Below are positions 1 through 64,000 of a stretch of 64,000 nt of DNA, one piece after another. The stretch is from positions 27,993-91,992 of the IMG/VR virus record IMGVR_UViG_3300033073_001448; one strand, written 5' to 3'. Position numbers and translations under genes: made by a program. How positions within the stretch are numbered: position 1 is the first letter of the stretch; the number at the start of each line of letters is the position of its first letter. The DNA comes from a virus (taxonomy: Duplodnaviria; Caudoviricetes). The notes under the pieces were generated by a model. That model did no database searches and was not told where the DNA came from. It worked only from the letters and a program-made list of their open reading frames with translations.

Positions 1-41
1 AACAACAACGCCTGTACAGTGCCTGTGCAAGTGGATCTGCT

Positions 42-126
42 GTAATACTTGAGTATTACATTTCGTGGTTGACCCAAAATGCCCGTTTTGCTATAATATA
101 GACATACAGACACAAAGGAGCCCGAG
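42..126 (+). promoter_or_regulatory. Early promoter cassette: GTAATAC-N4-GTATTAC palindrome, TTGACC-17-TATAAT, SD AAAGGAG
   Basis: -35 at 69-74, extended -10 (TGn) TATAAT at 92-97, 9-bp inverted repeat at 41-60; similar cassettes at 14634, 17188, 18027, 20498. Confidence 0.85.
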
Positions 127-312
127 ATGAGCACTACAATTGTTTGGCTGATGGTGATTGTTAACGCACACGGTAGCATTTGGAGCACCGGTCCTGAGTT
201 CACTAGCCGAGAGAAGTGCGAAGTGGCCGCTAAGGTACTCTACAAGAGTGTTGACGAACTCCGTTGGGGCATGAACATCAAGACCCCCATTTGCGTTAAA
301 ATTGAGAAGTAA
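127..312 (+). CDS. hypothetical phage protein
   Basis: ORF directly after promoter and SD. Confidence 0.75.
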   Translation: MSTTIVWLMVIVNAHGSIWSTGPEFTSREKCEVAAKVLYKSVDELRWGMNIKTPICVKIEK

Positions 313-322
313 GGAGCCCAAA

Positions 323-577
323 ATGGATTACACCGTTGAACTTTACAAGTTGGATCGCCGTCAAAAGAATGGCCGTGTACTGGTCAGCAAAACTGACTTC
401 GAGGACATTGACTTGGGCGACCTTGAAACTTTGGTGCCCCAGGGTCCGGGTTACATCCGTGAAATTCACGAAACCTATTTCACTCGTAAGAATGCTATGA
501 CTGGTGCAGAGTTCCAAGAGCGTTATGACACGCCTTACTTCTGCTCGCCTTCTTCTGAATCTTTCTGGAGCATGTAA
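323..577 (+). CDS. hypothetical phage protein
   Basis: AAGGAG SD before ATG 323; C-terminal DTPYFCSPSSESFWSM. Confidence 0.8.
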   Translation: MDYTVELYKLDRRQKNGRVLVSKTDFEDIDLGDLETLVPQGPGYIREIHETYFTRKNAMTGAEFQERYDTPYFCSPSSESFWSM

Positions 578-666
578 TGAACGTAGATGCTCTAATTAAC
601 TTTGGTATTGTTTTTAGTCCTATTATAATCATGGCCTTGGCCTTGCTGATCAAAGGAGAATTGTGA
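577..666 (+). CDS. small hydrophobic peptide (29 aa)
   Basis: TAATG and TGATG coupling on both sides; one TM-like segment. Confidence 0.55.
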   Translation: MNVDALINFGIVFSPIIIMALALLIKGEL

Positions 667-824
667 TGCGACAAAAACTTTACACTGTGAGTTGGACCCA
701 AGCCTATGACACCTGGACAAAAAACGAATTACTGTCTGGTGCCGAAGAGATAGTAGAAATTGGTTTGCAATTCTCTGACTTTGCCGAAGCCCGCGAAGTT
801 CTGGCCAGGATTATGTCACTATGA
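666..824 (+). CDS. hypothetical protein (52 aa)
   Basis: AAAGGAG SD; ATGA overlap with the next gene. Confidence 0.6.
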   Translation: MRQKLYTVSWTQAYDTWTKNELLSGAEEIVEIGLQFSDFAEAREVLARIMSL

Positions 825-1177
825 AATGGTTCGTTGAAACTACCCAGTGGAGCGATTCTACCGTCAACGGCATTTACCTGCTGGATGACTCCAAGAGCAA
901 GATGTATGCGTATCGACCCAATGCCCGAGCACCAATCAAAACATTCAAAGCACCTATCAAAATTGATATTCGAGGACGAAAGTTTGCCGTCAATCCCACA
1001 CAATACCGCACGACAGTCGAAGAAGAACAGCCCGAAGGTCGCGTATGGGAAGTTAAAGGAAGCAAGGGCGATGTCTACAAAGTTTCAGAAAGTGGTGGAA
1101 ATTTCTCATGCACATGCTCGGGGTTCAAGTTTCGGGGCAAATGTAAGCACGAAGAAAGTATTCGTCAAACGGTTTGA
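821..1177 (+). CDS. SWIM zinc-finger protein
   Basis: VKGSKGDVYKV...CTCSGFKFRGKCKH (CxC-x(n)-CxH). Confidence 0.8.
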   Translation: MKWFVETTQWSDSTVNGIYLLDDSKSKMYAYRPNARAPIKTFKAPIKIDIRGRKFAVNPTQYRTTVEEEQPEGRVWEVKGSKGDVYKVSESGGNFSCTCSGFKFRGKCKHEESIRQTV

Positions 1178-1187
1178 CCGTGTGAGC

Positions 1188-1334
1188 ATGGCGCAGTGGC
1201 AGGAAATGGCTGACTGGTGCTACAACAATCTCTACCATGGCGGTCACTATGAGCCTAACTGGCATCACGAGTGGCCCACTTTTTACTTCTGGGACGAACG
1301 GGAATATACCTTGTTCTTGTTGAGGTGGTCATGA
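1188..1334 (+). CDS. FxLRW-family small protein
   Basis: ADWCYNN...FYF...YTLFLLRWS*; start uncertain (GTG 1182 or ATG 1188). Confidence 0.7.
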   Translation: MAQWQEMADWCYNNLYHGGHYEPNWHHEWPTFYFWDEREYTLFLLRWS

Positions 1335-1552
1335 AAGATACAAAAATAGACATAGATGTTAACCTAAGACGTGCCGCATTAATTTGGGCACGGGAAACCT
1401 TTGGTATGCCAAAACCCCAAGGAGTCGGTTTCTGTGACATGCGCTGGTATCACCGTAGTTTTGCCTCAGTCAACGAACGCAATAAAACCATTGCACGATT
1501 TTATTTCAAGAATCCAGCAGACGCTACATTGTTTGCGTTGAGGTGGTCATGA
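1331..1552 (+). CDS. FxLRW-family small protein
   Basis: WARETFG...FYFKNPADATLFALRWS*; ATGA coupling. Confidence 0.8.
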   Translation: MKDTKIDIDVNLRRAALIWARETFGMPKPQGVGFCDMRWYHRSFASVNERNKTIARFYFKNPADATLFALRWS

Positions 1553-1803
1553 GATTAGAATTCAATCAAGGTGTCTCACAAGAGTGTATAGATTGGTTGT
1601 GGGCTAATGTTGGGCAGGGCAATGTTCAGCCAAAGATAACTGGACCGTTGCGGACATTTTCTCCTTGCGATAACGATGCTTGGTTCTACGAGCGTGTGTT
1701 CATACCAAACCCAGGAACATTTCGTGGTGAAGGCCGTAATGTGCCTACTATTACGGTAAAGGATCCAAAGATGGCCGTGATGTTCGCACTGAGGTGGGCA
1801 TGA
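1549..1803 (+). CDS. FxLRW-family small protein
   Basis: DWLWANVG...MAVMFALRWA*. Confidence 0.8.
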   Translation: MRLEFNQGVSQECIDWLWANVGQGNVQPKITGPLRTFSPCDNDAWFYERVFIPNPGTFRGEGRNVPTITVKDPKMAVMFALRWA

Positions 1804-2027
1804 AAAACGAATTCAATCAATGGTATGTGGCAACTGTATCGCCGCCGCCATATCCTTCTGGGGTATATCATGGATGGACTCCTTGTATGGATTGGTGCAG
1901 AACTGCGTTTGGTGGCGATCCTGCCGCACCTATAACCGTTGGTGCTGGCTGGCGATATCTTTCCGAAGGGGTGTTTGAGTTTGAACGTGAGTTAGATAGA
2001 ACTGCATTTTTACTGAGGTGGTCATGA
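1800..2027 (+). CDS. FxLRW-family small protein
   Basis: DWCRTAFG...FEFERELDRTAFLLRWS*. Confidence 0.8.
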   Translation: MKNEFNQWYVATVSPPPYPSGVYHGWTPCMDWCRTAFGGDPAAPITVGAGWRYLSEGVFEFERELDRTAFLLRWS

Positions 2028-2317
2028 AATACCTAATTGCTTTCTTATTGTCAGTAAGCCTGCCGGCGTTGTCGGCTCCGCAACATAACATCACATTTGA
2101 AGCCAAAGAAAATCTTCCTGAAGTCAGTGTACGATGGGCAGTAGTCGATAACGTTGATGAAGTATGCCGATTTTATGGTGTCCAAACCCATCGCAACATT
2201 GCCGCTTGCTCAATCTATGATGGTAAAAAGTGTTTGATAATAACTGCTCGACGCCTGGATATGGCTGTGTTAGGACACGAACTAAGACATTGTTTTGAAG
2301 GTCGATGGCACAATTAA
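2024..2317 (+). CDS. secreted protein with HExxH motif (mini-zincin-like)
   Basis: signal peptide MKYLIAFLLSVSLPALS; GHELRHC. Confidence 0.65.
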   Translation: MKYLIAFLLSVSLPALSAPQHNITFEAKENLPEVSVRWAVVDNVDEVCRFYGVQTHRNIAACSIYDGKKCLIITARRLDMAVLGHELRHCFEGRWHN

Positions 2318-2343
2318 AAAAGCCCCTTTAGGGGCTTTTATTT
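2316..2343. terminator. bidirectional intrinsic terminator
   Basis: AAAAGCCCC-TTTA-GGGGCTTTT between convergent genes. Confidence 0.85.
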
Positions 2344-2570
2344 TAGGCTTGGTCTACAAACTTTTTCAGTTCTTCAGCCTTGACCACAATTTCTGTGCTA
2401 GACGGAAAATCTGGTAAGGTTGGGAAAGGTAGCGTACCACGGTTAGCTTCGGTTAGCTTGGAATGATATTCCTGTAACTTGGCATCGCGAGTTTGGTAGA
2501 TTGGCTCCCAGAGTGAATCTTTGGCCAATTTGAGAAGTTCGAGACGGATCTCGTAAGGTGTTTTGCTCAT
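2343..2570 (-). CDS. hypothetical phage protein
   Basis: AGGAG SD; MSKTPYEIRLELLK...AEELKKFV. Confidence 0.8.
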   Translation of the reverse strand: MSKTPYEIRLELLKLAKDSLWEPIYQTRDAKLQEYHSKLTEANRGTLPFPTLPDFPSSTEIVVKAEELKKFVDQA

Positions 2571-2642
2571 GTTTTTCTCCTGTGTGTAATGTGTGTTATC
2601 AAGTCCCGCCCCTTGCAGGACAAGATTGCTACACGAGCATGT

Positions 2643-3074
2643 TTACTTATAGATGTAATTGACGGTGTCAGAATTTTCGCGGTAGACGCCAGCACCGTTT
2701 TTTAAGTGGAAACGTCGGGCCATCTCGGTCTTGGGACTGAGGGTAACATAGGTTTGTACACCAGGAAATTCTTCTTTAATACTTTTTTGAGCTTCAATGA
2801 TCAAGTCGCGCCCCGCACCTGCGGCGTACGACCAAATGGTATAAAATACTGCTGTTGTGGCACTACCGATACCTTCCACTAACTCGTCTACCGCCGCAGG
2901 AACAGTGTCTAGGAACTTCACACATGTCACTGCCTGCGGTTTGTCTCCGTCTTTGAGCATGTAGATACGTGAGTTGGAATTGACACGTCGAGTCAATGGT
3001 ATTTCAGGACGCACTGGATCGTCTTTGACAATAAAATCTAGTTCTTCGGTAATGGTGGTTATGATGTTTAACAT
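2643..3074 (-). CDS. GNAT-fold protein resembling the malonyl-CoA decarboxylase catalytic domain
   Basis: TAVFYTIWS..GAGRDLI...EEFPGVQTYVTLSP..ARRF..KNG; TATAAATA upstream (3097-3104, minus strand). Confidence 0.55.
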   Translation of the reverse strand: MLNIITTITEELDFIVKDDPVRPEIPLTRRVNSNSRIYMLKDGDKPQAVTCVKFLDTVPAAVDELVEGIGSATTAVFYTIWSYAAGAGRDLIIEAQKSIKEEFPGVQTYVTLSPKTEMARRFHLKNGAGVYRENSDTVNYIYK

Positions 3075-3137
3075 AGTACGCTCTTTATGTTAATCGTATT
3101 TATATCTACTCACAGAAAACTGCTACTATATAAATTT

Positions 3138-4142
3138 ATGGAATATACTGGTGCGTATCAAGCTCTCAAATCATTTGTTGCTGACCAAGTTGATTTGAAT
3201 TGGTTCCTTGACTGCATACACAATTATAACTTTTTAGAATCCAACAAGTCAACGGCCTATGACTTTTTAAAACAAAATGGTATCCCAATTCCTGAATCAC
3301 AAAAATTCAACGATCTGCAACAACTTCGCAAGCTCTTGCAACAGCCCGTACCTTACGTAGTCAAATTTGATACTGCTATAACTTTGGGTATACAGACCGT
3401 GGTAGTACACACATCCAAAGACGCTATGTCAGTTTTGCTCACAGCAGATAAACTCAAAGTCACAACTGGGCTGGTTCAACGCTTTGTTTCTGGTTATGAA
3501 TTTACTGTAACAGTGCTGGTAGGTGCTCATAATTGGGTGCAAATTGGCACTGCCCAAGACTACAAAAAACAGTTTGAAAATAACCAAGGTGCCAATACAT
3601 TTGGCATGGGCAGTTTGTCACCAGCCCCACATACTCACAGTCAAGCAGACCTTTGGATTAACAACATAGTGCAACTGCTACGCCAGCACCATGATTATCG
3701 GGGATTTTTGAGTTGTCAGTTTATTGCCAACACCAATGGGATTTGGTTATTGGAATATAACACACGGTTCTGCGACCCAGAATTGCAGAGCATGTTAGAA
3801 CTGTTGGACCAATCTTTTGTACAGAGTTTAACACAATGTCAACAGAACAATTTTATGCAGGCACCTGTGATTGATATGTCTAAACGTGCAGTAACCGTCA
3901 GTTTGGTGCACCAAGACTGGCCCAAATACGTCAATGGTCAAACCCTGGATCTTCAATCAGACCAATACCGACTGTGGCGTAACCAACATACCAACTGTGT
4001 GTGGTGGGGTACAGTGACCAATGCTGGAAATCAGTCATACCAACAGTTGGCTGATCAATTGTACCAATGGCTCAGAACACAATCTCTTGGACCATTTAGA
4101 TATCGAACCGACATTGGGAGGGTTTATCCCCAAACTTCGTGA
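3138..4142 (+). CDS. PurD-like ATP-grasp ligase, N-terminally divergent
   Basis: QDYKK, NTFGMGSLSP, LEYNTRFCDPE and C-terminal YRTDIG match GAR synthetase motifs. Confidence 0.75.
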   Translation: MEYTGAYQALKSFVADQVDLNWFLDCIHNYNFLESNKSTAYDFLKQNGIPIPESQKFNDLQQLRKLLQQPVPYVVKFDTAITLGIQTVVVHTSKDAMSVLLTADKLKVTTGLVQRFVSGYEFTVTVLVGAHNWVQIGTAQDYKKQFENNQGANTFGMGSLSPAPHTHSQADLWINNIVQLLRQHHDYRGFLSCQFIANTNGIWLLEYNTRFCDPELQSMLELLDQSFVQSLTQCQQNNFMQAPVIDMSKRAVTVSLVHQDWPKYVNGQTLDLQSDQYRLWRNQHTNCVWWGTVTNAGNQSYQQLADQLYQWLRTQSLGPFRYRTDIGRVYPQTS

Positions 4143-4435
4143 TACTTTTTCATAGCCAACATGCGAGCCAGCATTAGCCTAAATTTAGCATGATCCGATA
4201 TGTCCACTTCTAATCGATCTGGCTGCCAACGGTATCTACGTTGAGGTAACACGTCTTCGTCGTCTACGGTGGTCAAGGGATCAGTTTTCAGCAATCTGAT
4301 TGAAGTAAATCTAAACGGATGGCTTCGGAACAGTTTGACTTTTTTTACAATCACAGTTTTTTGAGCCGGCTGCGGAACAGAGGCAAAGGTTGGGGTTGAA
4401 AGTCCAATAATCAGTGATGCAATCAAGGTCTTCAT
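4124..4435 (-). CDS. hypothetical exported protein
   Basis: signal-peptide-like N-terminus; TAAATA upstream on minus strand (4458-4463). Confidence 0.65.
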   Translation of the reverse strand: MKTLIASLIIGLSTPTFASVPQPAQKTVIVKKVKLFRSHPFRFTSIRLLKTDPLTTVDDEDVLPQRRYRWQPDRLEVDISDHAKFRLMLARMLAMKKYHEVWG

Positions 4436-4573
4436 AATAATATAACGCCTTTGGTACTATTTAGGCTGACACAAAAAGAGTAGTTTGTCCAAAACACTTG
4501 TTTTTTACTAGAGCGATGTAATACAATAGAAAAATGCTGTAACGCAACAGCACCATCTATATAGGAGATCAAT

Positions 4574-4840
4574 ATGCGTTTTAATGAAGACACCAAGACC
4601 TACAAATTGTTCAACGCCCTGCGCAATGGCGATGCAATTACCCCTGCTGCCGCTGAAAAGCGTTTTGGCATTAAGAACATCAGCGCCGAAGCCAGTCGCA
4701 TTCGTCAGGCTGGCTTTGCTGTGTATGCTAACCAGCGTACCGCAGGCAATGGCGTTCAGGTCACTGAGTATGTTTTAGGCAAGCCTAGCCGCAAGATTGT
4801 GGCCGCTGGTTACAAGGCCATGGCACTTGGTTTGGTCTAA
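4574..4840 (+). CDS. winged-helix/HTH DNA-binding protein
   Basis: AGGAG SD; LRNGDAITPAAAEKRFGIKNISAEASRIRQAGF pattern. Confidence 0.65.
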   Translation: MRFNEDTKTYKLFNALRNGDAITPAAAEKRFGIKNISAEASRIRQAGFAVYANQRTAGNGVQVTEYVLGKPSRKIVAAGYKAMALGLV

Positions 4841-4861
4841 GTAGACCTGGTAGGACGTAGT

Positions 4862-4886
4862 AACCCGCCCCAATGGCGGGTTTCTC
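4862..4886 (+). terminator. intrinsic terminator
   Basis: AACCCGCC-CCAAT-GGCGGGTT followed by T-rich tail. Confidence 0.75.
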
Positions 4887-4915
4887 TTGACCAAAAAATC
4901 AATTTAGGTTATAAT
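4887..4915 (+). promoter_or_regulatory. sigma70 promoter, probably leaderless transcript
   Basis: TTGACC-17-TATAAT; ATG 6 nt after the -10; no SD. Confidence 0.8.
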
Positions 4916-4921
4916 TAGGGC

Positions 4922-6196
4922 ATGAAGTATATCTCTGCTCTTGTTACAACTTTGGTATTAACTGCCTGTGGTGGCGGGGGCGGGGCCTCTAGCGGATCAA
5001 ACGGTCCTGCGTTAGCCGGCTTGGCCTACTCTAATGTTGGTGCAGTTTTGGTGCCAGGAAAATTCGGGCCCGACCAAAGCCAGTATGTAATATCTTCTTC
5101 GATTAGATATCTAGGCAACGGTCAAACTGAGCCAGGCCCGGTAAAAGTTTTCAAATTGGCTAGTACTGGATTGTTGACAGATCAAACTGTGGAAATTCTA
5201 GGTGGTGCTGTTTCAGCATTTACCAACGTGCCCATAGTAACTGATTTCAATCATGACGGCATCGACGACATATTTTTACCAGGATTCACTGACACCCAGG
5301 ATCTTGTGGGCAGTATTGCATTTATCAGTCGCAGTGGACAAAGTCATATCAAAGTAACTCTTCCTGATCCAGTTTGGGCGCATGGTGCAGCCGCAGTTGA
5401 CATCAATAATGATGGACATACAGATGTGATCAGTAGCCAAGGTCATGCATGGATCAATGATGGACAAGGTAACTTTAATTTTCGTGCTCACAGTTATAAT
5501 GATGTTCCTGGATTATGGATGCATGGATCAGGCGTGTGCGCCGGTGACTTTAATAACACAGGACGTCCACAATTGGTTTTTACTGACTTGAACAATGATG
5601 GAAACAAAGCCCCTATTGCCGACACAGTGATTTTTGAAATTGACCATCAAGGGTTACCTACAGTACAACACACTCTTCCTGTGCCCATTCTAGACAGGGT
5701 CACCGCCACTGAAACCAGTCATGATGTGGCATGCAAGGTTGCAGATTTAAACAATGATGGACTGCTAGACATTGTGGTATTGAGTCGTCCTTGGGCCTCG
5801 ACTGGCCAGTCGTGGTCCAATCAAGGTCAGGCTCAAATCTTAATAAACCGTGGAAATTGGCAATTTGATGATGTTACAGATACTGCTTTAGCAGGATTTA
5901 ATACCAATGTGCTGATTAGTTATGCTCCATTGGTGCTCGACCTAAACGGAGACGGCAAACTTGATCTGTGGTTTGGATATTTTGATTATGACACTGGACA
6001 AGCCAATCAAGTGTTTTTAAACAACGGTAGTGGTATTTTTACCAAGGTGGCGTCGGACATGGTCAATGGGTTTGTGGCCTCTGGCGGAATGATTCCTGTA
6101 GCAGTTAACAACCGATGGGCATTGGTATACGCTAAAATGAATACATCAAACAAAACCACAACCTTTTATGTCACTGAATCAATCTATAACTTTTAG
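4922..6196 (+). CDS. FG-GAP/VCBS-repeat lipoprotein (beta-propeller)
   Basis: lipobox LTAC-GGGG; repeats DFNHDGIDDI, DINNDGHTDV, DLNNDGLLDI, DLNGDGKLDL. Confidence 0.85.
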   Translation: MKYISALVTTLVLTACGGGGGASSGSNGPALAGLAYSNVGAVLVPGKFGPDQSQYVISSSIRYLGNGQTEPGPVKVFKLASTGLLTDQTVEILGGAVSAFTNVPIVTDFNHDGIDDIFLPGFTDTQDLVGSIAFISRSGQSHIKVTLPDPVWAHGAAAVDINNDGHTDVISSQGHAWINDGQGNFNFRAHSYNDVPGLWMHGSGVCAGDFNNTGRPQLVFTDLNNDGNKAPIADTVIFEIDHQGLPTVQHTLPVPILDRVTATETSHDVACKVADLNNDGLLDIVVLSRPWASTGQSWSNQGQAQILINRGNWQFDDVTDTALAGFNTNVLISYAPLVLDLNGDGKLDLWFGYFDYDTGQANQVFLNNGSGIFTKVASDMVNGFVASGGMIPVAVNNRWALVYAKMNTSNKTTTFYVTESIYNF

Positions 6197-6199
6197 AGC

Positions 6200-6228
6200 T
6201 TGACTTCAAAATAAAATCTGTGTATAAT
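6200..6228 (+). promoter_or_regulatory. sigma70 promoter
   Basis: TTGACT-17-TATAAT followed by AAAGGAG SD. Confidence 0.8.
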
Positions 6229-6248
6229 ACAACAGTAAAGGAGTTATT

Positions 6249-6704
6249 ATGTTTCTCAAATTGCTAGAGCGTTTGGGCCGTAAACGCATTGTGTACGATC
6301 GAATCGATGATCAACCTTACTTGGAACGCTACTATCTGTTTTTGAAAGACAGAGACAACTTTCCGTTTAACATTTTCCTGCACAAGTTTTTAAAGTCAGA
6401 CATTGATGACTTGCATGATCATCCTTGGCCTTACTTCACATTGATTCTGCGTGGTGGGTACTGGGAATGGGTACCGCAGTTCAATGCAGAAGGCAAGAAG
6501 GTTGGTGAAATTGCCAAATGGCGTGCTCCTGGACACTTCCGTTTTTGCAGTGCAGAAACATATCACAGAATTGAATTGGATCCAGGCATCACTGCTTGGA
6601 CCTTGTTCATACCTGGACCTAAAAAACGTGACTGGGGATTTTTAGTTAAAAACAAATGGGTACAATGGGAACAGTACCTAAAGAATAGAAAGGCACAAGT
6701 ATGA
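6249..6704 (+). CDS. cupin-fold protein
   Basis: LHDHPW...GGYWE...YHRIEL...WTLF. Confidence 0.7.
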   Translation: MFLKLLERLGRKRIVYDRIDDQPYLERYYLFLKDRDNFPFNIFLHKFLKSDIDDLHDHPWPYFTLILRGGYWEWVPQFNAEGKKVGEIAKWRAPGHFRFCSAETYHRIELDPGITAWTLFIPGPKKRDWGFLVKNKWVQWEQYLKNRKAQV

Positions 6705-6985
6705 AGTGGTTAGGGCGCTGGTTATTCAAAATCATTAAACGTAGTCAGGAAGAAGAGCGAATGACAGCAGATGTTCCGGTGGCTAGCATCAGCAAAAGTC
6801 GAGATGTGGATGGTGAAGAAGATCTCAACATCACAATTCGAAAAGCCATTGGCGGACGTATTGTGAGTTTTCGCCTGTATGATCGCAAGTCCGATCGTCA
6901 CTTATGGAAAACTTATGTGATCCATGATGAACTAGATTTTGAACGTGAACTAGGCAAGATCATCACTTTAGAATCACTGCGTTAA
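6701..6985 (+). CDS. hypothetical protein
   Basis: ATGA-coupled ORF. Confidence 0.7.
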   Translation: MKWLGRWLFKIIKRSQEEERMTADVPVASISKSRDVDGEEDLNITIRKAIGGRIVSFRLYDRKSDRHLWKTYVIHDELDFERELGKIITLESLR

Positions 6986-6994
6986 ATAATTGCT

Positions 6995-7375
6995 ATGGAA
7001 CTGATTGACTACATTGTTGATTTATTGTTTTGGATCATTGTATGGTCTGTGGTTTTTCGCTTGTTGTTCGCCTGGTTAGAACGCAGATTGGCACAACGAC
7101 TAGAACGAGAAGTTGGCCCGATCATACGTGATTTAGATTCTGGACAACTGATTCCACTCACAGTAGAGTTGCACGATAATCAGTTTTTGTGCTATAATAG
7201 TCTTACAGATGATTTTGTATGCCAAGGCCACACCCTGACTGAAATAGCACAGAGATTCAATCAACGCTATCCAGGACGCAGGGCCACAATACATCGTGGA
7301 GATTCGGATGCCATAAGCAAACTCCGACAACAAATACAAGATGGTGTAGATAACATCACCTTGCCCGCAGGTTAA
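6995..7375 (+). CDS. membrane-anchored hypothetical protein
   Basis: N-terminal TM segment; TAAATA 6 nt upstream. Confidence 0.7.
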   Translation: MELIDYIVDLLFWIIVWSVVFRLLFAWLERRLAQRLEREVGPIIRDLDSGQLIPLTVELHDNQFLCYNSLTDDFVCQGHTLTEIAQRFNQRYPGRRATIHRGDSDAISKLRQQIQDGVDNITLPAG

Positions 7376-7379
7376 TATT

Positions 7380-8267
7380 ATGAAAATTTCAATTGCCTCC
7401 GACATCCATTTGGAGTTCGGAGATTTAAACATTCAAAACACAGACTCCGCAGATGTGCTAATTCTCAGCGGCGACATCTGTGTGGCCGCTGACCTTGGGC
7501 GTCCTGATCCGCACAACATCATGGAAGGTGCTCGTAGCAACCGCATTGTGGATTTCTTCCGTCGATGCAGTTTTCAGTTTCCGCATGTGATTTATATCCT
7601 GGGCAACCATGAACACTATCATGGCGACTTTGCCACCACTGGTGCCAAGATCCAAGACATGTTGAACTACAACTGCTTGAGCAATGTTTACCTGCTGGAA
7701 AAGCAAATCCGAGTAATCGATGACATTACATTCATTGGTGGTACACTGTGGACTGATATGAACAACGGTGATCAACTCACGCTGTATCACATGCGTTCAA
7801 TGATGAACGACTTTCGCTGTGTGGAAAACTCTGCCAAGGTTGTACATTACAAAGCATATGAGCAGATACACGGGGTAGACAATCGCGAAAAACCTATCTT
7901 CAAGACCCGAACTGCAAAGTTTTCGCCAGAGGATGCTTTTGAAGATCATGTTCAAATGAAAGGCTACATTCAGCACATCATTGAAGGCAAATTTGATCAA
8001 AAGTTTGTGGTTGTGGGACACCATGCACCCAGCAGGCTCAGCACACATCCACGCTATGCTGATCAAACCATCATGAACGGCGGCTACAGTTCTAGCCTGG
8101 ATGAATTCATCCAGGATCACCCGCAGATCAAGCTGTGGACACACGGTCACACGCATGAAGATTTTGACTACATGATTGGTTCTACTCGTATTGTTTGTAA
8201 CCCCAGGGGGTATATAAACTATGAATCGAGGGCCGACCAATGGACTTTAAAGACCGTGGACATATGA
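7380..8267 (+). CDS. calcineurin-like metallophosphoesterase
   Basis: SDIHLE, LSGD, GNHEHY, HHAP, HGHTH motifs. Confidence 0.9.
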   Translation: MKISIASDIHLEFGDLNIQNTDSADVLILSGDICVAADLGRPDPHNIMEGARSNRIVDFFRRCSFQFPHVIYILGNHEHYHGDFATTGAKIQDMLNYNCLSNVYLLEKQIRVIDDITFIGGTLWTDMNNGDQLTLYHMRSMMNDFRCVENSAKVVHYKAYEQIHGVDNREKPIFKTRTAKFSPEDAFEDHVQMKGYIQHIIEGKFDQKFVVVGHHAPSRLSTHPRYADQTIMNGGYSSSLDEFIQDHPQIKLWTHGHTHEDFDYMIGSTRIVCNPRGYINYESRADQWTLKTVDI

Positions 8268-8446
8268 AAACTTGGACAGAAACAGTTCAAAAGGATGAAC
8301 AAGGAGACTTGTTCATCCAACTAGCCCCAGAGTTGCTGGCCGAAGTAGGCTGGAACCCTGGAGATACATTACAGTGGGTAGACCGAGGAGACGGCACATG
8401 GGAACTAAGGAAGAAAAGCCCGCCATCGGAGAGCGCGGATTCTTGA
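8264..8446 (+). CDS. AbrB/MazE-like small DNA-binding protein
   Basis: GDLFIQLAPELLAEVGWNPGDTLQW pattern. Confidence 0.6.
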   Translation: MKTWTETVQKDEQGDLFIQLAPELLAEVGWNPGDTLQWVDRGDGTWELRKKSPPSESADS

Positions 8447-8628
8447 TTCGCGGCATTGATGATCAGGTTTGGTTTAGAATCTATCATCCAGACAAAAGTT
8501 TCACTGATTACGAACTTACGCACCACGATTGTGAAATTGTGATCATTGATAAATCGGCGGCACTGATTCACAACGATGCTGGGGACTTTTTAGACTACAC
8601 AGATGACAGCATGAGAATTGTCAAATGA
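8398..8628 (+). CDS. hypothetical protein
   Basis: ORF in operon. Confidence 0.65.
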   Translation: MGTKEEKPAIGERGFLIRGIDDQVWFRIYHPDKSFTDYELTHHDCEIVIIDKSAALIHNDAGDFLDYTDDSMRIVK

Positions 8629-8819
8629 AAACCATAACATTGACACGAAAGCAAATTGAGCAACTTGCGCTAGTATTAGCACTGAAAGACAGCATACGAA
8701 GTGTTTCAATACATGAAGGCAGTAAGTCTGGCATTGGACACAGCCACGAGGCTGTGTATCACAATGAGCGAATGGAACTTGATTTTCGTGCAGACATAAC
8801 AGATGTGGATACGTGGTAA
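8625..8819 (+). CDS. hypothetical protein
   Basis: coupled ORF. Confidence 0.65.
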   Translation: MKTITLTRKQIEQLALVLALKDSIRSVSIHEGSKSGIGHSHEAVYHNERMELDFRADITDVDTW

Positions 8820-9448
8820 TGAAAGTTTATATCTCTAATTATCGAGACCATTGGCTCAGCCCTTACACTATCATTAAGCGAGTGTGTTTTTGGCGTGTGT
8901 TGACCACAGGCAAAGACGACGAGGATTCCTGGCAAGATGAACCTTGGGCCGAGCGTTGGTCAGATCGTCTTGAGCCATGGTGTATACGGTTACAAAAACT
9001 TTTGGATTGGATTCATCCGCCCGTTCGTTATGTCAAGATTGATCACTATGACACATGGAGCATGGATCATACACTGGCCCACATCATCTTGCCCATGCTT
9101 CGCCAACTCAAGGCAACCAAGCACGGGTCACCGCTCACTGATTTAGAAGATGTGCCTGAGCACCTACATCCCAAGGTTCCAGCATCAGCAGCCAACAATT
9201 TTGACGATGAAACTGTACATGAACGTTGGAACTGGGTCATGGACGAAATAATTTGGGCATTCGAACAAGAACTCATGGACGATGACGAATCCAAATTTTT
9301 TGATCACTCTGCTGTTGATAAAACCGCTAACTTTCAAACTCAGATGAATCAAATCAAAATGGATAGCGAAGGATTGCGAGCACATCAGGCTCGCAAGACC
9401 AATGGTTTTAGACTCTTTGGAAAGTACTATCAAGGACTTTGGGACTGA
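8819..9448 (+). CDS. conserved phage hypothetical protein
   Basis: DTWSMDHTLA...GFRLFGKYYQGLWD. Confidence 0.75.
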   Translation: MKVYISNYRDHWLSPYTIIKRVCFWRVLTTGKDDEDSWQDEPWAERWSDRLEPWCIRLQKLLDWIHPPVRYVKIDHYDTWSMDHTLAHIILPMLRQLKATKHGSPLTDLEDVPEHLHPKVPASAANNFDDETVHERWNWVMDEIIWAFEQELMDDDESKFFDHSAVDKTANFQTQMNQIKMDSEGLRAHQARKTNGFRLFGKYYQGLWD

Positions 9449-9449
9449 C

Positions 9450-10160
9450 ATGAACACTATGATCGCGAATATGAAAGAACTTTCAACCTTTGACGACTTT
9501 GATTGGTTAGACTCTACATCCAAACGGCCGCCACGTGAAATTGCATTTTCGGATGATCCAGTGGCTTTGGCAGTGGCCAGTCATCGACTGTGGATCGAAG
9601 GTGGCCCGCGCTGGTGCGAACTGGACAAAATGAAGCCTACAGATCAAGATCGTACCACTGCACAACAACTGCGCGGTTACTATCGACAGCGCATGGTCAT
9701 GGAAAAACTCAAACAAACCACTGGGGTAGAAACCAGCAGTTTTAGAAAAAAACTGGGACAGTTGGTCACTGATCAACTCTGCATTACCTCAGACGAAGTT
9801 GGTATGCTGATGCGATTGCCGTATTTTTACGCCGAGGATCAAGCAGTGGATCAGGTCATGTCTAATACCGAGTCAGCACAGTTACATCTACGGGGCCAAC
9901 CCTATACCGGTGAGTTCACTTTGGTTCAGCGTGTGTTGCGTAGCCGCCGTAGTGGTGAGTATTATGATTATTGGCTTACTGACGGTGCAAGCCCAACTGC
10001 TCACAGGTTTGTCATGAAAACTGACAATCCTTTGCGTCAATTCATGGAAACTTACATGGATCAAAAATTCCAGGCTCGGGTGTTGATCTACACACAGCCC
10101 ATGCGCGGTTTTTGGCGCGGCCGAAATGTGTATCAGGTGGCGTTCGTTGGGGTAGCATAA
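9450..10160 (+). CDS. hypothetical protein
   Basis: long ORF in operon. Confidence 0.7.
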   Translation: MNTMIANMKELSTFDDFDWLDSTSKRPPREIAFSDDPVALAVASHRLWIEGGPRWCELDKMKPTDQDRTTAQQLRGYYRQRMVMEKLKQTTGVETSSFRKKLGQLVTDQLCITSDEVGMLMRLPYFYAEDQAVDQVMSNTESAQLHLRGQPYTGEFTLVQRVLRSRRSGEYYDYWLTDGASPTAHRFVMKTDNPLRQFMETYMDQKFQARVLIYTQPMRGFWRGRNVYQVAFVGVA

Positions 10161-10378
10161 TGCATCCTGTGGTAGTTCTGCACGTCAACGCTGTGAGAGC
10201 TTTGGAACTACGAGATCAAGTTTTGAGTCATGGATTAATACAAGATCGAGATTTTGTCTGGGAGTACACACAGGCCTCTTATGACAATGATGGGTATACC
10301 GCAGTAACTCCGCGTCAAGTCAAGTTTAAATTTGTGGATCCAGCCATGGCCACATTTTTCAATCTTAAATGGAGGTAA
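10160..10378 (+). CDS. FxLKW-family small protein
   Basis: FKFVDPAMATFFNLKWR*; its W-R codons supply GGAGG upstream of the next gene. Confidence 0.75.
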   Translation: MHPVVVLHVNAVRALELRDQVLSHGLIQDRDFVWEYTQASYDNDGYTAVTPRQVKFKFVDPAMATFFNLKWR

Positions 10379-10385
10379 GTAGAAG

Positions 10386-11186
10386 ATGTCAAAGATACTT
10401 GCTATTTTACTGTTTGTCATGGCTTTTTCAACACAGGCGCATGAAAGCATTTTGGTCTACAACGTATCACAAAATGTTATAGAAATGCAACGCAACGCCG
10501 ATGCTATTCGTCCTATTGCATCAATCACTAAACTTATGACTGCTATCACTACTTTGGACTGGGACAAAGACCTAAGTCGTAAATTGTTATTGAGTGGTCG
10601 AGCCGGTAGCCATTTACCTCGTCAATCTTACAATCGCTATCAACTGTTGATGGCCATGCTGATTCGTTCAGACAATGCTGCCGCTGAAACATTGGCTGAA
10701 GATTATCCCGGCGGACGAGAAGCATTTATTGAGACTATGAATCGCAAAGCCAAAGACTGGGGCATGACTCACACTCATTTTGCCGACGCATCAGGACTCA
10801 GTGCCAGCAATGTTTCAACTGCACGAGATGTTATGAATTTAGTTGAAACTGCTTCGGGTTATTGGCTTATACAAGAAGCAAGCAAGCAGAAACAAATTGC
10901 ACTGGAAACCAAAGCAAAGAAAAAAGTCAGAACTATCGGACTGTCACATACTTCGGGACCGTTATTGTTTGTGTTTGATCAAGTCACTGTGAGCAAGACT
11001 GGACTTACTTCGGCAGCAGGTTGGTGTGTAGGAATGATGGCCCAACAAAACGGGCAGTCGTACATTGTTGTGGTTTTGGGATCCAAAACCAAACAACAAC
11101 GATTTGACACAGTCAAAGACATACGATATAATCATTTCACTGATAAAAATTTATTCGATACACCATTACCTAATAATTATAGATAA
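10386..11186 (+). CDS. peptidase S11 D-Ala-D-Ala carboxy/endopeptidase (PbpG-like)
   Basis: signal peptide; SITK (SxxK), SDN and KTG catalytic motifs. Confidence 0.9.
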   Translation: MSKILAILLFVMAFSTQAHESILVYNVSQNVIEMQRNADAIRPIASITKLMTAITTLDWDKDLSRKLLLSGRAGSHLPRQSYNRYQLLMAMLIRSDNAAAETLAEDYPGGREAFIETMNRKAKDWGMTHTHFADASGLSASNVSTARDVMNLVETASGYWLIQEASKQKQIALETKAKKKVRTIGLSHTSGPLLFVFDQVTVSKTGLTSAAGWCVGMMAQQNGQSYIVVVLGSKTKQQRFDTVKDIRYNHFTDKNLFDTPLPNNYR

Positions 11187-11416
11187 TGCAACTCGAATCA
11201 TATCAGATTAGAGACAAAGAATCCTTTGCTTACGCCAAAGAAATTGCTAAACCTTTTGGTCAATTAGATGTAATTATTGATTGGTGCAGAACGGAACTTT
11301 CTGGTGAGTGGCGCTGGCAGTTGATCCGCACATCCACAGACCGCGAACCTGGCCGCTACATTTTTTACTTTGACTCTGACCGTGATTGCTGTGCGTTTAC
11401 ATTGAAGTGGCAGTAA
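11186..11416 (+). CDS. FxLKW-family small protein
   Basis: DWCRTEL.GEW...FYFDSDRDCCAFTLKWQ*. Confidence 0.75.
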   Translation: MQLESYQIRDKESFAYAKEIAKPFGQLDVIIDWCRTELSGEWRWQLIRTSTDREPGRYIFYFDSDRDCCAFTLKWQ

Positions 11417-11458
11417 TACTTTTTACTACTTGACACAAAATCGCGTATCCTTTACAAT
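11413..11458 (+). promoter_or_regulatory. sigma70 promoter with GTAATAC half-site
   Basis: GTAATAC contains the upstream stop; TTGACA 11430-11435, 17 nt, TACAAT 11453-11458. Confidence 0.75.
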
Positions 11459-11485
11459 AAGGTTATTGTATAGCAAAGGATTGCC

Positions 11486-11716
11486 GTGGAAATCAACATT
11501 GAACATCTCACCACAGAGCAGAAAGAAATGCTGGACTTTATGTGGAATGAACTTGAAGACCTCGAAGACTATGAACGCTGGTTTGAGTGTTTGAGCACAG
11601 AGCAACAAGAGCAGGCTGTGGTACTGCAACGCCTTATCATCTTGGAAATGATGGAAGAGTTGCTAGAAGATACCACAGTAGCCAACAACTACCTTAAAAA
11701 ATTTCAACTGCAATGA
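11486..11716 (+). CDS. acidic hypothetical protein
   Basis: GTG start after AAAGGA. Confidence 0.7.
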   Translation: MEINIEHLTTEQKEMLDFMWNELEDLEDYERWFECLSTEQQEQAVVLQRLIILEMMEELLEDTTVANNYLKKFQLQ

Positions 11717-12066
11717 GTTCAGGACAAGACGCCGAGGATCCTCGGCCACAACAGTTTGCTATAATGTGGGACTGTCATGGTCTTGAAGCTGTGGCTCGAG
11801 TACCTAATCCTGCTGACACTACCTTTGCACTGCTCAAAGGTACTAAACCCCCCAAACCGCCCAACATCTTGCATTGGCAACTGCGAGCAAGATATAACCC
11901 CCAGCGTCATTACGAAATTTATATCATCACTGCCACACCGGGCATTAGCGAAGATGATATTCTCAAAATGTTTGATACCAACCCACAAGTGGCCGCTGAC
12001 ACTATTCGGCGTATCGGTCACTGTTTCTACAGTGATCGCGAAACCAAAGAAAGAGTAATTACTTGA
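11713..12066 (+). CDS. hypothetical protein
   Basis: coupled ORF. Confidence 0.7.
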   Translation: MSSGQDAEDPRPQQFAIMWDCHGLEAVARVPNPADTTFALLKGTKPPKPPNILHWQLRARYNPQRHYEIYIITATPGISEDDILKMFDTNPQVAADTIRRIGHCFYSDRETKERVIT

Positions 12067-12626
12067 ATCAAAATATCATAGACAGCTTAAAAGCATTTGA
12101 TTGGCAAAAAATTATTGACTATGCCAACAGCCTCGATGACCTCAATGATGCACAACTTAGATTTGTCAAAGGTCTTGCAATAGAACTAGCCATTGAGCAA
12201 CTAAGCAACACAGACCTAACTTATGTAGGATTACCGCACCAAGACTATGTTTGGCCAAGTCAAGGCAACATCAGCGTAGAACTCAAAAGCGTAGTCAGTC
12301 ATAAAATGTACGATCGCAAAGGGCAGATAAAAAACACACTGCCTGGTATCAGACTCAGCAACAGTATTGGGACAAATAAAACAAAAACATTAGACCCTAC
12401 CAAAATTTCTGATCTACTGCTGGTGGTCCTACAAAATGGCGCATTTGCTGTGCCCAAGCAAACTGTAATATCCAAAGCCACACATTCTGGAGATGGCTGG
12501 TATCTTGAAGTTAACAAAACGGACCTAGTTGAGCTGTCGGGGTGCGTGACCAAAAAAGAAGACTATCAAACTAAGTTAAGCGAAAGTATTAAAGGAGCGA
12601 TCAAAGATTCGTTGTCAGGGATCTAA
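12063..12626 (+). CDS. putative PD-(D/E)xK nuclease
   Basis: KGLAIE...HQDYVW...SVELKS arrangement. Confidence 0.5.
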   Translation: MNQNIIDSLKAFDWQKIIDYANSLDDLNDAQLRFVKGLAIELAIEQLSNTDLTYVGLPHQDYVWPSQGNISVELKSVVSHKMYDRKGQIKNTLPGIRLSNSIGTNKTKTLDPTKISDLLLVVLQNGAFAVPKQTVISKATHSGDGWYLEVNKTDLVELSGCVTKKEDYQTKLSESIKGAIKDSLSGI

Positions 12627-12635
12627 CCAAAATTG

Positions 12636-12664
12636 TTGACCTCAAATTAGAGTTACAGTATAAT
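12636..12664 (+). promoter_or_regulatory. sigma70 promoter
   Basis: TTGACC-17-TATAAT. Confidence 0.8.
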
Positions 12665-12713
12665 CAAAGGGTAGCGTAACAACTACGTATCAAAATTTAA
12701 CTTGGAGAAGCAT

Positions 12714-13835
12714 ATGATAAAGCGAATTTCGCGCTCACTGTCAGATGTTGCTGATGAAATTCTTGACAAACTCAAGAACGAGCACGGCGTCACTGACCAA
12801 CAACTCAAGCAACTGCGTAGTCGCGTAGTTAACTCAGGATATCGTTTCCCCTTAGGGGGCATCAAAGTACCAGTATCGGTCATTTGGATCGACTATGAAG
12901 TACAACGTGACGTCATTATCAAAACAATTTTGGCTTTGTTAGCAAAGTGGGACAACCGCATTTGTCAACCGGCTGCATGTAACACTTATCCAGATTTGGT
13001 CGAAATCTGTGACACTGTTAAGCATATCTATAAGTTCAAGCGACTGTTTGTATATGACGCCCAGCATCGCTGTGTAACTTTGGCCATTCTTGGTTTCAAA
13101 GAAATCAATGTCACTGTGGTTGTCGATGATGATCCTAAATTCCCCAGTTACGCATTTCGAACCAGTAACAGCGTGGTTAAAAAAATTGGCAAGCCTGATT
13201 TTCACCGCAACAACATTCGTCTTTATACCTTGGGTGTACACGACGAAGAAACCATTCCTGCCTACAATCTACAGGAACAGTTCAATCGTCTCAAGATTGA
13301 CTTTGTAGAACACCCGGATAAAATTCCAGCGGCAGAGCGTCAAGACTTCTACATGAGTCACTTTGACTATGCATACAAGCCCATGGGCGCAGACAAAACT
13401 GGCAAAGTAGCCGGACAAATCCTAGAAGCCATTATCAAGACTTGGCCCAAGCAATCCAAGGTTCAGAACGGTATCTATATCGGACTGTATCACATGAACA
13501 CTGTAGTAAACAGTCTTGGCAAGAAGTTTCCCCGAGATTGGATGCTACAAGTATGCCGCGGTGTAGCCCAGAGTTTCGACAACAGTGAACATGTTGAGGC
13601 TGCGGCCAGCCGACATTCCAAATGGATCAGCCGCACTAAGACTTGGAACGTTCCTGAGTGTATGTTCAAGTTCATGCGCGAAGTGTACAAACTCAATGGT
13701 GGTACTTTGCCCATTCCCAGCGACGGTGAAGATTTTGAACTTCACAAAGGTCTTTGGGTTGACGCCGCACTGATTCCTAATCATGCACACCTTTATCGTG
13801 AACAAGTTGAAGACGACGAGGAGGTCACAGCATGA
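12714..13835 (+). CDS. ParB/Srx-like (DGQHR-type) domain protein
   Basis: IDYEVQR...WD...FVYDAQHRCVTLAILG. Confidence 0.65.
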   Translation: MIKRISRSLSDVADEILDKLKNEHGVTDQQLKQLRSRVVNSGYRFPLGGIKVPVSVIWIDYEVQRDVIIKTILALLAKWDNRICQPAACNTYPDLVEICDTVKHIYKFKRLFVYDAQHRCVTLAILGFKEINVTVVVDDDPKFPSYAFRTSNSVVKKIGKPDFHRNNIRLYTLGVHDEETIPAYNLQEQFNRLKIDFVEHPDKIPAAERQDFYMSHFDYAYKPMGADKTGKVAGQILEAIIKTWPKQSKVQNGIYIGLYHMNTVVNSLGKKFPRDWMLQVCRGVAQSFDNSEHVEAAASRHSKWISRTKTWNVPECMFKFMREVYKLNGGTLPIPSDGEDFELHKGLWVDAALIPNHAHLYREQVEDDEEVTA

Positions 13836-14398
13836 GTTACGAGTCGCTCAAAGAAGCCGTAGAAGGTTTTGAAGAAATCAACTATCGCCAAGTCATGGTT
13901 GAACGCAACGAAGCGGCATATCGTATCACCGAAGAATTTATTCGAGCCGAAGTGTCACGTTTAGTTGAAATGTATCAAAATCTCACTGTGCTAGATCAAC
14001 GTGCTCGTTTGATACGAGATGGTATTGATTTGTATCTGCGTCGTGGCCACGGATATGCCATTGAAGGACGAATTGGATCTCACTACCGAGAAGTGGGAGT
14101 AGATCCAGACAACTGTATCTTCGAGCACATGATTCCGCAGAGTCGTATCCGTGACTTATTGATCCAAGATCGTATTTCTCTCAAACAAGCAATGAATCCA
14201 CCGACTTGCTTGATCAGCAAATCTAACGATGTGTTATTGAGCAAAAGTGGGTTCAATAACAAGACTCCAAGTTACTGGCATTTTTTTGATCGTTATACCG
14301 GAGTGTTTCAGTCGCAGTACGAAACATTCAACGGTCAAAAAATAGTAGACCCACATAATTGGACATTAGGCCGTCATTACGAATTTTTTGGGATATAA
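13832..14398 (+). CDS. putative His-Me finger/HNH-like nuclease
   Basis: FEHMIP...PTCLISKSND; ATGA-coupled to the ParB-like gene. Confidence 0.5.
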   Translation: MSYESLKEAVEGFEEINYRQVMVERNEAAYRITEEFIRAEVSRLVEMYQNLTVLDQRARLIRDGIDLYLRRGHGYAIEGRIGSHYREVGVDPDNCIFEHMIPQSRIRDLLIQDRISLKQAMNPPTCLISKSNDVLLSKSGFNNKTPSYWHFFDRYTGVFQSQYETFNGQKIVDPHNWTLGRHYEFFGI

Positions 14399-14399
14399 C

Positions 14400-14648
14400 A
14401 TGAGCATCCTGCAACTCAATTCAAGACCATGGACAGTTTTTGATCCTGCCAACAAAGAACATCGGCGTTGGTACAACGAATTTGTACAGCATCGAACCTG
14501 GGGCCGTTGTCCTTACAAATTCATTATTCCTGACGACTCTGGAGACTTGATCACCATGTGCCAGCGAAGTTTGGTCAAGTACTATGTAGAGCATGAGTTC
14601 AAAAATGTGGCAAAAATCCCACGTGTTAAAAAAGTAGTACGCAAGTAG
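14400..14648 (+). CDS. conserved phage hypothetical protein
   Basis: FDPANKEHR..Y..F....TWGRCP. Confidence 0.7.
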   Translation: MSILQLNSRPWTVFDPANKEHRRWYNEFVQHRTWGRCPYKFIIPDDSGDLITMCQRSLVKYYVEHEFKNVAKIPRVKKVVRK

Positions 14649-14720
14649 TACTTTTTGTGGTTGACCAAAAATTCACCATTTGCTATAATAATGACATACT
14701 GAAACACAAAGGAGCCCCAA
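14634..14720 (+). promoter_or_regulatory. early promoter cassette
   Basis: GTAGTAC-GCAA-GTAGTAC, 9 nt, TTGACC-17-TATAAT, ACACAAAGGAG. Confidence 0.85.
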
Positions 14721-15005
14721 ATGAGTACCGCGATTTACAATGCACTGACCGAGCAAGAACGTCGAGAGGTGCGAATGTATGGTTGCACCGAAGCCCAGAT
14801 GCGTGAAGCAGTGGAGCAGAGCATTACCTTTCGCTTTTCGGGTCCGGCTATGATGGCCGCAAGCCTCATGAGCGACTGCCAAGAAATGGTGGGCTATGGC
14901 CCCTATGACGGTGACACCCTGGCCAATATTCTGGAAGACCAGCGCCAGTGTCTCAACCGCGCCAAGTGGATTTTGTTCAACTATTGCATGAAAGGCCAAG
15001 AATGA
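14721..15005 (+). CDS. hypothetical early protein
   Basis: ORF after cassette. Confidence 0.75.
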   Translation: MSTAIYNALTEQERREVRMYGCTEAQMREAVEQSITFRFSGPAMMAASLMSDCQEMVGYGPYDGDTLANILEDQRQCLNRAKWILFNYCMKGQE

Positions 15006-15205
15006 GCACCCTGGCAGAACAAGTGTTTGGTCTCAACCCCGGCATCCAATCAGAAGATGCAGTGATTGGCCTGGGCTTTGATTGCATGCGAGTGCAACAC
15101 GGCATCAAGTCTGCTCGTTATAGTTTTTGGTATAACGAAGATTTTGCCGCAGATTTTGTCAGTGAATATCGTTGGCTTCAACAGAACTCAAAGGAGAAAG
15201 CATAA
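15002..15205 (+). CDS. hypothetical protein
   Basis: coupled ORF. Confidence 0.65.
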   Translation: MSTLAEQVFGLNPGIQSEDAVIGLGFDCMRVQHGIKSARYSFWYNEDFAADFVSEYRWLQQNSKEKA

Positions 15206-15666
15206 TGGGAACTCGTAGTCGTATTGGTGTGATGCATGGTGACAAACTCAAGTCTGTGTATTGCCATTGGGATGGTTATCTGGATCACAACGGCCGTATC
15301 CTGCTGGAATATTATAACTCTGCCAAGGCCAACCAACTGGTAGCCCTGGGCGACCTCTCCAGCCTGGGCGAAGAAATCGGCGAGAAGCACGGATTTGATG
15401 ACCGCTCTAACCCCAACTGGTGCACCTTCTACGGACGTGACCGCGGCGAGACCGGCACTGAGTGGACTTGCCATGAGGACTTCCAAAGTTTCCTGGAGCA
15501 CTGTGACTCCTGCGGCGCTGAGTATTACTACATCATGCGGGACGGTGTTTGGTATTGCGGCACTACCTACGACGGGCATGCTATGTCCAGCAAATTGGCG
15601 GTCTTGGCAGAAGCCTTGGCAGACCACGACATTGAGCAGGCTGAAGAACAAAATGAGCCAGCGTGA
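15205..15666 (+). CDS. conserved phage hypothetical protein
   Basis: MGTRSRIG...YCHWDGY; AAGGAG SD. Confidence 0.8.
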   Translation: MGTRSRIGVMHGDKLKSVYCHWDGYLDHNGRILLEYYNSAKANQLVALGDLSSLGEEIGEKHGFDDRSNPNWCTFYGRDRGETGTEWTCHEDFQSFLEHCDSCGAEYYYIMRDGVWYCGTTYDGHAMSSKLAVLAEALADHDIEQAEEQNEPA

Positions 15667-15907
15667 TTTTCTCAACCGCGAACTGGCCCTGGATGACTAT
15701 GTGGTTTTTCCAGGTGCCTACAACGGTGGCATGAAACTGGGCCGGATCATCAAGTTCACACCCAAGAATGTCAAGATTGAACACCCTGGAATAAACTGGA
15801 GGAACAACAGTCACATGATCACTACCTTGCGAGCAGCCAATCAATGTGTGCGTGTGGAAGGCCCGGATCTAACTTTCTTCTTGTTGTCAAAAGGAAATCA
15901 AGGATGA
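15653..15907 (+). CDS. hypothetical protein (SH3-like)
   Basis: DDYVVF...GRIIKFTPKNVKI. Confidence 0.65.
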   Translation: MSQRDFLNRELALDDYVVFPGAYNGGMKLGRIIKFTPKNVKIEHPGINWRNNSHMITTLRAANQCVRVEGPDLTFFLLSKGNQG

Positions 15908-16110
15908 ACAAACGAATTAAAGAACTTGCTCTACAGGCTGGAGCACAAGGTATTGTCAATCGAGACTTTATTAATATTGAAAAGTTTGCTGAGTTGATTG
16001 TTCAGGAATGTGCCAAGGTATCTGAACGAACAGGTGCCTTAAACGAAGCCGATTATGAAGGCGAGATGATTGCTGATGCCATCAAAGAACATTTCGGAGT
16101 TCGAGAATGA
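15904..16110 (+). CDS. hypothetical protein
   Basis: MNKRIKELA...EKFAELIVQECA...IKEHFGV. Confidence 0.75.
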   Translation: MNKRIKELALQAGAQGIVNRDFINIEKFAELIVQECAKVSERTGALNEADYEGEMIADAIKEHFGVRE

Positions 16111-16232
16111 CCGAAGGTGACCGGGCTGGTTGGTGGGCAATTGCGTATCTACTTATGGTAGGTGCGGCCGCTTACTTTACCATGTTTATGGTTGTTTTTA
16201 GTTTTATTAAAAGAATGTTTTGGAGTTGAATC

Positions 16233-16631
16233 GTGAGCGGCTACTCAACCTACCTACGCCTACAACGCATTGAAGAGCAGGCCAAACTGCTGGGCTTTCG
16301 TTTAGGTAACCCCAAGCATGGCCATTGGAGTAGTTCCAACGAAGGCTCTGACCAGGTCACCCTTTACCCCAACGGTGAGGCACTGCCAACCTTTAACCGC
16401 GAGGCCGATATCTTTACTGGCTCGTTCCGTGACTGTGAAATCTTCATGATGGGCTGGGTTCGTGCTCAACAATACGACATGATTCTGCGTCTTAGCGATG
16501 AGAAAAAGCGTAAAAAATACGAGGACCGAGAACGTGCTCGTCAAGCAGAGCGAAAAAAGCGAGCAGAGCAAGCAGAAATGTTAAAAGTACTAAAGGCAAC
16601 CGATGCTGAAAATCAAGGCAAAAAGCCATAA
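16233..16631 (+). CDS. hypothetical protein
   Basis: GTG start with GGAG SD. Confidence 0.7.
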   Translation: MSGYSTYLRLQRIEEQAKLLGFRLGNPKHGHWSSSNEGSDQVTLYPNGEALPTFNREADIFTGSFRDCEIFMMGWVRAQQYDMILRLSDEKKRKKYEDRERARQAERKKRAEQAEMLKVLKATDAENQGKKP

Positions 16632-16638
16632 ATACAAC

Positions 16639-16812
16639 ATGCGTATAAATGAAGTTCAACAACCATCAGACAAAACTCTGTTTGAAAGCATCGATGCCGA
16701 AAACAATACTGGATATTTAACTGAGGATCTGGTGCGTGTGGTACGTGCCGCTGAATCTAATCAGTGGTCCGCGCCCATGACTGCTCAAGACCTCTTGGAG
16801 AGTTTAAAATGA
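16639..16812 (+). CDS. small acidic protein, putative antitoxin
   Basis: TAAATA 16629-16634 upstream; ATGA overlap with a RelE-like gene. Confidence 0.55.
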   Translation: MRINEVQQPSDKTLFESIDAENNTGYLTEDLVRVVRAAESNQWSAPMTAQDLLESLK

Positions 16813-17180
16813 CTGTGCGGTTCACAATGAGCCCACTGTTTAAAGAAACCTATGCTAGGCATGCCAGGGGAGCTCCTGGTCTGGCTGCAAAATTTGACGC
16901 ATTTATTTCCGCCAAAACGCAAGCGCCAATTCAGCAATTTGGCAAAAACGATACTCTGTTGATCAGTACTGGCCCTTTGGGTCGTTCAGTTCCTGGATTG
17001 AGACACGCACACCTGTCACAGGACCTATCAGTATTTTACACCATTGAAGGCAGGAACCCTACCTTGATCAAACTCTACGGAATTTTTAGTCACAAAGAAT
17101 CCGGTACAAGCAACAATGCCAACATCAAAGTCCAAAAAAATCTAGGGCAACAACTGTCAAATCAGGTGTTTACAGATTAA
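16809..17180 (+). CDS. RelE/YafQ-like mRNA interferase toxin
   Basis: SPLFKETY...LRHAHLSQDLSVFY...LIKLYGIFSHKE resembles the YafQ H..pD.ll.Y...L...gsH pattern. Confidence 0.65.
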   Translation: MTVRFTMSPLFKETYARHARGAPGLAAKFDAFISAKTQAPIQQFGKNDTLLISTGPLGRSVPGLRHAHLSQDLSVFYTIEGRNPTLIKLYGIFSHKESGTSNNANIKVQKNLGQQLSNQVFTD

Positions 17181-17187
17181 ACCCAAA

Positions 17188-17286
17188 GTATTACAAAACC
17201 CTGGTAGTACCAGGGTTATTTTTTTGGTTGACCAGAATTTACCGATTTGCTATAATAATGACATGTTGAAACAAAAGGAGAGTCAG
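17188..17286 (+). promoter_or_regulatory. early promoter cassette with perfect palindrome/terminator
   Basis: GTATTAC; AACCCTGGTA-G-TACCAGGGTT (17197-17217) plus T-run; TTGACC 17228, 17 nt, TATAAT 17251; AAAAGGAG. Confidence 0.85.
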
Positions 17287-17763
17287 ATGTCCCAAGCAAC
17301 TCGTCAACGTCATTATGGTGCCGATGGTGAAGTCAAGTTTGTTCCGCATCGCAACCTCTACGTGGGGTTCTGGGGTGGCAAGGTTCGGGTGACCAAACGC
17401 ACTGCTGAAGCCTGTGCTGAATTTCTGGCTCGCACATATAGTAGCACTGTGGTTGCCAAAGCCGCCCGGCCCGTGGTTGCCAAGCCTGCAAAACCTGTGG
17501 TTGGTGCAGAACTGCAAGAGTTTGTGGATCGTCAAAACGCCATGGCTCGAGCATTCAAATCCAGTGTGTTCACCTTGGACACTGCTGACGGTCGTCAACA
17601 CATTGCAGACTCCATTGACGCCGCACTGAGCCCTGAAAATCTCACTTGCGATGGCGAACTGCCTCGTGCCACTGTGCAGGCCAAATATCGCGGTCTCACC
17701 CGTGCCGCCAAGCAACTGCTGGCGCTGGACCCCACTGTGAAGTTTTACGAATTTTCGGAGTAA
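17287..17763 (+). CDS. hypothetical early protein
   Basis: LSPENLTCDGEL motif; SD. Confidence 0.75.
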   Translation: MSQATRQRHYGADGEVKFVPHRNLYVGFWGGKVRVTKRTAEACAEFLARTYSSTVVAKAARPVVAKPAKPVVGAELQEFVDRQNAMARAFKSSVFTLDTADGRQHIADSIDAALSPENLTCDGELPRATVQAKYRGLTRAAKQLLALDPTVKFYEFSE

Positions 17764-17766
17764 ATT

Positions 17767-18030
17767 ATGAGCATCGAAATTGAATACAACTTGACCAGCA
17801 ACTCAGTGCCTGATTATGCCATGTATACCGAACTTGGCAATGCTGGCGTGCATGGCATTGTGGTTGCGGCTCGTGCCAAGCAACTGACCTGGCGTCAAAC
17901 ACTGGCCGCCCTACGTGAACTGGCCGACAGCAACTCTGATGTTTTTGGCGAAGCCATGGACACCATGGTTCGCGAGTATGTATATGATGCCATTGGTGCC
18001 GGTCGCCGTGGTGAAGACTTTTACGTGTAA
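17767..18030 (+). CDS. hypothetical protein
   Basis: GGAG SD; EAMDTMVRE. Confidence 0.75.
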   Translation: MSIEIEYNLTSNSVPDYAMYTELGNAGVHGIVVAARAKQLTWRQTLAALRELADSNSDVFGEAMDTMVREYVYDAIGAGRRGEDFYV

Positions 18031-18113
18031 TACTTAGGTACTACTTTTAAAACGGTTGACCAAAAATTTCCAATTTGTTATAATATAGGTATAGTGAACA
18101 ATAAGGAGCCGAT
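18027..18113 (+). promoter_or_regulatory. early promoter cassette
   Basis: GTAATAC-TTAG-GTACTAC; TTGACC 18056, 17 nt, TATAAT 18079; TAAGGAG. Confidence 0.85.
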
Positions 18114-18887
18114 ATGCCTGGATTTGTAGATGTTACTGGTTGGACCAGCGAAGAAGTGCGCCGCTTGGGGCATGCTGATGACTACGATGATGTAGATCAG
18201 CCCCGTCGCGGTCGCCGCAGTTATAGCCGGCCCGTGGGCACAAAGTATACAGCCGCTGACGTCTGGGCCGCCGCGGCTGCCGCACATCGTGTGAACGATG
18301 GCTATGTCAAGGAAGAAACTTATCACTACGACGAAGCAACCAACACTCGCGTCTTGCTTAAACGCCGCAACCGTGACTTGGTAGCAGAGTTCCTTGCCCA
18401 ACCCAACACCATCCTGCCCCAAGATCGCGAGCAGGGTCAAACAGTTCGTGACTTCCTACAAAAGGATCTAACCTTCCGTGGGCTCAAAGGCCGACTCAAC
18501 GACTTTGACGTGGCCGCAAGCCGTTGTCTTGCCCTGGCAGAATTTGACACAGTTCAGCATCGTTATGAACTGGCAGTGGTAGCATGCCTGCCCAATTCAG
18601 CCGCCAAGCAACAGGTTCGCCAGTCAACAGACGAGCGTATCAAGTTTGCTACAGGTGGCTTGATTGGTCAGCCCGATGACAAGGTCACAGTGAACCTTGA
18701 GGTGCTGACCAGCACCTGGAGTGCCAACTATGGCATCTACTGGATTCGTGGCATCACGGATCAGGATCAGCCTGTGTTCTTCAGCAACAAAGAAAACTTT
18801 GACGCAGGAACACATCTCACTGTTCGGGGAACGGTAAAGGCCCACAAAGATAACTTTACCCAACTTAACCGTGTGAAGGTGCTGTAA
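18114..18887 (+). CDS. hypothetical protein with C-terminal OB-fold-like domain
   Basis: ...LTVRGTVKAH...TQLNRVK. Confidence 0.65.
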   Translation: MPGFVDVTGWTSEEVRRLGHADDYDDVDQPRRGRRSYSRPVGTKYTAADVWAAAAAAHRVNDGYVKEETYHYDEATNTRVLLKRRNRDLVAEFLAQPNTILPQDREQGQTVRDFLQKDLTFRGLKGRLNDFDVAASRCLALAEFDTVQHRYELAVVACLPNSAAKQQVRQSTDERIKFATGGLIGQPDDKVTVNLEVLTSTWSANYGIYWIRGITDQDQPVFFSNKENFDAGTHLTVRGTVKAHKDNFTQLNRVKVL

Positions 18888-19015
18888 TGACCAAGTTTGT
18901 TATTGGGTTCGTGGCTGGTATTGTTGTGGCCACAGTGGGATTCTCGGGCATCACAAAGGTGCTGGATCGAGGCGTTCAAACTATTCAACAACAAACCAAA
19001 GAACTTGCACAATAA
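18887..19015 (+). CDS. small membrane protein
   Basis: TAATG coupling; MTKFVLGFVAGIVVATVGFSG. Confidence 0.6.
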   Translation: MTKFVIGFVAGIVVATVGFSGITKVLDRGVQTIQQQTKELAQ

Positions 19016-19037
19016 CTGCATTGGCTTTAAATAGACG

Positions 19038-20501
19038 ATGCACCTAAAATGTCTTGACAACGCAGGTCGAACCGCAGATGTTGTGTTGATCACAACACCT
19101 TGGGTTAACACTAACTTGCCGTTGATGGCCCCTGCTTCTTTGAAGCCTGCCATTGAAATGGCAGGCTATTCTTCTTTTTGTACCGATCTAAATGGTGAGG
19201 TCTATAATCTTCTACAACAGCACCCGTACCGAGAACAGGTGTTGGAATTTTTCTTTGCAGGCACCACGTGTGACAAGATCAAAGATTGGGTTGAAGATTT
19301 TATGAACAGCACTGTAGATCAAATTTTGCAATTTAATCCAAAGTTTGTTGGTCTGAGCTTGTTTACCTATGCGTCACGGAGTGCCTGTTTTTGGATTTGT
19401 GAAAAAATAAAGCAACGTCAGCCCGAGATCAAAATCATAGTTGGCGGCGCTGGTTGCTTGGAGTCTTTCACTGGTCCAGGAATATTTGCTGAAGAAATGA
19501 TAGCTCTAGGGTTGGTAGATTATCATATACGAGGCGATGGTGAACATGCATTGACTCAGTTACTGTTGGGCAACGATCGGTATCCGGGCATCAACAGCCC
19601 AACATGGAAAGAAATTACCAACGAAGAACTACATCAACTTCCTTGGCCTAATTACGACGATTATGATTTTTCGCAATACGAACGCAAAGTAATTGGTATA
19701 CACGGCAGTCGCGGATGTGTGCGAGCTTGTACATTTTGTGACTACATTGAAAATTGGACCAAGTTTCAGTGGCGCACCGCCGAAAGCATATTTGAAGAAA
19801 TGAAAACGCAGTACAAAAAATATGGCATGCGTTACTTTAAATTCAACGATACACTGACCAATGGCAATCTCAAAGAATTCAACAAGTTGATTAAATTATT
19901 GGCCGACCACAACATAGCCAATCCCAACGATCGTTTGCATTGGGGCGGTTACTATATTTTTAGAGAACAGTCAGCCAACGATGACGAAATGTGGAATACT
20001 ATCAAACAATCAGGAGCTTCGTTTTTGGTAGTAGGCATTGAGAATCTCAATGAGGAGATTAGATACCATATTGGCAAAAAGTTCAGCAATGCCAGTATTG
20101 ATTATCATCTTGCCCAGGCCAAAAAACATCGCATAGGCATGCTATTGTTGTTTATTGTGGGCTATGTTACTGAAACTCAGCAACACATTGACTTTAGTAA
20201 AAAGTGGCTAGAGGATCATGTTGAGTTCAAAGATTCTATTCAACTACATTGGGACCAAACCTTGGCTATCTTTCCCAATACGCATTTGCATCGCAACAAA
20301 GACCAGTTAGGCATTAAACTAGGAACCAACCCTCACCTTTGGATCAACATTGAGACTGGGTCCGATCAATCTACCCGCGCTCAATGGATACAAGAGTTAG
20401 TAGACAAAAGTCGAGAGTTAGGCTATAACATCTTAGACAAGGTTGACAATCACTATTATTTAGAGCAGAAATTAAGTGCATTGTCTATGAAAAATCTGTA
20501 A
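19038..20501 (+). CDS. B12-binding radical SAM protein
   Basis: SRGCVRACTFC (CxxxCxxC); N-terminal VGLSLF/IIVGGA/GDGE cobalamin-binding-type domain. Confidence 0.9.
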   Translation: MHLKCLDNAGRTADVVLITTPWVNTNLPLMAPASLKPAIEMAGYSSFCTDLNGEVYNLLQQHPYREQVLEFFFAGTTCDKIKDWVEDFMNSTVDQILQFNPKFVGLSLFTYASRSACFWICEKIKQRQPEIKIIVGGAGCLESFTGPGIFAEEMIALGLVDYHIRGDGEHALTQLLLGNDRYPGINSPTWKEITNEELHQLPWPNYDDYDFSQYERKVIGIHGSRGCVRACTFCDYIENWTKFQWRTAESIFEEMKTQYKKYGMRYFKFNDTLTNGNLKEFNKLIKLLADHNIANPNDRLHWGGYYIFREQSANDDEMWNTIKQSGASFLVVGIENLNEEIRYHIGKKFSNASIDYHLAQAKKHRIGMLLLFIVGYVTETQQHIDFSKKWLEDHVEFKDSIQLHWDQTLAIFPNTHLHRNKDQLGIKLGTNPHLWINIETGSDQSTRAQWIQELVDKSRELGYNILDKVDNHYYLEQKLSALSMKNL

Positions 20502-20647
20502 CACTTTGGTACTACAAAAAATTTACCAAAAGTGGTTGACCATAAAAGGCAGAAGTGTTACAATCTAAACATGTTCGGCAAAAACGAACAAATCGAATCA
20601 AAATTATTGCAAAATTGGTTGACACTAAATCGCAGTTTTGCTATAAT
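20498..20647 (+). promoter_or_regulatory. tandem sigma70 promoters with upstream GTAACAC-N4-GTACTAC
   Basis: TTGACC 20536/TACAAT 20559 and TTGACA 20619/TATAAT 20642, both with 17-nt spacers. Confidence 0.8.
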
Positions 20648-20715
20648 ATTGATATGTTGAGCAGTAAGGCGCAACATTTTTTCAACCCTGTTAGGCAACT
20701 TTGAAAGGCAACTTT

Positions 20716-21072
20716 ATGTCCGCAGACAAACTTTTTACCGTGGCTGGTACCGCTCGCAACTCCGACGGCACCGTTAAGGCCCGTTTCGCTAATGACTTGG
20801 TGGCTCGCATCAAGATCCTCAACAAAGCAGGTTGCACCGATGTTAATCTCATCGAACTGCCCCGTGCTATGACCAAACTGGAAGCTCTCCAGTATCTTAC
20901 CGAGCAAGGTATCACTGAAGGTGATGCCGGTTTTGCTGTGGCCAATAAACTGGCCGAGAAGGCCAAGGTTGCCAAGAAAGGCGAAGTCAAGGTCAAGGCC
21001 ACCAAGGCCAAAGCCAAGACCACCGCTAAGGCCACTATCAAGTCTGATGCTGTTGAAAGCACCAACGCTTAA
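20716..21072 (+). CDS. hypothetical protein with Lys/Ala-rich tail
   Basis: KARFAND...ELPRAMTK; basic C-terminus. Confidence 0.75.
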   Translation: MSADKLFTVAGTARNSDGTVKARFANDLVARIKILNKAGCTDVNLIELPRAMTKLEALQYLTEQGITEGDAGFAVANKLAEKAKVAKKGEVKVKATKAKAKTTAKATIKSDAVESTNA

Positions 21073-21089
21073 ACTATCAGGCTCACAAC

Positions 21090-21118
21090 AGCGGCACCAA
21101 GGGTGCCGCTTTTTCTTT
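21090..21118 (+). terminator. intrinsic terminator
   Basis: AGCGGCACC-AAG-GGTGCCGCT-TTTT. Confidence 0.9.
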
Positions 21119-21185
21119 GCCCAAAATATTCTGGGCACTAAATACTAGGCTGGAATTATAACAATAAACAGCCTATCTACACCGC

Positions 21186-21434
21186 ATGCCTTTACCATGT
21201 TATCGTGCAGTGGAACCACTGTACATTGTAATTTTTAGAAACAACCCACAGGCTGAATCTCGATTACGGTCCTGGATCAAGGACCACCGTGTGGAACATG
21301 CAGTGGTTCAAGGTAACAAGATGATGCTCCATCACCAGCAGGCCCTGGATCGATTTATGATTACCTGGCGAGACAACTGGGAATCAATCACAATTTGGGA
21401 CACTTGGAATCGCAAGCACATCTACGTGGCTTGA
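21186..21434 (+). CDS. hypothetical protein (possible distant FxLRW relative)
   Basis: SWIKDH...ALDRFMITW. Confidence 0.65.
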   Translation: MPLPCYRAVEPLYIVIFRNNPQAESRLRSWIKDHRVEHAVVQGNKMMLHHQQALDRFMITWRDNWESITIWDTWNRKHIYVA

Positions 21435-21455
21435 CTAGAGTGCCAAATTTCACTC

Positions 21456-21491
21456 ATAGACGTTGACAACGTCTATAAATTGTTGTACAAT
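21456..21491 (+). promoter_or_regulatory. sigma70 promoter with a perfect palindrome over the -35
   Basis: ATAGACGTTG-A-CAACGTCTAT; TTGACA-17-TACAAT. Confidence 0.8.
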
Positions 21492-21511
21492 TACTGTTCA
21501 AGGAGAATACT

Positions 21512-21700
21512 ATGTCAACACAACATGACGCAATCAAATCTGCCTACGAAACCTATCTAGCAGAAAACGAAAAATTTACCGCCAAGGGTGTCAAAGCATC
21601 AGCGGCTCGTGCTCGCAAGGCCTTGCAAGAATTAGGCAAAGCGCTCAAAGAGCGTCGCAAGGAAATCACTGCTGAGAAAGAGGCGCTGGCAGCAAAATGA
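21512..21700 (+). CDS. histone H1-like Hc1-family nucleoid protein
   Basis: EKFTAKGVKASAARARKALQELGKALKERRKEI. Confidence 0.75.
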   Translation: MSTQHDAIKSAYETYLAENEKFTAKGVKASAARARKALQELGKALKERRKEITAEKEALAAK

Positions 21701-21891
21701 AATTGAGAAAGTTGGCCCATGATCATGTGCAGGACTGGCCTATGATCATGACTGCTGAAGATCAGCAGAAGATGCTACGCGAGAAACTGGAACGTGCAGC
21801 CATTTGGGCCAGCACCGCCGGTGCTTGTGTAGCGGACATTCTCAAGGAATGTTGCTGTGAGTACCATCGACAACAAGATCAAATTAGATAA
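21697..21891 (+). CDS. hypothetical protein
   Basis: coupled ORF. Confidence 0.5.
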   Translation: MKLRKLAHDHVQDWPMIMTAEDQQKMLREKLERAAIWASTAGACVADILKECCCEYHRQQDQIR

Positions 21892-22390
21892 CCCTTTTAA
21901 AATCGAACCATTAACTCCCGATTCTATTACTATTGGACCGCTTGAGAGTACCACTATTGGTGCTATTGGCAGTGATACAATCAGCACAATAGATCTCAGT
22001 AGCTCAACACTGACCTATTCTAGTAGTCCAAATTACACTATCAACAATAGTGCATTACCAAACAGCATTTGGACTACAACCACTACCGGAACCGGATACA
22101 ATTGGTCTGGTGTAGGTGGAGTCAGCGACGGAACCACCGTAGGTGCTGGAGGCAAGATATCATTAAAGGGACCGGACGCCGACGTTGACATCAACGGCAA
22201 GAGTCTCAAAAACTGGATGGAAAAAGTAGAAGAGCGTTTGAATATTCTTACCCCAAATCCCGAACTTGAAAAAGAGTGGGACGACTTGCGTAAGTTAGGT
22301 GAACGCTATCGTAAACTAGAAAAGAAGTGCAAAGAGAAAGCCGAAGTATGGAAAAAACTCAAAGAGATGCCTCCACCAAAACTGGATTGA
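21857..22390 (+). CDS. conserved phage hypothetical protein
   Basis: Thr/Ser-rich N-terminus; INGKSL...VEERLNILTPNPELEKEW. Confidence 0.75.
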   Translation: MSTIDNKIKLDNPFKIEPLTPDSITIGPLESTTIGAIGSDTISTIDLSSSTLTYSSSPNYTINNSALPNSIWTTTTTGTGYNWSGVGGVSDGTTVGAGGKISLKGPDADVDINGKSLKNWMEKVEERLNILTPNPELEKEWDDLRKLGERYRKLEKKCKEKAEVWKKLKEMPPPKLD

Positions 22391-23202
22391 CTCCCCGGCA
22401 ACGCATCAGCCATATCACAAAGTGGTTGAAGCAGTATGCCCGCAGTGCCAAAATCAACACTTTTGTAGTGGGTATTTCCGGTGGCATTGATTCCTCAGTG
22501 GTCAGTGCGCTGTGCGCCAAGACGGGTATCAAGACCATTGTGGTTCAGATGCCCATTCGTCAAAACAAGACTTTGGACAATCGCAGTTCAATGCAAGCCA
22601 CCTGGCTGCTGAATCAACATCCAGAAACTGTCACCCACATGAGCATGGACTTGACTCCGGTGTTCTCTGCGTTTGAAAAGAAAGTGGATCCTTTCTGCAA
22701 CATCGAAGATGATACTTACGGAACATACAAACTGGCATCTGCTAACTCACGTGCTAGACTGCGAATGATGACCTTGTACCAGATTGCTCAGTGCCACAAC
22801 GGCATTGTTGTGGGCACAGGCAACAAAGTGGAAGACTTTGGCGTGGGCTTTTTTACCAAGTATGGTGATGGTGGCGTGGACATTAGTCCCATTGGCGATT
22901 GCTTGAAAACCGAAGTCTGGGACATGGGCCGTGAACTGGGCCTGGAGCAAGAGATCATTGACGCAGAACCCACTGACGGACTCTGGGACGACGGCCGTAC
23001 AGACGAAGGTCAACTGGGCATGACATATCCTGAACTGGAACGGGCCATGGCCAATGACAAGATTGACCGAGACTGTGTATATGAAACTTTGGAAATCCCA
23101 ATGGACCGAACCGAAAAGGCACAGTTAAAAAAGTATCGTGAGATTCGTGCTCGTAACCTGCACAAAATGCAACCAATTCCTGTGTGCGAAATGCCCAAGT
23201 AA
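22327..23202 (+). CDS. nadE: NH3-dependent NAD+ synthetase
   Basis: GISGGIDS, NSRARLRM, GTGNKVE..VGFFTKYGDG, PT.GLW...TDE; start approximate. Confidence 0.92.
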   Translation: MQRESRSMEKTQRDASTKTGLTPRQRISHITKWLKQYARSAKINTFVVGISGGIDSSVVSALCAKTGIKTIVVQMPIRQNKTLDNRSSMQATWLLNQHPETVTHMSMDLTPVFSAFEKKVDPFCNIEDDTYGTYKLASANSRARLRMMTLYQIAQCHNGIVVGTGNKVEDFGVGFFTKYGDGGVDISPIGDCLKTEVWDMGRELGLEQEIIDAEPTDGLWDDGRTDEGQLGMTYPELERAMANDKIDRDCVYETLEIPMDRTEKAQLKKYREIRARNLHKMQPIPVCEMPK

Positions 23203-23284
23203 ACTACGCCGTTTACTTCAAAACGGCACCTTTTTGGCCCGGTCTTTGGCCGGTTCTTCAACCATCTGAGTAAGTAAAACTACC

Positions 23285-23860
23285 ATGAAAGCACAAGTAA
23301 ACTACATCAGTGATCAACTCACAACTTGGAGTTCACGAGCACTCAAAGCCGCAGGGCTTTGGTTAGTGGTCTTAGCAGTGATTGCTGTTTGCGATCATCG
23401 TCTCGGAGAACTTCGCTCGGGTGTGGAAACCATGCCCCCTGGTTATGTGTCGGCCCAAGAAAAAATCCGTCAATTGGATTGCTTGACTCGTAATATCTAC
23501 TGGGAAGCCGCTTCTGAGCCTTTTGAAGGCAAAGTAGCAGTGGCCCAAGTCACAATGAACAGACTTGCATCTGGACGCTTTGGCGATTCTGTATGTGGAG
23601 TTATCTATCAAAAGAATATTATCTACGAAAAGGTAATTTGCCAATTTTCGTGGGTGTGTGAAACCACACACAAGACCAAACCTGTGTATCAGCCCTTATG
23701 GGCAGAATCAGAACTAGTGGCCAGAAAAGTGTTGTTGGAAAACTTCCGCTTGCCCGGACTCAAAGAAGCACTGTACTATCACGCAGATTATGTAAGCCCG
23801 GGATGGAAAAAACCCCGAATTGATAAAATTGGTCGTCACATTTTTTACGGAGAGCGTTAA
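23285..23860 (+). CDS. cell wall hydrolase (SleB/Hydrolase_2 family), membrane anchored
   Basis: NIYWEAASEPFEGKVAVAQVTMNR, CQFSW, YYHADYV.P.W, IGRHIFY. Confidence 0.9.
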   Translation: MKAQVNYISDQLTTWSSRALKAAGLWLVVLAVIAVCDHRLGELRSGVETMPPGYVSAQEKIRQLDCLTRNIYWEAASEPFEGKVAVAQVTMNRLASGRFGDSVCGVIYQKNIIYEKVICQFSWVCETTHKTKPVYQPLWAESELVARKVLLENFRLPGLKEALYYHADYVSPGWKKPRIDKIGRHIFYGER

Positions 23861-24174
23861 TGCCTTTTAAGTTTCCTGTCACCATTGTTGCTATTCGCGA
23901 ATTTCTCAACAATAGCCTTGCAAAACTTTCGGCTGATACACTAGGCTGGCTAGCAGCCATTGTGCTACATTGTGCCACTTTGCCAGCATTTCTGGCTCTG
24001 ATGACCGGACTGTCAGACAAGACACCAGGTTTGGACACGATCTTGTTTCTCTGGGGTGGCCTGGTGCTGTTGTTTTTGCGAGCAGTGGTACTCAAAGATA
24101 TCCTCAACATCATTACTATTGGCTTTGGTTTTATACTGCAAGCAGGGTGCATGGCGCTGATCTTGTTTAAGTAA
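23860..24174 (+). CDS. small 3-TM membrane protein
   Basis: hydrophobic segments; coupled to the hydrolase gene. Confidence 0.7.
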   Translation: MPFKFPVTIVAIREFLNNSLAKLSADTLGWLAAIVLHCATLPAFLALMTGLSDKTPGLDTILFLWGGLVLLFLRAVVLKDILNIITIGFGFILQAGCMALILFK

Positions 24175-24177
24175 AAA

Positions 24178-24214
24178 GTATTACATTGACCAATAATCCT
24201 ATATTTGCTATAAT
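24178..24214 (+). promoter_or_regulatory. sigma70 promoter (leaderless) with GTATTAC half-site
   Basis: TTGACC 24186, 17 nt, TATAAT 24209; ATG 6 nt downstream. Confidence 0.8.
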
Positions 24215-24220
24215 ATAGGC

Positions 24221-24448
24221 ATGATTACGCAAACAACCAAGACTTACATTTGTCTGCGCCCTGGCGACCCGGACTTTGCATTTTCGCCCAATGGCATCTC
24301 CCTGGTGCCACGTGCAGGTTTTGAAATCAGCAAAAAGTGTCCGGACCATTACAAACAGATTTTAATGGAATGCTTGCGGCATGACTGGATCACGCCTGTG
24401 GCACACATGCGCGACACTGAATATACCATGGAGTTACTTCGAAAATGA
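24221..24448 (+). CDS. hypothetical protein
   Basis: ORF after promoter. Confidence 0.7.
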   Translation: MITQTTKTYICLRPGDPDFAFSPNGISLVPRAGFEISKKCPDHYKQILMECLRHDWITPVAHMRDTEYTMELLRK

Positions 24449-24840
24449 CAATGCATCTTTGTGGCCCTGCCCTGAGTCTCAACGGCAAGAAAAAAGGCAA
24501 AGTCAAGTTCCGCAACGCCGAAGAGGCTCGCAAGGCACGTGAGCTTGCGGCCGACTGGGAGAAACTTAAAACTAAATGGGCTGTGCCCGCAAAGGAGAAA
24601 CGTGTGGGCAAAATTTTTGAACCCTTACACACTGGTGGTTATCGTTTGACTGCGCCGCCCGGTCGCACTACCTCTCGCGACTTGCCCAGCCGTGTCACAG
24701 AAGGCCATTCCACTGCGGCCGTACACAAGGTCTATACCGGCGACAAAGTTCTTGGCATTGCTACCATGCACAAGTCAAATGCTGTGCCTGTATTTGCACA
24801 GGAAGAGGCTGTGGAAATTTCCAAGATGCGTCGTGGCTAA
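24445..24840 (+). CDS. conserved T4-like phage protein
   Basis: YTGDKVLGIATMHKSNAVPVF...ISKMRR. Confidence 0.75.
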   Translation: MTMHLCGPALSLNGKKKGKVKFRNAEEARKARELAADWEKLKTKWAVPAKEKRVGKIFEPLHTGGYRLTAPPGRTTSRDLPSRVTEGHSTAAVHKVYTGDKVLGIATMHKSNAVPVFAQEEAVEISKMRRG

Positions 24841-25045
24841 ACCGCATTTTATTGTGGCTGACCCAGAGATAGCTCGTAGTCTTGGTCAACCTGTGATTGT
24901 GATGTTGAGCGACATTGCATTTTGGAACATAAATTATGATTCATTGCATGAATGGTGTCGGCAAAATCACAGTGAAGTGCAAGGTATGACTGTGAATATC
25001 CCCGACGATGTCACACTCACTGCATTTTGTTTGAGGTGGGCATGA
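24833..25045 (+). CDS. FxLRW-family small protein
   Basis: EWCRQN...TAFCLRWA*. Confidence 0.75.
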   Translation: MAKPHFIVADPEIARSLGQPVIVMLSDIAFWNINYDSLHEWCRQNHSEVQGMTVNIPDDVTLTAFCLRWA

Positions 25046-25278
25046 TCGAAATTACATTGAACAATCAACTCTGTGATCGAGTGCTATATTATGAAACTGG
25101 ATTCGAACAACTGCATCCTTTGCCTGAAATTCATTGCTGGATGGATCAGCGTGGCCAAACCTACCAACAAGATTGGCATGTCAAGCGTGTAAACCACACC
25201 ATGTATCAACGCAGTCATTACATGTTGGTTATCAACAACGACCAAATAGCAACTGAATTTGTACTACGCTGGCTATGA
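25042..25278 (+). CDS. FxLRW-family small protein
   Basis: CWMDQRG...ATEFVLRWL*. Confidence 0.75.
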   Translation: MIEITLNNQLCDRVLYYETGFEQLHPLPEIHCWMDQRGQTYQQDWHVKRVNHTMYQRSHYMLVINNDQIATEFVLRWL

Positions 25279-25493
25279 TAAAATATCACTATCCCTGGCC
25301 TGAGCAGGCACCTACACTAAAGGTTCCAGTGTTACACCGTGTGAACTTTTCGGGTTATCGTTTTGCAGAAATGCGTGAGTGGTTGGAAGCCAACTGTAGG
25401 GCACCATACTACACCAGTCCAGGATGGACCGGCAACTTTGTTGAGTTTGAAGACGACCAGGATGCCACTGCATTTGCACTGAGGTGGTCATGA
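25275..25493 (+). CDS. FxLRW-family small protein
   Basis: EWLEANC...VEFEDDQDATAFALRWS*. Confidence 0.8.
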   Translation: MIKYHYPWPEQAPTLKVPVLHRVNFSGYRFAEMREWLEANCRAPYYTSPGWTGNFVEFEDDQDATAFALRWS

Positions 25494-25714
25494 TCTTAGC
25501 CACAGTCAAACTGTATCATCCGAAACAACAAAATCGTTGGGTTGACGAAAGCCCTATCAATGTGTGGCTGTTGGCCAATGTTGGTGTTCATGCCCGCTAT
25601 AGAGATTTAGTAGACGAATCAAGACCGTGGCATGTGGATCATGAAAGAGATTATCTTGTGTATCACTTTGCTCGTGAGCGCGATGCCACAGCGTTTGCAC
25701 TGAAGTTTGCATGA
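25490..25714 (+). CDS. FxLRW-family small protein
   Basis: WLLANVG...YHFARERDATAFALKFA*. Confidence 0.8.
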   Translation: MILATVKLYHPKQQNRWVDESPINVWLLANVGVHARYRDLVDESRPWHVDHERDYLVYHFARERDATAFALKFA

Positions 25715-25932
25715 ATCCACTGTTGGTTCACGAAGTTGTAATCTACAACGATGATTGGTACAAGGCAGAAGCTTGGTGCGAGCAAAACATTGGGCAATTT
25801 AATATCACATGGTATAAACTTGGTATTGATCCGTTGGAGATGATGATGCGTTCCCCAGGAGCCAAAACCAAGACAGTTTGGTATTTCCTCCGCGAACAAG
25901 ACGCAACAATGTTTAAACTAAAATGGACGTGA
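25711..25932 (+). CDS. FxLKW-family small protein
   Basis: AWCEQNIG...WYFLREQDATMFKLKWT*. Confidence 0.8.
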   Translation: MNPLLVHEVVIYNDDWYKAEAWCEQNIGQFNITWYKLGIDPLEMMMRSPGAKTKTVWYFLREQDATMFKLKWT

Positions 25933-26144
25933 TGGGTACCAAAACATTTGCTGAAAAGGGCAGAGTTCGACTGGTGGGTGACGAAAGAGATGTCGCTGTG
26001 GTTTCAAACTATCGCGAAGATGTATGGGCATGGTGCGATGCCAACAACATCGAGGTGGAATATCAAGGAACTTTGGCCAAAGTAGATCTCTGGCGTATTC
26101 GCAATGAGCAACAACGTGTGGCATTTTTATTAAAATGGAGTTAG
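25932..26144 (+). CDS. FxLKW-family small protein
   Basis: AWCDANN...VAFLLKWS*. Confidence 0.75.
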   Translation: MGTKTFAEKGRVRLVGDERDVAVVSNYREDVWAWCDANNIEVEYQGTLAKVDLWRIRNEQQRVAFLLKWS

Positions 26145-26386
26145 ATATCAGCGAAGGCTCAGTGTATGGTGCAAGGTACTATACTGTGCGCCCAATGTTT
26201 CCAGCACATGCGCCAACTTGGTTTAGGCAAGAATGGGATGATATGCTACAATGGTGTGTTAGTACATTCGGTCCCACACCTGAAGATGGTGTATGGACAC
26301 CTGGTGCTCGCTGGTATGTCAACAATTCTAAGTTTTGGTTTCGAAATGAGCAAGATCGCTCTTGGTTTGTATTAAGGTGGACATGA
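26135..26386 (+). CDS. FxLRW-family small protein
   Basis: QWCVSTFG...FWFRNEQDRSWFVLRWT*. Confidence 0.8.
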   Translation: MELDISEGSVYGARYYTVRPMFPAHAPTWFRQEWDDMLQWCVSTFGPTPEDGVWTPGARWYVNNSKFWFRNEQDRSWFVLRWT

Positions 26387-26631
26387 TGCCGGAACGATTT
26401 TGTGTACCGATTACCTATGGCAACTTTGGTGAAAAGTGGCCCACATACTTTGAAAACTTTTTTCGACATTGCAATGAAATAGCCGAAGCCAATGGCTGGA
26501 TGCCTATTACCGTGATGAACCATCAACTAAAACCCTATGGAGGCAAACTGATTATGACCAAAACACAAGGATGGTATCTGCGATGGGACACCGAATCTGC
26601 ACAAACGGCGTTTGTACTGAAATGGAATTAA
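26383..26631 (+). CDS. FxLKW-family small protein
   Basis: LRWDTESAQTAFVLKWN*. Confidence 0.75.
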   Translation: MMPERFCVPITYGNFGEKWPTYFENFFRHCNEIAEANGWMPITVMNHQLKPYGGKLIMTKTQGWYLRWDTESAQTAFVLKWN

Positions 26632-26633
26632 TT

Positions 26634-26930
26634 ATGTCAGGATTTCAATCAAAGCGCATGATAACAACCCATGGACGAGGAATGGGCAAATCAGTTTGGG
26701 CCAATATGATTAGAGAACTAACAATGCCAGATGTAAAAGTTTTGGACAGTGCCGACGTTGACGGAAAAACATGGTATACAGTACAATTGAGTATGCCTGC
26801 CAGGGAGTGGCTACGGGAACAACCTACAGAAGATTGGCATGAGCACATTGATCAACGATATTACGTAAATCAAAGTATGTTTGACATAAGTGAACAGATG
26901 TATTCAGCACTGACATTAAAATGGAGTTGA
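26634..26930 (+). CDS. LKW-family small protein with N-terminal GRGMGKS
   Basis: EWLREQ...YSALTLKWS*. Confidence 0.7.
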   Translation: MSGFQSKRMITTHGRGMGKSVWANMIRELTMPDVKVLDSADVDGKTWYTVQLSMPAREWLREQPTEDWHEHIDQRYYVNQSMFDISEQMYSALTLKWS

Positions 26931-27298
26931 ATACACCTTTCAAAATTAGGGACCTGCCCGACAATTCATGGTCAGTGAGTTGGCCCGGCTATGAATATGT
27001 TTTGGTCAACAACATTGTCAAGGCACAGAATTTACTTGAAATTTTATTTGACAAACTCAAAATCAATGAAGTAGAGTTAGCTCTGCGTAGAGAAGGTTGG
27101 AGTGAAGATAAAACCGAAATCATGCACGTCAATGTGTCTGCCTGGTGGCAAGATAAAGTCGGTTTGGCAAAGTATCTCACTGATTTTATTGTTGTAGGAA
27201 TAAAGTTTAGAGATCTTGCTAAAGCAGAACAATTCAAAGACATTATGGACAAGCGACTAATGTGGTCCAGACTCAGCGGCGGAAAAAAGTGGAAATGA
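26921..27298 (+). CDS. hypothetical protein
   Basis: starts within the K-W codons of the upstream gene. Confidence 0.65.
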   Translation: MELNTPFKIRDLPDNSWSVSWPGYEYVLVNNIVKAQNLLEILFDKLKINEVELALRREGWSEDKTEIMHVNVSAWWQDKVGLAKYLTDFIVVGIKFRDLAKAEQFKDIMDKRLMWSRLSGGKKWK

Positions 27299-27582
27299 AC
27301 TACAATCCTGCGCCGCCTGTTAAGTTGGGTAGAAGCATTGGCTGGAACTTGGATAGACAGGACATGGAAATAACCCAACGCATACACGACGGTGCAGGAT
27401 GTTATCCTTGGCGCAAGACATTTTTATTGGTTCCTAGACGTAGCATTACCGGTCAAGAACTTTGGATGACTGTTGCCTACAAACGACGATACTGGGCAGT
27501 ATGGGGCACCGGATTTCATTACGAACCTCACGTAGAATATGCTACAATATTTGAAATACTAGCAGACCAGAGAGAACAATGA
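27295..27582 (+). CDS. hypothetical protein
   Basis: coupled ORF. Confidence 0.65.
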   Translation: MNYNPAPPVKLGRSIGWNLDRQDMEITQRIHDGAGCYPWRKTFLLVPRRSITGQELWMTVAYKRRYWAVWGTGFHYEPHVEYATIFEILADQREQ

Positions 27583-27782
27583 ACGTCGCAAAAGAAAACA
27601 CATTTAGAGCCTTAAAGGATGATCCATTGTTGATTACTTCGTGGCTGTGTAGATTTGGTTGGCATCGTTGGACACAATGGTCAGAAGTGTATTTGCCCAA
27701 GAATGGCAAAAACAACATTCAACATGGCCATTGCGGCTGTTGCAACAAAATGCGAGTTAGAATAGTGGTAGGTCCGATATGA
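27579..27782 (+). CDS. small Cys/His protein
   Basis: LCRFGWHRW...CGCC. Confidence 0.65.
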   Translation: MNVAKENTFRALKDDPLLITSWLCRFGWHRWTQWSEVYLPKNGKNNIQHGHCGCCNKMRVRIVVGPI

Positions 27783-28114
27783 AAGCCTGTGTTTGGTATA
27801 CCATAGATGAACGGGTTCCGCCCCGTAGTGGCTACTACCTTGGCTTCAAAGGCATGAGCATGGGCGACAGTGAAACTGGCTGTGACTATTATTACTGGAA
27901 CGCCAAATCAGCGGAGTGGCGAGAAAGTCAAATCAGCAATGCGCATCCGGTCAATGTGGTGTATTGGACTGAAGCAGATCCCGGCGGCTGGTATGACAAG
28001 TATCGTATTCGACAGAAGTCCGGACCCTTGCCTCCAGCAGAACAAGATGCTTGGAATGAAGTACAACGAGCAATCGAACGATATGAAATGGTAAAGGCTT
28101 TGACACAGTTATGA
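27779..28114 (+). CDS. hypothetical protein (DUF551-like)
   Basis: W..IDERVP..SGYYL...VVYW. Confidence 0.55.
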   Translation: MKACVWYTIDERVPPRSGYYLGFKGMSMGDSETGCDYYYWNAKSAEWRESQISNAHPVNVVYWTEADPGGWYDKYRIRQKSGPLPPAEQDAWNEVQRAIERYEMVKALTQL

Positions 28115-28341
28115 ACAAAATAATTTGGGACATAGACAAAGAAGATCCGATGCATATCAGAATCTGGGCATCAAGTGATGACTACAACTTAAAACTGCCA
28201 CCAATGGCCAGTATTTTCTTAGGCGAGGCCATGGAATCTGCAGGCCGAGAAGCAGTGATGAGTCATATCGCGGAAATTGATCGTAGCCCCTGGATACGTG
28301 CCTGGCACGCTGACCATACTTTCAAACTGTTAAAGAGATAA
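28111..28341 (+). CDS. hypothetical protein
   Basis: coupled ORF. Confidence 0.6.
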   Translation: MNKIIWDIDKEDPMHIRIWASSDDYNLKLPPMASIFLGEAMESAGREAVMSHIAEIDRSPWIRAWHADHTFKLLKR

Positions 28342-28344
28342 AAT

Positions 28345-28812
28345 ATGAACTACAATTCTATGACAGATCTTGAACTGTTACACTACTTGGATATCTACAG
28401 CGACGATCCACTGGTTCGCAGACTGATTGATGTGCTCACAAGAACTCGTGGTGCAATTATTTCAGACCTTGAAGAAGCAGGCATGGATCCACAGACCTGG
28501 ACATTCGGCGATGGCTGGGAACAGCAGTTTCCAGGACAATACATTATAGATCTCAAGAAACAAGTAACATACGCTGAAGAAGAACTTGAGGGTGTAAAAT
28601 ACAAACTGGAAGAAGCAGAAAAAGAGCTTGACGAGCTCAAGACTCGTAGCATTATGGACTTTGTTCAAGAAGTTTGGCAAGAGAAGCGAACTGCTACTTT
28701 CAAAGTTCAAGAAGCGTTGAAAGAAGCCGAACATCAGCGCAAAGAAAATGATCGCCTTCGAGAGCAGATTGACATGTGGGGCAAACTTAACCAAGTGAAA
28801 CAAGGAGTGTAA
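28345..28812 (+). CDS. coiled-coil hypothetical protein
   Basis: E/K-rich heptads. Confidence 0.7.
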   Translation: MNYNSMTDLELLHYLDIYSDDPLVRRLIDVLTRTRGAIISDLEEAGMDPQTWTFGDGWEQQFPGQYIIDLKKQVTYAEEELEGVKYKLEEAEKELDELKTRSIMDFVQEVWQEKRTATFKVQEALKEAEHQRKENDRLREQIDMWGKLNQVKQGV

Positions 28813-28813
28813 A

Positions 28814-29194
28814 ATGGATTGGGAAAAATCGGAAGTGGTACGACTACTCAAGGGCGCACCGGGCACACACTATCAAGAAGCAGATGATACAAATAAAACA
28901 ATTATTAGAGATTGGATTCGCAGTCTGCTACAAAGAAGTTCTATCACAGTGACCTTTGTCAAAGCCGACGGCACTGTGCGCGACATGAAATGTACTCTAA
29001 ACTGGGAGTTAATTCCTGTAGACAAACAGCCCAAGGGCGATGTTCCTGTGGAAAATTTGCTTAAAGAAAACAAAAAACCCCGCAAAGAACCTGATCCGCA
29101 CAGCCTCAGGGTATTTGACATTGAGAAGCAAGAATGGCGCAGTTTCCGTTTTGACCGACTGCAAAAGGTCACTGCGGAATTAGAATTCAAATAA
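28814..29194 (+). CDS. WYL_2/Sm-like SH3 protein
   Basis: VTFVKADGTVRDMKCTL...VFDIEKQEWRSFRFDRL. Confidence 0.8.
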   Translation: MDWEKSEVVRLLKGAPGTHYQEADDTNKTIIRDWIRSLLQRSSITVTFVKADGTVRDMKCTLNWELIPVDKQPKGDVPVENLLKENKKPRKEPDPHSLRVFDIEKQEWRSFRFDRLQKVTAELEFK

Positions 29195-29204
29195 ATATTG
29201 ATTC

Positions 29205-29423
29205 ATGGCTAAAGAAGAAGGTTTAAAAATGGACGGTGTTGTGGTAGATGTACTGCCCAACGCTATGTTTAAAGTCAAAATTGCAAATACAGAATCTGTG
29301 ATCACAGGCATAATTTCAGGACGCATGAGACAGCACAACATCAAAATTTTACTGGGAGATACTGTGGAAGTAGAATTCAGTCCATATGACCTCACCCGCG
29401 GACGTATCACACGTCGCCGCTAA
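29205..29423 (+). CDS. infA: translation initiation factor IF-1
   Basis: MAKEE..MDGVV..VLPNAMF.V...ISGRMR...I.IL.GD.V.VE.SPYDLTRGRI. Confidence 0.95.
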   Translation: MAKEEGLKMDGVVVDVLPNAMFKVKIANTESVITGIISGRMRQHNIKILLGDTVEVEFSPYDLTRGRITRRR

Positions 29424-29433
29424 ATATCAAGTT

Positions 29434-29985
29434 ATGACAACAATTCGCGACACCATCAACATTGTTGAAGCCAGTACAAAACCAGCAAAACTGGAAACCA
29501 CTCCCTTGCCTTACAGTGAAAAAGACCTTGAACCTGTAATGAGCCGGGCTACCATTGACTATCACTACGAGCATTTGGCCAAAGGCTATGCAAAACGCTA
29601 CAACGCAGGAGAAGGTAATGCGAATTTTAATCGTGCTGGCAATTTTTTACACAATCAGTTCTTCACTCAGTTTAGGGCTCCTAAGGGCGCCAATCGTCCC
29701 CGTGGCCCAGTACTTGAACTAATCGAAGAGCATTTCAAGACCTGGGAAGATTTCAAAGAAGCCTTCAAAGAAACTGCAATGAAGATACAAGGATCAGGCT
29801 GGGTTTACTTGAGCACTGGTGGAGACATCAAGACCATTGCCAATCATGCTGTACGCACTGACATCTGTGTGTTGGTAGACTGGTGGGAGCATGCCTGGGC
29901 CCTGGACTATCAAAGCGACAAAGAAGGTTATCTAGACAACATCTGGAAAATCATCAACTGGGACATTTGCAACGCAAGACTATGA
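29434..29985 (+). CDS. sod: Fe/Mn superoxide dismutase with N-terminal extension
   Basis: [37 protein letters not shown]. Confidence 0.9.
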
Positions 29986-30302
29986 CACTTACAGAATCCG
30001 CAGTAATCAAACTCAAAGACATTTTGGCAGAAGAAAACAACCCCAACATCAAACTACGAGTGTTTGTGCAGGGCGGTGGATGTGCTGGTTTCAGTTATGG
30101 ATTTACCTTGGATGAATTGCAGAACGAAGATGACTTTGAACAGGATTATGATGGAGTTAAAGTGCTTGTTGATTCCATGAGTTGGCAGTACCTGCAAGGC
30201 AGTAATATCAAGTACAAAGAAGACCTCATGGGCGCCAGTTTTGTAATAGACAATCCGCAAGCAGTTACCACTTGCGGATGCGGATCTAGTTTCTCAGTTT
30301 AA
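29982..30302 (+). CDS. erpA: A-type Fe-S carrier (ErpA/IscA family)
   Basis: [17 protein letters not shown]...[14 protein letters not shown]. Confidence 0.9.
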
Positions 30303-31414
30303 CTGTAATAAGCCAAAGTAAAGTTTTTCCACGAGCCATTTTGATAAACCTGTGGCAAACTGTCGGTAGTGTTGTACACCATGTCACCATTCTGCGGTGA
30401 AAGTGCATTGATTTGAGTCTGTGTTAGATTGGGCAATCTAAAAGCACTGGTAGTTCCGGTGGTTACTACAGAATTAGCAATCACAGTATCCACAGTCAGT
30501 GTACCTGACATAGTAACTGCATTTGACACTTTGTTAAATGTAAAACCAGGCGATGCATTGGCAGTGCCATTGTCATTGAATACTACTTGAGTATTTGCAC
30601 CACCGACGGTAATGTTGCCACTGATATTACCGCTGACATTTCCCTGCAAATTACCAATAAAGTTTGGTGCTGACACATTGCCGGCAGCAACGATAGTTCC
30701 AGCACTGTTAATGGCTCCGCTGTTAATTGCACCTGCTAAATTTAGGTTACTGATAACGTTGCCGCTGAGGCTTAGATTTACAGCATTGACGTTGGTTCCT
30801 GTGACATTGCCCCCAGCACTGATCAAGCCTCCGGTCAGCAAATTACCGCCAGTGACGTTGCCGGTGGTAGAAATAGCACCACTGCCTTGTAACTGATTGA
30901 TCACAAATGCTGTGGTAGCAATTTGCGTGGTTGATGTGCCATTGGCGGCAGTTACCGCAGTGCTGTTGCCAGTCAGTGTGGCATTGTTGATGCTGCCGCT
31001 GAAATTTCCAATGCTTTGATTTACAAACGCTGTGGTAGCAATTTGATTGGTATTGGTGCCTGCGCTGGCAGTAGGCGCACTGGGAGTACCACTAAAAGTT
31101 GGGCTAATTAAGTACGCCGTTAATGCAGTGTCTACGTAGCTTTGGGATGCCAATGCGGTCCAACTGTTGGCTGAGTTATAGGCATTCAATGTGTCTGTGT
31201 TTGCATTGTACCACAGTTGTCCTAGAATGGGTGTGGTAGGTGCAGTGCCGTTGGCAAAATTTTCCAGTAGATATAGATAATTTTCGTTTTGATAGGTACC
31301 GTAGTTTGTAACTGCTTGACCAATCAAAGCCAAATTTGTGGCTGATGTATTCACTACACCGTCAGGAATAACTGCAACAATTTGCCCGCGACTGTTGTTG
31401 ATAATATAACTCAT
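30299..31414 (-). CDS. baseplate/tail fibre protein
   Basis: [26 protein letters not shown]; [17 protein letters not shown] repeats. Confidence 0.8.
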
Positions 31415-31491
31415 ATCTGCTCCGAATTGCAGTATTTAGCGAAACCAGGTTGCTGATACTGCTGGTAAATAGCATACTAGGACTGAATTTT

Positions 31492-33618
31492 ATGGCACAA
31501 CAGATAATCAACGTAGGCTCAGCAGCGAATGATGGGCAAGGCGATCCCATTAGATCTGCTTTTGAAATTTGCAACGAAAACTTTTCTGAACTCTATGGTA
31601 TTGGTGGGGTTTCTGGCATTGCCAACGGAACAAGTAATATATCCATTGCACAAGACTCACCAGTTAGAATCAGTGCCGAAGGTGTACCCAATGTTGTTGT
31701 TGTGGGTTCCACAGGCGCCACAGTTACTGGCACCTTAATTGGCAACGTTGATATCAGTGCAGTTGGCAATGTAACTGCTGGCGGGTTGTTCATTGGTAAC
31801 GGCAGCGCACTCACAGGTATCACTGCAACTGCGCCTGCTATTTTGCTAACTGGTAACACACTGAGTTCAAACGTGCTCAACAGTTCCCTTACATCAGTTG
31901 GAACGTTAACTAGCTTGAACGTAACTGGCAACGTCACAGGTGGTAATATCAACACCGGCGGGGCTATCAGTACTTCGGGCACGGTGTCTGCATTTACTGT
32001 GACCACAGGTTCGGGTGTTACTGCCACAGGTAATGTAGTAGGTGGTAACATAAACACTGGTGGCATTGTTAGTGCTGCCGGTATTATCAGTACTGTGGCC
32101 AATATTTCTGGTGCATATTTTATTGGCAACGGCAGTCAACTCACTGGTATTCAAGCTACTACAGCAGCCAACTTGCTTACTGGCACTGTATTGAGTTCTA
32201 ATGTACTGAGTTCTAGCCTGCGTTCTTTGGGCAATTTAGATTCATTGGTTGTCAGCAATGCACTGGGCGGATCGGGCAGTGTCACTGCCAACGCTATCAC
32301 ACTAGGCACCACAGTGGCAGCCACTGGAAACATTACAGGTGGCAATTTAATAACCGGTGCCGCGGTAATTGGTGCCACAGTAAGTGCCAGCGGAGATATC
32401 ACTGGTGCAAACATTTCGGGCACTGCGGACTTGGCTGGTAACAATGTTATTGCAACCAACAGTGTGTCGGGAACCATAGTCAGCGCATCGGGCAACATCA
32501 CTGGCGGCAATGTTAGAACAGGCGGGCAAGTTTCAGCCACTGGCAATATCACAGGCGGCAATATTGTTACCGCAGGAGTGGTCACTGTTCAAGGTGGTAT
32601 TTTATCTGGATCAACAATCAGCGCCACAGGTCAAATTAGTGGTAGTAGCGCAAGCCTTAGCGGTAACATCACAGGTGGCAATCTACTCACCAGTGGTACT
32701 ATTTCGGCCGCAGGTAATATCACTGGTGGTAATTTGAGTGCCACCAGTATTGTGGGTACATTAACCACTGCAAGTCAAACCAATATTACCACAGTTGGCA
32801 CATTGAGCTCGCTGACAGTCACTGCCAATGTTACTGGTGGTAATTTGTTAACCGGCGGTTTAATTTCATCCACTGGCAATATCGTTGGTGGCAATATTGT
32901 CACTGGCGGTTTGATCAGTGTAACAGGAAGTATCACTAGTGCCTCAACTGTGCAAGGTGCTACTGTGTCTGCAACTGGTAATATTACTGGTGGTAATGTT
33001 ACAACCAGTGGCGTAGTCAGTTCTTCTGGTAATATTTTAAGCGCGGGTATAATTCAAGCGCAAGGAAACATCACAGGCGGTAACATCAACACTGGTGGAT
33101 TGGTCAGTGTAACTAGCAACGTTGTTGCTGGAAACATCAACACTAGTGGACTAATCAGTGCCACTGGCAACGTTACTAGTGGAAACATCAACACCGGTGG
33201 ACTAATTAGTGCCACTGGCAATGTACAGGCAGGCAATTTAAATGCTGCTGGACTTAGCCTTAGCGGCAACGTAGTCAGCGCATTAAATGTAACTTCAAAT
33301 ATTGCTGTAGGAAATTTGTCTACTCCCGGACTGGTCACAGTCACTGGCAACGTCACTGGTGGCAACGTTAATACAGCCGGCGTAGTAACTGCCACAGGAA
33401 ACGTCACTGGTGGCAATGTAATTGCAGCCGCATTGGTACAAGGTGTTACAGTCAGTGCCACTGGTAACGTCAGTGGCGGTAATGTCACTGCGGTATCAAG
33501 GTTGATTATACCTGTTGCTTCTAGTGATCCGGCCAGTCCAGTAACAGGGCAACTTTATTACAACACAGTATTGGGCGGATTAAAGCTCTGGACTGGCTCA
33601 ACTTGGGATGCTGTTTAA
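31492..33618 (+). CDS. tail fibre protein with T4 gp9/gp10-like N-terminus and GNITGGN repeats
   Basis: QQIINVGSAANDGQGDPIRSAF...NENFSELY; about 17-aa Gly/Thr/Asn repeats. Confidence 0.85.
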   Translation: MAQQIINVGSAANDGQGDPIRSAFEICNENFSELYGIGGVSGIANGTSNISIAQDSPVRISAEGVPNVVVVGSTGATVTGTLIGNVDISAVGNVTAGGLFIGNGSALTGITATAPAILLTGNTLSSNVLNSSLTSVGTLTSLNVTGNVTGGNINTGGAISTSGTVSAFTVTTGSGVTATGNVVGGNINTGGIVSAAGIISTVANISGAYFIGNGSQLTGIQATTAANLLTGTVLSSNVLSSSLRSLGNLDSLVVSNALGGSGSVTANAITLGTTVAATGNITGGNLITGAAVIGATVSASGDITGANISGTADLAGNNVIATNSVSGTIVSASGNITGGNVRTGGQVSATGNITGGNIVTAGVVTVQGGILSGSTISATGQISGSSASLSGNITGGNLLTSGTISAAGNITGGNLSATSIVGTLTTASQTNITTVGTLSSLTVTANVTGGNLLTGGLISSTGNIVGGNIVTGGLISVTGSITSASTVQGATVSATGNITGGNVTTSGVVSSSGNILSAGIIQAQGNITGGNINTGGLVSVTSNVVAGNINTSGLISATGNVTSGNINTGGLISATGNVQAGNLNAAGLSLSGNVVSALNVTSNIAVGNLSTPGLVTVTGNVTGGNVNTAGVVTATGNVTGGNVIAAALVQGVTVSATGNVSGGNVTAVSRLIIPVASSDPASPVTGQLYYNTVLGGLKLWTGSTWDAV

Positions 33619-36600
33619 TGTCGCAACCTATTTGGATCACACCGGCTGGTAGTCTAGGCGTAATACCCGAAGGGGTATTTTACCAAACAGCATTGACCGC
33701 AGATGTTGCACCATTGCTGAATGCGCCTACTTGTACAGCAACATCATCGATTACAAATTTAATAACCTGCTCGTCAACCGCAGGAGTGTATCCTGGTCTT
33801 GAAGTTGTATTTGTTGGAACTACCTTTGGTGGCATTGAAGAAAACATCAGATACTTTGTGTTGACCGTGCCCGATTCCACACATTTTAGCATTTGCGACA
33901 CTGAAAATCTCAATGTCAACCCAAATTCTTTGACCACTGCCACGGGCATAATGACTGCTAGTTTCAAACAACACACATACTACAGTTTGATCTCTGGTAA
34001 ATTGCCGGCCGGCATTCAATGTGCAGACAATGGGTTGTTGGTGGGAGTGCCCAAAGCTGTGGCTAGTTTGCAAGGTGTGCCGTTGGATGTAAGCCGAGAT
34101 GTTACTAGTAAATTTGCCATTCGTGGTTACACCAAAACACAGGCTGGCACAGTGGATGCTATTTCGGATAGAACCTTTACACTAACAGTTACTGGCAACG
34201 ATACTCCTGAATTTACTACTCCTGCAGGATCGATTGGCACCTATTATGACAGTGATTTTGTTGACATTCAATTGGAATACACAGGTGTAGATCCTGACGA
34301 AACTATCACTATCACTGTGGCGTCTGGAGAATTGCCACCCGGACTGGCACTGAGTTACAGTGGTGTAATTGAGGGTTGGATTGAGCCAGCGATCAACATT
34401 GATCAGCCGCCGGGCTATGATTTAACTGGCAATAGCTCTGAGCCTTACGATTTTACTATCATAAGCACCAGTAAAAACTATCAGTTTACTTGTAAAATCA
34501 GCGACGGCAAATCTGCCACACTGAGAACATTTTACATTTATGTTTACAATCGGTCAGATCTTAGTGCCGATGATACTTTCTTAACTGCTGACAACTCATT
34601 TGTTACCGCAGACGAAACACCAACTCGCGCACCATTTTTATACAACAGTGTTATCACTGATCTTGGCAGAGTCCGCAGTGATAATTTTTATGCCTATCAA
34701 TTTGAAGGCAATCTCTACGGTGGTACAGGTGTGGGGTATCTTATTTCTGTCAACGAAGGTTTTGGATTGCCGCCAGGACTACAACTAGATCCTCTCACAG
34801 GCTGGTACTATGGATTTATACCTGACCAAGGTACCACAGAGATTACCTACAGTTTTAACATTCAAGTTTACGATTTAGAAGATCCCACAAACGTAAGTCC
34901 TTTGTATCCATTTACAATAACCATCACCGGTGCCATTGACGCAGAAGTTACCTGGGAAGTACCGCCAGAAACGGCTGGGTATACTCGAGTAATTTCTAAA
35001 AAGTACGACGAAAATTTAGACGCTTTTGTAACCACTTCTATGTTTGTGTATGACCTTGGTTCCATTGACAACGGTGGTACCAGCATGTTCTATGTCAAAG
35101 CAGTCAATCGCGGCGGTAGAGATTTACAGTATAGATTAAAAAGCGGCGCCTACAATGAGCTCCCACAAGGACTGAAGTTAATGCCTTCGGGCGATATCAT
35201 TGGTCGAGTGAGTTTTGATACATTTGCCCTAGACGGCGGATCTACTACATTTGATGAAACATTGGCAGTCACTAGAAATCTTGATTTGCAAAAAACAACA
35301 TTTGATTCAACATTTGTGTTTACAGTCAACGCCTACGCTGAAGATACAGCGCAGGTATTGTACAAAGTAGACAGTGTCACTGTGGCTGACGGGGGCACTG
35401 GCTACAGCAGTGTGACTCTACCAACTTTGGAATTTAGTACTCCCATTGGAGCCAGTGCTGTACAAGCTCAAGCAGGCAACATTGTGGTCTCGGGTGGCGC
35501 GATTACCAGTGTCGGCGTTGTTAATTCTGGCGCTGGCTACAGCAGTCCAGCCACACTGACCATTACCGAAGGCTTTGGCGGCTCGGGCGCTGTGTTGACC
35601 CCGGTAATGAAAGCCACTGGTGCTAGAGACGTTATTTCTGTTTACCGAACATTCTCTATCCGAGTCAATAGAACCTACAATAAACCTTATCAGAATCTCT
35701 ACGTAGAAGCAATGCCACCAGAAAATGATCGTGTGATCATCAACGAATTGCTCAGCAACACAGAAATATTTGTACCCGATTTTATCTATAGAATTGACGA
35801 TCCCAATTTTGGCATAGCTCGTAGAGTGACTTATCAACATGCATTCGGTCTTGCACCAGACACATTTGATCAATATGTAGAAAGTCTTTATCTCAATCAC
35901 TATTGGAAAGACTTGGTGTTGGGCAGTGTAAAAACCGCACAGGCTGTGGATCCTGTTTCTGGCGAAGTGGTCTACGAAGTTGTGTATTCAGAGATTGTTG
36001 ATAATTTGGTAAACAGCCAAGGCCAGAGTGTGAGTAAGATTGTTAATTTACCATACCCTATTATTGACCCGTCAGACGGTAGTACTGTGTTAACTCAGGT
36101 ATATCCTAACAGCCTAGTAGACATGCGTGATCAAGTTATTGAAGTGGTAGGCCAGATCAGCAAAAAACTTCCGCTGTGGATGACTTCAAAACAAGAAAAT
36201 GGAACCACACTGGGATTCACTCCTGCCTGGGTAATGTGTTATACCAAGCCAGGTCGAAGCAAACAAATAGCATATTATTTCTCAAGATACTTCTCTGGCA
36301 ATTTAAATGCTGTGGATTTCAAAGTTGATCGATATGTGCTAGATCGTACATTGAGCAAAAACTGGGATACTGAAAATCAACAATGGACTCCTAATCCACC
36401 TACGCTAACAACTTTTGACAGATTCAACACATCAGGTTATACCTTTGTTGGACAAGTCAGTTGTGCAACAAATTTGGCCTATGCTGATGTCAACAACAGA
36501 AACATAGATTATATCAACGCTCTGGGCGGTATCGATGGCGATACATGGATTGCAATACCCGGAAGAACGCCTCCGCCGGGAACCAAAGTGGTAATCAGAA

Positions 36601-37328
36601 ATGGCAGCACTATTGTGTTCGTCAAGCAAGAAAACTACAACGGTCCGCCAGGCAGCTCGTATCCTACCGCAGCAGCAGCCTGGCAGTCATATCTGTATCC
36701 CTATGACGCGATTGGCTTTGACGCCACAGGTACAGAATTTGACCAGTCAGCCACGCTGTCGGGTGGTATAGTGATAGGCTGCACCAACACTACCGCAGGA
36801 TCAAACACAATCACCTGTGACACCACCAGTGATTTGAACCTAAATCAATCAATAACATTTACTGGTACAACCTTTGGCGGTATTGCTACTTCTACAACTT
36901 ACTATGTCAAGAGCATAGTAAATTCAACCAATTTTACAGTTTCCGCTACACCCGGCGGAACTACATTGTCACTGACTACAGCGTCGGGCACAATGACTGG
37001 AAGACCTGCTAATCTACGCATGGCTATCTACACAATCAATATATCATCGGCTGGTATTGTTTCTTTGACGTTGACTACTCAAACGCAAGCAAATCAGTGG
37101 GTACAGGTTGTGCAAGGGTCGTCATTTTTTGCGGCACAATTATACTATCCTGGATCTCCAGGCCCAGATTTAACTCGTATAAGTTGGTTAGCATTGCCCA
37201 CAGTGGTAACAGCAGAAACAATATTTGATCAAGGCAGTATGCAATTTGTTGACCCAGTGGATATGTACGATGCCAGCCAAACTTATGATAAATATCTGGT
37301 ATTTCCCAAGAGCAACATTTTGGTTTAA
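33618..37328 (+). CDS. large baseplate wedge/virion structural protein with Ig-like repeats
   Basis: WITPAGSLG, SGKLPAGI/GELPPGLAL/LPPGLQL putative Ig motifs; C-terminal DKYLVFPK. Confidence 0.8.
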   Translation: MSQPIWITPAGSLGVIPEGVFYQTALTADVAPLLNAPTCTATSSITNLITCSSTAGVYPGLEVVFVGTTFGGIEENIRYFVLTVPDSTHFSICDTENLNVNPNSLTTATGIMTASFKQHTYYSLISGKLPAGIQCADNGLLVGVPKAVASLQGVPLDVSRDVTSKFAIRGYTKTQAGTVDAISDRTFTLTVTGNDTPEFTTPAGSIGTYYDSDFVDIQLEYTGVDPDETITITVASGELPPGLALSYSGVIEGWIEPAINIDQPPGYDLTGNSSEPYDFTIISTSKNYQFTCKISDGKSATLRTFYIYVYNRSDLSADDTFLTADNSFVTADETPTRAPFLYNSVITDLGRVRSDNFYAYQFEGNLYGGTGVGYLISVNEGFGLPPGLQLDPLTGWYYGFIPDQGTTEITYSFNIQVYDLEDPTNVSPLYPFTITITGAIDAEVTWEVPPETAGYTRVISKKYDENLDAFVTTSMFVYDLGSIDNGGTSMFYVKAVNRGGRDLQYRLKSGAYNELPQGLKLMPSGDIIGRVSFDTFALDGGSTTFDETLAVTRNLDLQKTTFDSTFVFTVNAYAEDTAQVLYKVDSVTVADGGTGYSSVTLPTLEFSTPIGASAVQAQAGNIVVSGGAITSVGVVNSGAGYSSPATLTITEGFGGSGAVLTPVMKATGARDVISVYRTFSIRVNRTYNKPYQNLYVEAMPPENDRVIINELLSNTEIFVPDFIYRIDDPNFGIARRVTYQHAFGLAPDTFDQYVESLYLNHYWKDLVLGSVKTAQAVDPVSGEVVYEVVYSEIVDNLVNSQGQSVSKIVNLPYPIIDPSDGSTVLTQVYPNSLVDMRDQVIEVVGQISKKLPLWMTSKQENGTTLGFTPAWVMCYTKPGRSKQIAYYFSRYFSGNLNAVDFKVDRYVLDRTLSKNWDTENQQWTPNPPTLTTFDRFNTSGYTFVGQVSCATNLAYADVNNRNIDYINALGGIDGDTWIAIPGRTPPPGTKVVIRNGSTIVFVKQENYNGPPGSSYPTAAAAWQSYLYPYDAIGFDATGTEFDQSATLSGGIVIGCTNTTAGSNTITCDTTSDLNLNQSITFTGTTFGGIATSTTYYVKSIVNSTNFTVSATPGGTTLSLTTASGTMTGRPANLRMAIYTINISSAGIVSLTLTTQTQANQWVQVVQGSSFFAAQLYYPGSPGPDLTRISWLALPTVVTAETIFDQGSMQFVDPVDMYDASQTYDKYLVFPKSNILV

Positions 37329-37340
37329 CAAGGACAACAA

Positions 37341-38810
37341 ATGGCAAGTAATATCAACCCAAATAACATTGATGGCAGTTACCCAGTCGCTGGCCAGGAC
37401 AATAATTCGCAAGGATTCCGCGACAACTTTACTAACATCAAAGTAAACTTCCAGTATGCCGCTGAAGAAATCGACGATCTACAAAACAAAGCATTGTTGA
37501 AAGCAGCACTGAGTGGTGGCACGCTAGACAACAACATGAACAATAACTTGATCTACGCGGCCAATATACAGGATTTTAGTGCTACGGCCGTTGCATTGAG
37601 TGGCACCAGTGGCACCATTAATCTTGACTATGCTGCTGGACATTATCAAACTATATCAACATCGGGCTCAGTGAGCTTGACTTTTAGCAATTTCCCATCG
37701 GCTGGTTACTTTGGTGTACTGCGTTTGGCCATTAATATTACCAACGTTGCACACACATTGACATTGCCTGCCGCAGTGAGCCGAGGTCTCAGCGGTATAC
37801 AAGGCATCAGCCCAGGCACCGCGGGTGTTTCCAACACCATTACTTTTGCTTCCACAGGATACTATCAGTTTCAGTTCACATCCAGCGACGGCGGCACAAC
37901 AATTACACTGTTTGACCTAAATCGTGCGTTGACCAACTTTACCACTGCTGACATTACCATAGATGATTTGGTTGCTTCAACTGCTAATATTTCAGGTAAC
38001 ATCACCGGTGGCAACATTGCTACCGCAGGCACAGCAAACTTGACCACTATTATTGGCTCTACACTGAGCTTGTCTGGCAATATCACTGGAGCCAATCTGG
38101 CCACTGCTGGGTTGGTCAGTGCCACAGGTAACATCACCGGCGGCAACATTACTGCTAAAATTAGACCACCAGCCGGCACAGTTACTCTGTCACCGTTGCA
38201 GTTTACTTCTGGTACCAATTTGACCACAGCGGCAGCAGGTGCTTTTGAGTACGATGGTGTGGTTCTGTACAGTACTCCGCAGGCCAGCCAACGAGGCATA
38301 AGCCCGTCTGAACACTTTTTGATACTGGCATCTAACTACACCGCCAACGACTCGGCTTCTGCACAAAAGGTGTTTAATTCGCCATCTAATGGGCAGATAA
38401 CTTTGCCTGCCAACACTACCTATTTCATGGAAGGCCTGTACTACATCACTCGATCAGCAGGTACTACCAGCCACACATTGAGTACACTGTTTGCTCTGGG
38501 CGGGACATTGACCGGCATTACATACATTGCCGAAACTACCAGCACCACTGGCAATGCTTTGGGCGCAGTGAGCCGTATTTACGGAACCGCAGCCACAGCA
38601 GTGGTAGTAACTGGAGCATCAACATCGGCCACAGAAAACATCACAGTTTTGATTCGTGGTGTGGTGCGAACCAACTCAGCCGGTACGTTTACTCCCCAGA
38701 TTCAATATTCTGCGGCACCCGGTGGAGCCCCAACTATTTTGGCCAACAGTTACTTTAGACTGGTGCCAATGGGCACAGGTTCGGTCAACTACGTAGGCAA
38801 TTGGAGTTAA
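37341..38810 (+). CDS. virion structural/fibre protein
   Basis: YPVAGQDNNSQGFRDNF N-terminus; GNITGGN repeats. Confidence 0.8.
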   Translation: MASNINPNNIDGSYPVAGQDNNSQGFRDNFTNIKVNFQYAAEEIDDLQNKALLKAALSGGTLDNNMNNNLIYAANIQDFSATAVALSGTSGTINLDYAAGHYQTISTSGSVSLTFSNFPSAGYFGVLRLAINITNVAHTLTLPAAVSRGLSGIQGISPGTAGVSNTITFASTGYYQFQFTSSDGGTTITLFDLNRALTNFTTADITIDDLVASTANISGNITGGNIATAGTANLTTIIGSTLSLSGNITGANLATAGLVSATGNITGGNITAKIRPPAGTVTLSPLQFTSGTNLTTAAAGAFEYDGVVLYSTPQASQRGISPSEHFLILASNYTANDSASAQKVFNSPSNGQITLPANTTYFMEGLYYITRSAGTTSHTLSTLFALGGTLTGITYIAETTSTTGNALGAVSRIYGTAATAVVVTGASTSATENITVLIRGVVRTNSAGTFTPQIQYSAAPGGAPTILANSYFRLVPMGTGSVNYVGNWS

Positions 38811-38819
38811 CCTATCCGG

Positions 38820-38848
38820 TTGACTGTGTACCGAGCTTATAGTAAAAT
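38820..38848 (+). promoter_or_regulatory. sigma70 promoter (leaderless)
   Basis: TTGACT-17-TAAAAT; ATG 6 nt downstream. Confidence 0.7.
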
Positions 38849-38854
38849 ATAGCT

Positions 38855-39085
38855 ATGGAACATCCTTTGATTGGTAATTTGAACGATCTCACTGTTGACG
38901 AGGTTAGCAGTAAGATCAGTGAACTTTACAACAAACTTAACATTGCCACACGAGGCGGCAATGCACATCTTTGCAATCAAATCCGAATGGCACTAGAGAA
39001 CTATCAAAATCGATATCAAGCTCTTTTGGCTGAGCAACAGAAAAAATCCAACATCAACTTCGACGACAAAATCAAAATACAATGA
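38855..39085 (+). CDS. hypothetical protein
   Basis: ORF after promoter. Confidence 0.75.
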   Translation: MEHPLIGNLNDLTVDEVSSKISELYNKLNIATRGGNAHLCNQIRMALENYQNRYQALLAEQQKKSNINFDDKIKIQ

Positions 39086-39681
39086 ACGTGCGATTGCAGT
39101 ATGACGTAGAATTCCTAGCAGGAATTTACTACGAAGGCACCCTTCAAATGAACAGTTACTCAGTGAGTATGAGCTTGAGAACAAACTCAACTGATGCTGT
39201 AACAACCAATGTGGCCATGGACCGGCTCAAATACTTTGTTTACGGAGTGTTAGAAAGCACAGTGTTCATAAATCAAGAATACAAAGAACAAGCAGAAATG
39301 TTGGCTCTTTTGGGTATCAACGTTACCACATTGCCCGAAGAACCAGTTGATCAGATCATAGGCATGATGTTATACTACAAGCTCAATGCTGTTATGGAAG
39401 GCAATATGACTGTTACAGCACTGGACATATCCAGTACCCTGGGCGACTCAGTTTGGTATCAACACGACGAGGATGAAAACATTGGTCCGTTCAGCATTGA
39501 TGGATGGTGGCACAAACCCAATCTACAACACGATACCATTGAACTTGAACCAACCGAAGACAAAGTGGTCAAGGTTGTGGGCAAGGGTTGGCACGAACTG
39601 GGATTGGATTGGCCTGAACCAGATGCGCCGCCTCCTAGCAATGTAGTAGTATTTGGAAATTTTGGACGCAATGAAAACTGA
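39082..39681 (+). CDS. conserved phage hypothetical protein
   Basis: LPEEPVDQIIGMML; coupled. Confidence 0.75.
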   Translation: MNVRLQYDVEFLAGIYYEGTLQMNSYSVSMSLRTNSTDAVTTNVAMDRLKYFVYGVLESTVFINQEYKEQAEMLALLGINVTTLPEEPVDQIIGMMLYYKLNAVMEGNMTVTALDISSTLGDSVWYQHDEDENIGPFSIDGWWHKPNLQHDTIELEPTEDKVVKVVGKGWHELGLDWPEPDAPPPSNVVVFGNFGRNEN

Positions 39682-40186
39682 CACAGTGGGTCGTATGGTA
39701 TTCAGCGAGGACGATGTTGTAGACATGGTCATGCGTGGAGTCAATGTCTCTGAACTGAAAAATCTACTGGTGGATACAACTGTGGATTTAGAAACATGCG
39801 CAGCCATTTTAGAAGATGTTCCAACATTTATCAAATACAATGAGTTAGCAAATGAAACAATTGAAGAATTTGATCATCGTTGTCAAAACACATGGTTTAT
39901 GCCTGATCAGTACAAACAGTTAGACATTGCAGAACACGTATTGAGTCTGTGCCAATCTGATGCAGAACTTCAACGCTGTGGCCAAGAATTATTGTTGTAT
40001 CAAGAGAGGAATTTGTTTGATCTGTTGCGATATCTAAAATACTTGGTGGACTTGATGACCCAGAATAGACTGATCTGGGGTGTGGGCCGTGGAAGCTCAG
40101 TGGCCAGTTATGTGTTGTACAAACTGGGGGTCCATAGAGTTGACAGCCTGTACTATGAATTAGATCCCACAGAATTCCTGCGTTAA
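39671..40186 (+). CDS. DNA polymerase III alpha (DnaE) fragment
   Basis: WGVGRGSSVASYVLYKLGVHRVDSLYYELD matches the DnaE GRGS region; only 171 aa. Confidence 0.8.
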   Translation: MKTDTVGRMVFSEDDVVDMVMRGVNVSELKNLLVDTTVDLETCAAILEDVPTFIKYNELANETIEEFDHRCQNTWFMPDQYKQLDIAEHVLSLCQSDAELQRCGQELLLYQERNLFDLLRYLKYLVDLMTQNRLIWGVGRGSSVASYVLYKLGVHRVDSLYYELDPTEFLR

Positions 40187-40208
40187 ATAAGTTTTTAAGG
40201 AGATTGCT

Positions 40209-40412
40209 ATGACACAAAAAATTTACAAGAGCGCCAACGGTAAAATTGTAGACATGGGTGCATTGATGCTCAAAAATGAAAATGTCCGTGCAGTTGGCAA
40301 TATGAAAGTGAATGCACGAGGAGACTTGGTCGATGACATGAACCGTGTTATTGATCCAAAAACGCAACAGGTAAATCGTCAATACAACAAGCAAATCAAA
40401 GGAAAACAATGA
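40209..40412 (+). CDS. conserved phage hypothetical protein
   Basis: AVGNMKVNARGD; AAGGAG SD. Confidence 0.75.
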   Translation: MTQKIYKSANGKIVDMGALMLKNENVRAVGNMKVNARGDLVDDMNRVIDPKTQQVNRQYNKQIKGKQ

Positions 40413-40807
40413 AGGCAGCATATTCAGCACATCGAGTTGACAGACATCAACTTCACCCGTTAAAAGATTCTGTGATTGTGTCAGACATGGTGTTTGACGA
40501 ACGCATCACGTCAGGTGGTATTGTGTTACTCAACGACAACGGCAAAGGCACAGGGATTCGTCCACGCTGGGGTCAAGTATATGCTGTGGGCCCTGAACAA
40601 AAAGACGTTGCTGTTGGTCAATGGATCTGTGTAGCACACGGTCGTTGGACTCGTGGCATTGAAGTTGAAGACGAAACCGGAAAACGAACCCTGCGCAGAA
40701 TTGACCCCAATGACATTCTGTTGATTTCCGACGAACCAGTGCATGACGAAACTTGGTCAGATGCTGTGCATGTTGAAACTGCACCTCAGCACATGTTGCA
40801 CAACTAA
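40409..40807 (+). CDS. groES: GroES-like co-chaperonin
   Basis: PLKDSVIV...TSGGIVL...GQVYAVGP...VGQW...DILL. Confidence 0.8.
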   Translation: MKAAYSAHRVDRHQLHPLKDSVIVSDMVFDERITSGGIVLLNDNGKGTGIRPRWGQVYAVGPEQKDVAVGQWICVAHGRWTRGIEVEDETGKRTLRRIDPNDILLISDEPVHDETWSDAVHVETAPQHMLHN

Positions 40808-40808
40808 C

Positions 40809-41051
40809 ATGGGCTTTAGAATATCTTGGGACAAGACCCAAATTATTCGTGACATCAAAATTTGTGCCGCCCAGGTTGCCAATCCTTACAACGACGGCTA
40901 TACTGGGTGGCATTGTAAAAAAGATCTGTTGGATATCCAATACGAACTGGAACAAATTCTTCAAGACTTACCAAACTTTTCTAGTCTCGAATCTGAATAT
41001 TTTCAACAACGTGAAAAAACCAAAGTTTGGTCGGCCATCAGTAAAAAATGA
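40809..41051 (+). CDS. hypothetical protein
   Basis: ORF in operon. Confidence 0.65.
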   Translation: MGFRISWDKTQIIRDIKICAAQVANPYNDGYTGWHCKKDLLDIQYELEQILQDLPNFSSLESEYFQQREKTKVWSAISKK

Positions 41052-41299
41052 ATTGTAAAATTTGCAGAAAGGAGTACAGCCCTGATTGTGATTACCGTCA
41101 AGGACGCTGTCCGCACCACCCACCTATGATAGAAATTCAACCCCGAGATACTTCCAAAGGCCATTTTTATGTGAGCCTTGTTAAAAGTGCTACTAGAATA
41201 GCCGCAGGTATTGCACTAATTTGGCCACAGAGCATGGTTCTTGCTGGCCTGTTTCTTATTGCCGCCGAAGTGCTGGGCATTGTGGAAGAACTAGTATAA
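41048..41299 (+). CDS. small Cys-containing membrane protein
   Basis: CxxC...CPH; AAEVLGIVEELV. Confidence 0.65.
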   Translation: MNCKICRKEYSPDCDYRQGRCPHHPPMIEIQPRDTSKGHFYVSLVKSATRIAAGIALIWPQSMVLAGLFLIAAEVLGIVEELV

Positions 41300-41502
41300 T
41301 GCAATATGTTGACAACTACCGTTGCTACTGCTATAATTGCAACAAGGATAGATTAGACGAAAGCAGTCAATTCCCTTATGTATTGACTCGCATGATAGTT
41401 TGTCCCCAGTGCGGTAACAAACGTTGTCCGCATGCCACCGATCACACATTAGCATGCACTGGATCCAACGATTCGGGCCAACCAGGAAGTAGATATCAAT
41501 GA
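41299..41502 (+). CDS. small Cys-rich (Zn-binding) protein
   Basis: CYCYNC...MIVCPQCGNKRCPHATDH. Confidence 0.7.
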   Translation: MQYVDNYRCYCYNCNKDRLDESSQFPYVLTRMIVCPQCGNKRCPHATDHTLACTGSNDSGQPGSRYQ

Positions 41503-42422
41503 AAGAACTATGGGTAGAAAAGTACCGTCCTAGCTCAGTGGACGGCTATGTATTTGTTGATGAATCACAGCGTGAGCAAGTTCAGCAGTGGATCCGCGAT
41601 GGGTCAATCCCACACTTGATGCTGTCAGGGTCAGCCGGTACAGGCAAAACTACCTTGGCTAAACTGCTGATCAATGAACTAGGGGTAGACGAGTATGATG
41701 TTCTTTATGCCAATGGTTCCAAGGAAGCACGTAAGATTGAGTGGGTTGATCGGTTGATCAACTTTTGTCAAACCATGCCTTTTGGTCGATTCAAAGTAGT
41801 GCTGATTGACGAAGCAGATTACATGAATCCCAGCAGTGTGCAACCTGCACTGCGTAACCTAATGGAAGATTACAGTCAAACAGTGAGATTTATTCTTACC
41901 TGTAACTATCCGCACAGAATCATTGCTCCAATCCACAGTCGTTGTCAGGGATTTCACATTGTCAAAACTGATCACACAGAATTCACTGCCAGAGTGGCCA
42001 CTGTGTTGGTCACAGAAGGTGTGGAGTTTGATTTGGATGTGCTAGACAGCTATGTCAAAGCCACTTATCCTGACATGCGCAAATGCTTGAATTTGTTGCA
42101 ACTGAACTCAACCAACAATCGACTCAGCGCACCCAGCGAAGCAGATCGAAGTTCTAGAGATTGGAAATTAGAATGCGTGGACTTGTTCAAACAGGGTCGC
42201 GTTCGTGAAGCTAGAACACTGCTGTGCCAAAGTTCCTCCCCTGAAGAAACAGAAGAAATTTTCCGCTGGATGTATGACAACTTGGAGCTCTGGGGCAACA
42301 CTCCCGAATTACAAGATCAAGCCATTGTTGTTATTCGCAACGGCCTAGTAAACAACAATGCAGTGGCAGATACAGAAATCAATTTGAGTGCCACGCTGAT
42401 TGAACTATGCCAACTCCAATAA
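41499..42422 (+). CDS. clamp loader small subunit (T4 gp44/RFC-like AAA+)
   Basis: WVEKYRP, GSAGTGKT, DEAD, SRC. Confidence 0.93.
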   Translation: MKELWVEKYRPSSVDGYVFVDESQREQVQQWIRDGSIPHLMLSGSAGTGKTTLAKLLINELGVDEYDVLYANGSKEARKIEWVDRLINFCQTMPFGRFKVVLIDEADYMNPSSVQPALRNLMEDYSQTVRFILTCNYPHRIIAPIHSRCQGFHIVKTDHTEFTARVATVLVTEGVEFDLDVLDSYVKATYPDMRKCLNLLQLNSTNNRLSAPSEADRSSRDWKLECVDLFKQGRVREARTLLCQSSSPEETEEIFRWMYDNLELWGNTPELQDQAIVVIRNGLVNNNAVADTEINLSATLIELCQLQ

Positions 42423-42961
42423 CATGTTTGGCTGAAAACATGTGGCACAGTCGAGGGCTCACACTCGACAAATTTGGGCAAGATCAAACCGGACAGATTC
42501 TGTATAGATTCAATGATCAAGGGTTTCGTGCCGATGGTGTTTGGGATTTTGTTCCCGACTATGCGTTTTTTGGTTGCAGTATTGTGGCTGGCATTGGCGT
42601 GCCCATTGAGCAAACTTTTGCCAGTATGTTTGCCAAAAGCCACAACTATGGCATTGCGGGCGAGTACAGCAATGCGTCTACTTTGCAAATCATTCAAGCC
42701 TTTGTTCACAGCAAAGTCTACAGTAAAAACACAAAAATGGCTGTGATTTGGACTGATAGAAATCCTGAACATCTCGATTCATACCTTGCTCAACTGTGTG
42801 ATTTACCAATGATTCATTTTTTCTGCGGTGAGCTGTTGAATTATCCGCACTGTTACAAAATGGTTGCAAACATAGACTGGGACGCCAGTGGCACACACCC
42901 CGGGCCTCGCACACATCGGCTGTTGCATGGAATTTTATGCGCTCTATTCAGTCCATTATAA
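42407..42961 (+). CDS. SGNH-like hypothetical protein
   Basis: YRFNDQGFR, FGCSIVAGIG, HPGPRTH. Confidence 0.6.
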   Translation: MPTPITCLAENMWHSRGLTLDKFGQDQTGQILYRFNDQGFRADGVWDFVPDYAFFGCSIVAGIGVPIEQTFASMFAKSHNYGIAGEYSNASTLQIIQAFVHSKVYSKNTKMAVIWTDRNPEHLDSYLAQLCDLPMIHFFCGELLNYPHCYKMVANIDWDASGTHPGPRTHRLLHGILCALFSPL

Positions 42962-43578
42962 TCTACACCGGCGGCTCTGGCGGGGACTTTTTAAAGTCAA
43001 TTTGCTGTCAGCAGTGTGACAGTGACTTTGGTTTTAATCTGTCAGATCGCGGCATGATCAATTTCAATCAACACTATTTCAAAGATCTGTCAGAGCAGTG
43101 TTACATACACAACAAACCCATGCCGGACTTGGATTTATCGCAAATTACACCAGTGGACAACAGCCATTTTTACCTGCCCAGTTATCATCGTTTCACTGAC
43201 TGTTTGTTTTTTATTGACTATCCTGATCAATTGGCCACAAACATTGTGGAAATTTATAGAAAAAAAAGATATGCTGACTGCAACGCCACACTGTTGAGCA
43301 ATCATCGGCACATGATTCCCGATGCAATTTTGAGTCGTGCCTGCCCAGACAACATTGTTAAAATACTTTCAGTGCTGTGGATTCGTCAATTAACTGCGCT
43401 GAGAAATAATTCTGCATTAGCGCCTGTACAATTAGCAGACTTTTTTGATCGATCAAAAATGATTGCTGTGTGTGAAACACTGATTGGTCAGCCCATTTCC
43501 AACATTGAGTTGTTTGATCAGTCATTGAACAACTGGGTCAACAACAATACTCAGTTAGCTCAATTGTTTGGCAATTGA
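42937..43578 (+). CDS. hypothetical protein (sulfotransferase-like P-loop)
   Basis: YTGGSGGDFL N-terminal loop. Confidence 0.5.
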   Translation: MRSIQSIIIYTGGSGGDFLKSICCQQCDSDFGFNLSDRGMINFNQHYFKDLSEQCYIHNKPMPDLDLSQITPVDNSHFYLPSYHRFTDCLFFIDYPDQLATNIVEIYRKKRYADCNATLLSNHRHMIPDAILSRACPDNIVKILSVLWIRQLTALRNNSALAPVQLADFFDRSKMIAVCETLIGQPISNIELFDQSLNNWVNNNTQLAQLFGN

Positions 43579-44223
43579 TTTCACAACGCCGGCCGAAATT
43601 ATTTTATGCCATTTTGGTCCCGGATGTGTGTTTACTCCGGCTAGATCTACCATGGGCACGTTCCATCCGATGCAACGATGATGTTTTCTAATGCTGTTGG
43701 GTATGTTGTGATCTCTGCTGTCACTGCCAGTGAAACACCATGCGTCATTGGCCAACAAGGATGCTACTTGTTCAAAGGTTTGCTGAAATAAATCAATGTT
43801 TTGTTCGCTGTGTGTCACAGAGGTAAACAAGCCTGTGTTGAGATCATAACGACGATCTAAATCAATGAATTGAATTACATAGTATCGGGGTCTTAGATCA
43901 CTGAGCTTGATCAAATTCAGCATACGCAATATTTCTTGATTGTCCACTGGCATACAGCCCTGCGAAAAATGATAGCATTTTGTTTGCAGTGCCTGGCTGC
44001 TGATGCTGGCAAAACTGAAATCAAAGTCCAGGCCAATTCCGGCTGTGATACTGGAGCCTAGGTACACCCCAACATTGTGATCAGATTCGTCATAGTCTAT
44101 GTTGTTACGATAGCCCAAATTGTTGAATCTGTATTCTACCAGTCCTCTGCGGTCTGACGCATAAACTTCCATGGTTTCCAGTCTACATTCATATTGCGAG
44201 AAAAAAGGCAGTGGCATTGACAT
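43555..44223 (-). CDS. SGNH-like hypothetical protein (paralog of 42407)
   Basis: YRFNNLGYR, LGSSITAGIG, HPGPKWH. Confidence 0.6.
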   Translation of the reverse strand: MSMPLPFFSQYECRLETMEVYASDRRGLVEYRFNNLGYRNNIDYDESDHNVGVYLGSSITAGIGLDFDFSFASISSQALQTKCYHFSQGCMPVDNQEILRMLNLIKLSDLRPRYYVIQFIDLDRRYDLNTGLFTSVTHSEQNIDLFQQTFEQVASLLANDAWCFTGSDSRDHNIPNSIRKHHRCIGWNVPMVDLAGVNTHPGPKWHKIISAGVVKSIAKQLS

Positions 44224-44286
44224 TTTTATTTGAACCATGTAAAATTAAGTAAATATTTAACATCCTTTATTACCCCCACAAAATCT

Positions 44287-44586
44287 ATGCGATATTTCAT
44301 AATCACCTATTATCAAAAAGCCAACGGCCAGCAAGATGAAGTCACTGCCGTTACAAAAAATCTTAAAACAAGAGATCTACAGTGTGCCACAATAATTCTG
44401 GATTTTAAAAAATGTGAAGTTGTCAAGGCCACCATGGGCGGTGTAAATGTGCCCAAGAATTTCGACAACATTGTTGGATACTACCGACAGCACTATAAAA
44501 ACATCATTGATCGACTGTTTGCTGAAAATGGTTTTGAAGTCATTGAACAACAGCCAGAAAAAGATGAAACACCAACTAGTGCCTAA
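44287..44586 (+). CDS. conserved phage hypothetical protein
   Basis: MRYFIITYYQKANGQ.DE...IILDFK. Confidence 0.7.
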   Translation: MRYFIITYYQKANGQQDEVTAVTKNLKTRDLQCATIILDFKKCEVVKATMGGVNVPKNFDNIVGYYRQHYKNIIDRLFAENGFEVIEQQPEKDETPTSA

Positions 44587-45484
44587 GTTAATGGCCGTGC
44601 TATTGGCCCTGACCAGTTTTGCACATGCCGAAGAATTCCGCCTGGTTGTGCCTTTTGGTCCTGGCAGCCAAAGTGACGCCGCTGCTCGTGCTGTGATTCA
44701 GACCTTTGAGCGTAACACCGGGCACAATGTTGTGGTAGAAACCATTCCTGGCGCAGACTCAATTATTGGTATCAATCATTGGAAATCCACACAGGCTGAT
44801 TTGATTTGGCTCGGCCCCGGACCTTTGGTGTACAATGTTGTGCTCAAAAAGGACTTGCCTTACAACGCAGACACAGATTTTGATCATTTGATCTACGTGG
44901 GAACCACGCCCTTTTACTATATTGTGAACAGCGCCAGTAAAATTCAAGGACCCAAAGATATTGTGGTCAAAAACAATGGTTTTGCTGGCGTGAATACTTC
45001 TGTGGGCACTGCCAATGTTTCTGCGCTGAACCATGATCAAAAAACCAAAATTCAGCCTGTGCCGTTTAAAGGCAGTCCCGAAGTAATCATGGCCGTGGCC
45101 AATGGCACAGTGGACTTGGCAGTGATTGGTATCACTGCCAGCGTAGTAGAACTGGCACGTGCCGGAAAGATCAGCATCGTGGGCACTACTCATCGCGAGT
45201 CAGTGACCATTGATGGCCAACGGGTGCCCAGTGTGAGCCAACAGACTGGAATCCCACAATTCAGTGGCTTTTTTGCCATTGCCGCCCGTCCCGGAATGGA
45301 CGCTCGACGACTGGCTATTCTGCGGCAAGGACTTTGGGCGGCTGTCCAGGATTCCGAAACGCAGGAAAAACTGCGCCGTTTATTTGTGTTTGCTGACTCC
45401 AGCAATGATGTGCGGCAAATCACAAATTTTTACCAAGAACTAAGAACTAGATATAGAAAGTTTGAAAAAACAAATGTTGAATAA
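44564..45484 (+). CDS. Bug/TctC tripartite tricarboxylate transporter substrate-binding protein
   Basis: signal peptide; LVVPFGPGSQSDAAAR, VETIPGA, VPFKGS. Confidence 0.85.
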   Translation: MKHQLVPKLMAVLLALTSFAHAEEFRLVVPFGPGSQSDAAARAVIQTFERNTGHNVVVETIPGADSIIGINHWKSTQADLIWLGPGPLVYNVVLKKDLPYNADTDFDHLIYVGTTPFYYIVNSASKIQGPKDIVVKNNGFAGVNTSVGTANVSALNHDQKTKIQPVPFKGSPEVIMAVANGTVDLAVIGITASVVELARAGKISIVGTTHRESVTIDGQRVPSVSQQTGIPQFSGFFAIAARPGMDARRLAILRQGLWAAVQDSETQEKLRRLFVFADSSNDVRQITNFYQELRTRYRKFEKTNVE

Positions 45485-46373
45485 ATTAATTGCCACAGTG
45501 ATTCTAGCACTGGGCTTGACCGTACATGCTGAAGAATATCGTATGATTATTCCCTACGCTGCCGGCAGTCAAGCCGATGTTGCGTCTAGAATTATCATTA
45601 AAAACTTTGAACGCATCACTGGAGACAAAATCTTTATTGAATTAGCACCCGGTGCTGACTCAGTGATTGGCATCAATGCCTTTAAGAATTCCAAAGCAGA
45701 CTTGATCTTTTTGGGATCGGGCGCCAGCATCTATGCACCTGTGCTGAAAAAAGACCTGCCCTATGACCCCGACGTGGATTTTGATCGGATTCTGTATGTG
45801 GGCACCGCACCTGCTGTGTGGTTCTCACGCCCGGGCACTGCTGTTAAAACGCCTGCAGATTTGGTCACACATTTACCACAGTTTGTGGGCACCAATGCCA
45901 GTCACGGCACAGCCAATGTGGCCATAGTGAATCGCGAGAAAAATGGCAATTCCGAAACTACTCTGTACAAAGGCAGTCCCGAAACTATCACTGCTGTGAT
46001 CGGAGGCAGTATTGATCTAGGCATTGTGAATCCCACTGCTACCATGATTGAATTGGCCAAAGCCGGTAAAATTACCTTGATTGGCAGCACTTATCATGAG
46101 GACATTGTGATCGACGGGGTACCAATTCCCAGTGTGCATCGTCGCACCAAAATACACCAATTAAATGGATCAACCGAAATTGCCGCTCGCCCCGGAATGG
46201 ATCCTGCACGTTTGGAACGACTGCGTCAAGGACTTTGGGCTGCTGTTCGAGATCCTGATACACAGGAAAAATTGCGGTTGATTTTTATCATGCCCGATGC
46301 TACAATAAATCAGCAATGGATCAACAACTACACACGAGAAATTAGAGAGCGTTTTCGACGATATTCACGATGA
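45474..46373 (+). CDS. Bug/TctC substrate-binding protein (tandem paralog)
   Basis: IIPYAAGSQADVASR, LYKGSPE; shares LKKDLPY and LRQGLWAAV with the upstream gene. Confidence 0.85.
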   Translation: MLNKLIATVILALGLTVHAEEYRMIIPYAAGSQADVASRIIIKNFERITGDKIFIELAPGADSVIGINAFKNSKADLIFLGSGASIYAPVLKKDLPYDPDVDFDRILYVGTAPAVWFSRPGTAVKTPADLVTHLPQFVGTNASHGTANVAIVNREKNGNSETTLYKGSPETITAVIGGSIDLGIVNPTATMIELAKAGKITLIGSTYHEDIVIDGVPIPSVHRRTKIHQLNGSTEIAARPGMDPARLERLRQGLWAAVRDPDTQEKLRLIFIMPDATINQQWINNYTREIRERFRRYSR

Positions 46374-46969
46374 AAGTCACAGCAGATCGAGTAATACTAG
46401 TAGACGCAGATGGCGTACTTCTTAATTGGGAGTATGCCTTTGCTATCTGGATGGAAGCACATGGATTTGCCAAAGTAGCAGGTTCACAGTTTGTGTATGA
46501 CATTGGAGAAAGATACAATATCTCCCGAGAGCAAGGCCGGAAATTGATCAAAATGTTCAATGAATCTGCTGCCATTGGATTTTTGCCGCCTTTGCGTGAT
46601 GCCATGTACTATGTGAAAAGACTGCACGAAGAACTGGGCTATGTGTTTCACTGTATCACTAGCCTGAGTTCAGATATCAACGCACAGCGTTTGCGTGAAA
46701 TGAATTTGGAAAAATTGTTTGGAGCCACTGCTTTTGAGCTCGTGACTTGTTTGGAAACCGGAGCAGACAAGAATTACGCACTGGAACCTTATGCGGGCAC
46801 AGGCTGTTGGTGGATTGAAGACAAGCCGGAAAACGCTGAAGTTGGACTAGATTTAGGGTTACGTAGTATCCTAATGGAACATGGTCACAATATGCATCAT
46901 GCCAACGAACGAATTCCGGTTGTCAAAAACTGGCGTGAAATTTATTCTATAATTGCTCCTCAAGCATAA
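46370..46969 (+). CDS. HAD-superfamily hydrolase (nucleotidase-like)
   Basis: LVDADGVLL, ITS, WIEDK.EN. Confidence 0.8.
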   Translation: MKVTADRVILVDADGVLLNWEYAFAIWMEAHGFAKVAGSQFVYDIGERYNISREQGRKLIKMFNESAAIGFLPPLRDAMYYVKRLHEELGYVFHCITSLSSDINAQRLREMNLEKLFGATAFELVTCLETGADKNYALEPYAGTGCWWIEDKPENAEVGLDLGLRSILMEHGHNMHHANERIPVVKNWREIYSIIAPQA

Positions 46970-47685
46970 AGTTTTAACACTGACCCAATGATGGGATGAC
47001 GTTGTACGTCTTTGCTGGTCATTGAGCACACAGCAATTCCTGTCACTGGCGTGGCTTGCAATCGTTGCACAAGATCCAAGAGGCCATTTTGTCCGCTATG
47101 GCGGTCGGCTTGTTCTACGTCTCCTGTGACAACAATCTTTGAGTTGGACCCTATTCTAGTCATTAACATCTTGGCCTGTGCTGGGGTAGCATTTTGCATT
47201 TCATCAGCAATAATCCATGAATTTTTAAAGGTTCGGCCGCGCATGAATGCCAGAGGCGCAATCTCCACAACCTGATCTTCTAACATGGCCATGATGTCCT
47301 GTGGGCGATAATATTCTCGCATGACGTCCAACAGGGGTCTCGTCCAAGGTTCCATTTTGGCAATGATATTGCCCGGTAGGAATCCGTGTTGTTCACCTTC
47401 CACACCCACTGCTGGGCGTGTCATTACTATACGATCACACTGGCCCTCTCTCAGAGCCTTGACAGCGGCCAGCATGGCCAGATAGGTTTTGCCCGTACCT
47501 GCAGGTCCCACCGTAACGACAATATGCTGTGCCTGATCCTGAAGTGCAAGTACCAAAGATTCTTGATTGCGAGTGCGCGGCACCAAGTCTACTCGTCTTG
47601 GTGCAGGCCTTGCTATACTAAAATCAATGGTATTTGTTTCTTGATGCATTCTTTTTTGTGCTTTCGCAGCGCGGTTTCTACTCAA
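46960..47685 (-). CDS. phoH: PhoH-like ATPase
   Basis: GPAGTGKT, RPAV, GFLPG, FMRGRTF, DEMQN, TGD..Q; TTG start after AAAGGAG. Confidence 0.93.
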   Translation of the reverse strand: MSRNRAAKAQKRMHQETNTIDFSIARPAPRRVDLVPRTRNQESLVLALQDQAQHIVVTVGPAGTGKTYLAMLAAVKALREGQCDRIVMTRPAVGVEGEQHGFLPGNIIAKMEPWTRPLLDVMREYYRPQDIMAMLEDQVVEIAPLAFMRGRTFKNSWIIADEMQNATPAQAKMLMTRIGSNSKIVVTGDVEQADRHSGQNGLLDLVQRLQATPVTGIAVCSMTSKDVQRHPIIGSVLKLYA

Positions 47686-47846
47686 AGTTTCAATCTCCTT
47701 TTGTCCGTATGTTGGACCAGAATATTTACGGACCTTGTTGACGATATATCTGAACATTGATTTCCAAGATCTAGGTCATAAGTATTAGGCTGTTCGTCAA
47801 AATATCAATCTGCACAGTTGGTGCGCAAAGTGGTAAATAATACACC

Positions 47847-48428
47847 ATGGCACTTAAAGATCGAGAAATATTCAAAAATCACGAAGATTATTGGCAGGTT
47901 GCTGATAACATCAAAAACATCTACATGAGTGATGGTAGCTTAACTACCTTGCTGGATTTCGAGCGTGTGCTAGATGAACTAGATATCTATGCATTCAAGA
48001 ACTGGGAAATTGGCGAACTTGTAGAAGGCCCGGATATCGGCAAATACAAAGTGGGCTGTATCTTTATGTGGCCCGAAAAGATGATGCCCGATCCCAGAGG
48101 CGCCAAACGTTTACTACCTTTTGATTGTGAAGTTAACTATCAAAAGAAAATGATGAAAATTCCCATCAAGATTACCAAACCTGCAGACTACATTCCCGGC
48201 ACACACAAAGCCAAGATCATTGAAAAGCCTGTGTGGCTTGTGGAAATTGTCATGCCCAAGAGTTTGCTGGACGAAATTCGCACAGGAAGCATTGAAATGC
48301 AGGACGAGGAAATTGATCTGGAAGATCTAGATCAAGCCTACGAACAAGATCTTGACCAAGAAGAGTACCAAAATGATGACAAAGCAGAAGACGTTCAACA
48401 ATCCCTTCAGCAACAGCCCCAGCAGTAA
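47847..48428 (+). CDS. conserved jumbo-phage hypothetical protein
   Basis: DFERVLDELDIYAFKNW..GELVEGP...MPDPRG; TAAATA upstream. Confidence 0.75.
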   Translation: MALKDREIFKNHEDYWQVADNIKNIYMSDGSLTTLLDFERVLDELDIYAFKNWEIGELVEGPDIGKYKVGCIFMWPEKMMPDPRGAKRLLPFDCEVNYQKKMMKIPIKITKPADYIPGTHKAKIIEKPVWLVEIVMPKSLLDEIRTGSIEMQDEEIDLEDLDQAYEQDLDQEEYQNDDKAEDVQQSLQQQPQQ

Positions 48429-48957
48429 ACTACTGGAAGGTTTGCAGTTTAAAGACCTAGATGGCATGATGAAGCCCACTGTTCATGTGGATGAATTTTC
48501 AAGTAAAATGGGCGAAGATCAAGACATCATTGTGGTAAGTTTCTTTGTGCGTGACAAAACCGCAGCCAAAGACCTAATGTCATGGTTTGAACGTGGCTAC
48601 GATTTTGTGCTGGACGCTGACATCAGCCCTGGTGAAATCAAGCCCAATCGTTATCTAGTGTATGTAGAAATGCGTCGTAGATCCACTGCACCTCAGCAGT
48701 TGCAACAGTTGCTGAATGATCTCAACACTCTCACAGAGTATGAATCTTCAGACTGGATCATGCATTACAATGGTCAAGAAATACCCTGGAGTGAAGAAGC
48801 ATTTGCCAAAACTGTGCCGTTAACTCCTGATGCTTATCGCCGAGACACCGACGAAGATCTCAACGAAATGCGTCTAGCAGCCGGTTTAACACCGAAAAAA
48901 ATCTACGAAACTTCTGATTTAGTTCGATCACTGCAATCAGCAGCAGGCATACGCTGA
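48373..48957 (+). CDS. hypothetical protein
   Basis: DEFSSKMGE...GYDFVLDADIS.GE; C-terminal LAAGL/AAGI; start approximate. Confidence 0.7.
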   Translation: MMTKQKTFNNPFSNSPSSKLLEGLQFKDLDGMMKPTVHVDEFSSKMGEDQDIIVVSFFVRDKTAAKDLMSWFERGYDFVLDADISPGEIKPNRYLVYVEMRRRSTAPQQLQQLLNDLNTLTEYESSDWIMHYNGQEIPWSEEAFAKTVPLTPDAYRRDTDEDLNEMRLAAGLTPKKIYETSDLVRSLQSAAGIR

Positions 48958-49003
48958 TCCGCACCGTGTGCGATCCAAAATAAATACATAAAAGGATCTA
49001 TGC

Positions 49004-52000
49004 ATGTCAGCGTTAAGTCAAAACAATACCAATAGCAATGTAGAAATAAATGTGGGTCCGTATGACTCGGGCAACAGTGTGTACACAGGAACACTGTCAG
49101 TCAACGGCAACCTAGCAGTCAGTGGAAATGTAAGTTATGTCACTGAACTCAACGTCAATGACGCATTTATTCAAGTAGCCTCCAACAACACTGGTGCTGT
49201 GACCAGCATGGGCCTGGTTGCTACAAAAACTGCTAACACTTTTGCTGGTCTGCGTTGGAACACCACCGTGGGTTCTTGGCAAACCAGTACCAGTACTGGA
49301 TCAGACGGTACGCCAGTTGCAGCCTATTCCAACATTGTTAACTCAGCAGCAGGATCAAACACACAGATTCAATTCAACGATGGCGGTGTAGATTTTGGGG
49401 CCAGTGCCAACTTAACATTCAACAAAACCACCAACATTTTAACAGTAACTGGCACTTCTAGCACCACTGGCAATGTGGTTGCTGGCAATGTCAACACAGC
49501 AGGCTTGGTCACAGCCACCGGTAATGTCACTGGGGGTAATATCAACACTGCTGGTGTAGCCAGTGTGACCAGCAACGTCATTGCTGGAAATCTAACCACA
49601 GTGGGGCAAGTCAGTGCTACTGGCAACATCAACACCAGCGGATACTATGTAGGCAATGGTTACTATCTAACCAGTGTGTCTGCTGCATCTTCCAATGCTA
49701 GTCAAATAGTAGGCAACACACTGAGTTCAAACGTGCTGTTTAGTTCATTGACTTCTGTGGGCACTCTAACATCACTCAGTGTGTCAGGAAACACCACCAC
49801 TGGTAACCTTGCCACTGGAGGACTGGTCACTGCAACCGGCAACGTCAACACTGCTGCTGGTGTGCTGGCCACTGGAAACATCCGCGCTGGCAACGTGCTG
49901 TCAGTTGCTTTGATTCAAGGTGCAACTCTAAGCTCAACAGGCAATGTCATCAGCGGCAACCTAAATGCAGCAGGCCTCAGTCTCAGTGGCAACGTACTGT
50001 CTAATCTAAGCGTAACTTCAAACATCGCCGGCGGAAATATTTTAACTCCAGGATTGATCAATGCCACTGGCAACATCAGCGGTGGCAACATCAGCACAGG
50101 CGGTTTGGTAACCGCCACAGGAAACATCACAGGAGGCAATTTATTAACTGCGGGATTGGTCAGTGCCACTGGCAACGTCACAGGTGGCAACGTCAACACC
50201 AATACCATTGTTGGCACAGCCCTGACACTGCGATCAACTGGTGCGCTGAACCTCAGTAGCACAGGAAACGTAGTACTCACTGCCAACACCGTGATCAACA
50301 ATGTGGCTGAGCCACAGCAATCCACAGACGCAGCCACAAAGAACTATGTTGACTCAGTGAGCCAAGGTCTCAATGTACACGATGCTACCAAAGTAGCTAC
50401 ACCAGATACGCTGGCCAATATCACCGGTGGCACAATCACTTATAATAATGGTACCTCAGGCGTGGGTGCAACATTGACCACTACTGGTAGTTTTAACCTG
50501 ATTGACACTGTGAACGTGCAGACCGCTGGCACACGTATCATGGTTAAAAACGAAGCCAATGCTGTGACCAACGGTGTTTATGTTTGGTCCAATGCCACAG
50601 TAATCACTCGAGCCACTGACTATGATAGTGTTCCTGAAGTTGAAGCCGGAGATTTTATATTTGTTAGCTCAGGCAACGTGTATGGCAACACTGGCTGGGT
50701 GCAAACTTCCACAGTAACTGGTATTGGTACCACCGGAAACAATATTGTGTTCACACAGTTTTCTGGACAAGGCACTTATACAGCAGGCACAGGTCTTACA
50801 CTCACAGGCACAACATTCAGTGTCAATGCCAGCCAAACTCAAATAACCGCAGTAGGAACTCTGGGTTCTCTCAGTGTTGCTGGTAACACAGTATCAGGTA
50901 ATCTTTCCACAGCCGGTTTGGTAACTGCCACAGGCAATGTAACCGGTGGTAACGTAAACACTGCTGGCGTAGTAACTGCCACCGGCAATGTAACTGGTGC
51001 TAACTTCAACACAGCAGGACTAGTCACAGCCACAGGCAATGTAACTGGTGGTAACGTAAACACTGCTGGCGTAGTAACTGCCACAGGAAACATCACAGGT
51101 GGAAACTTGAATGCCACTGGATTAAGTCTCAGTGGCAACGTGGTCAGTGCGCTGAACGTGACTGCCAACGTAGCGGCAGGAAATTTGCGCACTGTGGGAC
51201 AGGTGTCGGCCACTGGCAATATCACTACCGCAGCATATTTTATTGGTGATGGATCGTTTATTAGCAATGCTGCTTTTGCTGGTATTCAAATACAAAACGG
51301 CACATCCAATGCTAAAATTCCTGTATCAAACGGCAACATCGAAGTCACTGTAGGCGGCGTAGCCAACGTTGGTGTGTTTACCACTACAGGTTTGGTTGTT
51401 ACCAGCAACGTTACCGCTGGCAACTTTGTTGGTACATTAAGCGGCAACGTCACTGCCACAGGTAACATCACGGGTGGTAACCTAACAACCACAGGCAATG
51501 TGTCAGCATCAGGTAACTTAAATGCCGCTGGCCTCAGTCTCAGTGGCAATGTATTATCTGCTATTAACTCAACCAGTAACATCACAACCAGCGGCAATAT
51601 TTCAGGCAGTTGGTTCCTGGGCAACATTTCAGCAGTGACCAACGGTACCAGCAGTTTACAAATTAGCACAGCCAATGGCAATGCTAATGTCAGCATTGGT
51701 GGCACAAGTAATGTATTGGTAGTGACCACAGCAGGGTCTTTTGTCACTGGCATAGCCAGTGCTTCAGGCAACGTAATAGGTGGAAACTTAACCACCGCAG
51801 GTTTGATCACAGCCACAGGTAACATCACTGGTGCAAATATTGTTACAACAGGATTGATCACAGCCACTGGCAACATCACTGGTGGCAATGTCAGTGCTAC
51901 CAATTACACAGGAACCACTGTTTCTGTGTCAGGTAATGTCACTGGTGCTAACATCAACACAGCAGGCGTTGTCAGCAGCACTGGCAACGTACTGGGTGCA

Positions 52001-53917
52001 AATTTTGTTAGCCGTTACACTGATGGCACAGCACTGAGTTTGGTTGGCAGCACACCAAGTGCAGCCAACACAGCCGGTGGCGCTGTTAGCATTGTAGCAG
52101 GAACTGCTACCAGTGCAGGTGTAAGCAGTGCAGGCGGGGCAATTAATTTAACTGCTGGTGCAGGACACAGTGCCAGCAACGTAGGCACAGGTGGTGCAAT
52201 CAACATTACTGCTGGAGCCGGAACTGGTAACGCAGCCGGCGGGTTGACAACTATACGTGGCGGTAACTCAGGCATAGCACTCAGCGCAAGTTTATTGCTG
52301 TACGGCGGTAATGCCGATGGTTTGCAAACTGCTGGTAACGCACAGCTATCTGGTGGTGCATTAACTGCTGGCACAGACGAACAAGGTGGATGGTTGACAC
52401 TGGCAGCCGGTGCAGGCACCGGCGCCGGCACTGCTAGCAAGGTGGTGATCAAAGCACCTACTGTGACTACATCAGGTACCAGTGTACAAACTGTGAGCAA
52501 TGTAGCAGTGTTTGACAGCACAGGCATCAGTGTTACAGGCATTGTATCGGCTAGCGGCAACATTGTGTCAGGTGGCCAACTGATCAATGTTCCAAGCGGA
52601 CAATTAAATGCCAACAATGTCACAACTTATTATTTTACTTCTTATACTGAAGCCAATGTTGCAAACATAACTTCTAGGTATACTGATGGTACAGTGCTCA
52701 ACATTCGTGGCGGTAATACATTAACTGCCAATGCCATTGGAGGAAACATAAACATCTCTGCTGGCACTGGTAATAACACAGCAGGCGGCGGCTTAATTTT
52801 TATCAATGGCGGCGACTCAGGTGGCACCAATGCTCCTGGCGGCAACGTAGAAATCAACGGCGGAAGAGGTTCAGGCACTGCATTTGGATCCCAGGGCGGT
52901 TTTATTAAACTGACAGCCGGTAACAGTGTTGCAATAACCAACACCGGTTTCGGATCTTACCTAACGTTGAATCCAGGCGCCGCTTCAAATTCAGGAGGCA
53001 ATGGTTTCTTGTCCGGTGGCCAGGCCAAGTCCGGAGCAACCGATGCTGCTGGTGGATTTATTGGTATTTACGGTGGCACAGGAACTGGCGCAGGCCAGCC
53101 AGGTAACATTGTTTTTTTGGTAGCATCTAAATTAGCCAGTGGCACATCAACACAAACTCCAAGTACTCGTTTGACAATCAGTGATACTCAAGCAAATATT
53201 ACTTTCTCTACAACATCTACCAGCACTACAACAGGTGCTTTGGTAGTTGGAGGTGGGGTTGGCGTTGCGGGCAACATTTACAGCGGTTATTTAAGTACAT
53301 CTGGCAATATCGATTCAGGTACGTCATTCAACGGAGGCTTGTATAATTCAACTGTTGGATTCCAAGGGCCATTTTTATCTGTAACCGGTAACGTCAATGC
53401 GGGTAATGTTATAGCCAGCGGTTTGTTGAGCACAAACTCTATTACCCACACCGGTACCAATGCTGTGGGCAACATTGGTTCAAGCTCAAGCTACTTCAAC
53501 ACTGTGTTTGCTCAAGCTACTTCTGCACTGTATGCTGACGTTGCAGAGCGCTATCAAGCCGATGCATTCTATTGGCCCGGTACAGTGGTTGTGTTTGGTG
53601 GTGCAAACGAAATTACTCAAAGCACTGAATCACACGATACCAGAGTGGCTGGTGTTGTTTCGACCAATCCTGCTTATTTGATGAACTCTGGTGATACCAG
53701 AGCAAATTCAACTTCAGTGGCACTGCTGGGCCGTGTGCCATGTAAGGTAGTGGGCATCATTGCCAAAGGTGACTTGCTGGCAACTAGCAACGTCCCCGGC
53801 GTTGCGACTAAGTATAATATTGATCAGTACAAACCGGGCGTGATTGTTGGTAAAGCTCTAGAAGATTACAACAGCAACGACCCGGGTATGATTGAAGTAG
53901 TAATAGGTAGATTGTAA
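49004..53917 (+). CDS. long tail fibre protein with GNITGGN repeats and C-terminal chaperone-like domain
   Basis: DAATKNYVD, FTQFSG, extensive 17-aa repeats; C-terminal YADVAERY...GVVSTNPAYLMN...VALLGRVPCKV..GKALE. Confidence 0.85.
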   Translation: MSALSQNNTNSNVEINVGPYDSGNSVYTGTLSVNGNLAVSGNVSYVTELNVNDAFIQVASNNTGAVTSMGLVATKTANTFAGLRWNTTVGSWQTSTSTGSDGTPVAAYSNIVNSAAGSNTQIQFNDGGVDFGASANLTFNKTTNILTVTGTSSTTGNVVAGNVNTAGLVTATGNVTGGNINTAGVASVTSNVIAGNLTTVGQVSATGNINTSGYYVGNGYYLTSVSAASSNASQIVGNTLSSNVLFSSLTSVGTLTSLSVSGNTTTGNLATGGLVTATGNVNTAAGVLATGNIRAGNVLSVALIQGATLSSTGNVISGNLNAAGLSLSGNVLSNLSVTSNIAGGNILTPGLINATGNISGGNISTGGLVTATGNITGGNLLTAGLVSATGNVTGGNVNTNTIVGTALTLRSTGALNLSSTGNVVLTANTVINNVAEPQQSTDAATKNYVDSVSQGLNVHDATKVATPDTLANITGGTITYNNGTSGVGATLTTTGSFNLIDTVNVQTAGTRIMVKNEANAVTNGVYVWSNATVITRATDYDSVPEVEAGDFIFVSSGNVYGNTGWVQTSTVTGIGTTGNNIVFTQFSGQGTYTAGTGLTLTGTTFSVNASQTQITAVGTLGSLSVAGNTVSGNLSTAGLVTATGNVTGGNVNTAGVVTATGNVTGANFNTAGLVTATGNVTGGNVNTAGVVTATGNITGGNLNATGLSLSGNVVSALNVTANVAAGNLRTVGQVSATGNITTAAYFIGDGSFISNAAFAGIQIQNGTSNAKIPVSNGNIEVTVGGVANVGVFTTTGLVVTSNVTAGNFVGTLSGNVTATGNITGGNLTTTGNVSASGNLNAAGLSLSGNVLSAINSTSNITTSGNISGSWFLGNISAVTNGTSSLQISTANGNANVSIGGTSNVLVVTTAGSFVTGIASASGNVIGGNLTTAGLITATGNITGANIVTTGLITATGNITGGNVSATNYTGTTVSVSGNVTGANINTAGVVSSTGNVLGANFVSRYTDGTALSLVGSTPSAANTAGGAVSIVAGTATSAGVSSAGGAINLTAGAGHSASNVGTGGAINITAGAGTGNAAGGLTTIRGGNSGIALSASLLLYGGNADGLQTAGNAQLSGGALTAGTDEQGGWLTLAAGAGTGAGTASKVVIKAPTVTTSGTSVQTVSNVAVFDSTGISVTGIVSASGNIVSGGQLINVPSGQLNANNVTTYYFTSYTEANVANITSRYTDGTVLNIRGGNTLTANAIGGNINISAGTGNNTAGGGLIFINGGDSGGTNAPGGNVEINGGRGSGTAFGSQGGFIKLTAGNSVAITNTGFGSYLTLNPGAASNSGGNGFLSGGQAKSGATDAAGGFIGIYGGTGTGAGQPGNIVFLVASKLASGTSTQTPSTRLTISDTQANITFSTTSTSTTTGALVVGGGVGVAGNIYSGYLSTSGNIDSGTSFNGGLYNSTVGFQGPFLSVTGNVNAGNVIASGLLSTNSITHTGTNAVGNIGSSSSYFNTVFAQATSALYADVAERYQADAFYWPGTVVVFGGANEITQSTESHDTRVAGVVSTNPAYLMNSGDTRANSTSVALLGRVPCKVVGIIAKGDLLATSNVPGVATKYNIDQYKPGVIVGKALEDYNSNDPGMIEVVIGRL
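50921..51090 (+). repeat. near-exact 102-bp tandem duplication within the fibre gene
   Basis: AACGTAAACACTGCTGGCGTAGTAACTGCC at 50951 and 51053. Confidence 0.8.
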
Positions 53918-54603
53918 TGCGTTATAGAGAAATTCTTGAAAGTTGCTGGCAAGGATATCGTCAAGCAGGCATGAAAAACAAAGGGGGCCGTCAGGTTCCT
54001 AACTGTGTGCCTATGCGCGAAGGCGACGACGCAGAAAAACAACGCTATGAACAGGCTGCTCGTGATGTAATCAAAGGTGCTGATCCTGATCACATTATTA
54101 GAATTAGAAAGTTAGATCCTGAGATTCTTCGCAAACACATTGCCTATGCATGGGACAAAATCAATTCTGGCGAATACAAAATTAACCGACCTAACTTAGA
54201 AGAGTCCAGCAACAAGTTTATTCTCTATTTCAATGGTAAACCAGTGGCAACATATCCAACCAAACAGGAAGCCGAATACCAAGGTCAAACAATACAACAA
54301 CGTGTGCCCGGCACCCGAGTTGAAGTCAAACAAGAAGTATGTACTTTGAAGCCAGTGGAATTGGAAGAAAATCTACGCAACTGGTTCAAAGAAAAATGGG
54401 TGCGCTTTGGACCTGACGGCAAGATTCGTGGTGCCTGTGCTCGCGGATCAAGCAAAGAAGGCAAACCAAAATGTTTGCCACAGAGCAAAGCACACAGTCT
54501 AGGCAAAAAAGGTCGTGCGTCGGCCGCAAGCCGCAAACGTAGACAAGATCCCAATCCAGAAAGACGAGGAGCGGCTATCAATGTAGCCACAAAGAAAAAA
54601 TGA
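53917..54603 (+). CDS. putative head-packaged modular protein
   Basis: MRYREILES; CW.GY...K.K.G..VPNCVP and LR.WF.EKWV...PKCLP modules separated by xxE sites. Confidence 0.7.
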   Translation: MRYREILESCWQGYRQAGMKNKGGRQVPNCVPMREGDDAEKQRYEQAARDVIKGADPDHIIRIRKLDPEILRKHIAYAWDKINSGEYKINRPNLEESSNKFILYFNGKPVATYPTKQEAEYQGQTIQQRVPGTRVEVKQEVCTLKPVELEENLRNWFKEKWVRFGPDGKIRGACARGSSKEGKPKCLPQSKAHSLGKKGRASAASRKRRQDPNPERRGAAINVATKKK

Positions 54604-56621
54604 TATTTGACGAACTTTTTGAATCCAACAACAGCAACCAACGTACCGCATTGGCGTTGGCTCAAGAAATCTACGCCAACATGGTAGATCTTGTACACAT
54701 CAGCGCAGCCGGTGCTACCACTGGTGCAGGCAACTCTGCCAATGCTCAAAGTCTACGAGCCGAAACTCAAGAGCTTATGCAACAGTTGGATCAACTGGGT
54801 TACAATTTTGATGCCAAAGTTCCTGGTTATATTCGTCCTTTGACTGTGGACAACGAACCTCAGGCCAAGCTCACAGAAATGCAGTGTGTGGAGTGCGGTG
54901 GCCCTGCGTTTTCAGACTTGATTGTGGCTGAAAAGAAAGACGCCTGCTACAACAAAGTTCGTAGTCGTTACAAAGTGTGGCCGTCGGCATACGCAAGTGG
55001 TGCATTGGTTCAGTGCCGTAAAAAAGGCGCTGCCAACTGGGGCAACAAATCCAAGAATGAATCTGTGGAAGAAGCCCGAGCTGCAACAGCCGCATTTAGA
55101 GCAGGCAACAAAAAACGTACCGAACTAAATGCCATGAGCGACAAAGAGCGCAGAGACTACGACCGAGAACAACAAGAAAAACAACGCCGTCGTGATGATG
55201 CTAGATTAGAGCGTGAACGTGAAAAGAACGCTGCCAAGAAAGGTGTGGCGGAAGACAAAGACATGTGCTCAGTTTGTGGCCAGACTCCTTGCAATTGCAC
55301 CCACATCTTAGAAGGATTGGCTGATGACTTTATGAAAATGGCCAAAGACATGGGCATGAATCCACGTCGTGCTGGCACACCGGCTCAAGAACGTGAGCGC
55401 ACTCAACAAATCATGGCTCAGCGTGCCAAAGAGCGTGCTGAACAAGAAAAACAAATTGCTCAAGCAGATGCAGCCCGCCTACCCGAATTACAGGCTGAGT
55501 ACGATGACATGATGAAAAAGTATCAAAGCCTTGGCGGTAACAACTGGCAATATGCAGACCGTGAACAAAATCTCAGTGATCGCGAACGTGAAGCCCGGGC
55601 CATGGAACCTGAACTGCAAAGACGTCGAGCTCAATTGGCACGTGCCAAAGCACATGCTGGCGCCGATAAAACTCAAACAGGCAACAGAGAAGGGGCTGAA
55701 GAACATCAAAACAACGAGATTGCCGAAAGTCTGCGTCGTTTACGTGAAGCAGATCCTACTTACACAGGCATTGATCCTGTGGTGCGTCAGAGAATGGGCA
55801 TGCCGCCGGCCAGTCAAGACGAGATCCGTAATTTCTTAGACAAAAACCCACCGGTGGTAAGATCTGGCACAGGTGAGCCCATACAAACTGGCACAGGCGG
55901 TACTGTACAATCTGGTGGTGCCGTTGATGTAGCTCGTGCTGCTGATGCAGCCAGTCCTGACCGAGCACAGGCCATGGCCAAACCTCCTGGCACAGTGACA
56001 ACAACTGCCACAGCGCCTGCACCTAGTTCCACACCACAGATATCGGCGGCTACTACAGCGCCAGTAAAGGCTCCCAGTGTAACTCCAACCCCTATTCCTC
56101 CTGCAAAACCGCCCGCACCATCTTTTTCTAAAGCAGTGTCGAGCCTGGCTTCAGCAAACAAAATTGCTGACCCCAACAAGATCAATGTGGGGCAAACCAT
56201 TAAACTGCCCAGTGGACAAGATTATACTGTGGCCAAAGGCGACACACTGAGTGGCATCGCTGCTGGCAAGTTCAAAGGCGCTACAACACCAACGACAACC
56301 CCATCGGCGTCTACACCTGCACCAAAACCAACAACAACACCAACACCTTCTGTTAAGTCCAATACAACCACACCAATCAAGCCATCGGATATACCAGGTA
56401 TTGGCTCAGGTGATGTTGCTCCAAAGAAAAGTCCTTATACTGGACGTAATCCAGAATTACAGGCCGGTAATAAACTGCCAATTTCTGTAACAAACACACT
56501 GTCAGTACCTGACACTACACCTCCAGTTATGTTCAACAGAATGGCTCCTGGATCATTGTCACCTGTGACCAAAGAAAGCAGTGACATTGCTAGAATAAAA
56601 AATTTAGCAGGACTCAAATAA
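54600..56621 (+). CDS. putative head-packaged polyprotein with LysM
   Basis: MIFDELFES; DACYNKV...WPSAYASG module; LysM elements; C-terminal ESSDIARIKNLAGL. Confidence 0.75.
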   Translation: MIFDELFESNNSNQRTALALAQEIYANMVDLVHISAAGATTGAGNSANAQSLRAETQELMQQLDQLGYNFDAKVPGYIRPLTVDNEPQAKLTEMQCVECGGPAFSDLIVAEKKDACYNKVRSRYKVWPSAYASGALVQCRKKGAANWGNKSKNESVEEARAATAAFRAGNKKRTELNAMSDKERRDYDREQQEKQRRRDDARLEREREKNAAKKGVAEDKDMCSVCGQTPCNCTHILEGLADDFMKMAKDMGMNPRRAGTPAQERERTQQIMAQRAKERAEQEKQIAQADAARLPELQAEYDDMMKKYQSLGGNNWQYADREQNLSDREREARAMEPELQRRRAQLARAKAHAGADKTQTGNREGAEEHQNNEIAESLRRLREADPTYTGIDPVVRQRMGMPPASQDEIRNFLDKNPPVVRSGTGEPIQTGTGGTVQSGGAVDVARAADAASPDRAQAMAKPPGTVTTTATAPAPSSTPQISAATTAPVKAPSVTPTPIPPAKPPAPSFSKAVSSLASANKIADPNKINVGQTIKLPSGQDYTVAKGDTLSGIAAGKFKGATTPTTTPSASTPAPKPTTTPTPSVKSNTTTPIKPSDIPGIGSGDVAPKKSPYTGRNPELQAGNKLPISVTNTLSVPDTTPPVMFNRMAPGSLSPVTKESSDIARIKNLAGLK

Positions 56622-57604
56622 TGAACATCCGAGACATAGTTGAAGATTCTGAGTTATCTAGAAAAACGCAAAGTAATGCGCTGAACCGTGCGCTGAAACA
56701 GGCCTATGCTCAATTTCCTTCTTCTAAAAGTGATATAGAAGCATTTGCCAACTGGGCCATGGTGCGACAAGCCAATGCTGAAGAATTAATTGATCGTCAA
56801 GCAGAATTAAATCGTCGTCAAGATGCTGTGATCAAGGGGTTGGATGTTGACAACACAGATCAAGAAGAGCACATACAAAAATTAGATCGAGAGAACGACG
56901 AGCTCGAAGCCGAACTTGATCGAGTTGAAAAACGTTTGGCCATGCGCCCCGACACCAAGCAAAGTGTCGAACCAACACCTAAATCACAAGGCAAACCCAA
57001 AAAGCCAGCCAAATCAGTGCCGCCAGGCGCACTGCCGGTGCCCACTCCATTTGCGGCTTCTGCGTCAGAGCCTGCAACCAAATCTACTAATTCCAAGGCC
57101 GGTGCTAGAGCTTTCAGTGCCATGGTTCCGCAGTTGGATCAGCCTCAACAGTCATTGAATTTCAATGCCCCACTGGATTATTCTAAAGCTCAACAGCAAA
57201 CGTTGCCCGGTATTGAAGTACCAGCAATTACCAACGACCCCAGTGATAATATATTGCCAGCATTGCCAACCCCATCGGACGACCAAGGCCCTTGGAAAAA
57301 CCTTAAACAACCGTCGCTGTTTTCCAAAGATAACGTCACTGATATTGAACCCAAATATTATTCAGATGTGGCTCGAAAGATTGCCAGTGACCCTGAACAA
57401 CTAGCAAAGGCCATGAAAGTGAGCGAAAACAAACCACAAGAAGATGAAAAAATTGGTGGCCGTTATGACCCTGACGACTTTGATTCCATGGTATTAAGAC
57501 TGAAAAAATTAGCCGGAGCCGGCCCTTTAAAAACTGTATGGGATCCTGTACGTCGTGTGTATCGAAATGTGCCAGTGAATCAGCAGCCCGAAAAGAAAAA
57601 ATAA
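56621..57604 (+). CDS. coiled-coil putative internal head protein
   Basis: MNIRDIVED; RLKKLAG near the C-terminus. Confidence 0.7.
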   Translation: MNIRDIVEDSELSRKTQSNALNRALKQAYAQFPSSKSDIEAFANWAMVRQANAEELIDRQAELNRRQDAVIKGLDVDNTDQEEHIQKLDRENDELEAELDRVEKRLAMRPDTKQSVEPTPKSQGKPKKPAKSVPPGALPVPTPFAASASEPATKSTNSKAGARAFSAMVPQLDQPQQSLNFNAPLDYSKAQQQTLPGIEVPAITNDPSDNILPALPTPSDDQGPWKNLKQPSLFSKDNVTDIEPKYYSDVARKIASDPEQLAKAMKVSENKPQEDEKIGGRYDPDDFDSMVLRLKKLAGAGPLKTVWDPVRRVYRNVPVNQQPEKKK

Positions 57605-58354
57605 ATGCTGAGTCGCGAAATCACCGAAAGCAGTGGATACAGTTTGCCTGGCAGTTGGACACCAGATCTTGTGTTCAGCAAACTTTGGTTGGCCCGAGAA
57701 CTTAAAAAAATTCTTGGCGATCGCACTGTGCCTGTGGCTTACGTGTTGGGGTCATGGTATTCAAACATGAGCACCATATTACGCAAGAGCGCGGTGCCCA
57801 TAGAAAAAATTGTAGATGTAGAAAAGAATCGCAATTGGTTGGCTGTGGGCCATCAAGTACAACAAGACATGGGCATTCACGGTGTGCAATACATGGCCGC
57901 AGATGCCAATCGCATAGATTATAGACAGTTAAAAGAACCTGGTGTTGTGATAAACACTTCAACCAATGACATGCCGGACCATGGCTGGTTTGATCACATT
58001 CCCGAGGGCACCATTGTTGCCCTACAGGGACGCGACGGACAACCTCCAGGATCGGAGCATACCTATCGCAGTCCTGACGCTCTGCTGGAATTGTATCCAC
58101 TGAGCAAAGTTCTGTATCAAGGTAGCATGGCGTTGCAAGATCCCGAAACACAGTATAACCGTCACATGGTTATAGGTATCAAAGGTGCAGAAACTCTACG
58201 CGAGCTAATGTTCATGGGTATCAGTCCTTGTACCAAAGACTGCTCAGGACATCGTGCAGGTTATTCATGGTCAGCACGCCATAACAATGCACATTCTGCA
58301 TCTTGGTCAGACAGTTTTAATCGCGGCGCTGCTATACGTGCATCGGGACTTTAA
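57605..58354 (+). CDS. SAM-dependent methyltransferase-like protein plus C-terminal Cys module
   Basis: MLSREITES; SKLWL, VLGSWY, VINTS; then PCTKDCSGHRAGY. Confidence 0.6.
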   Translation: MLSREITESSGYSLPGSWTPDLVFSKLWLARELKKILGDRTVPVAYVLGSWYSNMSTILRKSAVPIEKIVDVEKNRNWLAVGHQVQQDMGIHGVQYMAADANRIDYRQLKEPGVVINTSTNDMPDHGWFDHIPEGTIVALQGRDGQPPGSEHTYRSPDALLELYPLSKVLYQGSMALQDPETQYNRHMVIGIKGAETLRELMFMGISPCTKDCSGHRAGYSWSARHNNAHSASWSDSFNRGAAIRASGL

Positions 58355-59085
58355 CGCTTGGTATAAACAAAATACAGCCTGCCTAATTCGGCAGGTTCTT
58401 TTTTGAATTCATCTAAATTCAAATTGTATCGTTCTGCAAATTCATTTACTATTTCAAAATTCCATGGAAATATATCTACATAAGGCCCAGTTTTGTGTGG
58501 AATTCCGGGATTGGCACGTAAAAAGAATTTACCACCGGGTTTTAATAGTGTAACGCAATGTGCAAATCGTTCTTCAATTTCATCCTTAGAATTGAAATTG
58601 ATTGATCCCAGTGCAATTATTGCATCATAACTTTCGGGTCGCACACGATATTCCAAGATATCAACTTCGTAATCTGCTGCATCATTGTAAGGATCAATGC
58701 CCACGATATTGTTGATACGTCCTTTAAAAGGGTGATAGCCACAGCCTACATCCAGCACTCGTTCAGGGTTGAGTTTGTTGACTTCTTCGACCAAGGCCCA
58801 GCCCGAATGATCATAATCGCCTGTTCTAGGGCGCCAAATTTCAGCAAAGAATCTATGTGTGTAGCGTTCGCTGAGATCAGCAACAATGTCTCTCACTGTG
58901 CCACGATAATCGCAGGTCAGTGCCAGTTCGGCTTCCACAGCATCCTTGAACTTGGAATAGCGTGCTGGTGTCCATGGCAGAGCATGTACATTGGTATCTG
59001 CGTCAATGGAAATATTTGCATACTTGGGAAGATTAAATGCAGTGTGCAAATTTTTTGTAATTAGGTTAAAAATTTTGGTGTTCAT
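58351..59085 (-). CDS. class I SAM-dependent methyltransferase
   Basis: VLDVGCG, GIDP, YDAII, LKPGG. Confidence 0.85.
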   Translation of the reverse strand: MNTKIFNLITKNLHTAFNLPKYANISIDADTNVHALPWTPARYSKFKDAVEAELALTCDYRGTVRDIVADLSERYTHRFFAEIWRPRTGDYDHSGWALVEEVNKLNPERVLDVGCGYHPFKGRINNIVGIDPYNDAADYEVDILEYRVRPESYDAIIALGSINFNSKDEIEERFAHCVTLLKPGGKFFLRANPGIPHKTGPYVDIFPWNFEIVNEFAERYNLNLDEFKKEPAELGRLYFVYTKR

Positions 59086-59136
59086 AGAAAAATTTGATAT
59101 ATATGTTAAATTTTATACAGTATTTAAAGGAGTCTT

Positions 59137-60096
59137 ATGCGTATACTAAAATTTCTAGCACTGGCAACATTGGCCAGTTCAGCCTGGGCATGGCAACCCA
59201 GCAAGCCTGTTACTGTGATTTTCCCCAATGGCCCCGGTGCTGGAAATGAAATATCATTTCGCATAGTTGCTGATCAAATTGAGCGTCAAACTGGTGCAAA
59301 GTTTGTGTCAGAGTACAAACCAGGAGCAGACGGCAACATTGCCGGCAACTACTTTGCCACAGCCAACAACGACGGACACACTGTGATGGTACCTGCTTGC
59401 CAATCAAATTGGGTCACGCCCGACATATGGTATGGACGCATGGTTCGATATGATGCACAGAACTTTGAGCCTGTGGCCAACATTGCTAGATCTCCCTTGG
59501 CATTTTGGGCTAACCCACGAAGCTCAGTGAACACGCCTGAAGATTTAGTACGATTGATCCAGAGCCGCAGTCGTCCAGTCAACATTGCCATTGGCGGCGG
59601 TGGTCACAAATTAGCAGTGGAATATCTCAAAGCACATTTAAATGTCAGCGGAGGCGATTTAATTGAAACGCCCATGTACAAAGGTCCTGCACAAGCACTG
59701 TTAGATGTCATGGGAGGCACAGTGGAATTTGGTGTTACTCCTGTGGCTGTGGGCTGGCCTCATGTGCAATCGGGCAAACTTAAATTGATTGGTATTGCTG
59801 ACACACGCACATTGCCAGGGCTAGAAAAGTATCCACTGATGACTCGCGTGGTACCAAATCTCAGCATACACGGCTGCTGGAACTTGGTATTGCCGCCCGG
59901 AACACCGCAAGATGTGCAACAATGGTATCATGACAAATTTGTACCTGCTATACGCAGTGCAGAATCTGCTGCCAAGTTCAAAGACAACATGATGTATATT
60001 TCAGAAAATGAACACACCGCAGCAGGTGTGCGTGCCGCTATGTATCGACTAAGACATCAGTGGCAACCTATTGCTCGCAGGATCAAACCAGAATGA
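59137..60096 (+). CDS. Bug/TctC substrate-binding protein
   Basis: signal peptide; WQPSKPVTVIFPNGPGAGNE, YKPGADG, YKGPAQALLDVMGG, LPPGTP. Confidence 0.88.
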   Translation: MRILKFLALATLASSAWAWQPSKPVTVIFPNGPGAGNEISFRIVADQIERQTGAKFVSEYKPGADGNIAGNYFATANNDGHTVMVPACQSNWVTPDIWYGRMVRYDAQNFEPVANIARSPLAFWANPRSSVNTPEDLVRLIQSRSRPVNIAIGGGGHKLAVEYLKAHLNVSGGDLIETPMYKGPAQALLDVMGGTVEFGVTPVAVGWPHVQSGKLKLIGIADTRTLPGLEKYPLMTRVVPNLSIHGCWNLVLPPGTPQDVQQWYHDKFVPAIRSAESAAKFKDNMMYISENEHTAAGVRAAMYRLRHQWQPIARRIKPE

Positions 60097-60716
60097 AATA
60101 CATATTTGTAGCCGGCGCTCCTGGCTCTAAATGGAGCTCAGTGGTTAAAAATATCTATTACAGTGAAGATGTTGATCGTTCTGATTATCGTGACACTTGG
60201 ACTTATTATCACGATGCTTCGGGCAATAAAGAATTAATGCACCTGGGTGCGTACTTTGATCCCGGGATGGAAAGTAATTTGCCTGAAAATTTTCACGAAT
60301 TATCCCGAAATGAGTTAGAACAGATTTTCGATTCACCGTTTGGAGAGCACAATAGACAAGTTCGCATCATCAAAAGCCACATATTTGCCAATCACATTGA
60401 TTTTTTACGTGATACATTTCCTGACACACCCATTGTATTGGTGCACCGCGGCGACGATGCTTGCCTGGGTTGGTGGGTCAAATGTGGTCATTTTGACATC
60501 ACTTATCCTGTTTATGAGCCTTACTATCGCAACCTCCGTACAATGGCCGGAATTATAAAGCAACAAAATGCAGGAATATTATCAGCATGGTGGAAATATT
60601 CAGGTCGCTACTGCGAAAACAATCAGCAGTTAGCAAAGGCTTTGAAAATTGCTGTGCCACCGCTGCAATATCAACAGGACTATGCTGTGAGTGATGTAAG
60701 GGTAAAAGTTATATGA
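60093..60716 (+). CDS. sulfotransferase-like P-loop protein
   Basis: IFVAGAPGSKWS, IIKSH, IVLVHR. Confidence 0.55.
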   Translation: MKYIFVAGAPGSKWSSVVKNIYYSEDVDRSDYRDTWTYYHDASGNKELMHLGAYFDPGMESNLPENFHELSRNELEQIFDSPFGEHNRQVRIIKSHIFANHIDFLRDTFPDTPIVLVHRGDDACLGWWVKCGHFDITYPVYEPYYRNLRTMAGIIKQQNAGILSAWWKYSGRYCENNQQLAKALKIAVPPLQYQQDYAVSDVRVKVI

Positions 60717-61363
60717 AATCCAGTTGGGACCATACAAAATCGCACAGCACATATCATTTTGATTCTACTCGTTTGGATCGCGAACAAGATGTGCTGATTT
60801 ATCACGGGCGCTTGCCTGTAACTTGGTCTACGGATCTAGCACAGATAATCAACAACAGCAAACCTGTTACCTGGGAAACTCGCGGTTACAAGGGTCAGGG
60901 TCGTGATCAACCGCCTCAAGACTTGGCCGCTGAAGAATACGATCTTAAACGCAGCGGTGCTGATCCCAAGTTAACAATTTCCAGTATGAATTGGCAAATT
61001 CCGCCCAGCCTACAAGCTATTTCTCAGCACATGGGTCTAGAAGATTGCATGGACCGCATACATGTGCAGTGGCCAGGACAGTTATGGAACCGTCACATTG
61101 ACAAGTTAAGCAAATGGTGTCCTGAGGCCCCCAACAGAGTGTTTAGAGTATTTGTACAATTAACTGACTGGCAACCGGGGCAGTTTTGGGAATTTGGCAA
61201 CTATCACTGGAACCACTGGCAGGCCGGTGATGTGATTTCTTTTGACTGGCCAAACATGCCGCACGCCACGGCCAATGCTGGTCACGATCCGCGTGTGACA
61301 TTTCAAATGACTGGCGTAATCACTGGGCAGACACTGGACTTTCTAGCAGATTTGCCCCGGTAA
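60713..61363 (+). CDS. 2OG-Fe(II) oxygenase-like protein (Asp/Arg beta-hydroxylase-like)
   Basis: HID...W.AGD...PHATANAG..PRVTFQMTG. Confidence 0.7.
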   Translation: MKSSWDHTKSHSTYHFDSTRLDREQDVLIYHGRLPVTWSTDLAQIINNSKPVTWETRGYKGQGRDQPPQDLAAEEYDLKRSGADPKLTISSMNWQIPPSLQAISQHMGLEDCMDRIHVQWPGQLWNRHIDKLSKWCPEAPNRVFRVFVQLTDWQPGQFWEFGNYHWNHWQAGDVISFDWPNMPHATANAGHDPRVTFQMTGVITGQTLDFLADLPR

Positions 61364-61392
61364 CATACAGCCCGAGCCACATAAATATCTGT

Positions 61393-61848
61393 ATGTGGCT
61401 TTTACACTTTCTTCCTGATTCCTTATTGCATTTTATTGTTGACACTGTGCTGATTTTAGGTATTGTCAGCAGTGTGTTGTTTTTTGGCCTACTGAATCGT
61501 GTGTTGCGATTTGTGCCCGCATTGGCGCCTTACTATAGAATAGGCCAGGCCGTGAGTGCCGTGCTGTTGGTTGCCGGTGTGTATTTCAAAGGCGGTACTG
61601 CTGCTGAAGATGCCTGGCGTGAACGTGTGAGAGAAATGCAAGCGCAGGTAGCTGCCGCTGAACAAGCAGCCAACCAAGCCAATGAAAAAATTGAACAAAA
61701 AACAGAACAAAAAATACGAGTAGTAAAAGAGCGCGGACAAATTGTAAGACAATACATTGACAGAGAAATTGTAAAGTACGACAATCAGTGTGTGATTCCG
61801 CAGGAATTTGTAAAAGCACACAACGACGCAGCGGAGCGTGTAAAATGA
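61393..61848 (+). CDS. inner-membrane spanin (Rz-like)
   Basis: TM segments plus coiled coil, C-terminal CVIPQEFVKAHN; adjacent to lipoprotein and lysin. Confidence 0.7.
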   Translation: MWLLHFLPDSLLHFIVDTVLILGIVSSVLFFGLLNRVLRFVPALAPYYRIGQAVSAVLLVAGVYFKGGTAAEDAWRERVREMQAQVAAAEQAANQANEKIEQKTEQKIRVVKERGQIVRQYIDREIVKYDNQCVIPQEFVKAHNDAAERVK

Positions 61849-62153
61849 GCAAAGATCATCAACCTGTGGCAACCAGTGTGGTTGTTGCTATTATTTTCAT
61901 TATGATTGTGGCATTGTTGTCTGGCTGTTCGACCACAGTTCCTGTGACAGCAAAGTTTCCTGAGCCTCCAGGTCGTGGAGCAATGACTGCTTGTGTGGAT
62001 CTAAAAAAACTTGAATCAGAACCCAAGCTCAGTGATGTAGCACGTACTGTTACCAGCAACTATGGACTGTACTGGGAGTGTGCAATCAAAGCCGATGCTT
62101 GGATCGAGTGGTATCAAATACAAAAAAATATTTTTGAAAACGTAACAAAATAA
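61845..62153 (+). CDS. outer-membrane spanin lipoprotein (Rz1-like)
   Basis: lipobox LLSGC; Pro-rich; NY..Y.EC. Confidence 0.7.
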   Translation: MSKDHQPVATSVVVAIIFIMIVALLSGCSTTVPVTAKFPEPPGRGAMTACVDLKKLESEPKLSDVARTVTSNYGLYWECAIKADAWIEWYQIQKNIFENVTK

Positions 62154-62163
62154 GGAGCCTACA

Positions 62164-62784
62164 ATGAGTGAGTGCATTTTATCACTGGACCAACTGAAAC
62201 AAATGGTCAAAAACAAACACATCGAACACTGGTATGAATGCTTTGAACAATTGCTGCCAGATTATGAAATTGATACTCCACGTCGAGTGGCTGCATTTGT
62301 TGCACAGTGCGCACATGAGTCAGGTAATTTTGTTTTTATTGAAGAAAATTTAAATTACAAAGCCGCGTCATTGCGCAAGGTATTTGGCAAGTATTTCCCC
62401 ACAGATGAAATAGCCGCACAATATGCCAACAAGCCCCAAATGATTGCCAACAGAGTGTATGCCAATAGAATGGGCAACGGTGATGAAGCATCGGGCGACG
62501 GTTATCGTTATCGTGGTCGTGGGTTGATTCAACTCACAGGCAAGGACAATTACACATTCTTTGCCGGCAGTCTAGGTATTTCAGTGGAAGAAGCCGCTGA
62601 ATACATGGGCACCTTTGAAGGTGCCAGTCAAAGTGCTTGTTTCTTTTGGGAACAAAACAACCTAAATCAATGGGCTGACCGAGATGATATTCTAACCTTG
62701 ACCAAGAGAATCAATGGTGGCACCATTGGTCTTGAAGATAGAATTCGACACTACAACCATGCTTGTCATGTGTTGGGTCTGTGA
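62164..62784 (+). CDS. glycoside hydrolase family 19 endolysin
   Basis: AQCAHESG, EENLNY, YRGRGLIQLTGKDNY, RINGG.IGLEDR. Confidence 0.92.
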   Translation: MSECILSLDQLKQMVKNKHIEHWYECFEQLLPDYEIDTPRRVAAFVAQCAHESGNFVFIEENLNYKAASLRKVFGKYFPTDEIAAQYANKPQMIANRVYANRMGNGDEASGDGYRYRGRGLIQLTGKDNYTFFAGSLGISVEEAAEYMGTFEGASQSACFFWEQNNLNQWADRDDILTLTKRINGGTIGLEDRIRHYNHACHVLGL

Positions 62785-62901
62785 TGTGATCAATTCGCAA
62801 TAACCAAGCAGATTTGATCTAGCAAGCGTTCCTTAAATAAAAATAGCCTGCGTTGGTTTGCGACAGGCATGAGTAATAAGAAAAATTAAGGACCGTTTAT
62901 T

Positions 62902-63378
62902 ATGAAGAAAAAAATCCTGGCGGCGAGCATAGTGCTTGCTGCCTTTTCAGTCTTAGCACAAAGTGACCCTATTGTCACTCAGAGCACAAGCGACAGTACA
63001 GCTCGTACTTACAGCGAGAGTACCACAACAGTAAAATCTCCTCCTCCCAGTGCTATATCACCTGCAGTCACAGTGATCAACTCAGACGTTTGTGTGACCG
63101 CTGCCTCAGGTGCTGTACAAACACAAATACTTGGTATCAGCATGGGTGTAACTGAACGCGACTACAATTGCGAACGTCTGAAACTGAGTCGTAGCCTATA
63201 TGACATGGGCATGAAAGTTGCCGCAGTAAGTGTTATGTGTCAAGACCGTAGAGTTTTTGATTCCATGATGGCCGCTGGCACACCTTGCCCCATTGATGGA
63301 AAGATTGGTGCAGAGGCCAAGGCTGCTTGGGAAGCAGAACCCAATCGTATTCCACGACCTGTTGTTGAGAAGAAATGA
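62902..63378 (+). CDS. exported hypothetical protein
   Basis: signal peptide; PPPSAISP, NCERLKLSR, MKVAAVSVMCQD, AGTPCP. Confidence 0.8.
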   Translation: MKKKILAASIVLAAFSVLAQSDPIVTQSTSDSTARTYSESTTTVKSPPPSAISPAVTVINSDVCVTAASGAVQTQILGISMGVTERDYNCERLKLSRSLYDMGMKVAAVSVMCQDRRVFDSMMAAGTPCPIDGKIGAEAKAAWEAEPNRIPRPVVEKK

Positions 63379-64000
63379 AACTACTCTTAGGGTTATTGAT
63401 TGCAGTAACTTGTTGGTCCAGCGCGGCACAACCAACAGGCACACTTACCTCGCCTAACCTGGTTTATTCAACTGTAAATCCATATCCTGGTACCGAATCT
63501 CCAGGCACTTGGTCTGGATTCGCAGTAACTACTTCAACAGGTGGTGGTACCTCTGGCGGAAGCACGCCGGGGTACAATACATCAACCGGCGCATTTATGT
63601 TTGGTTACACTCAAAGCACAATAAACTACAACTATGCATTGAGTACAGCATTGAAGAACAGTGGTATGTCGTGGCTGGGCTACAACTATGCCTGGGAATA
63701 CTACAACCAAGATTACTCTCGTGGAACACTTACAGCCAATGTAACATTCAACTCTACCACTGGCACAGTATTGCATAACAAAAACTGGACACTAGATAAA
63801 ACAACCCAAGGATGGACTGCTGTCAGTGGCACAGAAATGTTTACTAACCCTTTGGCCACAGCAAATATCAATTCTTTTAACTTGAATTTCTCAGGCAAGG
63901 ATGACAGATTCTGGGCAGGTTATTATGGTCCTATGGTGCGCAATCCATCTATATCAGTGTTATATACATTTGATCAATGTACCACTAATCCGTTGAGCAG
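63375..64000 (+). CDS. exported protein, truncated by the window end
   Basis: ATGA coupling; signal peptide; open to the end of the window. Confidence 0.75.
   Translation, partial: MKLLLGLLIAVTCWSSAAQPTGTLTSPNLVYSTVNPYPGTESPGTWSGFAVTTSTGGGTSGGSTPGYNTSTGAFMFGYTQSTINYNYALSTALKNSGMSWLGYNYAWEYYNQDYSRGTLTANVTFNSTTGTVLHNKNWTLDKTTQGWTAVSGTEMFTNPLATANINSFNLNFSGKDDRFWAGYYGPMVRNPSISVLYTFDQCTTNPLS

Follow-up and report, generated by a model that had tools for sequence, protein, structure and literature searches.

The locus raises the question why one short sequence closes several neighbouring small genes, and whether it serves only the translation of the following gene or also the exchange of whole genes. 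The window, i.e., the complete stretch of 64,000 nucleotides analysed here, belongs to a 92-kb record of a giant, uncultured, freshwater phage. The first-pass annotation had placed a 14-nt sequence, TGAGGTGGKCATGA, at positions 1321, 1539, 1790, 2014, 25032, and 25480, and it was found at these six sites, always on the plus strand. By shuffling, 0.07 copies of the 14-mer are expected, and none of 100 shuffled sequences reached six. In the whole 92-kb record the exact 14-mer is absent beyond its six sites. A variant reported at 26373, TAAGGTGGACATGA, was also found and reads LRWT. Every copy of the 14-mer, as well as the variant, constitutes the final 14 nt of a small gene.

The joint copies read (C/T)TG AGG TGG (T/G/A)CA TGA and encode Leu-Arg-Trp-Ser/Ala/Thr followed by the stop codon. 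In the six 14-mers and the variant at 26373 the sequence GAGG is located 5 nt upstream of an ATG, i.e., a Shine–Dalgarno-like sequence within the upstream gene is suitably spaced for the next start, and start and stop codons overlap as ATGA, giving overlapping gene pairs on the same strand. The arginine codon AGG, the spacing of GAGG, and the ATGA overlap had all been described for each copy and were confirmed. For the Lys-Trp versions, the sequence likewise agrees with the earlier description: AAATGG contains an ATG opening a candidate next ORF at 26135 and 26921, and at the end of the gene 10160–10378 (positions 10370–10388) TGG AGG TAA is followed after 7 nt by a candidate start ATG. In the 14-mer, the bases that encode the end of a protein helix also contain a ribosome-binding site and the stop and start codons, an extreme degree of overlapping information.

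Joints 1 to 4 are situated in array 1, whose operon is headed by a strong sigma70-like promoter on the plus strand at 69–97 (TTGACC-17-TATAAT, 11/12, with TG). No comparable promoter was found within array 1. All genes of this array are on the plus strand. Family gene 1 (1188–1334; 48 aa if translation begins with the ATG at 1188, which is uncertain) ends with LFLLRWS, and joint 1 (TGAGGTGGTCATGA, 1321–1334) supplies LRWS, the stop, the Shine–Dalgarno sequence, and the next ATG. Family genes 2 (1331–1552, 73 aa), 3 (1549–1803, 84 aa), and 4 (1800–2027, 75 aa) end with the exact 14-mers of joint 2 (TGAGGTGGTCATGA, 1539–1552), joint 3 (TGAGGTGGGCATGA, 1790–1803), and joint 4 (TGAGGTGGTCATGA, 2014–2027), respectively. 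Joint 4 feeds a gene outside the family (2024–2317, 97 aa) with a signal-peptide-like N-terminus, and supplies its Shine–Dalgarno sequence and start. The operon ends at a GC-rich hairpin terminator (2318–2339), which is conserved in the relative L249.

The only other strong promoter tied to an array (24186–24214, plus strand, TTGACC-17-TATAAT) heads the operon holding array 2. This array occupies a slot between two conserved plus-strand genes, a 131-aa gene on the left (24445–24840), present in more than 100 related contigs, and a 126-aa WYL_2 gene on the right (28814–29194), which is followed by infA. Array 2 itself (24833–26930, plus strand) comprises nine chained family genes at 24833–25045, 25042–25278, 25275–25493, 25490–25714, 25711–25932, 25923–26144, 26135–26386, 26383–26631, and 26637–26930. 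It contains the exact 14-mers TGAGGTGGGCATGA at 25032–25045 and TGAGGTGGTCATGA at 25480–25493 and the variant joint at 26373–26386, all on the plus strand. Two family genes on the same strand are solitary: 10160–10378 ends with LKWR, its last codon AGG creating GGAGG with a spacing of 7 nt to the ATG at 10386, and 11186–11416 ends with LKWQ-TAA, with no downstream start adjoining.

The joint-bearing genes encode small proteins (about 50–100 aa) of a large family that is unnamed and restricted to phages. The family comprises 1292 clusters among 1.84e9 representatives, carries the motifs W...W...F-x-F...D-x-x-x-F-x-L-[RK]-W, and its profile ends at the protein C-terminus; profile matches identify 16 members in the 92-kb record. 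The predicted fold consists of a beta-hairpin, a helix, a second beta-hairpin, and a C-terminal helix ending with F-x-L-[RK]-W-[S/A/T], and in the AlphaFold2 model (pLDDT 93.6) LRW lies at the end of helix 72–82. Neither Pfam nor PHROGs holds a model for the family, Foldseek gave no significant match for the structure in the PDB, and the BFVD matches are uncharacterized phage proteins only. The paralogs are 17–35% identical; in the 15-sequence alignment, identity to the first member amounts to 17–33%. Their closest relatives, at 50–64%, are found in other phages, some of them in the other slot; for family gene 4 the nearest relative (51%) is in the array-2 slot of the phage L074, and an exact-sequence look-up of its protein (1800–2024) matched no further contig. 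Among 50,697 deposited phage records, neither megablast nor tblastn matched the window segments used as queries, and the 1236-aa and 351-aa proteins used as queries for related loci yielded no usable relatives. The family alignment is too divergent to be translated back into a nucleotide pattern.

It had been proposed that each gene carries the translation signal for whichever gene follows, and codon usage at the joint supports this proposal. AGG is the rarest arginine codon genome-wide (4.1%), yet it occupies seven of eight family arginine positions here (p = 1.5e-9), so that the comparison with genome-wide usage suggested in the first-pass annotation shows clear enrichment. One arginine joint in the window has CGC, together with an ATGA overlap. 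We extended the codon comparison to 125 distinct family joints in relatives, counting an ATG within 6–13 nt as near. Arginine joints with a near ATG have AGG 35 times, AGA seven times, and CGN twice, whereas those without have three, two, and seven, respectively (AGG 35/44 versus 3/12; Fisher p = 8e-4, a second Fisher test giving p = 1e-4). Among the AGR codons at family joints AGG accounts for 38 of 47, compared to a background of 19% (p = 2e-19). Genome-wide, 18% of the AGG codons are located 5–16 nt before a start, as opposed to 0.3–1.2% of the CGN codons, and three further cases of AGG enriched upstream of starts lie outside the family.

Between GAGGUGGUC and the tail of canonical 16S rRNA, a duplex of 9 bp at -15.8 kcal/mol is predicted, although the tail of the host may differ. 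The duplex energy with GAUCACCUCCUUA falls from -15.8 kcal/mol for AGG/TCA to -9.1 for AGA and -5.2 for CGU, and the phage's own AAGGAG site gives -7.9 kcal/mol. From the AGG bias, its dependence on a near start, and the predicted pairing, it is very likely that the joint drives translation of the next gene, and we infer that the Shine–Dalgarno sequence is used in vivo. Use of the rare codon would then be due to the overlap of the protein tail with the ribosome-binding site. A strong Shine–Dalgarno sequence is not obligatory, since most family joints (69 of 125) use lysine (AAA/AAG), for which the predicted pairing is weak (-5.8 and -9.2 kcal/mol), and mostly still have the ATGA overlap. An enrichment of AAG as a weak Shine–Dalgarno element was considered and rejected (17/49 near starts versus a background of 32%).

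Whether genes are exchanged at the joint was assessed with about 250 related contigs from metagenome assemblies. In these related loci (4.49 Mb, both strands) 39 occurrences of the 14-mer, each counted as a distinct sequence, were found, compared to 0.03 expected: 36 are located at stops of HMM-positive family genes and two at family-like tails, and one is a solo remnant. Gene order, for which the first-pass annotation had suggested a comparison of related phages, is not fixed, and breakpoints occur at the joint. Across the relatives, the number of family genes in the two fixed slots ranges from zero to more than 15. The slot after the 131-aa gene contains zero to seven in relatives and nine here, and the 3974 nt that separate this gene from the WYL_2 gene here compare with a range of 2 nt to 3.6 kb elsewhere. 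Four records carry 2, 7, 16, and 31 family copies.

Individual events involve whole genes. Compared to the window, L001 shows three changes: the loss of a single gene, the loss of three genes, and the replacement of two genes by one. In this contig gene 25490–25714 is missing, the joint homology overlapping by 33 nt at the breakpoint, and the joint 25032–25045 persists as a solo remnant. In L246, with 99% flank identity, gene 25042–25278 is missing from ATGA to ATGA between joints that match poorly, hardly more than this tetranucleotide having been used. L251 and L253 are 99% identical and differ by the swap of one cassette. The relative L247 carries 856 nt, i.e., four extra genes, exactly at joint 1321–1334 between two 24-nt joint copies. 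Family gene 2 is 90–92% identical at the nucleotide level in L247 and L249, and this similarity spans only from 1312/1320 to 1552. When the window and four relatives are compared after joint 1539–1552, the orthologous gene is followed by four different genes directly after ATGA/TAATG. Order is inverted in two cases ([w1331][MNNTV] versus [MNNTV][w1331] and [69][60] versus [60][67]), and the two-gene block 25473–25932 of the window occupies the array-1 slot in L249, a move between the arrays. In L105 versus L109 the sequence of the short allele is that of the right-hand joint already 23 nt before the ATGA. Overall, 20 of the 25 internal similarity breakpoints lie in the interval from -33 to +3 nt around a family stop codon (p = 4e-12). 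The insertions, deletions, swap, inversions, and move between arrays all have their breakpoints at the joint and support the claim that whole genes are inserted, deleted, and reordered at the joint.

The tails had also been credited with a homology of 27–33 nt upstream of the joint. The similarity is real, as four copies of 23 nt show a mutual identity of 78–100%, but it codes for the conserved peptide D-x-T-A-F-x-L-R-W-S, and conservation of the amino acids accounts for it. In the paralog tails synonymous identity exceeds chance mainly in the codon for Arg/Lys and the final one and to a smaller extent at -5 and -7; elsewhere it is at the level of chance. Synonymous identity gives no sign of selection for tail homology as such, and homogenisation of the tails by gene conversion was rejected for the same reason. 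Indels are by no means confined to the family either. Of 46 clustered indels in the relatives, eight are whole-gene events at family joints (with 6–33 nt overlaps) and 38 are at non-family boundaries, where gene-precise indels occur with a microhomology of only 0–7 nt. Whole-gene indels occur at bare ATGA microhomology too and can therefore do without the extended joint.

The reading that we consider probable from these sequence comparisons is that family members share, in the 14-mer, a dual-coded 3' end and that the joints let whole cassettes be exchanged while expression is kept. The family genes are chained in long polycistronic operons and lack promoters of their own. Leu-Arg-Trp-Ser is written as xTG AGG TGG TCA TGA, so that the bases completing the protein would include, in GAGGUGGUC, a strong Shine–Dalgarno site, while UGA would end translation and AUG, overlapping as AUGA, would open the next gene. 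Since the tail bears these three signals, any downstream gene would receive a ready-made translation start. Each cassette ends in the same 14–33 nt abutting the next ATG, and because of these common ends an exchange, deletion, or insertion from joint to joint would stay in register. Such events would remove, add, replace, or reorder whole genes with expression undisturbed, and they have taken place many times in the phage population.

We considered several alternatives to this explanation. The joint could have a translational role only, with illegitimate or 4–7 nt microhomology events occurring at random anywhere in the array and survivors being those that keep genes and coupling intact; breakpoints would then show up at gene ends with no rise in recombination due to the joint. 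The 38 non-family clusters, many of which coincide exactly with ATGAA, AAATGA, or TGGCTAA or overlap by 0–3 nt, the L246 deletion between poorly matching joints, and tails with little excess synonymous identity outside the Shine–Dalgarno and stop codons would fit; indeed, the 0–7 nt indels and the L246 deletion indicate that microhomology alone, or selection for intact products, could yield the pattern. We nevertheless regard this as rather unlikely, as some crossovers lie well inside the coding tail (L105 versus L109), a one-for-one swap at 99% identity and the order inversions would each require two precise illegitimate events, and eight of the 46 indel clusters are family genes. That joint homology increases the recombination rate beyond a filtering of survivors, via general RecA/UvsX-type or replication-slippage machinery, is what we infer; complete relatives carry a RecA/UvsX-like gene. 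Conservation of the protein alone would make the LRWS tail a legacy of paralogy, with GAGG/AGG inherited or arising by toggling between Lys (AAG) and Arg (AGG) and having no function in translation. More than 1000 clusters keep LRW/LKW, which lies in a helix predicted with confidence, Lys and Arg alternate at the position, and AAG and AGG differ by a single transition. At 17–35% identity, however, synonymous sites of the paralogs should be saturated, yet AGG prevails at the joints, codon choice follows the presence of a nearby start, and AGG is also enriched just before starts outside the family, which makes this explanation very improbable.

A dedicated recombinase recognizing the joint, as in an integron-like system, would agree with promoterless cassettes in one orientation that move between two slots behind a single promoter each. 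This machinery was rejected as extremely unlikely, since neither an integrase nor inverted repeats were found. In line with the integrase-free array proposed earlier, searches for a tyrosine-recombinase integrase (PF00589), with positive controls, were negative for the record, a second fragment of 25% completeness, and two relatives that are 97–100% complete; attC-type inverted repeats number zero in 1150–2350. The joint is moreover freely variable (K/R, S/A/T, TAA/TGA), and the crossover points differ within it. Equally improbable is that the short alleles are artefacts of assemblers jumping between repeated joints. Several informative contigs are short (L001 1.1 kb, L246 0.6 kb), but the repeats of 14–33 nt with mismatches are below k-mer length or non-identical over it (L246 is named k141), L001 differs from the window by 4–20% over its whole length and possesses a joint variant of its own, and the same events are seen in independent long contigs from different samples.

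The closest published analogue of the exchange at dual-coded joints is PeSL/linker-mediated modular shuffling. PeSL (promoter-early stem–loop) cassettes are known from the hyperplastic regions of T4-type phages (Arbiol et al. 2010, PMC2839356; Comeau et al. 2014, PMC4122927). A PeSL is an intergenic promoter and terminator unit of about 100 bp, the ORFans are transcriptionally autonomous, and mini-circles have been shown (PMC2839356, PMC4122927). Both systems place short conserved expression signals beside small non-essential ORFans, and indels and replacements in close relatives break there; the joint flanks ORFs that are variably present in close relatives and contains the breakpoints. Both lack a dedicated integrase, general phage recombination is invoked, and expression is assured for whatever gene is joined. 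In contrast to PeSLs, the joint is a coding sequence of 14–33 nt (the C-terminus) with translational signals, and the cassettes are promoterless in an operon: inside the arrays neither 11/12 promoters nor inverted repeats, and hence no sigma70-like promoter plus stem–loop terminator of about 100 bp between genes, were found. As a separate observation, PeSL-like promoter cassettes of 59 nt flank two indel events in relatives.

Translational coupling through ATGA/TGATG stop–start overlaps with a Shine–Dalgarno sequence inside the upstream gene has been described (Huber et al. 2019, PMC6728339). The joints resemble it in the 4-nt ATGA overlap, the Shine–Dalgarno-like motif in the last upstream codons, and the co-directed genes of one operon. 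They differ in that overlap and motif coincide with breakpoints and repeat at dozens of gene ends because they are tied to the conserved C-terminus of the family. In the modular theory of phage evolution, the 'linker' sequences of Botstein and Susskind are conserved module borders proposed to target exchange and keep modules placed and regulated (discussed in PMC2839356). Conserved border sequences with a proposed role in exchange are common to both, but those linkers border functional modules of lambdoid phages, whereas here single small genes are bordered by a dual-coded linker. With integrons the arrays share promoterless single-gene cassettes in one orientation, an upstream promoter, and variable number and order; they differ by the missing attC-like inverted repeats and tyrosine integrase and by cassettes that all come from one protein family. 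The poxvirus type of gene accordion is the tandem amplification of one gene under selection. A tandem array with strongly variable copy number among relatives (2 to 31) is reminiscent of it, but the copies here are ancient, with their nearest relatives in other phages and slots. As the paralogs are old, recent tandem amplification was rejected, and the accordion image of the first-pass annotation is not borne out.

A further-reaching and quite doubtful proposal is that the joint is an evolved, self-perpetuating module of mobility and expression, whose cassettes excise as circles and re-enter other joints with a UvsX-type recombinase only, the invariant tail being kept partly for portability. 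If true, genes would move between slots within a genome and between co-infecting jumbo phages, and the joint would be the translational counterpart of PeSLs and lend concrete support to the 'linker' model that Botstein proposed for phage mosaicism. It has long been debated whether phages acquire and reshuffle their small accessory genes by 'linker'-targeted exchange or by random illegitimate recombination and subsequent selection. For this question the system offers dozens of cassettes, a sharp joint of 14–33 nt, and many independent events, some of them between 99%-identical genomes. The joint could also be a handle for mining the accessory-gene libraries of uncultured jumbo phages.

The first-pass annotation had described a 14-nt gene end, here called the joint, that encodes the C-terminus of one gene together with a Shine-Dalgarno (SD) sequence, the stop codon and the start of the next gene. 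A pattern search of the window recovered exact matches to TGAGGTGGKCATGA at all six positions named, 1321, 1539, 1790, 2014, 25032 and 25480, all on the plus strand (0.07 matches expected from dinucleotide-preserving shuffles), and the variant TAAGGTGGACATGA at 26373. The rest of the 91,992-bp record contains no further copies of the 14-mer. Every copy reads in frame as (C/T)TG AGG TGG (T/G/A)CA TGA, encoding Leu-Arg-Trp-Ser/Ala/Thr-stop, with the stop codon and the next ATG overlapping as ATGA and GAGG situated 5 nt upstream of this ATG. The Lys-Trp versions are present at the sequence level with candidate starts: at 26135 and 26921 the ATG within AAATGG opens the next ORF, and TGG AGG TAA is followed after 7 nt by an ATG at 10386. 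The Lys-type joints at 26131–26145 and 26917–26931 have TTAAAATGGAGTT in common; the ORFs behind both have a putative M-E-L start from the ATG in AAATGG with a 10-nt overlap, and no SD-like motif was evident upstream of these two starts. The direct repeat at 1530–1569 and 1781–1820 continues for 17 nt past the ATGA (GAATTCAATCAA), so that the adjacent genes 1549–1803 and 1800–2027 also have an N-terminal M-x-x-EFNQ in common.

Each 14-mer is the 3' end of a small gene belonging to a set of paralogs, of which sixteen are found in the record: four are chained in array 1 (1188–2027), nine are chained in array 2 (24833–26930), two are solitary (10160–10378 and 11186–11416) and one is located upstream of the window. 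In an alignment of the 15 members inside the window a C-terminal pattern is common to all, W...W...F-x-F...D-x-T-x-F-x-L-[RK]-W-x, and identity to the first member is only 17–33%; the paralogs are thus old, and the image of a gene accordion had to be given up. When 1.84 billion representative proteins were searched with a profile, 1292 clusters matched, the end of the profile nearly always being the C-terminus of the protein. Among the best 150 of these 1292 clusters, 107 ended in RW plus 1–3 residues and 35 in KW, and Ser was the last residue in 73 of 123. Pfam and PHROGs contain no model for the family, and no description of the family or the joint was found in the literature. The AlphaFold2 model of an 83-aa member (pLDDT 93.6) comprises a beta-hairpin, a helix, a second beta-hairpin and a C-terminal helix (residues 72–82) that is closed by LRW. 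No significant neighbour of this model was found in the PDB, and its neighbours in BFVD were exclusively uncharacterized proteins of uncultured phages. From the profile and structure results we conclude that the LRWS tail is a genuine, old protein feature of the family. In the related contig L109 (6225–6255) a family gene ends in ...TTACTCAAGTCAAGTGGTCATGA, which looks like a short AAGT duplication that puts the usual L-K-W tail out of frame, with GGTCATGA kept.

AGG is the rarest Arg codon of the genome (59 of 1427, 4.1%) and, as anticipated, is enriched in the family tail, filling seven of eight Arg positions (exception CGC at 25264–25266; binomial p = 1.5e-9). Genome-wide, 11 of 61 AGG codons (18%) sit 5–16 nt before a downstream start compared with 0.3–1.2% of CGN codons; three of these 11 lie outside the family. 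Because the paralogs have ancestry in common, the codon test was repeated across relatives, with 125 distinct family joints drawn from about 120 contigs. When an ORF-opening ATG was situated within 6–13 nt, the Arg codon was AGG in 35 cases, AGA in seven and CGN in two; when there was no such ATG the counts were three, two and seven (Fisher, p = 8e-4 for AGG versus the rest, p = 1e-4 for AGR versus CGN). AGG thus depends on a nearby start also in the relatives. AGG exceeds AGA 38:9 at the family Arg, whereas the genome uses AGA four times as often as AGG (p = 2e-19); simple toggling between K(AAR) and R(AGR) does not account for this.

In silico, UUGAGGUGGUCAUGA pairs with the canonical 16S 3' tail GAUCACCUCCUUA, a textbook tail that may not be the host's, over 9 bp with -15.8 kcal/mol, part of the pairing being supplied by the Trp and Ser codons. 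With the same tail AGA gives -9.1, CGU -5.2 and the Lys codon AAA -5.8 kcal/mol, and one of the phage's own AAGGAG sites -7.9 kcal/mol. Codon bias and predicted pairing support the claim that each gene would carry the translation signal of the next one. Strong promoter-like sites (TTGACC-17-TATAAT) were found only at 69–97 and 24186–24214, so that the cassettes, each one family gene ending in a joint, are promoterless units in long operons; as such they would rely on the joint for translation initiation. A hairpin terminator follows array 1 (2318–2339). Lys is present in 69 of the 125 joints, with no enrichment of AAG over genome codon use. These joints pair weakly yet mostly keep the ATGA overlap, so a strong SD is optional; another route, termination-reinitiation, is known for ATGA overlaps (PMC6728339).

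Relatives were gathered with four queries: the 131-aa gene upstream of array 2 (24445–24840), the flanking genes of array 1, near-identical family proteins, and close homologues of gene 1331–1552. The surroundings of array 2 are conserved among them. The slot bounded by the 131-aa gene and the 126-aa WYL_2 gene measures 2 nt to 3.6 kb in the relatives, with 0–7 family genes, and 3974 nt in the window, with nine; the slot of array 1 varies between 13 nt and about 7.7 kb. The right edge of the variable array-2 slot is conserved, being formed by the WYL_2 (Sm-like SH3) protein (28814–29194), which in relatives such as L039 is directly followed by a phage infA (IF-1). Two complete relatives (349–360 kb) contain two and seven family copies, our record, an IMG/VR fragment estimated to be 27% complete, contains 16 and another fragment 31. 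Also encoded in the window are a clamp-loader-like AAA+ protein, a 487-aa protein that combines B12-binding and radical-SAM domains and lies in an early-gene region (19038–20501), and three TctC/Bug paralogs, periplasmic solute-binding receptors (PF03401; 44447–45484, 45474–46373 and 59137–60096). The TctC/Bug family is greatly expanded in Burkholderiales, so these paralogs may hint at a betaproteobacterial host or an auxiliary uptake function.

Gene order, which would be fixed if the cassette idea were wrong, varies, with insertions, losses, a swap and reordering that break at joints. L245 is 100% identical to array 2 over 3089 nt, and L246, otherwise 99% identical to the window, lacks gene 25042–25278 from ATGA to ATGA. 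L001 (80–97% identical) lacks 25490–25714, where the flanks overlap by a 33-nt joint, and three genes in 25923–26631, with the break in AAATGGA. One unrelated family member replaces 24833–25278 in L001, preceded by a solo TTGAGGTGGGCATGA (L001:377–391). This joint has no family gene body before it and directly abuts the stop codon of the 131-aa gene, as if a deletion had left a scar that would keep SD and start for the next gene. Gene 1331–1552 recurs in L247 and L249 with 90–92% nucleotide identity, the similarity opening at 1312/1320 and stopping exactly at 1552. Four different genes directly follow the same TTGAGGTGG[TG]CAT[GA]A in the window and four relatives, and L247 carries four extra genes (856 nt) at joint 1321–1334 between two copies of CTGTTTTTGTTGAGGTGGTCATGA. 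Between L251 and L253 (99% identical) a 62-aa family cassette is exchanged for an unrelated 68-aa one, with joints on both sides. The order [1331-type][MNNTV-type] in L247 is inverted in L249 (86% aa identity), as is [69 aa][60 aa] in L247 to [60 aa][67 aa] in L251 (72% and 80%). The block 25473–25932, two array-2 cassettes with the preceding joint, occurs in the array-1 slot of L249 (77% nucleotide identity; proteins 86% and 74%), and that of L251 holds a copy of 25676–25926. For most family genes here the closest relative is in another phage (50–64%), the best paralog in the same genome being at most 35% identical.

Breakpoints had been expected at the joint rather than elsewhere, and 20 of the 25 internal similarity breakpoints inside the two arrays lie within -33 to +3 nt of a family stop, a zone that covers 16% of the arrays (binomial p = 4e-12); two others coincide with the stop codon of the 131-aa gene. 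When 245 loci were compared all against all, 46 clustered gene-sized indels emerged, eight of them at family joints with overlaps of 6–33 nt. The other 38 fall on non-family borders, often precisely at ATGAA, AAATGA or TGGCTAA or without overlap. Two of these 38 sit between 59-nt promoter cassettes resembling the promoter-early stem-loop (PeSL) cassettes of T4-type phages. These single-gene indels between close relatives (L028:656–936 and L145:3053–3285) are flanked by 59-nt direct repeats, TTTGGTTGACC...TGCTATAATA...AAGGAG (early promoter and SD). Judged from these repeats, PeSL-like promoter cassettes appear to operate next to the coding joint within this phage group.

We consider it probable that the joint is both a translation signal and a preferred crossover site. 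In-register exchange between two joints would remove, add, swap or permute whole promoterless cassettes of gene body and joint, and whichever gene lies downstream would always receive an SD together with an overlapping ATG. The complete relatives encode a RecA/UvsX-type protein, no tyrosine integrase was found in them and no inverted repeats were found in the array, which points to general homologous recombination or replication slippage, acting at short direct repeats, as the likely agent. For T4-type recombination, less than 50 bp of homology is stated to suffice (PMC2839356, citing Singer et al. 1982).

Alternatively, the joint could be a translation signal only, with breakpoints shaped by selection, which we regard as rather unlikely. 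The similarity reported to extend upstream over 27–33 nt is real and encodes D-x-T-A-F-x-L-R-W-S. When the sixteen tails are compared, a clear excess of synonymous identity is confined to the R/K codon and the last codon, and smaller excesses occur at -5 and -7, so the extended homology merely follows from the conserved amino acids, as a purely translational joint would have it. The 38 indel clusters at non-family borders and the L246 deletion, which used little more than ATGA, further show gene-precise indels to be a general pattern of the phage group, to which selection for intact products must contribute. However, some crossovers lie 16–27 nt inside the coding tail, which favours a mechanistic role of the joint, and under selection alone every one-for-one swap or order inversion would take a pair of precise illegitimate events. 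An assembly artefact is unlikely, as the repeats are not identical and are short, the divergence of L001 runs through its whole length, and independent long contigs show the events again.

The closest published analogue of the joint is the PeSL cassette (PMC2839356, PMC4122927), with short conserved expression signals flanking ORFans, breakpoints in the signal and no integrase; PeSLs are explicitly compared there with integrons and with Botstein's linkers. The joint lacks the intergenic promoter and stem-loop that define a PeSL, and is coding and translational whereas the PeSL is transcriptional; by analogy it would work like a PeSL without being one. An integron is ruled out, the array having neither integrase nor attC. 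In its sequence the joint conforms to ATGA-type translational coupling (PMC6728339). The original observation is thus confirmed and its interpretation supported, with the mechanism only partly resolved: the joint would combine linker-mediated modular shuffling with translational coupling.

Follow-up and report, generated by a model that had tools for sequence, protein, structure and literature searches.

The nine small genes that lie back to back between positions 24833 and 26930 (+ strand) of the 64,000-nucleotide phage DNA analysed here (the window) are identified by profile alignment as true paralogs of one homologous family, which have more in common than the motif, [FL]-x-L-[RK]-[WF]-x-stop, with which each of them ends. 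Codon usage marks this tail as dual-coded: it forms part of the predicted fold while also supplying the next gene with its ribosome-binding site and start. Judged by sequence comparison, the family is large, virus-only and uncharacterised, and its members are tryptophan-rich proteins of ~55-145 aa. The nine tails listed in the original prediction, which was made from the DNA alone, were all present as given, and six further members of the window were confirmed where they had been placed, also on the + strand (ending at 1334, 1552, 1803, 2027, 10378 and 11416). The array had been drawn to 27298, an end that takes in a 125-aa ORF that the profiles do not recognise; its members end at 26930. The features are as follows.

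24186..24214, + strand: sigma-70-type promoter-like site, TTGACC-17-(TG)TATAAT, with 11/12 matches and an extended -10 TG; a consensus match only
24221..24840, + strand: two non-family opening genes, of 75 aa (24221-24448) and 131 aa (24445-24840), overlapping each other
24833..25045, + strand: B1, 70 aa, TAFCLRWA; GTG start uncertain; leave-one-out E 4e-3
25042..25278, + strand: B2, 78 aa, TEFVLRWL; ATGA-overlap start after GAGGTGG of B1; leave-one-out E 7e-5
25275..25493, + strand: B3, 72 aa, TAFALRWS; leave-one-out E 3e-9; ortholog at 59% identity
25490..25714, + strand: B4, 74 aa, TAFALKFA (Phe replaces Trp); leave-one-out E 9e-7; ortholog at 53% identity
25711..25932, + strand: B5, 73 aa, TMFKLKWT; leave-one-out E 4e-11
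25923..26144, + strand: B6, 73 aa, VAFLLKWS; leave-one-out E 9e-5
26135..26386, + strand: B7, 83 aa, SWFVLRWT; start at the ATG within AAA-TGG of B6
26383..26631, + strand: B8, 82 aa, TAFVLKWN; divergent
26622..26930, + strand: B9, 102 aa (98 aa from ATG 26634), SALTLKWS; leave-one-out E 6e-4; ortholog at 50% identity
26921..27298, + strand: 125-aa gene, starting at the ATG within AAA-TGG of B9
1188..2027, + strand: array A, four members, A1 1188 (or 1092)-1334, A2 1331-1552, A3 1549-1803 and A4 1800-2027
10160..10378, + strand: S1, solitary, 72 aa, FFNLKWR; leave-one-out E 5e-3
11186..11416, + strand: S2, solitary, 76 aa, AFTLKWQ (AAG TGG CAG TAA)
Genome 20638-20880: 16th member, upstream of the window

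Ends of the L[RK]Wx type were seen 15 times against an expectation of 0.2 among the 1032 ORFs (all six frames, 40 aa or longer), every such end lying on the + strand, and the LKFA member comes in addition. Leave-one-out HMMs recovered 15/16 members and no other ORF at E <= 10, and a profile built from metagenome proteins alone (the external HMM) recovered 12/16 with no false matches, missing B2, B8, B9 and S1. Since the bodies can be aligned by profile, the proteins have more in common than their tail, contrary to the initial description of unalignable bodies sharing only this motif; the proposal of one family with a common small domain is supported by the alignment, the AF2 model, the profile search of metagenome clusters and the leave-one-out HMMs. 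B7 represents the most widespread subfamily (281 IMG/VR loci; external HMM E 8e-29) and matches metagenome proteins at 45-59% identity, one of which has an identical start position. B8 was missed by both the leave-one-out and the external HMM, and its alignment to the B7 subfamily (hhalign) reached a probability of 22% over the last 29 columns; it has a conserved subfamily of its own and is probably a family member. The 125-aa ORF at 26921-27298 was rejected as a tenth member, as neither HMM matches it.

Searching with the profile of the 15 window members yielded 1123 metagenome protein clusters (clustered at 50% identity; E <= 1e-3), nearly all of 54-144 aa, and among the matches listed for this profile the match ends at the protein C-terminus. 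The motif takes the family end position, with Trp usually penultimate, in 16/16 genome members, 196/226 relatives in loci and 124/149 of the representatives listed. That the family is an uncharacterised one, as first proposed, agrees with the searches: window members and consensus-like relatives had no match in Pfam, PHROGs, NCBIfam or PADLOC, including Imm/SUKH and any enzyme family, a profile search of PDB sequences gave nothing significant (best E 0.37), cultured phages gave no match by megablast of the array or tblastn of three subfamilies, and no account of such proteins turned up in a literature search. Matches in the ESM Atlas were hypothetical clusters from viruses only. The B7 subfamily was not found in 185,579 prokaryote genomes, a negative that is weak because the scan used one narrow pattern, and no fused longer forms of 234-2000 aa were found, which is likewise weak evidence. 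With more than 1100 clusters and up to 24 copies per genome, and neither a Pfam, PHROGs, NCBIfam or PDB entry nor a detected cultured-phage member, the family is large yet unmatched and therefore counts as a substantial part of viral dark matter, for which a clear signature and a confident model are available as a starting point.

The common signature reads W-C-x3-F-G, R-W-Y and F-x-F-[RK]-x-E-x-D-x3-F-x-L-[RK]-W, and conservation spans ~75 residues, invariant Trp, Cys and Phe being located well away from the joint. The initial description was right about an internal W-[CL] helix, whose W is at least 90% conserved in A1. The most conserved segment is the tail (F 100%, L 97%, R/K 98%, W 96%), where aromatic and aliphatic side chains make up most of the conserved residues, as at the other invariant core positions; 83-87% of relatives stop exactly one residue after the Trp, and 13-17% run 2-8 residues beyond it. 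In the one AF2 model made from the family alignment (pLDDT 78.5 overall, 83-93 across residues 31-80), prediction is poor over residues 1-20, and it is uncertain where the modelled protein begins. The predicted core consists of a helix, a beta-hairpin and a C-terminal helix, and in most members it would be preceded by one or two strands at the N-terminus, so that the whole is a two-layer sandwich of beta-beta-alpha-beta-beta-alpha order. The motif lies within helix 69-79, and residues 71-80 form the best-scored block (mean pLDDT 92); F-x-L-[RK]-W is thus predicted to make the final turns of the C-terminal helix and to be integral to the fold. The common fold expected of the family is thus represented by one confident model; that of B8, the most divergent member, was of low confidence (pLDDT 68) and lacked the C-terminal helix.

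Many BFVD proteins labelled 'uncultured Caudovirales phage' have the same fold. Foldseek against the PDB gave nothing at E <= 0.001, and VIA-align against 48,161 chains gave background-level matches only (best Z 5.5). The PCD/DCoH-like fold (for example 4low, 2ebb, 1uso), which has the same secondary-structure order, accounted for four of the top nine VIA-align rows, at Z 5.0-5.5, less than unrelated models usually reach as their best score, with 64-67 residues aligned at an rmsd of 2.5-2.9 Å and sequence similarity absent. The conserved Cys, Glu, Asp and Arg/Lys could make up a site.

At nearly every array joint the DNA has the layout of a coupled chain, with a stop/start overlap and a Shine-Dalgarno sequence 5-9 nt upstream of the start, the next gene beginning at -4, -1 or -10 relative to the stop. 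In one encoding, xTG-AGG-TGG-xxA-TGA, the tail contains both GAGGTGG, a Shine-Dalgarno sequence that sits 5 nt ahead of the ATG, and the ATGA stop/start overlap; B4 starts in this manner downstream of B3's GAGGTGG, and in array A the form xTG AGG TGG xCA TGA closes 4/4 genes. In the other, the tail reads AAA-, AGA- or CGA-TGG and the ATG of the next gene lies inside the Lys/Arg-Trp codons, as does that of B6 within AAA-TGG of B5 (alternative ATG 25932). Among the 15 window members, AGG encodes 7/8 tail Arg residues and the ATGA overlap occurs at 9 tails. In unique relatives with an Arg tail, AGG was used in 113/176 by one count and 102/154 by the other (64-66%), set against a background share of Arg codons of 6.9% in long ORFs and 8.3% within the family bodies, and all but one of 102 AGG tails had a start at the correct spacing. 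LKW tails keep the peptide despite quite different DNA. As for the solitary members, TGG-AGG-TAA of S1 makes GGAGG 7 nt upstream of the next ATG, and S2 retains the tail although it has no coupled downstream start, which points to selection on the protein as well.

The fixed end and the choice of Arg codon are explained by the Shine-Dalgarno sequence and start of the next gene, and these codon counts attribute much of the tail's invariance to RNA-level selection for both; selection on the protein is not supported as its sole cause. As a caution, an 'invariant peptide' at the end of a gene can reflect selection on the next gene's ribosome-binding site or start, and guesses at docking peptides or degrons made from such motifs warrant a codon-usage check.

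Because the last four codons of a gene also serve the next one, the array genes would be read as one translationally coupled chain from the host-type promoter at 24186. An early promoter had been predicted at this position, and a near-consensus sigma-70-type site does lie upstream at 24186-24214 (a sequence match only). ATG 24221 begins only 6 nt past the -10 hexamer, and so the first gene of the operon is probably leaderless; lying behind a host-type promoter, the genes are suggested to be expressed early. No terminator-like site was found on the + strand of 24833-26930, and the promoter-like sites inside the array score 9-10/12, the whole region holding 13 of them vs 7.6 +/- 2.6 in shuffles. 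No Pfam match was found for the 75-aa and 131-aa opening genes or for the 125-aa gene. The 131-aa gene overlaps B1 and has a homologue in the same place in the syntenic locus L067 and in 6 further loci, and homologues of the 125-aa gene adjoin arrays in 17 loci. Unrelated small genes are interleaved within array regions. A conserved partner gene beside the arrays was looked for and rejected, as the flanking genes differ among loci.

The best matches in other phages have 27-69% identity, compared to 22-35% for the nearest paralog within this genome over full-length matches; for B1 the best match elsewhere has 49% identity over 49 aa, and for B2 no clear ortholog was found among the sampled loci. 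With the tail excluded, the median dN/dS was 0.14 over 361 pairs, mostly from the B7 subfamily. These comparisons indicate that the paralogs are old, with conserved orthologs elsewhere, and that purifying selection acts on the protein outside the tail, which does not fit the 'hypervariable' bodies first proposed. The notion of a repertoire fared better, as copy number and composition were seen to vary among relatives. The source phage, which is giant and uncultured, and its relatives are T4-like, the relatives carrying the Gp23 major capsid protein, and array order and content vary between phages: the window locus has nine members and L067 three, complete relatives of ~350 kb have 3, 19, 24 and 13 copies, and one contig carries about 22 members consecutively. 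Gain, loss and reshuffling would affect whole genes and take place within this circle of T4-like relatives of ~350 kb. Because copy number varies at syntenic loci, the arrays are taken to be accessory genes, and this status makes them reasonable candidates for host-takeover and counter-defence screens.

On balance we lean towards an explanation in which these strands are joined: old paralogs with a fold-integral tail and dual-coded joints, whose products would be early, non-enzymatic binding modules, each subfamily having its own host or phage target in host takeover or counter-defence. The idea that the proteins are DNA mimics, or inhibitors that are uniformly acidic, was rejected because their pI spans 5.0-10.7. 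It is unlikely that the tail is instead a docking peptide by which all paralogs plug into one phage or host partner, the array being an adaptor or effector library. Such a role would suit the tail's being the most conserved part of the protein, kept even in uncoupled members and ending exactly one residue past Trp in most relatives (the 83-87% given above), and coupled translation would yield similar amounts of the paralogs; however, the free peptide originally envisaged is here predicted as an ordered helix in the best-scored block of the model, most of its conserved residues are hydrophobic, as elsewhere in the invariant core, a minority of relatives (13-17%) have 2-8 additional residues after Trp, the next gene's Shine-Dalgarno and start account for the fixed end and the Arg codon, and the arrays have no conserved partner gene. 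We likewise consider it doubtful that the C-terminal helix serves as a common interface, to one shared partner or between paralogs, the arrays being a combinatorial adaptor library with fixed ratios set by the dual-coded joints; if true, this reading would describe a modular effector system of a new type, present in hundreds of uncultured giant phages. That the paralogs together build a single hetero-oligomer, its stoichiometry set by translational coupling, is a still more distant prospect: the genes do form coupled chains, more than one face of the C-terminal helix is hydrophobic and the nearest topologies, PCD/DCoH-like, are oligomeric (a weak point at Z 5.5), but complete relatives have from 3 to 24 copies in differing subfamilies and orders, S1 and S2 are solitary, and the structural matches are at background level.

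Two further explanations appear very improbable. Were the motif a DNA-level joint only, a recombination and translation cassette common to unrelated small genes with no common fold, the clear RNA-level selection on the joint, the resemblance of B8 to the others only in its last ~30 residues (at low confidence) and the unrelated small genes interleaved nearby would be accounted for, but not the ~75 conserved residues with invariant Trp, Cys and Phe distant from the joint, the leave-one-out recovery of 15/16, the purifying selection that persists with the tail excluded, or the LKW tails that keep the peptide with quite different DNA. The T-even internal proteins, which are variable small proteins, carry a common N-terminal peptide that ends in a prohead-protease site, is cleaved and is proven to target unrelated proteins to the capsid. 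Like the arrays, their locus holds dissimilar small proteins with one short conserved terminal peptide, in a set that varies among relatives; unlike theirs, the array peptide is C-terminal and part of a predicted helix, on proteins with homology throughout their length. That the array products are likewise packaged in the capsid and injected with the DNA has in its favour the T4-like relatives with Gp23 and an N-terminal segment like the gp23 N-arm in a few members, but only a minority have that segment (13% of one Atlas cluster), what the proteins share lies at the C-terminus, the 15-member alignment shows no common capsid-targeting sequence at the window N-termini, and the host-type promoter suggests early expression.

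Other known systems also invite comparison with the arrays. Polymorphic toxin systems have poly-immunity loci, in which divergent immunity proteins of the SUKH/Imm type are encoded in tandem (Zhang et al. 2011, PMC3113570); these loci resemble ours as tandem, divergent, small non-enzymatic paralogs whose composition varies by genome, and differ in that our family is virus-only, with no Imm/SUKH match in Pfam and no toxin genes nearby. T4-type hyperplastic regions hold small, non-essential, mostly unknown early genes in promoter-early stem-loop (PeSL) cassettes, a PeSL being an intergenic unit of promoter and terminator (Arbiol et al. 2010, PMC2839356; Comeau et al. 2014, PMC4122927). In both PeSL regions and arrays, genes are reshuffled from one relative to another at short conserved junctions, but the arrays have no intergenic space or internal terminator and a single strong promoter upstream, and their conserved joint is coding. 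Finally, ordinary coupled overlapping genes (ATGA/TAATG, with the Shine-Dalgarno inside the upstream coding sequence) have the same stop/start overlap and SD-like GAGGTGG, whereas here a family peptide motif, Leu-Arg-Trp-x, carries the signal, recurring at every joint in chains that reach about 22 genes, in two interchangeable encodings, with AGG-TGG as the Shine-Dalgarno or NNA-TGG as the start.

The nine plus-strand genes of the main array (B1 to B9) form an unbroken row from 24833 to 26930, and the ORF listing and a codon-level reading bore out the nine tails originally listed: TAFCLRWA, TEFVLRWL, TAFALRWS, TAFALKFA, TMFKLKWT, VAFLLKWS, SWFVLRWT, TAFVLKWN and SALTLKWS. Six further members were confirmed in the window (ends at 1334, 1552, 1803, 2027, 10378 and 11416), and a 16th lies upstream of it in the same IMG/VR record (91,992 bp, completeness estimate 27%). 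An L[RK]Wx ending occurs in 15 of 1032 six-frame ORFs (40 aa or longer), versus 0.2 expected, and all 15 are on the plus strand. In the 1188-2027 array the first member has two candidate starts: ATG 1188 yields 48 aa, free of overlap and lacking the N-terminal strands, and GTG 1092 yields 80 aa, overlapping the preceding conserved gene (end 1177); relatives in its subfamily are mostly 60-66 aa. The main array had been claimed to reach 27298, which is too far, as this includes a gene not detectable as a member:

26921-27298, plus strand, 125-aa gene after B9, starting inside the AAA-TGG of B9; membership without profile support

Homologues of this gene adjoin arrays in 17 loci. By eye, its F-R-D, followed by F nine residues on, resembles the final strand and helix of family members.

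The window paralogs constitute one homologous, virus-only, amplified family. Although the 15 window proteins share only 16-32% identity with the first of them, and their bodies had been called unalignable by eye, they do align, with a near-invariant Trp in the central helix and F, L and W in the tail. Leave-one-out profiles recovered 15 of the 16 members (E 4e-11 to 5e-3), missing only B8 (26383-26631), and gave no score at E <= 10 for other ORFs of the genome; a profile built from metagenome proteins alone found 12 of 16 with no false matches; and the window profile, searched against 1.84 billion proteins, matched 1123 cluster representatives (E <= 0.001). These three tests argue for homology along the body. 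Among the matches listed, 149 of 150 measure 54-144 aa and nearly all alignments reach the protein's last residue. The family signature is W-C-x3-F-G, R-W-Y, F-x-F-[RK]-x-E-x-D-x3-F-x-L-[RK]-W, and tryptophan makes up 6.6% of family residues versus 1.5% in long ORFs. As anticipated, this is not a characterised family: searches of Pfam, PHROGs, NCBIfam, PADLOC and PDB sequences gave no match, tblastn of three subfamilies against 50,697 cultured-phage records found nothing, and its Atlas neighbours are hypothetical, virus-only clusters. Membership of B8 is uncertain; its subfamily is strongly conserved within itself, and hhalign related it to the B7 subfamily with a probability of only 22%, limited to the last 29 columns.

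The paralogs had also been described as hypervariable, a view that did not survive comparison with other viral contigs. There, the best matches of the window paralogs showed 27-69% identity (E 4e-14 to 1e-45 for 14 of the 16 paralogs), whereas the closest full-length paralog within the same genome reached only 22-35%, and the median dN/dS was 0.14 (361 ortholog pairs, mostly of the B7 subfamily, last five codons left out), demonstrating purifying selection. The paralogs are thus old and individually conserved. Their copy number, by contrast, varies among phages, as the suggested check of copy number and composition established: four complete relatives (347-364 kb), each with a capsid protein of the T4 Gp23 type and two of them with terminal repeats, carry 3, 19, 24 and 13 copies. 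From phage to phage the arrays also change in order and content: one locus, L038, reads X0-B1-?-B3-B7-B9, and many subfamilies are missing from this genome. Arrays are interleaved with unrelated small genes. In L067, the closest syntenic relative, the SleB-like gene, orf104, orf131 and the SOD gene are likewise present, and the locus has three members versus nine in the window. Between the short array of L067 and the SOD gene lies a 74-aa ORF (L067:10900-11124) that by eye resembles translation initiation factor IF-1.

At the DNA level the joints are dual-coded, the tail codons also carrying the ribosome-binding site or start of the next gene. Among the 15 window members, 7 of 8 tail arginines are AGG and nine tails close with an ATGA stop/start overlap, in the layout xTG AGG TGG xCA TGA, that is, GAGGTGG, five bases, and the next gene's ATG overlapping TGA; in Lys-type tails the next ATG lies within AAA TGG. 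The start of B7 is backed by a metagenome homologue (P0024) beginning at the same position. Across 80 IMG/VR loci with 267 unique members, strict L[RK][WF] tails end one residue past Trp in 196 of 226, and AGG encodes 113 of 176 tail arginines (102 of 154 in strict LRW-x tails; 64-66%), versus a background of 6.9% for arginines of long ORFs and 8.3% for those of the family bodies. All but one of those 102 AGG tails precede a start at -4 (ATGA/GTGA), -1 (TAATG) or nearby, and AGA and CGA tails place ATG at -10; since these starts share one frame, every gene is read one frame back relative to its predecessor. The longest chain observed, about 22 family genes in a row on an ENA metagenome contig (L083:1482-8338), has nearly all joints of the form TTGAGGTGGTCATGA or a TAATG variant.

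That the motif is a DNA-level artefact had been named beforehand as a refuting outcome, and it holds in part. The RNA signal accounts for which codons are used, for the residue that ends the protein (Ser, Ala or Thr in most cases, owing to xCA) and for much of the constancy in distance to the stop. It is not the whole story, however, because the peptide persists with different DNA (LKW, five different Leu codons), in uncoupled members such as the solitary S2, and in the 13-17% of relatives that keep it with 2-8 extra residues, and because F, L and W resemble the domain's other invariant aromatic positions.

The predicted fold of the family places the tail in a core helix. An AlphaFold2 model from the family alignment (pLDDT 78.5 overall, 83-93 for residues 31-80) runs strand, strand, helix, strand, strand, helix, with the motif inside the terminal helix (residues 69-79; block mean pLDDT 92). 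The protein was modelled from GTG 1092, its true start may be ATG 1188, and the model is poor over its first 20 residues, which leaves helix, hairpin, helix as the secure core; support for the N-terminal strands comes from their conservation in other subfamilies. A confident core in one family model is consistent with the proposed shared small fold; the B8 model (pLDDT 68) lacks the C-terminal helix. Foldseek found no significant match among solved structures, the best exhaustive VIA-align hit (Z 5.5, PCD/DCoH-like proteins) was at background level, and a similar fold occurs in many BFVD entries labelled 'uncultured Caudovirales phage'. The evidence does not favour the original reading of the tail as a docking peptide and the paralogs as adaptors, which we consider improbable; the paralogs would rather be nonenzymatic binders with subfamily-specific targets, serving host takeover or counter-defence.

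Two adjacent members of 143-144 aa on L083 (6001-6435 and 6432-6863; P0154 and P0022) show gp23-like sequence. The N-terminal ~70 residues of P0154 align with T4 gp23 residues 83-128 (E 0.008, PDB chains), the N-arm of the mature capsid protein, and P0022 matches Pfam Gp23 (E 9e-7). The segment may be a piece of capsid protein that was captured, or it may mark a variant directed to the capsid.

The operon and its surroundings include the following features:

24186-24214, near-consensus host-type promoter-like site (TTGACC-17-TGcTATAAT), by sequence match
22327-23860, 29386-29985, 19038-20501 and 3087-4142, auxiliary genes around the arrays
Neighbours: NAD synthase, SleB-like cell-wall hydrolase, Fe/Mn superoxide dismutase, B12-binding radical SAM protein and ATP-grasp (GARS-like) protein

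Past the promoter-like site come two unknown genes, the nine paralogs and more small unknown genes, all overlapping, with no plus-strand terminator-like site within the nine-paralog array; the paralogs would be coexpressed early as a translationally coupled chain. The arrays here do not have the make-up of the promoter-early stem-loop (PeSL) cassettes of T4-type phages. The operon's first ATG (24221) lies 6 nt past the -10 hexamer TATAAT, so its transcript is probably leaderless; the downstream genes, by contrast, would use coupled, Shine-Dalgarno-led starts.
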